From Blastocystis sp. Blastoise (lineage: Eukaryota; Protista; Bigyra: Opalinata): 64,000 bases of DNA. This document shows, in pieces, positions 1 to 64,000 of the stretch. The stretch's first letter is position 1, and each line of letters begins with the position of its first letter. Below the pieces are notes generated by a model. The model did not search any database. It had not been told where the DNA came from and was given only the letters and a program-made list of their open reading frames with translations. Position numbers and translations under genes: made by a program. Location: assembly GCA_039096225.1 (NCBI GenBank), contig JBBPEB010000015.1, positions 1,612,001 to 1,676,000 of the forward strand, given 5' to 3'.

Positions 1-111
1 ATATATATTTATATTTATATTTATTCTATTTATTATGTTTAATATAATTCCTATACCCTTATTATACTATACTATAATTCCTATACCCTTATTATACTAT
101 AATAACTATAG

Positions 112-887
112 GTATTCTTCCTGGAGGAGTGGCTGAAATTTTTACTTCCAAGTATACTATTGTTTTGTTCTTTAGATGCTCTAATTATAGCCTATATTAA
201 TATACAATTATATATATCTATATTATTTGTGTCATCATTATATAGTGTAGATAAAGAAGTATTATACATGAAAAAAAGAAAAGGTTTCATTAAAATCGCT
301 TCTAAATACCATTTATATTTATGTCCTGTGTATAAATATATATTTATATTCATATTACTATTAATAATATATATGCATATAGGTATATATTTGGAAACAC
401 ACAGTTATATGTTCATGATGTAAAACCAGGGACTATTATAGAACGGTATATATATATAATAGTGTTTTTCAATAATACTAATGATTATAAACTATTATTC
501 ATTAATAATTATATATATTCTCCCTGAATAATAATTATTTTTTATATATAGACTCTCTCGATATCTTCGATCTCCTATTTTATATTTTTGGGGAAAAGGA
601 GGTATTCCTTTTATTCCTTATAATACAACATTAACTGCTGTTATTGGTAAGCCATTTCGACTGAAATCTCATGATTATAAACAATTAGGATATGAAAAAG
701 TATTCATTATTATTTTTATTAGTATTTGTTATTATTCTATTTATTTTATCTAATAATTCATATCATCATTGATTCCTTTTTATAGGCAATAGAAAAGTTG
801 CACAAAATATCTATGCAAAAAATACAACAAATCTATAATAAATATAATGATAAATTACATTATAATAAACCATTAATTATAATATAA
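112..887 (+). CDS. DGAT2: Diacylglycerol O-acyltransferase 2 family, 3' part (gene starts before the window); 5 exons visible
   Basis: Spliced GT-AG exons give ILPGGVAEIF...KKRKGFIKIA...LCPVYIFGN...YFWGKGGIPFIPY...AVIGKP, which are DGAT2/MOGAT motifs; TAA at 885-887. Confidence 0.85.
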
Positions 888-1193
888 AAAATATAAATTT
901 TACTATCAGTATTTCAAATATGTTTTTATTATAATTCATTATTATTATCTTGTTATGTTCTTTAATAAAATATATATTTCATGTAAAAAATATTCATGTA
1001 ATTATTATAATATGAACTGAGCATATAATAGAATGCATAATAATAACTCAACTTAAAATAAATAAACGAGAAACATATATATATATTTAACAAAAATTGA
1101 AAAAGAGAAAAATCCAAGTACTTATATATATATTGATAAATAATAACAAATTTATTAGACGTAAGTCAAGTATATAATAATGAGTATAATAAA

Positions 1194-1685
1194 TTATAGA
1201 GGATAACGATTGACGCCAATAGAATTGAGAGGGAATGTTGACGCGAAAGCAGGATATTCTGTAGTAGTCGACTGAGGAATTCCTCTTAACAACTCGTCAT
1301 CCTGTTTTTGTAATTCATCCAAATGTAAACGTATTTTTGATTTATGAACTCTTTCTCTATTTTCATACTCTTTCAGCTTGTTCTGAAGTTCTCGGTAAGC
1401 TCTCTCAACATTCTCCTTATAATTTTCAAATTCCCCATTCATTTTATTCAAACGACTTTCATAACTATATATATATATAAACGTAATAATTATATATATA
1501 TATATAAAAGTAATAATTACATATATATATATATACTCTCGTTGAATAGCCAGTCGTTTCTGTTCGTATTCGTCATGAATAGTGTCATATTGAGACTTGT
1601 AACGTTCTGCATTCTGATTGGCTGATAATAATTGTGATCTTAGTGACTATAAAAGTTGAATATATAATATTATTTATAAAAACAC

Positions 1686-1745
<60 letters not shown>

Positions 1746-1776
1746 TAAAAACAATATTGAAATGTTTCATTAATAA

Positions 1777-1818
<42 letters not shown>

Positions 1819-1876
1819 GTCAAATTGTTGTTGAATCTGTTGATATTTTGTTTGTAATAATTTATTAGAATCATTT

Positions 1877-1971
<95 letters not shown>

Positions 1972-2176
1972 TTCTGTAATCCTAATTAAAAAGTAATTTC
2001 AAATGATATCATATATATATATACTGATTATATTGTTGAATATATTTTTCTTTTTCATCTTTGATTGAGTTTAATTCAAAAGTATATTTATTATTTTCTT
2101 TTGTTAAAGAATTTATTTGTAATTCTTTTCTATAAATATTTAACATATTAGTTTAATAATAATAGTAATTATAATA

Positions 2177-2224
<48 letters not shown>

Positions 2225-3174
2225 ATTACTCTCTTAATTGATCAATAACTTTTTTATACTGAAGTTGATATGTCTGCATTTGATCCTGAACTTTCATATC
2301 GACTCTATAAAGAGAGAAGTATAAGTATAAATAGAAGAAATACAAATAATAACAATAATTATTATAACAAACATAATAAACATAATAATAAATACAATAA
2401 TAATAATTATTATTATTGATAAACATAATTAACATAATAATAAATACAATAATAATATATAATAATAATATACTGTTTATTAAAATCAATATCTTTTTGT
2501 TTATTTATATTAATTTGTTTATTAATTTCCTTCTGTAATAAACTCACTTGAGAATGTAAACTATCCAATGAACTATTATTCTTTATATATATAAGATTAT
2601 ATCTGATTATTAAATATATATATATATGTTATATATAATGAAGTATATATGTATAGAATTATATATACAGATATTTGTAATTGTTTAATTCGATCCTCAT
2701 AATTTGATTTCATTATATCAACTTGAGATAATTTTTGACGAAGAAGATCATTATCAGTTTTAAATCGATTTTCATTTTCACGAGAAGTTTCCAATAAGTA
2801 AAAAGATATATTAAAGAAAACAAATAATTCAAGAAAGAATAGTGTAATTAAATTATTATATAAAATAAGTAACTAAAAGCAATATTTTTAAAGGATATCT
2901 TTGAATATTCATTAATTTTCATTTGTTGTTGTTGAATCTGAGAATCTTTTTCAGATAATTGACTTGATTTGGCTTTATAATCATCTACGATGGATGTATA
3001 TCTCTGAGAAAGATTACTGTTTTCCTTCTTCAGTTGCTCTATTGCATTTTGATACTTTTTAAGTTTTGCAGCATAGATTTCTATTAACTGCTGCTCCGAT
3101 ACATCAGAGTCATCACCATATAAACCGATTCCTGGATTCATTGGATTATTTTGTGGAGAATACTGAGGAAACAT
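1194..3174 (-). CDS. Multi-exon coiled-coil protein of unknown function
   Basis: Exons join in frame from [10 protein letters not shown] through Q/E/K/L-rich heptad sequence to ...VNRYPL*; the model includes the AT-AC intron at 2798-2898. Confidence 0.7.
2798..2898 (-). other. U12-type AT-AC intron
   Basis: Donor ATATCCTTT, branch-like TTCTTTAAT 13 nt before AC; removal joins EYSK|LLETSREN in frame. Confidence 0.85.
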
Positions 3175-3309
3175 ATTCAAACTAAAAACATCATCGTTTT
3201 TATTCTTCAATTATAATATATATACATTTATAACTAGTATACTCGAGTTAGGAATTCATAAATGAATAACAGCGTATTTCCCAAAAAAAAAAAAAAAATC
3301 GGTTTAGCA

Positions 3310-4343
3310 TAGTCATTTTCCAAAAACCCGTGAAATTTTTTCACGGGTTTAAAACCCGTGAAAGAAATTCACGGGTTTTAGAAAATTACAGTGAAAAATC
3401 TTTCACGGGTTTTGAAACCCGTGAAAGATACTTATACCATATTAATCTGTTAATATTATATATATGATTTATTTGAATTGATGTTCATATATTAGAATCG
3501 TTGTTATACTCATGTATATAATTTCTATAATATAATTATCAAATTTTATACTAAATGGGCTCATTTCATGCCCTTATACTAATGTTTTCTTCATTTTATC
3601 ACAACAAAAATTTAACTAATTATTTTTGTACTTATAGAAAAGTAAAAAGAGTTGAAATCTATGTATAGAATAGATTTGTACAAATTACTATTGATGCTTT
3701 ACCAGCCAAATAAAGGTTGATAGTTTTTAAATGTTTATTATATGTATAATATATTGAAGAATTAATAATAATAAACTTATTTGTGAGAACATTTTATCCT
3801 ATTAAAAATAATAGATGAAAAGTTATTATATTATGTTTTTTATATCTAAGACACTTATTATATATTGAATGGAACACTTTTCATTGTTTTATAAAAGAAT
3901 AATTGTCTAAAGACAATAATTGAAGATATATTAATTAGTTATATTTCTTCATATTTGACTAGATGTCTATATGTATAGCACGGAAATATTGATACTATTG
4001 AATAATAAACAACTTCATCTGAATATGATCCAACTTATATTATGAAAACAGAATCAATAGCACACCTTCATATTTATCTATTGCTCCTGAAGTCAAAATA
4101 TGCAAATCAAAGAATCTAGATTCTTTGTTCACCAAGAAAAACAAATGAATTGATAAAAAACTTATTCTTATCAAAATATTTTTCCTTCAATATGAAATTT
4201 CCATATATTAATTTATAACAAAGAACATCTTAATCGTTTACAACTCATATAATGAGAGATATATAACAAAATAAAAACCCGTGAATTTCTTTCACGGGTT
4301 TTAAACCCGTGAAAAAATTTCACGGGTTTTTGGAAAATGACTA
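3310..4343. mobile_element. Non-autonomous hAT-like DNA transposon, 1034 bp, with 70-bp perfect TIRs and 8-bp TSD GTTTAGCA
   Basis: 3310-3379 is the exact reverse complement of 4274-4343; TSD at 3302-3309 and 4344-4351; TIRs built of ACCCGTGAA/TTCACGGGT palindromic units; no transposase ORF recognised. Confidence 0.92.
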
Positions 4344-4409
4344 GTTTAGCAAATAAATTGAAAAAAATGGCGTTTTAAATTATATTTTAGACAATTTACT
4401 CTTGAGAAG

Positions 4410-5650
4410 ATGCATCTTTCAGCGTTATTTGTATTTTTCTGTTTATTTCATGTGTCTTACTCAGGAATGATATTACATATAAGTGATATTCACTTAGATT
4501 TAGGTAAATTATCAGTTTGAATTTCTTTATTTTATTACTTTAACTAGAATATCATGAAGGTGGTGCTGCGAATTGTTGGTTTCCAGATTTAGGATGTTGT
4601 CATCCAACAACTCTTCCTTATGGCAAATATAGTATTTTTTCTCAATATATTATCATTATTCTTGTCATTCAGAGCCTGCTGGAAGGTTCAGTACAAGACA
4701 CTGTAGTTCTTCATATCTCTTAATGAAATCTTCTTTGGAATCTATTAAAAAATATGCAATTATTCATCCAGAATTCACACCAACGCTTATCATGTATACT
4801 GGAGATAGTGTAGGTAATCATGTGACTTATTTGAACCCTGGAATGTCGATGTATTATACTGAATTAGTTGCTCAAACATTCAAAGAAATATTTCCCAACA
4901 CAACGTAATTGTTTATTTTATTTTATTTTATTTTTATTATTATGTATATAGGATTATATATACTCCTGGGAATCATGATACTTGGCCTATTAATCAATGG
5001 TGGAAATATAATTCGTGGATTGTAAACAGTTGGTATAATAGCTGGAAGGTATATTAATAGTATTTTATTTATTGTATTATATTTTATTATATATTTTTTT
5101 TATTATGTATTATTAGTGTTTATATGTGTTACTATTATTATATATAGGACTCTATTCCTGAAGATCAAATTGACACATTTAAAACAGGTGCTTATTATGC
5201 TATTTCTCCTGAACCTAATCTTATGATTATATCTATTAATATTCTTTGGGGTGAATATAAATCATTTATTCTTAATGAAGAAGATGCAATAGTTATGTAT
5301 AATTGGGTTAATAATACACTCTCAAATTGTCGTCAGAATAATATTAAAGTATACTTAGTATACCATTTTGGCCTATGTATATATATTACATACTATATAT
5401 ATACACTATATATTGAAATATATATACATATATATTTTATATGCTATATATTTTAAATATACTATGCATTTTATATGCATATATTTTATATATACTATAT
5501 ATATATACTATATATATATACTATATATATATACTATATATAGGTGCTAGTGAGATGCGATCATCGATGTCTGACCATCTTCGTCAGATCTTTTCAGCAT
5601 ATAAGGATATTATTATTGCGTCTTTTTCTGGACATACTCATCATGAAGAA

Positions 5651-5707
<57 letters not shown>

Positions 5708-5847
5708 TGAATAAATATATATTATAGTTTAATATATATACATCTTCTTCTTCTGCTTCTGAATATATACATATGAATTATATGGTTCAATCACTTAAGC
5801 CGGATCATTCACCTGCTGGATTCAGAATGTATAGTTATGATGACTTG

Positions 5848-5905
<58 letters not shown>

Positions 5906-6322
5906 ATTATTATTATTATTCACTATATAACTTAATGAATACAACATAATATTTTAATATTATATATATAGAACTCATGAAATTACTAATATTTATTCAT
6001 TCTCTGAAAATGAACAAGAAACTGAAAAAACAAATATATTTACTCTAAGTCAACCTCTCTCTTATAGTATTTATATATATTTATTTATATAAAATATATA
6101 TATATATATATTATTTGAATATTTATAATATATATACTTATCTATATAGGAGATTTATTTGATTTAACTTCATTTGATACTAAATCATTTAGTCATTTAT
6201 TATTTTCTTTAAAAACAAATGAAACTTTAAGAACAAGATTTAATTCTCTATATACAAAAATACCAAATAAGAAATGTGATGAAGTATGTGTTCATAAATT
6301 CGAATCGACTATGGTATGCTAA
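4410..6322 (+). CDS. Secreted acid sphingomyelinase-like (SMPDL3-type) metallophosphoesterase
   Basis: Signal peptide MHLSALFVFFCLF, then HISDIHLD, YTGDSVGNH, TPGNHD, FSGHTH motifs; GT-AG introns; TAA at 6320-6322. Confidence 0.85.
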
Positions 6323-6723
6323 ATAATTAGACATGTCTATTACCTATATTAATAAGTTCTTTCTTTTCATTATTCAAAAAGTCGCTTTTCTCTCTTTTTT
6401 TACTCTAGTATTCTTTCTTGAATTCTTTACTTTTGAAATATATATATACTTTATGATTTCCTCATAAAAAGTGTTTTAATTCATTCATTTGTAGTTTCTT
6501 AGACTTTTTATTTCATATTTTTATATGATATTACTCATGTCAGCATTATAATTTTCAAATAATTAACCATTATTATTTGTATTCAAAGACTTATGAAGAA
6601 TAACAATATATTTTCGTTTCTCCAGAATTAATGCTCACAAATGACTCTAAAAATAATTGTAATTTCGATTTTTTTCATTTTTTAATATTTTGTTTTTTTA
6701 TGATTTCTTCAATTCTTCACAAT

Positions 6724-7542
6724 ATGTTTACAAAACCTATTATTGCTATTGACATGGACGAGGTTCTTTGCTATTTTGTACGAAACCTTGCACTTTTTGC
6801 TAACGAGAAAATGGGAACGAATCTGACTGAAAAAGATTACTTCAGTTATTATTTCTATAACGTTTGGAAGAATAGCAATGATGAAGTATGTTCATTATAT
6901 TTTTCAATTTTTATATTGTTTTATAATATTAGTGTCAAGCTATCGTTAGAGAGTTCTTTGATTCAAAATATTTCGAAGATGTATATATATATGTTTTTTT
7001 TTTCTAATTGTTTTTTTATTGTTTATTTTATTTACCTGAAGTCCCTCATTGTAAAGAAGTCTTAACAAGATTATCTAAAGATTTTGATCTGATTATTATA
7101 ACATCCAGACAATCAATATCCTTTTAATTATTATTATTTATTTTCTATAGTATTATTATTCCAATATATATATATGTATATATTCTTAATGAAAATACTT
7201 TTTAGAAAAACAAACAAATAATTGGCTTGATAAACATTTACCCGATTTATTTAAAGAAAGAATTATTTGTAATCATTTCAACACTCAAGGAAAAACACTG
7301 TAATTTATTAACTATTTATTATGTCTATTATTATTATTCTTTTGTTTATTATTATTATTATTCTTATGCTTATTATTGTTATTCTTATGTTTATTATTAT
7401 TTATATATTCAGTATTAATATTACATATATATTTATTATTTTCTTTTCTCTATTTTATTTAATATATAGTAAAAAAGTAGATGTTTGTAAAGAATACGGT
7501 GCTTGTGTTATGATTGACGATAACGTGAAATATTCACAAGAA

Positions 7543-7614
<72 letters not shown>

Positions 7615-7879
7615 CTATTATTTAAATATATGTATAGAAATATATTACTTTATTATTTTATTATTATTTAAATATATATATATATTTTCTACATTATTTA
7701 ATCATTAATTACTTATATAGTGTGCTGATGTTGTTCAATATGATATTTTATTTGGTAATTATGCTTGGAATACTGTTCCTGAAGGAGAAACTTTGAAATC
7801 GAATATAAAAAGATTAAATGATTGGCTTGAAATTGAGAATTATATAAATAATATTGTTAAACCATCTCTTAAACAATAA
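6724..7879 (+). CDS. HAD-family 5'(3')-deoxyribonucleotidase-like protein (NT5C/YorS family)
   Basis: IAIDMDEVL, IITSRQSFLEKQTNNWL, K..VC....A..MIDD, LFGNYAWN motifs after splicing. Confidence 0.8.
7116..7198 (+). other. U12-type AT-AC intron
   Basis: ATATCCTTTT donor, TTCTTAATGAAAATAC acceptor end; splicing restores the conserved TSRQS|FLEKQTNNWL. Confidence 0.9.
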
Positions 7880-8275
7880 ATTTATATATATTCATATATA
7901 TGCCATGTGTATGTTTTGTTTTTTATATGTTTCTTACTATATTACTTAGTTTATTTATTATTATTATTATATGTTATCAATACATATCATATATTTGTTA
8001 TTTTTATGAGCATTTTTAAGAATTCACTTTTGATTGTTATTCACATATATATGCATATTTAGTCAATTAATAAAAATGTGTCAAACAAGTAATGCTTAAA
8101 ACTTAAAAACAACTAATTAATTATAGATAAATGTTATTGACATGTATATATATAAATGATTAATTATTCAACAAATTTTTTAATTTTAGAAAATTTAACA
8201 AACAAATATAAGTTTCAAAATTAAAATTACAAAAGAAATTTTTAAAAATAAAAAAGATAGAGTATTCAATTTATA

Positions 8276-8793
8276 TTATACCCGTGAGAAATAATTGAAT
8301 AGTGTATTTTGTTTTTTGTTATTATTATGTGGATTATTATTATTTAGATTATTATTATTTAGATTATTATTATTTAGATTATTATTATTTAGATTATTAT
8401 TATTTAGATTATTATTATTTAGATTATTATTATTATTATTATATGAAACAGAACTAGGAGTATTTATATTTTGTGTCTGTTGGCTAAACGATTGGAATTG
8501 AAAGGGATTTGGCTGTATCCATATATCATGTAGAAACAATTAAAGAAAATAGCTCATACTTCTAGATTAAAATACTATAATAGTGTACTATATATAAATA
8601 GATAATAAAAAAAAGGATATTATTATCAAAAGTATTCATTTCAAAATCATCATCACAACTCGTCCATTTCTATATATGTATCGATAATATTTAATATATC
8701 TTGACCTTTTTCAATTAAGTGTTCTGGTAATTCCGTATTATAAGCAATATTCTCCAATAGAGAACGATTTTCTAATATAATATGCCGTGTTTG

Positions 8794-8850
<57 letters not shown>

Positions 8851-9372
8851 AATTGACAATGTTCTACTATATATAACAATATATCAACATAAATCAACAT
8901 ATCTCTTGGATCTGAAGTGATCAATCTCTTAAAGAATCCATCAATAACCGCGGGAATTAAAAGACAATGACCATACTCAACCTGATGACATATAAATAAA
9001 TTATGAAAACACATGGCAATTTCTCGTTGAATATCATAATTATTATTCAATATATATATGAGGCAATTAATTAGATTGTCAGTTACAATTGACTTTAGTA
9101 TATCGTTTGAAGATAAAAATACATTTGAAAAACACCATAGTGTTTTCTTAATAATATTGATATCTGGATTATTCAATGATTTACAAAGGAATAAAGAAAT
9201 AGACTCATTTGAAAGTATATTCTTACATAGATCATCTTGATGACTACACATATTCCCTATATATATATATATATTCTATATAATCTATATATTCTATATA
9301 ATCTATATATATATATAATCTATAGAATATATATATTCTATATAATCAATATATTCTATATATTCTATATAA

Positions 9373-9406
<34 letters not shown>

Positions 9407-10979
9407 AATAAAAGAGAGAAGAAGAGATTGAATAGAATTAAAACTATTCTCGTCAGTAGTACTACTTATATTATTACCATGAGAAACATTAGTAGTGGGT
9501 GATATATCGTTTGATATTACCAATGAATTGAAAAAATCACATTTTGAAATGATACATGAAAATATAGAATTATTCATTATTGAATTTGCAATTGATTCTG
9601 ATCTATTTAAAATTATAATTAATATAATAATTCATAATGTTATTAAATAAGATGGAAAATACAAAATAAATGAATAAAACTATATATAACAATATATATT
9701 ATAATTAATATAATAATAATATTTCATTTACTTATATATAATAGAATAGTATATACCTTGAAGATAACGATCTTAGTAGAGAAAATGTTCGATATACAAT
9801 AGTATTATTTTGACTCTATATATAGTAAGAATAATAGTATCACAATTAAAAGAAGAAGTAAAATTTATGATTATAATTATACTCACATTGTATAATATAA
9901 TATTCTATATACATTAATACAACAAGTGCAAATTGATATAATTTGCTGAATCTCATTAGCATTTAATTCCTTATAATCAGTAATAATATAATATACACAC
10001 AAAAGTGTATTATAAATAATTGTATCATCAATATTGTCAGTTATACATAAATTAGTAGACACTGTACTATTAGGAGAATTCCCCAAATTAAAACGCATAT
10101 TCATATCATTATTACATACTAATAAATCATGTAAAAAAGTCAACTATATAATGATATATATATAATAATATATATAATGATATATATATAATAATATATA
10201 TATACAGTTCCAAGTTTAACTATGTAGTCTTTATAATCACTATTTTTATAAATTGCTAAATTACCTTTATATATATAGATTGATTGAATACGATAAGTCT
10301 ATATATATACTAATTGTCCATAGTGAATATATTGTATATTCATTTTTACCACTTGATAAAAAATGTAATAATTGTGGAATAATAAGAGTCAACTATATAT
10401 ATAGCATTATGTTTAATATATTATAATAGTTATTAATTAAGATTCTATTTACTTTTTCAAATCTGTTTACTTCATAATAACTTAAACAAAAAATACATTT
10501 TAACGCTCCAGAAACAAGTTCATAATCGGCTTCTCGCATTAATAATGAGAGATTACTAATTATTCCATAGTCATACATATCTAGAATCTATACATATATA
10601 GTAAATATATAAAAACAATTCAAAAATACATTTTCTACTGATAATGTACCCTCTGTTAGTAGCAAAACTTGAATATGTTCCAATTCTGACAATTCCTTTT
10701 GTTTCTCCTTGCACTATATATAAATATTCATGCTGTATAAGTCCAATTATACATCTAAAGCAGCAACTAATTCTTGAATTTGAATAGATGTCAAAGATTC
10801 GCCTTTTGTATCATAAACAACTCGTCTTTTCTTTTGAATCATATCAGATAAATTTTGCCGATTTTTTCTTATTAGAGTTTTTAAGTATCTCTAATTAGAT
10901 TGTTAGAATGAAGATCCTATTTAAAAATTACCTCATGTAGATCGCCTCCTTCTTTGTTCAGAGATCTCTTTTTATTCAT
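8276..10979 (-). CDS. Importin-alpha/TMCO6-like armadillo-repeat protein; reading frame breaks at 8653 (see findings)
   Basis: IBB-like LIRKNRQNLSDMIQKKRR; ARM motifs LWTISNLA, FIGNMCS, LWCFSNV, REIAMCFHNL. Confidence 0.7.
8335..8440 (-). repeat. 15-bp tandem repeat encoding (NNNNL)n
   Basis: Repeated gattattattattta on the + strand. Confidence 0.8.
8530..8620 (-). other. U12-type AT-AC intron
   Basis: ATATCCTTTT donor, TTCTTTAATTGTTTCTAC end; joins FDN|N|DIWIQPNPF in frame. Confidence 0.8.
8794..8849 (-). repeat. Intron composed solely of GT(AT)26AG
   Basis: Removal joins HCQF|QTRHIILEN in frame. Confidence 0.8.
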
Positions 10980-11670
10980 ATGTGCTAATTCAAGTGTAAA
11001 AAAAAAATAATAATTGAATCATAATTTCATGATTTTCTCTTTTTCAAAGAGTCAAAAATGATAAAAACCAAAAAGATTTAGTTTGTGATAAGAGTTTTAT
11101 TTTAATTTTCTTTATCAACCAGTTATATCTTACGTGAATTATAAATATATCTACATTTAACTCGATGACAATAGGATTATAGTCAAAAGTAAAATCACTT
11201 GTATTCTTTAATTAGCCATTTGTCTGTCAGAGTCTCAAAGAAACTAGTTTATAAATGTAACTAACATATGCTTGACACTATCAATAATCTTCTTCGTCAT
11301 TCTAAAATGTAAAATACTAATATATTATATGATGGACGTTGATTAACCATATTTTCAGTCAATACTATATTTTTTGAATGGAAAAGTAGCATTTCTAGTT
11401 AAAATAAAAACAATAAATATGATATAATTCATTATCTCCATATTAAGAGCTTTATTATCTTGAAACTTTATGCATTGAATTATGTACTAACTACAAAGAT
11501 TAGAAGTTGTGTTAAACTATTGATTAACAAAACTGAATCGAGAACAACATGTATACATGTTTATAAACCCCAGAAAAGTAAATATATAAATAAAACATAT
11601 GATATAAATTTTATATATAACAACCAATATATATATACATAAAAATATCAAAATAAATTACGGATCTTCT

Positions 11671-14600
11671 TTAATTTTCTAATATTTCAACAGTACCTTT
11701 GCTTCCATCAACTCTCAATTTCATTCCTGTTTTAACTTTTTCCATAAGATGTTGTACATTAATAACGCAAGGAATACCTATTTCTCTAGCTACAATACAA
11801 CCATGAGTAAGAGGACCACCTATAGCAATAACAGCAGCAGAAGCAGGTACAAATAATGGAGTCCAACCAGGATCAGCAGCTTCAGCTACTAATATATCTC
11901 CTTTTTGTAAATGACCTTCTTTAGGGTCAGTAACAACTACGGCTCTTCCTTCAACTATACCTGCTGACGTAGGCATTCCTTTTAAGATGTTTTCAGGTAA
12001 ATTCTTTGTTTCATCTTTTGTTTTTTGAGAGACATTAATAATAGCAGTATAAGCAGAAGTAATATAACGAGGTGAACGAATAGTTTTAGCACGAATATAT
12101 ACTCGTTTTCTTTCAGTTATAATAGGTAGAATAGATGGAATATCAAGTTTATTTTGTTCATAATCACATAATTCATCGAGAGAGAAATGGAAAACATCAT
12201 CTCGTTCGGAAATAATACCTTCTTTTAACATTTTATCTGCTAATTTCAATATAACAATACGTTTTGAGATTAATGCAGAAACAACAAAATATTTAGGATG
12301 TTCTCTATACTCAAAAAGTACACGTGCTACAGGGAGATAATAACGGAGATTTGCAGCATCAGAAGGAGATATTTTAGAGCATAACTATATAAAGAAAGTT
12401 GTTGTGATTTTTATAATAAAAAAAAATATAGTTTATGTTGATTAGTTTTAGTATAGAGAGTATATATTATAAATTTGAATGTCTATATATAATACATATA
12501 TACTTCTTCTACGGCTTCATCTGCTTTTCTTTCCAGAGCATCCGGGGATTTTTCATTTATATCCGTAAATGAAGTATTAATAACCATCTGAATAATCAGG
12601 GATGGCTTTTCTTCATATCTATATAGTAGTATATATAATAGACAAAAAATATCATACTAATACTAAAAGAAGAATATTAATAATAAGTATAGTATAATAA
12701 TATAAAGTATAATAATAATTATTATTAATAATACATTCAACATACCTAGGAGTTTCAATCATAACTTCACCTGGTCCTCTTCTACCAAATATATCCATAA
12801 ATCCATTCCATTTTTCATAAAATTGTTTATGGGATGCAAGAGTAGATGAAGACAGAGAGGATATATATGTTTTTATCGTTTCTTCCTCTTCATTCTTTGA
12901 TAGTGTCTATATAAATATATATATGTATATATACAAGAATACTAATATTAAGTTGTTATACTAATTATAACAATATATATATACTAATAACTTCTCTGTG
13001 AATCCATTTTCTTCTTGATCACATTGATTTATAAGAGAATGTAATTCAGCAACTAAGAAATTCATCTTATTCGCGATATTCTCTCTTCGACCACTATAAA
13101 TAGCATCAAAATCGACTTCTTTCATTCCATATTTCTGTAACATTTCAACAATTTTCATTTGAGACATGACAGAAATAACAAATAAAGGTACTATTTTCTG
13201 AAGAGTATATAATTGTGTATAAGGATTTTTAAGTAAAGAAGAAAGAGTAATAGTATTATTAGGATTTGTTTTCAATTCTTTTATTAAATTATTATTATAA
13301 TCTAATATTTCATTTGATATACGTTTAACTTCATTATAAATATCTTCACTATTGTAATGTAAAAACCAGTAATAAACAATAGCTGAAGGGAAATAGCTCA
13401 CTACACCAGAAATCCATTTTTGAAACTGTTTTAAATCGATAGTAGATGAATAATAAGGAAGATCTGATTGTAAATATTCTTTTGAAATCTATAATAATAA
13501 TAATAATAATAATAATATATGTCATAATAATAATATATATCATAATAATAATAATAATAATATGTATATATATATATACATCAATAATTTCTGGATCTGC
13601 TATTCTTTCAAATACACTATAACACAATTTACGTATAATTGTGAAATATAACGCTCCTGCTGTTTCTGTAAATACATATCCACCTATATATCGAATCATT
13701 TGATAATCTTTAAACATAGACTCAACGTAACTACAGTAACTACAGTAAGTCCAAGGACAAGTTAACATTTGTAAATAATTATATCCAACATACGCATGAT
13801 ATTCAAGCTTAAAAGAAGAAGATAATGGATTTAAATCTATATATATTATTATTATAAGTAATATATATATATATATATATATACCATCAGGTATTTCTAA
13901 TAAAGTAGTAATAGGTCTTGCTTGAACTAAATAGATTTGATCTTTATATATACAAAACTCCATATCCATCGGTTTTCCATAATATTTCTCAACATCAACT
14001 GAATACTGACTTATTTTATATATCTATACAAAAAATATATATATTAATAATTATATACAGAATAATAATAATAATAAATAAAAACCTACTTCTTCTTCAG
14101 TAAAACAGGGTTTCTTTCCTTCCTCACCCAATTCCCTCTTTTCTGTACCTCCTTCTTTCTTTGTATATAAAGCATATTGTTGAGTATTAATAATACTTTC
14201 AACAATCTTTAATTCTGTCTTATTATAAGAAACAGGGAAATGTTTACGAATAGACCAATGATCTGTACTTACCATTCCACTTACTAAAGCTTCACCTAAT
14301 CCTAAAACTCCATCTAAAGAAATATGTTCTCGAGAACTTGTTTCAGGATCACAGGAAAATATAACACCAGACTTTTGAGAGGGTACCATTCTTTGAACTA
14401 CAACAGCAATAGAGGAATCAATAATAGGGAAATGTTTTTCATATCGATACAGAATTGCACGAGGAGTATATAATGATGCCCAACATTCAATAACAGCCTT
14501 TTCAATTGCATCCATTTCAATAGGCACATTAATAATAGTATCATGCATACCAGCAAAAGAAGCATCTCCAAGATCCTCAGTTGTTGCAGAAGAACGAATT

Positions 14601-14985
14601 GCAACGAAATTGATGTCAAATAACGGATTATTCTTCATCTTTAGAATATATGCTTTTATATCATCCAAGTATTCATCAGGAAATGGACTTTTTCTAAATA
14701 ACGCAATGATTTCTTCACTAATATCTTCAGCATCTTGAAGGGAAAAAGTAGTACGTAAGTGAACGTCCTTATATTTCTCAGTCAAACAAAGCTTTGATTC
14801 AAAAGCTCTATAGCCTTCAGTGGTTATAATAAAGCCTCCAGGAACAGGAAAGCCACCTTTTGTTAATTTTACCAATGAATACCCTTTACCACCAAGTGTC
14901 TCAACATCACAACTTCCAACAGGATTGGATATCTATATATTGTTATAGTGATTATCTATAAACATACACTTTCTAAATATAACAT
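11671..14985 (-). CDS. Rifampicin phosphotransferase (RPH)-like/PEP-utilising dikinase family enzyme; 8 exons
   Basis: N-terminal ATP-grasp (GGKG, VPGGF, AIRSSATTEDL..ASFAGMHDT, VQARPIT), central FGRRGPGE..IETPRYEEKP and YREHPKY, C-terminal DPGWTPLF...GGPLTHG.IVAREIGIP swivel domain; no PEP/pyruvate-binding TIM barrel. Confidence 0.85.
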
Positions 14986-15142
14986 TAGTTTAGATAAAAA
15001 CAAAGAAAATCTAATGTAAATTAATTATGAATCCATTTCGATTTTTATTCAAACAGAACACCAAAAAACAAAAGTTAATTGTTGAAAAAAGAATTCTAAA
15101 GAATCCTCTTCCAGTTTATTGACTGTCATGTGGCGTTTTTTG

Positions 15143-15174
15143 ATTGGATATTCAGATTTGTTTCCATGACGTCA
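15143..15174. promoter_or_regulatory. CCAAT box (ATTGG) plus palindromic CRE/ATF-type site TGACGTCA in a divergent promoter
   Basis: Motifs at 15143-15147 and 15167-15174, about 160-190 bp upstream of the RPH-like ATG; function inferred. Confidence 0.35.
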
Positions 15175-15667
15175 CGAGAAGAATTCTATTGAAACAGACG
15201 TGTGTTGTATCAACACTTTTTGTAGTATTTTTTATATAATAATGGCAAAAAAAAAGTAATGTTATTCTGAATAAGTTAGTTAAATATTTCTGAATATTGT
15301 ACATAAGTTATCATGTACTTTAAACCATTAATGGACTTATATATATATTTTAAAGTAATTCAAGACTATTTCATGAATAATTGAAAGTATTTTTCATCAA
15401 TACAATATCCATTCTTCTTGTGAATGCTAAATATACTTAGATATAGATGATAATGTTTTCATTTCTTTCAAATGTTTCAATGTTGGCATAGTTATAATTA
15501 ATAATGTCACCACTAAACTGATAGAATGGTATATTTTTTATATACGCATAATAAAAAAGAGTTACTAAGATTTTAATAAATAAAACGACAAAAACCCTCC
15601 AAATCTATATAGTTTTTTGTTGTTCTGAGTCAAATAAGAATGATGGTTCCTTATTTCTTTATTAACT

Positions 15668-16128
15668 ATGAATGACACAGAGACTGAGTATTCATTGGGT
15701 GAATTCCTAGAACGTGTTGAAACCATTAATTCAAATTGTCGAGAATCATCTAAAGAGATTGATAGTCTTGATTTGAGAATAAAAGAGTTAAAGAGTGAAA
15801 TCATTGAAAAACAATCAGTATGTCCAACAATAATTAATTATTTAAACAGTATTTGAAATTGATTTCTATAGGTATTAACAAATACAAATCGAGAAATAGA
15901 ACAAAAACAGAAGATTAATACTCAGGATGAAAACTATGTTTTTGTTAATTCAGAAATCGAGTAATAAATATAAGCATATGATAAATAATAATATAGAGGT
16001 CTCACCACACTAATAGTAGAACTTAAGAATACTCTGTCAAGTGTATGATAATCATTTATTTAATAGAAGTAAATATATAGAAAGAAGAATTACAAAAGCA
16101 GTTTCAAGATAAAAATGATTCTATACAG

Positions 16129-16160
<32 letters not shown>

Positions 16161-16722
16161 TTTTTAGAAATTTGTATTTCTATTTATATATAATAGTAAT
16201 GAATTTATAAATCAATGTAAACAGATTTCATCATTATATAATCAAAAAGAAGAACTTTGTCGTGTCCAAGAAGAGTTTTATATTGATTCAATTCAGAATG
16301 AAATAGAGAAAAGAAAGGATAATGTATATATAGAAGTATATAAAGTAATAATGACAATATGTTATATAGTGTTTAGAATATAAAAAGAATTATTTGGATA
16401 TTGATAAAAGTATAGAACAGATGAATATTATTATTAATCAATATAAGAATAAAATAGAGAATTTATCAAGTCAATCACGTATTTAAAAAATATATACTAT
16501 ATTATATAGAATATATATAGAATGTATAAATAATACTAAGCAGACAGAAATTGATTTATTAAAAACAAAAGTTGATCAACTTCAACATGAATTAGATGTA
16601 CAACAACAATTATTTATTGTATGATTATTTTTATAAGTACATTTAATAGTTTAATATAGAACAAGGAAATTGTAATTCATAATTTAGAAACAAAACGAAA
16701 TGAGTTATTATCCCAGATTTAG
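15668..16722 (+). CDS. Coiled-coil protein of unknown function; 7 exons
   Basis: Canonical introns join an E/K/Q-rich helical ORF ending ELLSQI*. Confidence 0.7.
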
Positions 16723-16913
16723 TATACTTTAATGTATATTTTATAGTTCAAGTCATTGAAATGTTTTGTTGATATAATTTTTATATTCATTTACATATAA
16801 TAAAAAGAACAAAACATAAAATGTTACAACAATCCCAAAAAACATCAAATAAAATAAATTTTTAAAAATTAAACAATTATATAATATAAATATTTTTGAA
16901 GAAATAAATGACA

Positions 16914-17946
16914 TTAATTTCCTTTAGTAGACTCTATATATGGTTTCTTTTGAGATTTATTTGTCCATGAAGAAGATTTATTTTTATACTTTTGAGATTT
17001 TTTCTGATATTGTTTTGATGGATAATTTGAATCCTCATATTTTGTATATGTAGAAGTACCATTAGAAGAAGTATTATTATTAGTAGTAGTAATAGGAGTA
17101 AAAGTTGTAGAAGAAGAAATAGAAGATGATGATGATGATTGTGATGACATATTTGATGACATATCATTTGATTTATTAGCTGTTGATATTATAGAATTAT
17201 CATTTTTATTATTTGTTTTATATATATAATTGTCATTCTTATTATACTTATTATATTTTCTATTTTGTTTGTTTTTCGTATATTTATCATTTGATTTTAC
17301 ATAATTTGTATTTTGTTTAATAAAATAATCGCTATTACCTCTAAATAAACTGTTATTCACATGTATTGATGGATATTGTTTTAGAATGGATTCTAATTTT
17401 GTATTTTGATTATTATATGCATAGAAAGAAGCAATATAGACGATAAGTTCATTAGGGAGTGAAGAAGGAGAATTATTATTATTAAGAATAGTTTTATTAT
17501 TCTTATTGTTATCAGTAGTAGAAATATTACTATTACTTGTAGTACTACTATTATGATCAGAATTATTAGTATTAGAAGAAGAAGAAGAAGAAGAAGAAGA
17601 AGAAGGAATGAAAGTATTAATAAATATATCACTATCCTTTACATTATTATTATATATGAAAGAAGACAAACAGAATAAGACACCTGGTAAATAGATTTGC
17701 TATAAAACAAAAAAAAACTAGTATGTATTATTATAAAAAGAATTCATATTAATAGAATAAAATTATATAATAATAATAAAAAATATTTATTATTCTTATA
17801 TATATACTTTATAATTTGAATAGAATAGAGTAGTAAGAGTTATTAAATTGATATATTCCCGTGAATTTATATAATAATTAGAAAGAGTTTGAAGGAATGA
17901 TATAGGAGGAATTCTTGAATATGTATTCTCAATAGAAGATATTACC

Positions 17947-17977
<31 letters not shown>

Positions 17978-18422
17978 TGAATTGAAATATAGATAGAAAA
18001 AGAAATGCTATATATAACAATATCATATATATTCTATATATACACTAGTTAATGAATTATTAAGGAAAGGACAGAAACTTATCATTTTTATATATAATTC
18101 ATGATTATTTTTTCCTTTAGAAGCAGAAACTGTTAAGTTTTGATTGGAATAGTATTCCCAAATAAGTGAACGGAAGTTCTATAGATATAGAGATAAACCA
18201 TTTCATAATATAATGAAATCATATACATATATATAACTATTATTTACATAAGTTTATGAATAATACTATTATATATATATACAAATGATAATTCTTTAGG
18301 TTTATAGTTTTGAACAATATAATTAGGAAATGACACATTACTATTCTTTGAAAGAGAAGAATCACTAATTACATTGAAGAACTTTTTATATACATCTCTC
18401 TATATAGAAAAGAGAATAAATA

Positions 18423-18464
<42 letters not shown>

Positions 18465-21101
18465 ATATGAAGATAATTAGTATTTAAAAACATAGTTATA
18501 TATTCAATAAACCCAAATAATGAAATAATATAGATTATATAATATATATACTGAGTCTCGTTTGCAGAGCATATCGATGACTTCTTTAAATCCTGAATAC
18601 ACAAATGAATAAATAGACTCATAAGGGCTTTGACATATATTAGTAACAGTAGCCATCAACATCTTCTCATCACGTGAATATAAGGAACACTATAATATAA
18701 TTAGTAAGATATCATGATATGTAATGAATTTTCAAGATAAAAAGGGTATTCAATTATATAGATATACTTTCATAACATCAATTTTAATTTTTTCATCTGT
18801 ATGTATATTTCTACTATTCTTAATATAATACTGAATTCCTTCAATATATTTTTTATTCTTTAAGAATCCATCAAATATAATATGATAAATATCACTATCA
18901 ACAGAATTCTATAAAGAAGATCAAAAAGAGTATTTACAACATATAAAAAAAACTATTATTATATAATAAATAATCATATATATACCTTATCTTTTTCCAT
19001 ATCTGCAATAACACGTGGGAAGAAGGTCATCGAAGGTTCTAAAAGAAGTGGAAGCATGTGGACATAGAGAGATCGTGTTCTATCAATGGGTGCTGTTATA
19101 AAATCTAAATAAATATCCGTAACTGCAGAAAACGGCATTGGATTTCGTTTCAAAATCTATATATATATATATATAAAATAGCAATAAATGAAATGAAAAA
19201 TACATATATAACTATACTAATTATATTTAAAAATTTAAAAGAATATATATATACATTAAATAAGCTGGTAAAAATAATAGGAGAAGGAGTAATTTGATTG
19301 TTTTTCATCTTTTTATATAGATCAAGAGTATCTGTAATATGAGGACCAGAAGACGTGGCACAGGAGGAAAATACACGCTGGAAATAGGAGAGATAAAATA
19401 AAAAATATATATAAAGAAAATTTTTAAAAAAAACTAATAAATAAATAAATAAAATAAATAAATAAGATAAATAAATAAATAATAAATAAATAAAAAAATA
19501 AATATATAATATATACTTCATAGAGTTCTTGTGTTAGACTGATATGGCACGTGCCAATAGATAAGAGAAGTGCGTCATAATCACTTGAGGACAGAGAAGA
19601 AGAAGTGTAAAACTATTTGAAATAATAATATATTTTATTATATATATTATGAACTTTAAATAGAGACATCTTTTTATATCAATTGAATAAATATATATGT
19701 TAAATAGTAGATTTGAAGAAATAGATTATAAATAATAAATATATACACGAGATAAGAATGAAGAGAAGAGAATAGATTGATATTTATCATTAATTTCTTT
19801 AGAAGAGGAGACAGAATAGTCAGTAATATAATCAAATGCCTCTTTCCATTGGTTGTTTGACACAAATGAGCGAATAGAATAGAGAGCGTAAGGGAAATCT
19901 TTTTGAGAAGAAAGAGAAGAAGGAAGAGGAAGACCTCTATATATGTATATAGAAAATATTATATATATATATATATATAATATAAATAAAAAAAAATAAA
20001 TCATATATTCACTAAAATGTATTCAATAATTATTGTTTCTAAATTCAATAAATTAGCTAAAACAATAATATAATAAATATATACTTATAAACATTATTAA
20101 TAGCTTCTTCTATCTTATATATTCTATTCATATCTTCTATATGAATATGTAAGGATGATAATTTTTTATAGAAATTCAAAATATCTTCACTTTTTCCTTC
20201 TTTTAAACAACTATCAAAACTCTTTAAATAATTATCAACAGAAACACCAGAATTCTCAATATGAAGGCAACTATATATTTCTGGAGGAATCTCTTCGTTA
20301 CTACGATAATAATAATCTAATATTTGTACGGATAATGAAACAGGAATAAACATAGAATAAGATTTCATATTTAATAATGTTTTCTGAACATCTTTCCATT
20401 GTCCATTCTTAAGTAAAAGAAATAAAAGTAAAGTATATGAAGTAGTTGAAGGAGATCGTCCACTTTCACATATACGATCTACTAACTGTTGAGCATTCTT
20501 ATAGGAATTTGTTACATCGTAAATCTTTAATAACATATTACACAAATAAGAATTATAATTGCCTGATTGTTGAGATTGATACATATTAAATATCTTTTCA
20601 GCCGATTCACAATCTTTTAATTGATAAAAAACATCTAACGATGCTGAACACATCTCATAATCTAAATAAATATTATGTCTTCCAGCACTTTGAATCAATT
20701 TCTCAACATCTTTCGAATCTTTACATTGACGAATAACTTGAGCGTACTCACTAGATTTATATGGAATCAACGTATCATCCATTATACGAAGCACATCACT
20801 TACATCCTTTTGTTTCATCATATCAATTAATGTCTCTACAGGTGCATACAAACTCAGAGAACCTTTCATTTTGAAAGTTCAACAAAAAGAATGATTCGTA
20901 CCTAGAATATTCACTGAGTCCGAGGTAAGATGAATTCCTAATAAACTCTTTGTCATGAGAGATCGTTCCAACTCTAGTGGTTTACATAGTTGACTTGCCA
21001 ATCGTGTTACTTTCTTGGAAGACTAAAAAGTAATATATATATCTAGCTAATATAAGTTGATTATATCATACTTTTGATATCGATTTACAGAATGATAGCA
21101 T
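16914..21101 (-). CDS. Pentatricopeptide-repeat (PPR) protein, probably mitochondrion-targeted
   Basis: PPR motifs PSTTSYTLLL, MK.NQITPSPIIFTSLFN, YNSYLCNMLL; basic S/K/R-rich N-terminus; low-complexity C-terminus. Confidence 0.75.
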
Positions 21102-21333
21102 ATTTCTCGAGTAACAACAGACACAATAAATACACAAAAAAGTATAAATCATGAAAAAGCTAGAAAAGTGACTACAAAAACAAAAAGTTCATTTCCATAA
21201 AATTTTATTCTCTCAACACCTATTTTCTTCGTATAGTATCGATCTATTGTTATTAGTATTTTTTCTTGCATCAAACTAAGATAATCATTTGATTCGTGTG
21301 TATTAGAAGTTTTTACAAAAATATAATTTGTTG

Positions 21334-21642
21334 ATGAATTCTTTGTCACAATATAAAACTCGAATCGATAGTGAAAATGATTCAGATTATCCGATGAAGA
21401 TATTACCTACAACAATGATAAAATTATGTTATGTTTGCAAAGGACGATATCAGAATCTTTCATCACTATGTGTGTGTTATTCTTGTGGTCATGAAGTTTG
21501 TGAGAATTGTGCACGACAATGTGATAACTGTAAGGAGCAATTTTGTTGTGTTTGTGCAAATTATAATTATGATGAAAAGTTTGATCAGATTCTTTGTTTA
21601 GATTGTGAAAGGGAATATAAAAATGAGCAAAACAAAAATTAA
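21334..21642 (+). CDS. SIVA-like cysteine-rich zinc-finger protein (intronless)
   Basis: CxxC...CYSCGHEVCENCARQCDNCKEQFCCVC...Y....DQILCLDC matches the SIVA C-terminal Cys pattern. Confidence 0.65.
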   Translation: MNSLSQYKTRIDSENDSDYPMKILPTTMIKLCYVCKGRYQNLSSLCVCYSCGHEVCENCARQCDNCKEQFCCVCANYNYDEKFDQILCLDCEREYKNEQNKN

Positions 21643-21806
21643 TATTTATATATACAATTAGCTATTGAAATTTTTCCACTTTTCTTTTTCATGTTTTATT
21701 ATATGTTTCAACATATATATATTATTATTTAATTTGTTGTTTTTATTTTATTTTGTTTTTTATTTTATTTATTGTTTTTTATTTATATTATCAAGACTAT
21801 ATGGTA

Positions 21807-23879
<2,073 letters not shown>

Positions 23880-24216
23880 GTATCATATATTTATAGTTAA
23901 TTAAGTTTTAAATGGCGTATTTAATAATATTTTTAAAAATGAAAAAAAGTATTCAAAAGCTCAGTTTTAAAAAAATGACTCCTTATTCTCTACATGAAAT
24001 AAACAGATTTAAAATAAATTACACCATGAGTCATGAAACATAAAAAGAAAAGCAACATTATAAGAAAGAAAAAAAAATAATTAAATTTAACATAGAAAAA
24101 TGGAAAATGGGAAAAAAAAGAAAGACAAAAAATATAAATCACCTTTAAAATACATATATCACAGCATGTATTATATCAATAATTACCAATAAAACATTCA
24201 CACAAAGATGAAACCA

Positions 24217-24523
24217 TTAACTACGAAATTCTTTCAATAATTTCTAGAAATAAGATATTTACATAAAAGAAACTGGATATAAGTATACCTTTGCTGCCTT
24301 TCGAATATGATCTGGTTGAATTGTTGTAGATTTGTCGAGACGAGCAAACTGATCAGCTTCTTGAGCTAATTTTTTCATAAAGATCAGGTAATCCAAATAT
24401 ATCTATACTTATATATTGATAAATTATAAGATATACCGCAGTAACAGTAGAATTATTGATTCGAATAGAAGAGTTGTCCTTCTTCATTAATCTTTTTATA
24501 GACTGTTTAGGACACTTGGGCAT
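24217..24523 (-). CDS. CENPW: CENP-W-like histone-fold kinetochore protein; 3 exons, absent from the ORF track
   Basis: MPKCPKQSIKRLMKKDNSSIRINNSTVTA|IYLDYLIFMKKLAQEADQFARLDKSTTIQPDHIRKAAK|KLLKEFRS*. Confidence 0.75.
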
Positions 24524-24991
24524 TGTCAGAGAATAAAAATGTATTAAGAGATAACAATAAATCTAAAAATGTGAAAAAGAATTTTTTTTAATAATAATTT
24601 CAGAAAGAATCAGTCAGTTTTGTTTTCACTTTTATAGATGGCATAGAGTTCTATATGCCTTCCTTTTTGTTTATTTACATATGAAATGAGTCTATTTTTC
24701 AATGTTTACGATTTTTTTTATATGTTTATGTACAAAAGAGAATATAATTTGTCATTTCTCATTTTATTATTAAAGAACCATAGTTTTAAAATAAGTTGCG
24801 TTAGGTCTATAAAAAAGAAATAAATGTAATACTCTAAATAAAACAGTAAATACAATGTAAAAGACTGTGTAACAAAGCAAATTTTTTTTAAGATTCTTTT
24901 AGATTTTTCCAGTTCATTTCTTCATTTATGTATATGAAGGGATCTGTGATATACTCTTTTGTAAATGTTTCTCTTTATAAAAATAAAATAA

Positions 24992-25614
24992 ATGCTACAA
25001 TCAATTGTCCATAAGTCAAATATCCTGTCTTCATTAAGACATTTCTCTGTGAAAAGAGATTTATGTCATCCAAATCCTTATAAAAAAGTTAATCTTTGCA
25101 CACCATTAGAAGCTATCAAACTTATTCGAAGTGATTCAAGAGTATAGTGTTTTATTTTGTTCTTTATACTAACAGTAAACTTAGGTTTATATTCATACAG
25201 CAGCAAATACACCTCAGATTCTACTTCGTCATTTAGTTAGTGTATAAAGATTTATTCTAATTGTTATTCTTATCATTCTTTTATTATTTAGTCCAGTAAA
25301 GAAAGACATTTAGCAAATGTAAATATCATTCATATGATGACTTTCGAAGACGCTTTATATAATCAACCTGGTATATATAGCGTTATTTATATTTATTATT
25401 ATATTCTTTTTATTGATTTATATTATTATGTTTATTATTATATATATAGAATATAAAGGTGTGTTCACCAATTCAAATTTATTTATTTCTGATAATACGC
25501 GACCTTATGTTCAATCTGGAACTGCAGATTATGTATATTCATATTATATATATATATTATATATATATTTAATATGGTTTTTAAAAAATGAAATCACTTT
25601 TGATAGTGTAATAA

Positions 25615-25664
<50 letters not shown>

Positions 25665-26182
25665 TACCCTGTATGCTTCATTTGATTCCCTCTCTTTTCG
25701 AGCAAGATATTATTCATATTAATACCGCGATTATTTCTGTATCACCTCCAGGTATATTAATAGTACCGTCTGTGTCATATTCTATTATTTCATACATTCC
25801 TTATGAATCAATATATAACTATATGAACAATTATTTTTCGTTATTCATAATTGATAATTATTTATTTTTATAATTTATTTTACCTATAAAATAATAGTAT
25901 ATATATTTATTTCATTCAGATTCCCACGGTATTTGTACATTAGGAGCTTCTTGCGAATCCATGCCCACAATCCTAAAATACTGTGATGTATATATATATA
26001 TATATATATATATTCACTATTTCTTATTTATTTCTACATCTATTCCTCCTTGATTATAGCATATAATTGCGGAGATAAATCCATATGTTCCTCGAACATT
26101 TGGAGATGTGAATATACATATTAATAATATCGATAGAGCAGTTTGTGTCAACAATCCACTACCTATATACAATGCTTCTGAT

Positions 26183-26250
<68 letters not shown>

Positions 26251-27730
26251 TTTTTATTGTAATATATATTTTATTACCATTTTATATGTCGCTATATATT
26301 TTGTAGTATATGTTTTATTATATTATTTCGTATATATCTGATTCTTATTCATATATTTGTATATACTTTAATACTATTATTAATAAGCAGTACATATATA
26401 TATATATATATATAGAGCCAGATGTTATTTCTCTTACAATAGGTAAAATTATTGCAGAGAATTTTATTCAGAATGGTTCTGTATTACAAGTATATATATA
26501 TATAAAGATAATATTATTATCCTATGTACAAAATATTATAAACTATTCTATAATAGTTTATTATTTCTATACCATTATTCAACTATAAGTATATTATTCT
26601 AGATAGGAATTGGGTCTATTCCTAATGCTGTATATACATATTTAGATCAATTTCAAGATATAAGTATATATACTGAAATGTTCTCTGATCTCCTTCTTCC
26701 TCTTCTCTCCAAAGGTATTATCACCAACTCTAAAGTATATTTATATAATAAATTGTTATGATCACAATAACATAATTCCATAATTCAGAAATAATATGAT
26801 ATAATATATAATATAATATATAATATATAATATAATATAAAATAATAATATATTATAGAGTATTAATCCAGGGAAAGTAACAGCATCGTTTGCCATGGGA
26901 AGTGATAAACTGTATTATATATATATAGATATATATAGATATATATATAATATATATAGATATGATTATATTCATAAGAATCCATTATTTTTATTTCAAG
27001 AACAATCAGTGACTAACGATCCTATTAATATCATGAAAGTATATATATATATATATATATAGAATTCTTATTATTCTTTCTTTCATCAAATATATAATAT
27101 TTATATTTTTTAATAAACTGTATCTATATATATATTTATACTCATCTCTCATGCTATTCACTTATATATATAGCATGATCATATGGTATCTATAAATACA
27201 TGTATTGAAATAGACCTTACAGGTCAAATAGTAAGTGATTCTATAGGAGTAAAACCATATTCCGGATTTGGAGGACAAGTTGATTTCTTATATGGTGCCC
27301 TCCGAAGCCCTCATGGCGCGCCAATTATTGCTTTTCCATCAACAACAAAGAAAGGAAAAAGTAAAATTGTTGGTCTATTAACACCAGGAGCAGGTGTAGT
27401 TACAACAAGAGCTCTTGCAAGGTATTTATATATATGTATATTTATTTATATTTTTATTTATATATTTTATTCAAGAGTCAATATATATTGAAACAGTTAT
27501 ATTTATTATAATATATATATATATTTAAACATATTATTATACATTTACAAAAACACTATTCAGTCAATTATTATTTTATATATAGATATATAGTAACAGA
27601 ATATGGATGTGTTGATCTCTTTGGTAAAGACTTACGAGAAAGAGCTAAATTATTAATTAGTATTGCACACCCAAATCATAGGGATCAACTAACAAAAATC
27701 GCTAGAGAACAACTTTTACTTCAAATATAA
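24992..27730 (+). CDS. Acetyl-CoA hydrolase/transferase family; acetate:succinate CoA-transferase subfamily 1B-like, with a mitochondrial-type presequence
   Basis: LQIGIGSIPNAV, YTEMFSD, SINTCIEIDLTGQIVSDSIG..YSGFGGQVDF, YIVTEYG, LISIAHP. Confidence 0.88.
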
Positions 27731-27975
27731 CTCTTTCTTTAATTATTATTATTAGAATTGTCAATTAATGGAACTATATATTTTATTTAGTTGCTTTTAT
27801 TTTAAGTCAAATATAAAAACAACAAATCATCAAGAAAAAAATGTCATTTTATTTTTAATAAAGCACAAAACAAATAAGCAGTATAACAATTCAAGTCATT
27901 TGAAAGCGTAATAAAAGAATACAAAGATTAATAATTTATATATATTTCTTATTTTATGATACAATAATAAGTCGT

Positions 27976-30900
27976 TTAGAAACCGAAATCAAAATAATCC
28001 TTTTGAGCGGGAGCGGGAGCGGCAGGAGCAGGAGCAGCGGCAGGAGCAGCAGGAGCCATGCCCATCATACCCATGTTCATGTTCATACCCATACCCATAT
28101 TATTTTGTTGTTGAGGTTGTTGTTGAGGTTGAGACATGCCCATCATACCCATGTTCATTCCCATACCCATATTCATAGATTGTTGTTGGGGTTGTTGTTG
28201 AGGTTGAGACATACCCATCATATTCATACCCATACCCATATTATTCTGTTGAGGTTGTTGAGGTTGAGACATACCCATGTTCATACCCATTCCCATACCC
28301 ATATTACTTTGTTGGGGTTGTTGAGGTTGTTGTTGAGGTTGAGACATACCCATCATATTCATACCAAAGTCCATACCCATACCCATATTATTTTGTTGGG
28401 GTTGTTGAGGTTGTTGTTGAGGTTGAGACATACCCATCATACCCATACCAAAGTCCATACCCATGGATTGTTGTTGAGGTTGTTGGGGTTGAGACATACC
28501 AAAGTCAATACCACCTAAACCAGAGGAAGCAGCAGGAGCAGAAGCATTACCATAGAGAATATCATCAGCAGAGAGATTCTTTTGAGGAATAGCAGAGGGA
28601 GCATATAAATTAAGGAAGTTATCAGCAGCCTTCTTCTTAGGGTCTTCCTTGAGATCAGCAAAAGCAGTAGAGAGATCGGGAGTACCATTTTGACCAAGAG
28701 TATCGAAGATATCATCGGGAGCAGCAACGGGAGCAGGAGCAGGAGCACTGTAGTTACTGAAGATATCACCTAAGGCATCAGCAACAGAAGGTTGAGCAGC
28801 AGCCTTAGGAGCAGCTCTGGGAGCAGCTCTAGGAGCGGGACGAGGGGCAGGAGCAGCGACAGGAGCAGGAGCAGCACCGAATCCGAAAAGATCTTCTTCA
28901 ACAGGAGCAGGAGCAGCCATAGGAGCAGCAGCTACAGGAGCAGGAGCAGCAGCCATACCAAGCATATCAGCTAAATAGCAATATATAATATTATTATATA
29001 TTATATTATTTAATATTGTATATTATTATATTATATTATTTAATATTATATTATAATAGTATATATACATTCACGTAAAGTTTCACCAGGAGCAGGAGCA
29101 TCATCATCAGAACTATAATGTATATATATGTAAAATAATGAATAGAGAGAGTCTATATAAAAGGACATACTCGTTTTCATTACCATCAGAATTGACGACA
29201 GCATAGACTTCACCAGCCTAGAGAATATAAAATGTAATCAAATAGCAATAGAGTGTAATTATATAACAATATATAACATAAGAGAATACATAAATATAAT
29301 AAAAGAACAATATAGTTCACCAATAGTGAATATAAATGACATATAGAGGCTTCGAATAGTGAATAAATAATATACCTTTCGCTTGACCATAGGTTGATTG
29401 AAGGAACAGAGAGTGACGAGTTCTTCGTTGTTTTCTCTGAAATATTCCTTGAAAGATTCAGTGCCAGAAGCCTTGCAGACATCGTTGATGACACAAAGAG
29501 CCTTGTGAACAACCTTCCAGTTCTTGTCGGAGAGTTTCTTTAAGATAATAGGACCAACAACCTATAACAAAGATATATATATATATATATATAGAATAAA
29601 AAAATACATATTATATGCTACTATAAATAAGAGAATATAGATGATAGGACATAGTATATATACAGTAGCATTAAGAGTTTGACAAGCAGTACAGAACTTA
29701 GCGAGTTTATCTTCTGGAGGAACGGGTTTCATACCTTGAGCATTACATAATTCTTCAACGAGTTTACGTTCATAAACACTATAGAGAAATTATTGAATAA
29801 AATATATATTAAAAAAGTTAATTCAATAATAATAATTAATTTAATTTAATTAAATAATAATAATAATTAAATTAAAGAATCCCAATAAAAAAGGAAATAA
29901 AAAGCAAGTGTTTAATATATATATATAATACATACCCATCAGTATTAGCAGAACCAGCTTGGACGGGAGCAATGACAGGAGCCGTGTAACCACCAGGAGC
30001 AGGGGCAGCACCAGCAATAGGCCTAAAAGATAATTAAAACACAAAATGAGGAAAACAAACTTACTTTTCTATAGAGAAAGACAATAAGTAATGAAATAAA
30101 GTATATATGATTATAAAATAAAGTATATATGATTATAAAATAAAGTATATATGATTATAAAGAATATATAATTATAAAATAAAGAAATAGATGACAAATA
30201 TATAATTAATTGAATTAGAATACATACTAGTAGGAGCAGTATCATAACGACCTAAAACAGTCTTGGCAACTTGCTATAGAGTTATATATAGAGAATAAGA
30301 ATAAGAATGAAATATACAGGAGCAGCAGCCATAGGAGCAGCAGCAGCCGGTTTAATGGCTCCCATAGGGGCAGCAGCAGCAGCAGGGGCAACAGGAGCAC
30401 CACCGAAGGTACCTTTAGCTCTGGCCATCCAATCATCAGCAGCAGCTACAGGGGCACGAGAACCACCACCAATACCGCCCATACCGGACTTAGCGGCAGC
30501 AGCAGGAGCAGCAGACATAGTGGAACCATTGGCACCAACACCTTCCATAGGTCTACCAATAGTTTGAGCTCTATTACTATAGAGAAATAAATAATTAAAA
30601 AAAGATTCATTAGTTTTTAAATATATTGAAAATAAGATTTAAAATATCTTAAGAGTAATTACATTTATATAAAGAATAAATTTAGATTTTAATAAATCAA
30701 ATAGAATATAGAGTTTTCATGATAATAAAAGTAAAATAAAATGAAATAGAGACATAAATAATAGTATACCGAACGTTTTCATCGAAAAGGCAATCTAAAA
30801 CTTCTCTAGCAGCATTATGAACTAAAGTATAAGGTTCATCTCCCTTAAGAGGATCAGGGGGACCTTGGAATTGTAAACATGTTTTAATAAGATTAGCTTG

Positions 30901-31158
30901 AGTACCCATTTCTTTTTGGAATTCAGAACGACCATTGATAATTAAATATTTAATAGTTTTAAGGGTCTTCAGTTTGACATTAGGTTCAGAACGCTTCAGA
31001 CGAACAACAAGGGCGTCAGCAATAGATTTGCATTTATTGACACCTTCCATAGTAGAGTTAACTAATTCCTTTAAAACATAACCAGGAGCAGGAATATCAT
31101 CGCTACTAGTAGCCTTAGAAATAAGGGCTTTATCAGTCATAGTATTCTTAGAAGCCAT
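27976..31158 (-). CDS. TEPSIN: Tepsin (AP-4 accessory ENTH + VHS-like protein)
   Basis: KATSSDDIPAPGY...VKLKTLK...GPPDPLKGD.PY..V...A.E; second domain YERKLVEELC...WKVVHKALC; long low-complexity tail. Confidence 0.85.
28060..28510 (-). repeat. Coding repeats (MGMS-QPQQQ-N/S-MGMGM)n in the tepsin tail
   Basis: Visible in the translation of ORF 27976-28965. Confidence 0.8.
30065..30068 (-). other. 4-nt microexon (AAAA) in tepsin
   Basis: CTCTATAG|AAAA|GTAAGT; needed to bridge a phase-1 donor to a phase-2 acceptor. Confidence 0.7.
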
Positions 31159-32926
31159 TTTGGATTATCTAGAATACAAAAAAAAATAAGATATTTTGAC
31201 AAAACAAACTAATATAAAGCAAAAAAGGCATAAAAATATATATAATTCATAGAAAACATACCTAGAGAACAAATATATAAGAAATGAAATGATTATTTAG
31301 GAGTAATTTTCTATAGATTTCATTTTGTAAAAAAATATGTTAGCCAATAATATATAAATAAACTAGAAAATCCTAATTTAACTGGAGAATACTTGTCATT
31401 TCTCCAATAGAATTGTTGGATTGTTTCTCAATCTTAAAGAAATAGGAAACAAAATGTTTTTTTTCAAAGAGCCTAAAGATTGTAGTATAATCAAAAAAAT
31501 ATTCCATAAACTTGTAGAAAATCTCTGGGAACAGAGAATACCGCATCCAGAGCCGAGGACAGAAATCATGTTGATGTTAGTGATTATTGTTTTATAAACA
31601 CACAAAACAATAAGTACTCTTTGTTTTTTATACGCTTTAAACAGGTTACAGTGACATATTTATATGTACATATCACTTTTCGAAACAAATAAACAATAAT
31701 TGATAATTATGGATTACAATATATAGCGGAATTATATGTTATATTTTGTGATGATGAGTTGAATATATCAGATTGTTAACAATATAAAGTTGTTTATTTA
31801 CAAAAATGGCAAATGAATTCTTAAATATGATCATCTTTTAATAGATAAACGAAATAAAACAAAAATGTAATTATTTTTTGTCATACAGTCGCTAAAAGTT
31901 TAAAAAAGAAAGAATGAAGTTTTTATATTAATGGATAATGAATATGTTTTAATATAAATAATTTTAGTAATAGCCTTATTATTATAAATAACACAAAAAC
32001 AGTATAGTTTCTTAATCGAATCAACTTTGCTGTGAATCAATGTGTACTATTTGTTGTTTAAAAACATGTATACAATGTAACAATTTAGTTAGTGATCAAG
32101 AATAAACTTAAAAAGTTGTTGATAGTTTGTGTCTTTGTTAAAATAAAATAAAAAATGAGAAAAATAAGAAAACATTTAATTCTATACATAAAACTAATTT
32201 CCAATTTTAGTTATTTATAGTTCACTAATTATTTAAAAAAAAATATGATTTAGTCTCTTTAATTACGACTATAAGCAATTACAAGTATTTCAACTCATTC
32301 TTATTCGGTTTTATATATAATCAAGTCACATTTTATTTTTATATAAAATAATAATTAATAAATTATGTCAAAAACAAGATCTACGTTATTAGTTAATTAT
32401 TTTTTATTTACATATACTAAAAATAAGCAACATATTTTGTATATGAACAAAATAAATTCTTTTATTACAAAAAATAAAGATATAGAATTGATGTATCTTT
32501 CATTGTAGTATCTTATTTTATGCGTAATATTTGTAATTTGTTTACAACATAAATAGTTCTAAAGAATCAAGAAAAATAAATCACGTCAAACAATATATCA
32601 TATTTGCCTTAAACTTTATAAAAAGCTATTTAAAAGAAATGGCTTTTAAAAATGATGATTTGAATAAAAACTGCAGTACATACTAGTCTAATGATTATTC
32701 TATGTTTTGAATTATCAAAACCTTCTTTTTTAATTTGCTAGTAAAAAGGACTTAAATGAATCAGGGAAGAAAATGAAGAAGGAAGAAAACTGATTGAATT
32801 ATATGTACTGAATTCTGTTTTTGAAGCGGAAAAAACAAGTAATTCACGGTAATTTCTTCTGTTCCTTTTCTTCTAGATTATTTTTTCTTTATCTAATTAT
32901 ATAAGAATCTGTTATTAATTAAAAAA

Positions 32927-37564
<4,638 letters not shown>

Positions 37565-37811
37565 ATGCGTCACTAGATATACATAGCTATCCTTATATAT
37601 AGAATATATAATTATGTGTTTTTAAAACTTTTCTATTCTGTTTATATTGAATAATAGTTTAGTTAGTTTTTGTAAATTAATCATTTTTGTAGTGTATATA
37701 ACACAACAACTATATATCATTGACTTTTGATCAAGAACAATAAATAAAAAAGCAACAAGTAGCAATAGAAAGAGTCAATAAATATTTAAATATGTATAAA
37801 TATATATCTAT

Positions 37812-38803
37812 TTAAAGAGTACTGACATCAATAGGTTTCATGGATTCCTTAATTTGAGGGAATAAATCGGTCTTATCAAGATAATAAATATATCTAAAGA
37901 TATTATAAATATAAGAAGAATATATTCAATATAATATAATAATAAGAATATATTCAATATAATATAATAATAAGAAAAATATGTTCAATATAATAAAATA
38001 ATAATTCATAAATATATAAACAAATAAATAATAAAACATTAGTAAATCATTAATAAATATATCTCATGGGTTTAGCAGGGTCACTATAATACATTTCAAT
38101 GCAACCATAACCTTCAATTTTGTTTTCAGTCATATATTTATTGAGAACAGGATAACTATAAAGTGTAAAGTTATAGAAAGATATCCATTATAGAAAATAG
38201 AAAATATAAATATAAACTTTCATGGCTCCAAGCATACCACTCAGACTGTTTGTGAAAGGGAAATTACTTCTATACAAAAATTAAAAGTGAATACAACAAG
38301 AAATATGTAATATTTATGTAAAAATCATTAAAAAAATATTGCATACTCGAGAATTCTACTCTTAGGAAGGACAAATTTCTTGAATGGAGTTCCATCAGTA
38401 TTTATGGCATCATATTCTTCTTGATCGAGAACCCAATATAAGCCCCAAACATTTTTAGCTATACATATGAATTAAAATAGTTGAATATAATGATAAAATT
38501 TTATAATATTATCAATATATAAAATAGCATACATTGATCAGCAAGTGGAGGATTGTAGTAAAGACCACCAGAGGTCCATACCTTAGGAGCAACTTTGAAA
38601 TTCTTTAAATAATTTTCTTGATAATACTTATCAGCCTTCATATAATCCTTGAAAGGTCCTTGGAAGTTCATAGCAACAATATAAACTTCATCGATTTCAC
38701 CAACTATAGTCTTAGGAGTCATGAAAACACCCATTTTATAGAGACTCATAAGTATAGCAACACCAGCACAAGCAACACCAGACCAAACGTAGATATTTAC
38801 CAT
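37812..38803 (-). CDS. TEX264/GyrI-like domain protein with an N-terminal membrane anchor, paralog 1 (two donors lack G)
   Basis: TM segment, FQGPFK, GLYYNPP, FPF...SGMLGAMKVYPVL; similar along its length to 39461-40415. Confidence 0.6.
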
Positions 38804-39460
38804 TTGTAATTAATTTAAAAAAGAGAAAATAAAATAAAATATGTTAAAAAGATGGATTAAAAGAGAAGAGAGACAGTCGAAGCTATTACAGAAGTTTCCA
38901 CAGAATGATTGGCAAATAATTTTATTGGTTATTATTGGTGAATATCTTGATGACGCATTAAAACAAACGGAATAATTTTTAATCTCCTCTTTTTGGTCTT
39001 TCATTTTTTTATTTATTCCATTTTTGGATGTTATCCTTCTTGAGATCATCATGAAATGGTTTTTATTAAGATGGATAATATAATTGAGATATGTTATAAT
39101 ATAAAAAAACTGAGAATCGATGACCTTTTTAAGATTCTACCCGGCATCCTAGTTTTAAAACTTGCACATTTTGATTGAAACTTATTTCATGTGATATGTT
39201 ATATGCTGTAATATGTCTGATATAAATAATTACGCATTAATAGTCATTATATAACTTCTTTCATTTTGGCGGCTTGGCAGTTTAAAAAGAAAAATCATTT
39301 TAAAACTAACGAGTTTGATTATTAAGTGTCAATTATGATAGAGTAGTGTTTAGAACATATATGATATTATGTGTATGAACTATTTGAAACAAAACAAGAA
39401 ATATAAAATTACAATTTTGTTGAAAATGTATAAATATATAATTGTGAGATATTTATGTAG

Positions 39461-40415
39461 TTAGAGAGTTGACACTTGAATGCATGGAGTATCATTCAAA
39501 GCATCATTGAAGACTTCACATTCATCAATGTAGAATATATATTTAATGGGAACACCACTGCAGTTATAAAGTTCAACACAACCATATTGTTTGAAATTAT
39601 TTTGTTTAAGGAGTTCATTAAGAACAGGATAACTATAAATATAAATTAGTTTTAATCATTTAATTTATATATAGATATTATAGTTCTGTAAAAAAAAAAT
39701 AAAAAAAAAATTAATGATAAAAATATTGTTAAAAATAACATACGCTTTTCTAGAACCTATACCATAACTAAATACATTTCTCATCGGGAAAGATGTTCTA
39801 TATATATATATATAGTGAGTATATATTATTTATAGAAAAAGAAAGCTGTTTAAAGTTGATAAGCATTGAATAATAATAAATATGATAATAATAATAATAA
39901 TGATAATAATAATAAATATGATAATAATAAAATTAATAAATATGATAGTAATAATAAATATAATAATGACAGTAATAATAAATATAATAAACAAATAACT
40001 CTAATAATAACTATAATAATATATACAATGCAATATGAGATTGAGGAAGAGTATAGATTCTTAAATCAAGACCCACTTGTTGTTGATACTTTTCATATTG
40101 ATCAGGAGAGATAACAGCGAAAACAGACCATCGGAGAGTCATTTTATCACAATCAGGAGTAACCATATCATAGTATATACTACCAGTAGTAGCTTTATTA
40201 GGATATTCACCAAAACATTCTTTGTATTGTGTCATAAATAAGTTTACAGCATTGTTATAGTATCTGAAAGGACCTTGGAAATTCATATTCACTATATGCA
40301 TCTCATCTACACATTTGACAACAGCCTTAGGTGTATAGAAGAAACCCATGTAATACATGAATGATATAACAACTAAGATCACTAAAACTATTCCAAGTAA
40401 AATATAAAAGTTCAT
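39461..40415 (-). CDS. TEX264/GyrI-like domain protein with an N-terminal membrane anchor, paralog 2
   Basis: TM segment, MNFQGPFRYY, GSIYYD, FPMRNVFSYGIGSRKAYPVL; ends QVSTL* like paralog 1 (DVSTL*). Confidence 0.65.
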
Positions 40416-40475
40416 TTCAATATATAAAGCTCAATCAAGAAATAAAATAAAAATGGAAAAAATCATTAATTAAAT

Positions 40476-40615
40476 CAGGGTTCGCCAAACTGTACTTTGA
40501 GTACGGTCTGTACTCCAAGAGAGTTTTTATCTACGCCTTATGCGCCTAAAAGTACCCATGAAACTGGCTCTTTTAGGAAATTTGTACTCCAAGAGAGTCT
40601 TCGTGGCGAACCCTG
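40476..40615. mobile_element. 140-bp hAT-type MITE with 12-bp TIR CAGGGTTCGCCA and 8-bp TSD AATTAAAT
   Basis: TIRs at 40476-40487 and 40604-40615; TSDs at 40468-40475 and 40616-40623; internal 16-bp direct repeat TGTACTCCAAGAGAGT (40509, 40583); GC-richer than its flanks. Confidence 0.9.
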
Positions 40616-42405
40616 AATTAAATAGCTGAATAAATCTAATTTTTTGTTTTCAGTTCTTTTTAAAATAGTATTCGTTTCTTTGTTTAAGTTCAGATAGATC
40701 TCATTTAAAAAGTATTTTTATATGAACTGTAGATACTGAATATCTTTCAATAACGTACATAAGAAATCACCATTATTTAATCATTATTTGTTAAACAATT
40801 TGAGTTTTCTGAAAATTGATAGGTAAGGAACATTAAGAAAAATATGTAGAGACTTGACTAAGACAGTTTGAATTCATTAAAATTATTATGTTAATAATAT
40901 TGTGAAATCACTTTTTCTGTTATTTGTGATTACTTTACTATTTTTCACTTCAGATAAGATGCTACACTTTCGTGGTTCATTCATATTATTGTAAATTAAT
41001 TTTAATTTTCGTTTTCATTATGTATTTTTTGTTATCTTTATATTCAGACATCAGAAGACTTACGAGATATATATAGAAAATCATACAAAAGCATGAACAT
41101 ATCATTATTTGTTTTAGTTACCATAGTATATGTAAAATCTTAGTAAATTAATTAAAGTTCTATATTAATGTAATCCCTTTAAATAAACGTAATATAAAAC
41201 AAATATAAGATAAGATCATCATAGGAGTCATAAAAGGAATTGCTTTTATCTGTTTATTCACTTTGAATAGACTTATTGATTCATTTTTGCCGCCATTCTT
41301 TATTATTTGGTATTCATGAATAATTAGCAAAATAAAATAATATATTGTATAAGCTACTATCTGGTATTCTTAATTAAAACAGGATTTCATATTAAATAAG
41401 ATGAATTGTTGAAAATATTGTGATGATCTCCATTAGCTGTTAGAATATAATTCTATCTATTCCCCTACTTAGTAAAAAGCAAAGTCTGATGATAAATAAT
41501 TATGACTTTATATTATAATCTTATTTATATAAGCTAATTTTTAGCAATAATTGTGCCGCTGAATCGTCTATTGATTAAGAATTACTGTAAAAAGATTCTC
41601 ATGATATCATCATTTGATTTAAATAGCACCATAAAGAATTTTTAGGAAGACATCAATGGTTAACCAAGAAAACACATTTCTTATAAATTCTTGTCTTTTT
41701 ATTTCAACCTCACTTTTATTAAATATATGGATTGGCAATTATAGAATAATGAATATGTTGATTCAAAAGAAGAAAAACACAAAATACAACATTATTATGA
41801 CCTCCAAAAAAATGTAGTTTCTCTATCGGTTAATGATGGTAGAATTATTATTTTCAGAGAGAGGCGAATGAATGGTTTTAGTTGCTATTTCTCTGGAATG
41901 GACAACTATTAGGAGAAATTCAGTTTTCATAAGGATGATTGGATAATAAAGGATATAAACCAATCAGAATCGAGATGCTAGAGATATGACGTTTATGGTT
42001 TTTTGGTTTCATCGGCTCTTTTATGTCTATATACTAGGTAATAAGATATTTTGAAAGCATATTATATATTTATAGATAGAGATAATGAGACTTTTGAAGT
42101 CAAAAATGTGATTATTTCTTTTTTAAAGTAATTTATAAAAGAGATGGGACTTTTAGAAATACCATTCTCATATGACAAGTGATAGTGTCATCGCTTTTTC
42201 TAATTGGCATCTGTCGTTTCATTTGATCGTTTCAAGTTGTAACTACCTATTTTTGAGGCGACATGAACCGTGGGAATTCTATTTTTTTAGCCACTTATAG
42301 AAAACACACGAGTGTGCGTCATACTAAAACTAAAAATACCATTCACAAAATGTTTACTGTTTTGGAATCATATTTATTTTGTTTTTCGTTTCTAGTATAA
42401 AAGAA

Positions 42406-44184
42406 ATGAGAAGTTTATTAATCGTTTTGTCTCTTATTGCTTTTGCAAGTGCTATTCCTACGTTTGAAGTAAGAAATCAAACTTTCTATAAAGATGGTGA
42501 AAAGTTCCAATATGTCTCTGGATCTTTCCATTATTTCCGTGTTCACCCTGATCGTTGGGATGATACATTCAAGAAGATGGCTGCTGGTGGTCTTAATGCT
42601 GTTCAAACTTATGTTGCTTGGAATCTTCATGAACCTAAGAGAGGTGAATTTAACTTTGAAGGTTTTGCTGATATTGAAAGATGGTTACAACTTGCTCAAA
42701 AGAACGGTCTTGTTGTTATTATGAGACCTGGTCCTTATATTTGTGCTGAATGGGATTTTGGTGGTCTTCCTTATTGGTTAGTTAAAGAAGAAGGTATTGA
42801 TATTCGTACTAAGGATGAAAAATATGTTAAAGCTGTTGATGAATGGTTTAACGTTCTTCTTCCTAAACTCAAGCCTTATCTTTATGAAGCTGGTGGTCCA
42901 ATTATTTCTGTCCAAGTTGAAAATGAATATGGTTTCTATCCTAAGTGTGATAAGGAATATATGGGTCATCTTCGTGATTTAAATCGTGAAATTCTTGGTA
43001 AGAATGTTGTTCTCTTTACTGTTGATACTTTCAGTGATAGTGCTCTTAGTTGTGGTAATGTTGATGGTGTTTATATGACTGTTGATTTTGGTGTAACTGA
43101 TGTTGCTAATGCTTATGGTATGCAAAGAAAATATGAAAAAGTTTTCCCTCTTGTCAATACTGAATATTATCCTGGTTGGTTAGATCATTGGGAAGAAAAG
43201 CATCATACTGTTTCTACTGAAAATGTTGTTCAAAAGATGGAAGATATGCTAAATATGGGTGGTAACGTCAATTATTATATGTATATTGGTGGTACTAACT
43301 TTGCTTTCTTTAATGGTGCTAATGGTGATAGTAATTCTTATCAAGCTGATCCTACTTCTTATGATTATGATGCTCCTCTTTCTGAAGCTGGTGATATCAC
43401 TCATAAATGGGAAGCTATTCGTGATTCTATTAAGAAATACAGACCTGTTCCTGAACTTAATGTTAAGAACTCCTCTAAGGTCTCTTATGGTACTGTTCCT
43501 ATGAAAGAAGGTATTTCTTTCTGGGATGCTTATACTATTCTTGCTCCTGAGCCTGTAAAGTCAGAAGAACCTCTTTCTTTTGAAATTATGGATATTGATT
43601 TTGGTTATGTTCTTTATACTACTGATATTTCTGAAGAAGGTGAACTTTCTATTCCTGTTGTTCATGATAGAGCTTATGTTTATGTTGATCAAAAATATAT
43701 TGATACTCTTACTCGTACTGGTAATAAGAAAACTCATATTCCTGCTGGTCATTTAGAAATTCTTGTTGAAAACATGGGTCGTATTAACTTTGGTGGTCAA
43801 ATGACTGAATTCAAGGGTCTTCCTCAAGGTGTTTTACTTAATGATCAATCTGTTAAGAATTGGGTTATGTTTGGTATTACTATGAAAGATCTTTCTTCTC
43901 TTAAATTCTCTACTGAATTACCTACTTCTGCTCCTGCTTTCTTTAGAACTGTTTTTGAAGTTAAAGAACTTGGTGATACTTTCTTAAATCCTAATGAATT
44001 CAAGAAAGGTGTTGCTTGGATTAATAAGTTTAATCTTGGTCGTTATTGGACTGTTGGACCTCAATTAACTCTTTATGTTCCTCAACCTGTTCTTAAGGAA
44101 GGTGAAAATGAACTTATCATTTTTGAAGCTGAACATATTGGTGATTCTATGACTCTTCAAGATACTCCTGTTATCGATATATAA
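42406..44184 (+). CDS. Secreted GH35 beta-galactosidase (intronless)
   Basis: Signal peptide; SGSFHYFR, RPGPYICAEWDFGGLP, QVENEY, NTEYYPGW, GGTNF, TSYDYDAPL, NLGRYW..GPQ.TLY. Confidence 0.95.
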   Translation: MRSLLIVLSLIAFASAIPTFEVRNQTFYKDGEKFQYVSGSFHYFRVHPDRWDDTFKKMAAGGLNAVQTYVAWNLHEPKRGEFNFEGFADIERWLQLAQKNGLVVIMRPGPYICAEWDFGGLPYWLVKEEGIDIRTKDEKYVKAVDEWFNVLLPKLKPYLYEAGGPIISVQVENEYGFYPKCDKEYMGHLRDLNREILGKNVVLFTVDTFSDSALSCGNVDGVYMTVDFGVTDVANAYGMQRKYEKVFPLVNTEYYPGWLDHWEEKHHTVSTENVVQKMEDMLNMGGNVNYYMYIGGTNFAFFNGANGDSNSYQADPTSYDYDAPLSEAGDITHKWEAIRDSIKKYRPVPELNVKNSSKVSYGTVPMKEGISFWDAYTILAPEPVKSEEPLSFEIMDIDFGYVLYTTDISEEGELSIPVVHDRAYVYVDQKYIDTLTRTGNKKTHIPAGHLEILVENMGRINFGGQMTEFKGLPQGVLLNDQSVKNWVMFGITMKDLSSLKFSTELPTSAPAFFRTVFEVKELGDTFLNPNEFKKGVAWINKFNLGRYWTVGPQLTLYVPQPVLKEGENELIIFEAEHIGDSMTLQDTPVIDI

Positions 44185-44592
44185 AAATATCTTATTTGAA
44201 TATGTCTTTTTAATTGTTATTTGTAATATTACTATGATATAAAATATATCGTCTGTTTTTGGTTTGATTTGATTTAGTAATATTTCTTTTGGTAAACATT
44301 ATATATATTTTTTTAATATATCAAGTTCATAAATTCTATTCGTTTTGTTTTTTCAATTATTCTAACAACAATTATATACCCAATGTTCTTTTTAATATCA
44401 TTTTCATCATAGAATTAAGACATTATTGTAGAATACGTCTTCCATAATAATATTATTGACACCTCATATAGAATAAGTTCATAAATCTTGTTTTAATAAA
44501 ACAAACAATTATTCTTGTAAACAGAAGTTTTTTTTTTGGAAGTTTCTGTTCTTCTAAATTATATTTTATTGTTATTTATTCTGTTATTTGAA

Positions 44593-44994
44593 ATGGTATC
44601 TCTTCCACTTATTGGTGAAGTTACAGTTATAAAAGCTGCTTTTCTTGGATTATTGTTTGGAGCCATATTAGGTCTTCTTGATCGTTTAACTCATTACATT
44701 ACTGTCTGGCTTATTCATGTTCTTGGATGTGAAGAAGAGGATAGAAAGGGACGTGAAGAAGAAATGAGAAAACGTGGACTTTTGCCGTATATATTTATAT
44801 AAATTGTTGTTATCTTTATGTCTTTCTTTTTCTCATAAGTTTGAAAATATATATAATGTATATATAAGTGTATATACGCTATATTTTATAATTCTAGTCC
44901 TAAAGAGGAAGTGAAAGAACAAATTGGAGAAGGACATGAGTCTGATGAATCTTCAGAGACCAAATCTTTAAATGATAAAGAAAAAACTGATTAG
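44593..44994 (+). CDS. Small membrane protein with an acidic/charged tail; 2 exons
   Basis: Hydrophobic AAFLGLLFGAILGLL segment; one GT-AG intron; TAG at 44992-44994. Confidence 0.6.
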
Positions 44995-45389
44995 TATTGA
45001 TTTCATTTTAATTATTTAGAAATGTCTTTATTATGATTAACGTGTAGTTATTTCTGTTTTAGCTGTATTTATTGTGTTTTTGTTTTCATTTATTTTAAAA
45101 AGTGTTGAATATTATCAAGAAACTTAGAAATTTAAAACAAAAAAAAGAAGTATACACATAATGAAGTTGAATAAAATATAAAAAAAGGAATAGAAAAGAA
45201 TTATGAAATCAATACAAATAATGAAAAGTTTGATCTCATTAGAGAAATTGAGCATAAATATTACTATCAATACTAAAACTGCAAATGATTAAGAGTAAAA
45301 TGAATGTAAAAGAATTTGAGCATTAAAGAAAAGGAAGATATATATACAAAATTACTATATATACAAATAATAGATATATAGAAATGAAG

Positions 45390-45979
45390 TTACTCTACAT
45401 CAAATCCTGCACAATGTACGTAACCATAAATACTATTAAGAATAAAAATTAATTGACTTTCTTCACAACCACCAGGAATATAAAACATAATATTATCTTC
45501 TAATTGATATCTATTTGGACATTCTTTACAATATAAACTTACATTGACCTATTTATAATGTATATAATAAATAGAATAAATAGAATAAATAGAATAAATA
45601 GAATAAATAAAATAAATAAAATACACAAAATAAATAGAATAATGTTATATATATACAGTTCCGACTTTATTATGTCGACTACATGAGGGTGTAGTACATT
45701 CCCCGCGTACTCGAAGGAGGTCACGAAACGTACTTTGACCCATTATCAGGCTTGTAGAAGGATCGACTAGTATACTTAATTTACTATACACAAAGTATTG
45801 TATACATATATATAGTATTACATAGACAATGCTTTTATAATATTATTATATAAACTACGATAATCATGAATATAAAAATAATTAATATATTTCTGATAAC
45901 AAAAAATACAATAATATAATATAACAATATATATAAAGAATAGTATATATATAAGAATAATATATACATATATATATAA

Positions 45980-46036
<57 letters not shown>

Positions 46037-46218
46037 CACATTTAGGACATATATATCTCCATTTAATTGCTGCACCGACGGTCTCACAGAATCGACATGT
46101 AAAACGAAAATTCTTTTCAGTGATAACTTCATTTAATATTGAATCTTTCTATATATGAAAATATGCATAAATATTAAATAAATATATCTAACAATAAATA
46201 TTAAAAAATAGGACAAAC

Positions 46219-46258
<40 letters not shown>

Positions 46259-46414
46259 CACATACAGATTGTCGTGAAACTAAGATTTTTGACATTTCGA
46301 ATACATTACTATTTTTAATTTGAGAATCATCTTCTAAAACATGTTGCATATGAATTAAACGTAATTCAACGGCAGGAATGTTTGATTGTTGCTAGAAAAT
46401 AAAATTATTAAATA

Positions 46415-46453
<39 letters not shown>

Positions 46454-46876
46454 AGAATAATATATAATAAATTAAAAAAAAACAATAAACATATATATGA
46501 ATACTTGAAGACTATTTTTAACTTCTGACCATTTTTGGTTGGGACTAACACGAATACTATAGGATACGTTATCTGTGAAAAGAAACGAAAGACTAAATTG
46601 ACCATTGCTTCGCGCTTTTGCATCGTTTTGATTTTGTAATTCCTTCTTCTTTTTCATAAAGTTAACAACTCTATTGAATGAATATTGATCACATCCAACT
46701 ATTTCATCGTCTTTCTTTTCATGTCCTTCGGCTAAAATGATCAATTCATCCTCAGGAATGTTATAGTTATTACTCAAAAAACGACGAAGCAAACGAAATG
46801 TTGCATCCTTTTTGATTCCAAGATATATGGGTGTCTTTTTACTACACTCAACAACTTTAATTTTGTATTCTTCCAT
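45390..46876 (-). CDS. Tandem ubiquitin-like domains plus a Parkin RING0-like zinc domain, about 300 aa, 5 exons
   Basis: NIPEDELIILAEGHE and NIPAVELRLIHMQHVLEDD (Ubl); FTCRFC-x12-CPKC-x29-CTTPSC-x14-CKEC. Confidence 0.7.
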
Positions 46877-47276
46877 TTAGATTAATAAAAATAAAAGCAA
46901 TTAATGTTTAGAAAAGAGTATAATAAAAACTAGTTCGATTCAGACATTTTCATGTATGACTGAATATGACATCTCTTTATTGAAATTTTTTAGTAGTTTA
47001 TTCTATTTTTTTTAATACATATTCAAATAATTCATTTTTTATTTATTTATCATGTTGTTAAATATTAAAGAGTTTAGAGAAATATAATTATGCGAAATTT
47101 CAATATAACTTATAACGAATTAGACAATTAAAAAAATTTCTTGTTTTAATATGATAACAAAAGTTCAAATAAGGATTTATTGGAAAATGTAAAGACAATA
47201 AAGAATACATAAAACTCTGCTAAAAGATAAATAAGAAATTGAATATAAAACATAATACTCTATATGAATATGTCAT

Positions 47277-47696
47277 TTAAAGGAGTAATGGATATTTGCA
47301 TATATCTTTTGTCATATTCTTTTCATGGGCCTCATTCTATATAAAATATTAATTAATTCTACTATTTTGGATAATGAAAGAACCAATAATGTTATACAAA
47401 TAGTTAATTTTAAATCAATTAATAATAAAGATAATAATAAAAAATAATAAATAAATAATAAGAATAAAATAAATTGACTATAAATATAAATAATAGATAC
47501 GGTTCCTCCTCCAATTTCGAGTAGTTTGCTGTCCCTCCATAGACGTTCGACGACTTGATCACCCATATATCCATAACCTCCTAATACCTATGAAGTCATA
47601 TATATATATAGTAGAATTATTATATTTATTAAATTAAAATATTTTGTGTCAAATATAAAATATTTTGTGTCAAATATAAAAAATATTGTAGAAATA

Positions 47697-47731
<35 letters not shown>

Positions 47732-48283
47732 ATATATATATATATATATTCAAAGGGATATGAATAGAATAATGACAATAGAAAACAAGATCTTCAAGTA
47801 TAGAGAAGAGAAATAAAAACAAACACATATATAGTATATGATGAATTCAATTGAATATATAATTACTTGTATAGCATTATCAGCAATTATCTTTGCCATT
47901 CGTCCACAGTATAACTTCACACCATCAGTATCCGTACGATGACCACCACTGTACAGATTCATATTATTGGCTGTATTATATAAATAAGTCTTTCCAGCCA
48001 TATATTGGGAATAAGAAGAGGCTATCATGTGCTGTATTTGTCCAAATCGATTAATAGGTTGACCAAATGCCTCTCGTTCTTTAGAGTATTGAATCATAAT
48101 ATCCAAACAACGATGAGCAATACCCTATATAATAATAAGTATAATAATAATAAGTATAATAATAATAATAATAATATTTATGTATATATATACAACAGAC
48201 ATAGCTGCAAGTGTTAATCGTTCCATTTCCAAATTACGCATCTATATAATAATAATAATAATAATAATAAACAAAATAGAATG

Positions 48284-48344
<61 letters not shown>

Positions 48345-48345
48345 A

Positions 48346-48433
<88 letters not shown>

Positions 48434-50109
48434 GCATAATTACATAATATATATAGTAAACAGAATAGAATGATTAGAATAATATGTATACCATACAAAG
48501 AGTGGCTTTTCCTTCTTCTCCTACAAGATGATCTATCGGTACATGAACATCTTCTAATACCAATTCTCCTGTTAAAGAAGCACGCATTCCAAGCTTATCA
48601 TGGAAAACTTGACCAAGAGAAAAACCAGGAAGAGACTTATCTACAAGAAATAGTGATATCTTTCCATTTACTTTAGCATATACTAAAAAGGCATCTCCTA
48701 TTTCTATATATATATATATATTATTATTATGATTATTATTATGATTATTATTATGATTATTTTTATTATTATTATCATTAATAATAATAAAGAAAAAATA
48801 ATAAATATATATATACTATTTGGTCCTACAGCAGCATTTGTGATAAATATTTTTCTTCCATTTAATATATATCCATCAGAGACCTTGTTAGCTACTGTAT
48901 GCATATTGGCTAAATCAGTGCCTCCTTCAGGTTCTGTCATCGCTATTCCTCCAATCAAATCACCGCTGCAAGCAAGAGGTAAATAACTATAAACAATAAG
49001 AAATAAATATATAAAATAAACTAATAAATAACTATAAACAATAAGAAATAAATATATAAAATAAACTAATAAATAACTATAAACAATAAGAAATAAATAT
49101 ATAAAATAAATTAATAAATAACAATAAACAATTATAAATAAATATATAAAATAAACTAATAAATAACTATAAACAATAATAAATAAATATATAAAAAAAA
49201 ATAATAAATAACTATAAACAATTATAAATATATAAAATAAATTAATAAATAACTATAAACAATAATAAATAAATATATAAAATAAATTAATAAATAACTA
49301 TAAACAATTATAAATATATAAAATAAATTAATAAATAACTATAAACAATAATAAATAAATATATAAAATAAATTAATAAATAACTATAAACAATAATAAA
49401 TAAATATATAAAATAAATTAATAAATAACAATAAATAAATAAATAAATATATAAAATAAATTAATAAATAACTATAACAATAATAAAGAAAAATATAAAA
49501 TAAATAAAATAATACTCGAATTTTTGTTGACTAGATCCATTAATATATAAATTATTTGTAAATAGAATCGAATGAGCTATATATACATGAATAAAAGAAT
49601 ATAAACTATATCTTTGACAATCATAATATATATATATATATATACCTAAATAAGAAAGACAGAAAGCAGGATCAGACATGGATAATTCTTCATGAACAAT
49701 ACAAGAAGCAGTCTATATATGTTGAATAAATAGTATAAATAAATATGATAACATATAAAGAAAAACATATATATATATATACAGCATCGAGACCAGCGCC
49801 ACCATATTGCTCATCTACAGTAATACCTAGTAATCCAAGTTCACCACATTTCCTAAAGAGATCCATATTGAATTTTTCTTTTTTGTTATATTCAAGTGCT
49901 TGTGGCTCTACTTCGTTCTTCACAAAGTCTTGCATGAGATTTCGTAAAGCAAAATGATCTGGAGTTGGATTAAAAAGATTACTTTCATTACTATTATCTG
50001 ATGGCGTACTGAAAGATCTTAGAAGCACCGAATTTGTTTTTGTTGTGCATCTCAAAAGATTTTTCTGAAATACTCTAACACCTGTAAGAGGTTTCAAGAT
50101 GGCTCTCAT
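47277..50109 (-). CDS. IVD: Isovaleryl-CoA dehydrogenase-like acyl-CoA dehydrogenase (mitochondrial)
   Basis: GLLGITVDEQYGGAG, LSYLAHS, AMTEPEGGTD, LNGRKIFITN, KLGMRAS, REAFGQPI, QVLGGYGY, WRDSKLLEIGGGTNE. Confidence 0.88.
48980..49475. repeat. Intronic minisatellite of about 12 units of 41-45 bp
   Basis: Unit taaataactataaacaataagaaataaatatataaaataaactaa, with variants. Confidence 0.9.
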
Positions 50110-50910
50110 TGTGAATAAAAAGTATCAATGGAATAAAATGAAAAAAATAGGGGCTTTGTTTTCTTTTTGGAATTCGACGTCTTTTCTGACGACACCCTAT
50201 GTTAACTGTTTTATTTTCATATTAACAAAGATCTTTTTGATCACTAACAAAGGTTTTTTATTCCTTTTCATAAAGAAAAATACGATTCTTGCCACTATGT
50301 TTTCTTTATTAAAAACTTTGTTGTTAAGTAGAATATACTTTCTAAGAATGGCATTTTATTCGTCTCAAATACTGGAAGCTCAATGTTTTTCATTAATTAT
50401 TTCATCAATTAGTTATTCAATTAATGGTTGTAGTTGTTTTTCTGGTACTGAGCATTATATAAGATGGTCTATGAATGAAAAATAAAAAAGAATTATTAAA
50501 ATGAATTTCTTCTGTGTAGCATAATATTTAACATTAGTGCTCTAAATATGTGTATGCAACAAATAATTGTGAATCATATAAACAATAAAAAATAAAACGA
50601 CGATGAAACGATTCTGGAATAACAAATAAAAATACAAAAAAGAAACACACAATGTAAAATAAGGAAAAAGTTGGAGAACAATGGAAAAGTTCAATTTAAA
50701 AAAAAATGACAAATAATATAATCATTAGAAAACAAATAGATATGACGTCGAAAAGCATTAGAATTTTATAAAAAGAAGAATATTCATATCATATCGAGAA
50801 GAAAAAGAAAAAAACGAGAAGAGAGAAAAAGGAAAGCCAATAATAAATAAAATAACTATAAAAACAGTATTTATGACTTGAAAATTAAAAGAAATGTTGT
50901 TTGAAAAGAG

Positions 50911-55746
<4,836 letters not shown>

Positions 55747-56626
55747 TTTTATGTTAACTAATAAAATATATATAGTTCTTAATCACAAATATACTCTAAT
55801 AAAATATACCTAGTAATATTTTGCTTTTTACAATGCTAGACCAGCTGAATCACAATTTTCAAGCATACAAGAAATTTCACACAATTTCTTTCATTCACAA
55901 AAATATCCGTGGTTTTTATTGCCAAATAAGCGAGAAATGATTCATTTTCATAATATTTTTTTACAATTGTTTTTTGTTTTTATTTCTTTCTTTATTAAAT
56001 CAAGTGACCGTAAAACAATTATCTATGAGGTTTCTCATGATAAAAATATGATTTTAAAATAAATATATTATATTATATATATTTTTATATTCGTTTGTAT
56101 TGATAAAATGTGTTATAAGTATTTTTAATCAATTTATATATACATGGAAAAGTTGTAAGATAAAATAAAATTTGTTGAGTCGGTCAAAATTATTTTGGAC
56201 AATTAAAAAAATGCTAGTTTTGTATAATAAATGATTAATTATAACTGTACAGAGTGATATCAATCTTGGAATTACAACAGAAATGAAATTATATAGACTG
56301 AATTTAAAAAATAAATGATTTGAAAACAAAGCTTGAAAGCAAGTGAAATAATTAAATAAAAAATAAAAACTGATATACTAATGAAATTGAAAAATCATTC
56401 ACATATAAAATAAACATATAAATAGATGTAAGAAATATCATAACAATGAAGAGATAACAAATAATTTATATATATTTATATATACCTTAATATATATATG
56501 TTATTCATATATATAACAAAGACTAACGAAATCTTGTTAAAAACAAAATTTTAAATTTTATAATATATAATTAAATATAATAAAATATATAAGAATAAGA
56601 ATAAAAAATTATTCCAAAGAAATTAT

Positions 56627-58415
56627 TTAATCTTCACAATAGATTTCCATATCTAGGACTTCAAATAATCCATTTTCACCTTTAGGTTTATTAGGTTGAT
56701 TTACTAATGTACAATAATCATAAAAATATGCGGATCCATCTTGATTTACTGTTTGTAAATATAGTTTATTTGAATCAGATGAATGATATATAGCTAATTC
56801 TTGAAGTCCAAAAACAAATAAATAATTAGGATAGGACATCATAGCACGTTTTGACTTGGGATATTTCACATAATAACGATTTACATTAGTTTCTGGACAT
56901 AATGAAAAAAGAAAAGCGGAGTAATCAGGTACTATATAATAATAATAATAATAATAATATATATAAAAAAATAGTCTATAAATAATACTATCAATATACT
57001 TTGAGCTTCTAAGTTTGTACAGAATTGGAAATTTGTTGTATAAGCTCCAAGTTTTATGTATTCAGAATTCACTACAATTTGAACAAACACAAGGCAGCAT
57101 TTAGAAGGAAGAGGAGGACGAGATGTAGAATTGATATCAAATGTAGCATTTCTATATAGAGTTATTGCTAATTATCGTTTTGATTATGTTATATAAATAA
57201 ATAAAAGAAAAAAAAATAACATTTTTATAAAGCCAAATAGAATTAAATATATATTCTAGAGAATACTATATAGATAAAACAATAATAATAATTGGCATAC
57301 TTATAAGAATAATATTGCTTCCAACTTGTTTTATGTCCAATCATTCGATGAATTCGGTCTTCTTCAAGAGTATGAATTATAATAGAAGAAGCAGGAATGA
57401 AAGAACTTGCACGAGGAGTAGCAGGTATAGTATTTGAAAAATTATTATTAGGAATTGATGCATATTGAATATTCATGTTGGGAGGTAAATTACTTCGTGA
57501 TATTACTACTGAATTAACTCGTTGATGAAGAGGAGATGAAGAATTTTGTTCATATGAATGAATACTATAACTAGGTGAAGGGATCATAACTGAAGGATTA
57601 CGAAATGATCCTGTATGAGAAATAGAGGTAGACACAGGTCTCTGTAATGGAGTAGTTTCTGATATTTGAGGAGAAGGTTGAATTGTTTGAGGAATAGGAG
57701 GTGTAAGAACTTGCGGAATACTTGAATTCATAGAAGTAAGAGAACTAGAAGAAGAAGGATATTGGTTATTAACAAAAGGAGGAGGAGGTAATGAACTTGA
57801 ACGATTATTATTAATAGAAGAAATAGTATTAGAATTATATGTTGGTTGAGTATTGGTAGAAGATAATGAATTCTGTGAATTGATTGAAGAGATAGATTGA
57901 TGAATAGAAGAAACAGGAACAGAAGTAGAAGAAGCTCTTACTAGTGTAGCAGGATTAAAGGGTTGAAAGTTACTAGTAGAAGAAGAAGGAGATATAGAAT
58001 TAACATAATAATTATTATTATTTAGTACATTAACACTTTGAGATCTTGTACTTAAATGATTGTTAGTAGAGTTTCTATTTGAAGTAGAAGATGTATATAC
58101 ACTTGCAAGACTACCCGAACGATCATAAGTATTTATAGTATTGAAAGGAGGAGGGTTTATTGGTTCATTAATTTCTTCAGCATTTGAAGGTTGATCAAAT
58201 AAGGCAGTATTTAAAGGTATAGATTGAGAATGATTACTTGTAGAAGATATATGTGAATGAGATGAATTATAACTATCTCTACTTGAATGTAGAGCTATAT
58301 TTGGCTTTATTTGAGTAGCACTAAAGATAGAATTTGGATTATTTTCAATTGTATCAATAGACACATCTGAGTTAATAGGCTCAAGCGTATTTGGTGGTGT
58401 TTTTATATTCAGTAG

Positions 58416-58461
<46 letters not shown>

Positions 58462-59166
58462 GGACTTGTATGAGTAATAAATAAAGTTTTATTTAAACAT
58501 GACGTACTAGGTTGTTGTTGTTGCACAATTGGTTCTGATTCTTCAATTTTCCGTGTACATATAGAAATTAATTGATCATGAGAACAATTAAATTCTTCAA
58601 GACGATAATATGGACAACCATTCTAAGTATAATATATATGATAATTGAAATAAAATGAATAATATATAATTATTTATAATATGAAACATAAATATAATTT
58701 AGTATAATTAAGTACATACTATATTATATTCATCTTGAGAACATTCTTTTGGACCATTTGCATTATAAAACTCGTTTATTATAGGTGTTAAGTCATTTAA
58801 TGCATCTTTTACATATTCATGCTATATATATTAGTATTTATAATATATAATATATATTAAAATACATACATTAATTAGTTCACTAGCAAATACTCGTTTA
58901 TCATTAACGTTTTCGATACAAGAATTTGTAAAACTTGTAAAATTCTTTTGTTTTATTTTATCATTTAATTGTTTGCCAATGTCTCCATAATCAAGAGAAT
59001 AAAATCCAGAATCATTATGTTTATTAATTACTTCCTATATGACATAGTAATAAATAATATATATATATATATATATACTTCTAGATAAGTAGTTTCACCA
59101 ATTGGAATATATAACGCTTTAAGCATTAAATAATAAGCAATCTTTCCTAAAGGAAAAATATCATAC

Positions 59167-59225
<59 letters not shown>

Positions 59226-59928
59226 TACATTTGGGAAATATAAAGAGCAGTTATTGAATTTTTCAGGAGATTCATATACAGTTGTCCCAATAGATGGACA
59301 TTCTCTAGTGACGTTGCATGCACCTCCAAGATCAATCATTTTTATGGATTTTCCATCTTCACTTAAAATGAGATTCTCTGGCTTTAAATCCTATTAATAA
59401 TAATAATAATATATGAAAACATTATTTACTCGATTGATCATATAATTTCGTTGCATTTCAAGAAGACAACAAATAATAGATGCAAGAATATGAGGTATAT
59501 CATCTACATTAATAGTATATTTATCATCCTTTAAGACATCTTCCAATGATACACCTCTAGCCAATTCCATGACGATCTATATGAATAATTGTTAAAATAC
59601 ACATGAATTATTATATTTAAAAGGTAAATATTACGATATTGATAACGTACAGAATCTTTATTATCATGATCATACATTTTGACAATAAAAGGGCTTTTCA
59701 ACTTTTCTAGAGCATCCCACTCTTTAGCAAACATGTCGTCTGCTTTTGATTTGTATACTTTGATTGCAACAATATTTCCAGTCTTTTCTTCTCTAGCTTT
59801 GAAGACTTCAGCTTGACCTCTAAAGAATAAAAGTAATGCATTTACTAAACTACATACCCGTTACCCAATCTCTTTTCTTTGAGGTATCGCTTACCATTTA
59901 CAACAATAACGTCCTGATCATAAGACAT
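56627..59928 (-). CDS. Ser/Thr protein kinase with an S/N/P-rich linker and a C-terminal TLDc-like domain
   Basis: GNGGQAEV, VAIK, INRDLKPEN, IDLG, GTTVYESPE; C-terminal LGAY...D.SAFLFSL...FG..EL.I...FEVLDMEIY. Confidence 0.75.
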
Positions 59929-61131
59929 GATTATAAATAAGAAAAATAATGAAATAACTAGTTTATAAATAATATGAAAACTTGTTAAACAAAAACCATA
60001 AAAAATCTGGAAATACTAAAAATGTTTTAGTATTATTTTGCATTTTAAACAGGATTTTTTTGGTTGTTTTACGGAAATCTCTTTAGATTCAAATAATAAT
60101 CTGTGTGTTGTCTTTCTTTTTGCAAATTTACTGTTTTTATTTTCAGTTTTTTTTATATATGATGAATGAATTATTATTGATAATTAATTAATTATTTTTT
60201 TATTTGTTGAATATATGTTGTTTATATTGGATGATGTAATTTTAGTCTTTATTATTTTTTTCATATTCATTCAAAATATGTTCTCTTCTACTGGAATAAA
60301 AGTTATAAATAACTTGTTCAAGAAATAAAGATCTTGATCAGAATAATGATTATTGAAAAAAATAAGAATTCATGTAGAAACCATCATTAATTACTTTTAA
60401 AATGGAATGAAAAATTAGTATATTAAAATCAAAACGCTATTTAATCAATAAACAAACGCTGATTTTCATGTTTTCACATTATAAAATGAAATACTTTTAA
60501 TTGTCACTTTTGCTTTTGTTATAGTCATGAATCTTTGTTTTAATCATATTCTATAAAAATACTTCATAAAAAATGATTAGACTAGAATAAATAATAGATT
60601 TTCAGAAGGTAAAATAGAATGATATGTTTTCATTCTAGTGTATTCCAAAGAATAGAGAATGCCAAAAAGTTCAAGTGACTTTTATCTCTTTTCCTTATCA
60701 TTGTTTCATAAATTATTCACTTTTTGAGGAGTGGTAAGTGTGTGAATTTACTATTAATTTGTAACCCAATAAATGCACTGCGTTATATAGTCCATATAAT
60801 AATAAGCATTTTGGTGTAAAGCAAGTATATATTGAAAAATATGCAAATTATTGTTGATTCATTCAAATCGTGTATGTATCCCATGGGACATTGATAAATG
60901 ATTTGAGAACAATATTTCAATTGGGAAAACTCAGATTTCTAGGGTTTCCAGGTCAATAACCGTGTTTCTTTTTAATATTATTATTTCTGCAACCTAATAC
61001 GTCTTACATCAATCCAGCACTTGTAATAGGCTTAATTATTGTTTTTTTCAAACACTTTTATTTCGATATTGAGATTATTATACTAATATCTAATATTGTA
61101 ATAAATCCTCTTTCAAGTGATATAAAAAAAA

Positions 61132-64000
61132 ATGCAAAATCAAAACAAACAATTTGAAGGAGCATTTAATCCACAACAAAATATTGGTATCTCAGATTCT
61201 ATGTACCATATGAATGAGTATATATTTTGATACAGAATTCACTTTATGAATATATGCTTTGTTTCTTATCTTTTTCTTTCTTTTTTTTCATTATTGCATT
61301 AGTATCTTGTTTCTCTTTTTTTGGTGGATAATATTTTATTTATTTATGTACAGTCCTCGTGCAACATCTCCAACTTATATGCAAAACGAAGCTTATGAAG
61401 GTATTCTCATGTTCATCCATACTATGTTAATTGTTTAATATATTAGATTATCCAATGACATCTAGAATATCTCCTGATATTGTATCACGTGGTAATTATA
61501 GAAACAACGTTCGTTGCTTATCTGAAAACTATGGTAAACGGTATATTCATTATATTTAAGATTATTATTCTATAAATATGATTTTTTTTTTTATTATAAT
61601 ATTATGGTATTAGTAACTAATCCTTGATATATGTATATAGAGCTCCTGCGCCTTCTCTTCGTCATCCTGTTCGTTGGTCATATCAAGACTCGAATCGCTA
61701 TGAATATACCAATTATCCTCATTCTAATCAAAATAACTATGATGTATATATATATATATATATTATTCATATTTTAATTATATATTATATTTATTTATTT
61801 AAAAAACTATTTATAAAATAATAATATAAATAGGTGCCTTTAGATAAAGATTACTATCCCCCTGACTATTCTCCTCATCCTTATAAGTATATATATATAT
61901 ATATAATCATATTTACAATTTAATTTTATTATTTTATATAAATATTATTATTATTATTATTTTAAAGAAATATTTACATATATATATATAGTAATCCTCG
62001 ATATAGTACTCGTTTAGTGAATCCATTACCTGTTTCTTCTCATCCCCAAGGGAATCCCTCTCATCCTATTCCTACAGAAGAAGATGATTCTAGTTATTCA
62101 TTTGATAGCTTACTTCCACAAAGATTTAGAAAGTATATATATGTTATATATAATATATATATATATATAATATAGAATATAAATATATAAATATAATGTA
62201 AATGTTATATATATATACTATAGAATATAAATATATAAATATAATATAAATATTATATATATAAATATAATAAATATAATGTAAATGTTATATATATAAA
62301 TATAATATATATAATATATATATAGAGTACCCCCTGAATATCTTCCTTCTGATCGTTCTCCTGTTCCTAATATATATACAAATACATATCGTCCTGGTTA
62401 TGATGATTATATGTATTCCTATACACGTACTACTCCACCTTCTCTTCTTCCCTCTTCTTCCCACGGGAATACGCCGACTGTTCCTTCTACTTCACATCCA
62501 TCTACGATGAATAGTCCTTTAAATCCTATATCTTCTGCTTCTACTACTCCTACTCCTACTCCTTCTACTACTCCTACTCCTCTTAATACTAATAGATATA
62601 AATCATTACCTTTATTTATAGAAAATCCTACACGTATGTCTATATCATTAAATAGCTATAGACAAGCTCAAAGTATGAATTTAGATCAACGTATTCAATG
62701 CTATAAAGACATATATCCAAATAATAATGAAAATTATGAATATATAGAAGAACAAGATCCTCATTATCCCGCGGGAATTCATGAAAATACATTAAGTAGT
62801 TATCCTGAATCTCCTTCAAATATAATAAATAATAATATGAATAAATCACCTATAGGAGATCCATCTATCTCTATATCCCATACTACTACTAATAATAATA
62901 CTAATAATACTAATACTAGTAATAGTAATAATAATGGAATGCCTTCTAAACTTCAAAAGATGTATATAAATACAAATACTTCTGTAAAAGACATGAATTC
63001 ACAAAGTTACTCTACTACTACTAATAATGATGATAATACTAGTAATAATAATAGTAATACTCCTTCTTCTTATTATATGAAATCTTCACCTTCTTCTATT
63101 AGTGGGTCTATAAATATGTATAATTCTAGTTCACCATTATCCAATCAAAATGATTCAAATAAAGTGAATTCCACAGGAATTACATATGCTTCAACAATTC
63201 TTGAAACTCTTGGAGATACTATTCCTAAATGGGAACCCGGGAACCGTACTGTGTGCAAGTTACTTCAAGATTTAGTAGATATAGCTGATGAACAAACTAT
63301 GGATATTCTACTTAATAATGTATATATTATTATGTTTATTATGTTTATTATTATTTTATTTGTTTTGTTTATTATTATTTTGTTTATTAAATTTATTATG
63401 TTTGTTATTATATATCTATATATATATATATAGATATTAGATAATTTAACAGAAGTTATGTTGGATGTGTTTGGTAATTATTTCTTCCAGAAATATACAA
63501 AGAAATGTAATGATGAAGCTGTATAAATATATAAATATATATATATATATATATGTTAATATTTTTATAGATTACAAAACTTTATGAGAAATGTGATGAG
63601 AAGATTCTGACGATTTGTTATGATAACCACGGGTCTCGATGCATTCAATCCCTTATTGAACGTACAACTACGGACTATCAAGTATATATTATATATACTA
63701 TTATATATTATTATAAATTATTATATATTTTATTCTATATATATATATAGCGTCATTTATTATTAAATCGTATTCAATCTGATGTGTGTAATATGTCCAT
63801 ACATACACATGCTAATCATGTGATCCAGCACGTGCTGGAGTATTTCCCCTTTGATTATATTCTCCCGATTATTCATGACCTTCAGAATAATCTCTCCTTT
63901 CTCTCCTCTGCCAAATATGGATGCTATGTCCTACAAGTATATATATATATATATATATATGTTATTTAATATATATATATGTTATTTAATATATATATAT
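61132..64000 (+). CDS. Pumilio/PUF-family RNA-binding protein, 5' part (runs off the window)
   Basis: PUF repeats VCKLLQ, DVFGNYFFQK, DNHGSRCIQ, HANHVIQH, KYGCYVLQ after a long low-complexity N-terminus. Confidence 0.85.

Follow-up and report, generated by a model that had tools for sequence, protein, structure and literature searches.

Does a protist encode the regulatory half of parkin, without its ligase half, as a protein in its own right? The question is raised by a gene in Blastocystis sp. Blastoise, whose genome is 33.3 Mb in size with 23% GC. A first-pass annotation of this DNA had read the gene as two ubiquitin-like (Ubl) domains followed by RING0, the cysteine-rich zinc domain of parkin that is also called UPD, in a stand-alone protein with no RING1-IBR-RING2 (RBR) ligase module. 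The window analysed here is a stretch of 64,000 nucleotides of contig C4, and the gene lies on its minus strand at 46876..45390, in five exons (Table 1). The claimed build of the protein is confirmed by RNA, and a second gene of the same build is present elsewhere in the genome. The product is a non-catalytic Ubl-Ubl protein whose two-zinc domain is probably RING0-like.

Gene model, transcripts and Ubl domains

The four introns all have GT..AG borders (GTATTC..CTAG, GTATGT..ATAG, GTATAT..ATAG and GTATAT..ATAG). The five exons are joined, with no extra letters, in RNA contigs from two independent studies, one being an organism-specific RNA study (X1; record 2, 1042 nt) and the other a polyA gut metatranscriptome (X2; record 5, 937 nt). 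The five-exon gene proposed from the DNA is thus confirmed. Its spliced product is letter for letter KAK8803622.1, a protein of 298 aa that is described in GenBank as a hypothetical protein of Blastocystis sp. Blastoise. The gene model was searched exon by exon, and KAK8803622.1 was used for all work on the whole protein.

Table 1. Features of the Ubl-Ubl-zinc gene (window positions)
Feature	Position	Strand	Content	Basis
Exon 1	46505..46876	-	aa 1-124: Ubl1 (~aa 4-75), Lys-rich linker, first half of Ubl2	RNA contigs, translation
Exon 2	46266..46391	-	aa 125-166: second half of Ubl2, Ser158, no C-terminal Gly-Gly	PF00240, ubiquitin alignment, RNA contigs
Exon 3	46036..46148	-	aa 167-204 (codon 204 split): C184, C187, C200, C203, K195-x-R197	RNA, paralog conservation
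Exon 4	45657..45783	-	aa 205-246: long loop with F223-R-D-L-L, third Cys pair C233-x4-C238	RNA, paralog
Exon 5	45390..45548	-	aa 247-298 and TAA (45392..45390): C253, C256, tail, predicted helix ~aa 276-292	RNA, AF2
3' untranslated region	45250..45389	-	transcripts end at 45279 (X1) and 45250 (X2)	
Eight-Cys zinc domain, RING0-like candidate	45471..46115	-	aa 178-272; introns 3 and 4 lie inside	ESM Atlas neighbours, Foldseek/VIA on parkin 142-220, paralog

Both transcripts end approximately 110-140 nt beyond the stop codon, at the positions given in Table 1, and there is therefore no further exon after the stop. The convergent neighbouring gene has its stop at 44994 and its transcript end at 45052-45062. 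Taken together, these positions confirm the stop codon, a short 3' UTR and the exon structure as proposed. They also bear out the claim that there is no room for an RBR module before 44994, since the reading frame stops at 45390 and transcription has ended by 45250. No IBR or RING match was found in KAK8803622.1 using hmmscan against Pfam. With neither RING1-IBR-RING2 nor the context of a catalytic cysteine, the protein itself cannot be an RBR ligase.

Each of the introns is largely a single microsatellite or short tandem repeat, namely (TA)n, (ATT)n, (TA)n and a 10-nt unit, and the repeat tracts are located at 45951-46044, 46209-46269, 46420-46450 and 45560-45630 of the window. The convergent neighbouring gene (44536..44994) encodes a small membrane protein and has one intron. 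In X1 it is spliced at a GT..AG joint, 44786/44898, while in X2 positions 44783 and 44898 are joined with ACC between them, and the X2 contig also deviates at 44703 and 44736. Such a pattern suggests a different strain in the gut metatranscriptome, not alternative splicing.

The second of the two Ubl domains (Ubl2, aa 102-162) belongs to the ubiquitin family PF00240, with E 8.2e-8 and a score of 32.3 bits (cut-off 25.4; hmmscan, Pfam). In the ungapped HMMER alignment to ubiquitin, the sequence R-L-I of Ubl2 falls on R42-L43-I44, and Ser158 falls on Ser65, where the first-pass annotation had indeed placed a serine. Both paralogs have serine at this position, which is the same residue as in ubiquitin itself. 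Ubl2 ends with no Gly-Gly and so is not conjugatable. The first domain (Ubl1, approximately aa 4-75) is below the Pfam cut-off, with a match to Rad60-SLD at E 0.075 and 13.3 bits. Its residues 5-57 match the Ubl repeats of P0002, an unrelated protein with four such repeats, at a BLASTP E of 2e-6, and Ubl1 of the paralog is over the PF00240 cut-off (E 2.3e-6, 27.7 bits). The assignment of the first domain as a Ubl, weaker in its own match, is thus supported by the paralog.

The eight-cysteine domain and its paralog

Following Ubl2, the protein contains eight cysteines arranged in four pairs, with the pattern C184-x2-C187-x12-C200-x2-C203-x29-C233-x4-C238-x14-C253-x2-C256. The same domain occurs in a paralog on the plus strand of contig C16 (L008:2079-3422, corresponding to C16:1033079-1034422), which was reached through a weak six-frame match of exon 1. 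The paralog has the same build of Ubl, Ubl, eight cysteines and a C-terminal tail, and has no RBR; it stops before the next gene downstream, which is eIF6. It also has five exons, the splicing being read by eye. Intron 3 of the window gene is missing and an additional intron follows the fourth Cys pair, so that an 80-aa exon corresponds to exons 3 and 4 of the window gene and is followed by a 19-aa exon carrying the fourth Cys pair and then a 32-aa tail and stop. The intron within Ubl2 is at the same codon as the junction of exons 1 and 2 in the window gene. The paralog was used as separate exons, and its 19-aa exon 4, which the aligner failed to place, was left out of the alignment used for folding.

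The two are 25% identical over exon 1 and 47% over exon 2, and their zinc domains are 37% identical. All eight cysteines are kept, with spacings of 2/12/2/29/4/14/2 in the window gene and 2/12/2/28/4/14/2 in the paralog. Also kept are T-C-R-[FY]-C-E-T-x-G-A, R197 and [FW]-R-D-L-L-x-[LV]-R-G-x-C. The residues K195, E232, P236, Y252, C274, C292 and the F-D-V-E end are not. The motifs on which the parkin reading had been built therefore fare differently. Both the K195-x-R197 pair and GEC..P.C are present in the window protein, as claimed, and so is a tyrosine (Tyr252) at the equivalent of K211 of parkin; the lysine and GEC..P.C are lost in the paralog, which has GVCINEGC in place of the latter. 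The tails share the pattern L-x2-L-N-x2-Y-x-Y-x-H in a MAFFT alignment but have no similarity by BLASTP. The FDV-like C-terminus was considered as a remnant of W-F-D-V in parkin and rejected, as the paralog ends in G-A-L-E and the tails show no BLASTP similarity. No third copy was found in the genome using a profile of the two paralogs; a weak third match at C4:2205122 is noise.

Searches beyond this genome yielded no relatives. Word searches of 5.8 billion proteins with the whole protein and with residues 168-298 gave none. HMMER with exon 1 against 1.84 billion representatives returned only the protein itself and two unrelated weak matches. A word search with exon 1 of the paralog found no relative within its length window of 0.55-1.75x, which says nothing about longer relatives. 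Metagenome scans with the protein and with the paralog alignment also found nothing. The combination of domains is a new architecture around a probably RING0-like domain, so far found in this genome alone.

RING0 or zinc ribbons

In the N-terminal half of parkin (PF00240 and PF17976), too, a Ubl precedes a domain of approximately 85-95 residues with eight ligands for two zincs. The ligands of parkin RING0 are C150/C154, C166/C169, C196/C201 and C212/H215, and the eight cysteines of the Blastocystis domain would be putative ligands collinear with them, including the unusual C-x4-C third pair. The last putative ligand is Cys here, and the last ligand of parkin is His. In both Blastocystis genes a phase-0 intron sits six codons ahead of the fourth Cys pair, which may be a close though not identical counterpart of the phase-0 intron of human PRKN at the junction of exons 5 and 6, five codons before C212. 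Arginine is found in both paralogs at the position of R163 of parkin. There are also clear differences. The Blastocystis protein has two Ubl domains where parkin has one, lacks the RING1-IBR-REP-RING2 of parkin, and has a C-terminal helix after the zinc domain, unlike the parkin half. The linker from Ubl to zinc domain is approximately 15 residues, and that of parkin approximately 65. The host is a stramenopile rather than an animal, and there is no match at the HMM level.

The profile search makes this last point in detail. No match to PF17976 (gathering score 25 bits) was found at E <=10 using hmmscan with KAK8803622.1, its residues 165-298 or the 80-aa exon of the paralog, although the filters in HMMER hide matches above an E of approximately 0.1-0.25, so that a weak signal to a single family may escape hmmscan. 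A six-frame search of the genome with PF17976 found nothing, the domain being split there by introns. No parkin chain in the PDB was found at E <=10, either with phmmer or with the two-sequence profile. The best PDB sequence matches are to ordinary zinc ribbons, none of them significant. Yeast eS31 matches pairs 3 and 4 at E 0.8 (phmmer), with the identical C-x4-C-x14-C-x2-C spacing; the fingers ribbon of USP15 gives a non-significant E of 0.9; and L37Ae matches pairs 1 and 2 at E 0.35 with the two-sequence profile and E 1.2 in the exon search. In Pfam, the families matched by pairs 1 and 2 are HypA, Zn_ribbon_6 and TFIIB, with E values of 4e-4 to 3e-3. Searching the five exons singly against Pfam and the PDB gave weak Ubl and zinc-ribbon signals only.

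Structural models point more towards parkin. The ESM Atlas contains a model of this exact protein (pLDDT 0.57). When aa 174-262 were compared with the Atlas, as representatives of 7.7 million clusters, the four nearest rows were all parkin clusters carrying PF17976, with a TM by query of 0.52-0.56 and 73-75 of the 89 residues aligned, while the best non-parkin rows reached 0.37-0.45. With aa 170-298, parkin was again in the first row. AF2 run with a three-row alignment, which contained no parkin sequence, generated one model with a pLDDT of 56.5, the most confident part being a helix at model residues 105-121. AF2 with the single sequence of residues 168-298 gave a pLDDT of 33 and was unusable. 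In Foldseek, parkin was the only family to recur with the AF2 model and had the highest TMq (0.26-0.35), but with E >=0.8, a probability <=0.23 and a model of low confidence. In the VIA alignments, model residues 2-95 fall on parkin 142-220/222 and so on precisely the UPD, with 72-75 residues aligned at 12-22% identity. One of them, of model residues 7-95 with residues 144-220 of the chain, is compatible, for a model of pLDDT 56.5, with a register of Cys on Cys. The Z scores for parkin are 2.0-2.2, and the double zinc ribbons of Rpb9/C11 tie with them at 2.2-2.3, neither being significant. Parkin was absent from the top 50 of a wide PDB search with the AF2 model, which gave noise only, as did comparison of the AF2 model with the Atlas.

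The first-pass interpretation is thus supported in part, and its claim that the domain is RING0 is plausible rather than proven. The spacing of the cysteines, the place of parkin as nearest neighbour of the ESM Atlas model and its recurrence with the weak AF2 model argue for the claim; the missing match to PF17976, the missing PDB parkin, the low Z scores and the lack of relatives from which covariation could be read argue against it. Background from the literature also enters here. According to Wauer and Komander, the fold of the UPD resembles no structure in the PDB, and nothing in the human genome resembles its sequence (PMC3730226). RING0 is so far known from animal parkin alone. The description of the parkin subfamily as animal-specific (PMC2904391) lowers the prior for the RING0 reading. 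We nevertheless lean towards a RING0-type fold or kinship, which is consistent with the models but statistically unproven, and infer both zinc binding and the RING0-type topology.

An alternative that we consider doubtful, though deserving of attention, is that the domain is made up of two independent zinc ribbons in sequence (pairs 1 and 2, then pairs 3 and 4), and that its likeness to RING0 is convergence of spacing with no kinship to parkin. This would explain why the best sequence matches are ordinary ribbons (L37Ae, HypA, Zn_ribbon_6 and TFIIB on the first half, eS31 on the second), why Rpb9/C11 tie with parkin and why PF17976 finds no match. Those ribbon matches are, however, also non-significant and each covers half of the domain (41-48 residues, compared to 72-75 for parkin), and all ribbon clusters lie below the four parkin clusters in the ESM Atlas. 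The two halves of the domain have no detectable similarity to each other, and a single integrated domain would suit the conserved 29-residue loop, with [FW]RDLL, that separates pairs 2 and 3. The genome's own eS31, moreover, has C-x2-C rather than C-x4-C. It is barely credible, by comparison, that the gene lacks a function of its own, being either what is left of a decaying, once complete parkin-like gene or a fragment annotated in error. Its orphan status among 5.8 billion proteins and its very divergent sequence would fit such a fate. Yet both studies contain a spliced, polyadenylated transcript whose frame is intact, and two paralogs at 25-47% identity keep the eight cysteines, both Ubls and the exon structure, which requires long-standing purifying selection. 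The paralog comparison can be said largely to refute this explanation.

The likeness to eS31 merits a further comment. Ubiquitin-eS31 (RPS27A) is, like the protein considered here, a ubiquitin fold followed by a zinc ribbon, and yeast eS31 shares R-x-EC-x2-P-x-C ... LYC-x2-C with it in addition to the identical spacing. The eS31 match, however, covers pairs 3 and 4 only, the basic N-terminal segment of eS31 is missing, and the Ubl is not a cleavable ubiquitin. Membership of eS31/S27a was accordingly rejected, as PF01599 has no match on KAK8803622.1 and there is only the phmmer match. The true Ub-eS31 gene of this genome is on the minus strand of contig C17 (L006:1486-1845, E 9.6e-25). Because its first knuckle is C-x2-C (CPIC) where yeast has C-x4-C, the zinc domain is not a recent copy of it. 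At least two introns interrupt the ubiquitin part of the Ub-eS31 gene.

Possible function and partners

In parkin, phosphorylated Ser65 of the Ubl binds to K161, R163 and K211 of RING0 (PMC9194792; the pocket is also described in PMC3730226). A similar phospho-Ubl/RING0 switch had been proposed for the Blastocystis protein. The equivalent residues are K195, R197 and Y252 in the window protein and A, R and M in the paralog, so that only the arginine is conserved; the pair of lysines, K161 and K211, is not, nor is there a conserved basic pocket. This part of the proposal is unsupported, and such a switch would be a guess. A predicted complex of Ubl2, the zinc domain and two zincs had a score of 0.00, which speaks neither for nor against binding.

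It was also asked whether the missing ligase might be encoded separately, the Ubl-Ubl-RING0 protein then regulating an RBR in trans as RING0 and the Ubl do in cis. There is no shortage of candidates, as at least 12 loci in the genome bear an IBR, including four RBR-ZZ paralogs and a multi-exon RBR gene on contig C33. Phospho-Ubl is reported to bind to parkin RING0 in trans (PMC11368401). None of these RBRs adjoins either paralog, however, and none of those examined has the parkin-type RING1, PF17978 giving only noise in the genome (E 0.07). The phosphate pocket also differs between the paralogs, as noted above. Separate RBR genes are present, but none is adjacent and none of those examined is of parkin type, and we regard a parkin split into two genes as improbable.

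On the preferred reading, the gene encodes a non-catalytic protein of the ubiquitin system in which Ubl1 is followed by a non-conjugatable Ubl2, by a putative two-zinc domain to which the four Cys pairs contribute, and by a short predicted helix at the C-terminus. In the UPD, loops 1 and 4 bind one zinc and loops 2 and 3 the other, giving an elongated fold (PMC3730226), and the zinc domain most likely adopts this fold with its loops paired in the same way. Its most likely role would be as a hydrophobic protein-binding platform, which the Ubl domains would link to the Ubl or ubiquitin receptors that they engage. The protein would act as an adaptor or regulator, with a putative binding partner. 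In parkin, residues F146, W183, F208 and F210 of the UPD hold Phe463 of RING2 (PMC3730226). Aligned by eye, the corresponding residues are F180, F223, V249 and L251 in the window protein and L, W, F and I in the paralog, and we speculate that the positions of a hydrophobic groove are common to all three. Equally speculative is the idea that the conserved C-terminal helix may fill or cover this groove in cis. In architecture only, the protein can be likened to the UBL-UBA shuttle factors (Rad23, Dsk2 and Ddi1) and to Ubl-zinc-finger adaptors, which are also noncatalytic and have an N-terminal non-conjugatable Ubl and a small C-terminal binding domain. Unlike the shuttle factors, it contains neither a UBA nor any other domain known to bind ubiquitin.

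Both the autoinhibition and the activation of parkin centre on RING0, which is also a drug target (PMC11412986). If the domain is what it appears to be, the protein would provide a minimal system for what RING0 by itself binds, and would bear on the order in which the domains of parkin were assembled, a question raised in the discussion of PMC9194792. It might be, though we suggest it tentatively and would not expect it, that RING0/UPD did not originate in animal parkin but is an older free-standing module associated with Ubls, later joined to an RBR to make parkin, or that Blastocystis long ago took up a parkin-like gene from an animal host and trimmed it. In either case the two Blastocystis proteins would show RING0 acting alone. 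If the domain is only a pair of convergent zinc ribbons, the protein would be an ordinary lineage-specific Ubl-zinc-finger adaptor.

Finally, the RBR genes of this genome have features of their own. The four RBR-ZZ paralogs (L001:1569-2702(-), L002:1396-2541(-), L003:1658-2767(+) and L004:1483-2577(-)) are intronless and encode proteins of approximately 365-380 aa, comprising RING1-IBR, a charged coiled segment, RING2 and a ZZ-like Cys-rich C-terminal end; they form a lineage-specific family. The multi-exon RBR gene is on the minus strand of contig C33 (L005:1700-2900) and has long (ATT)n/(AAT)n tracts between its exons, which in frame would read as poly-Ile/Leu.
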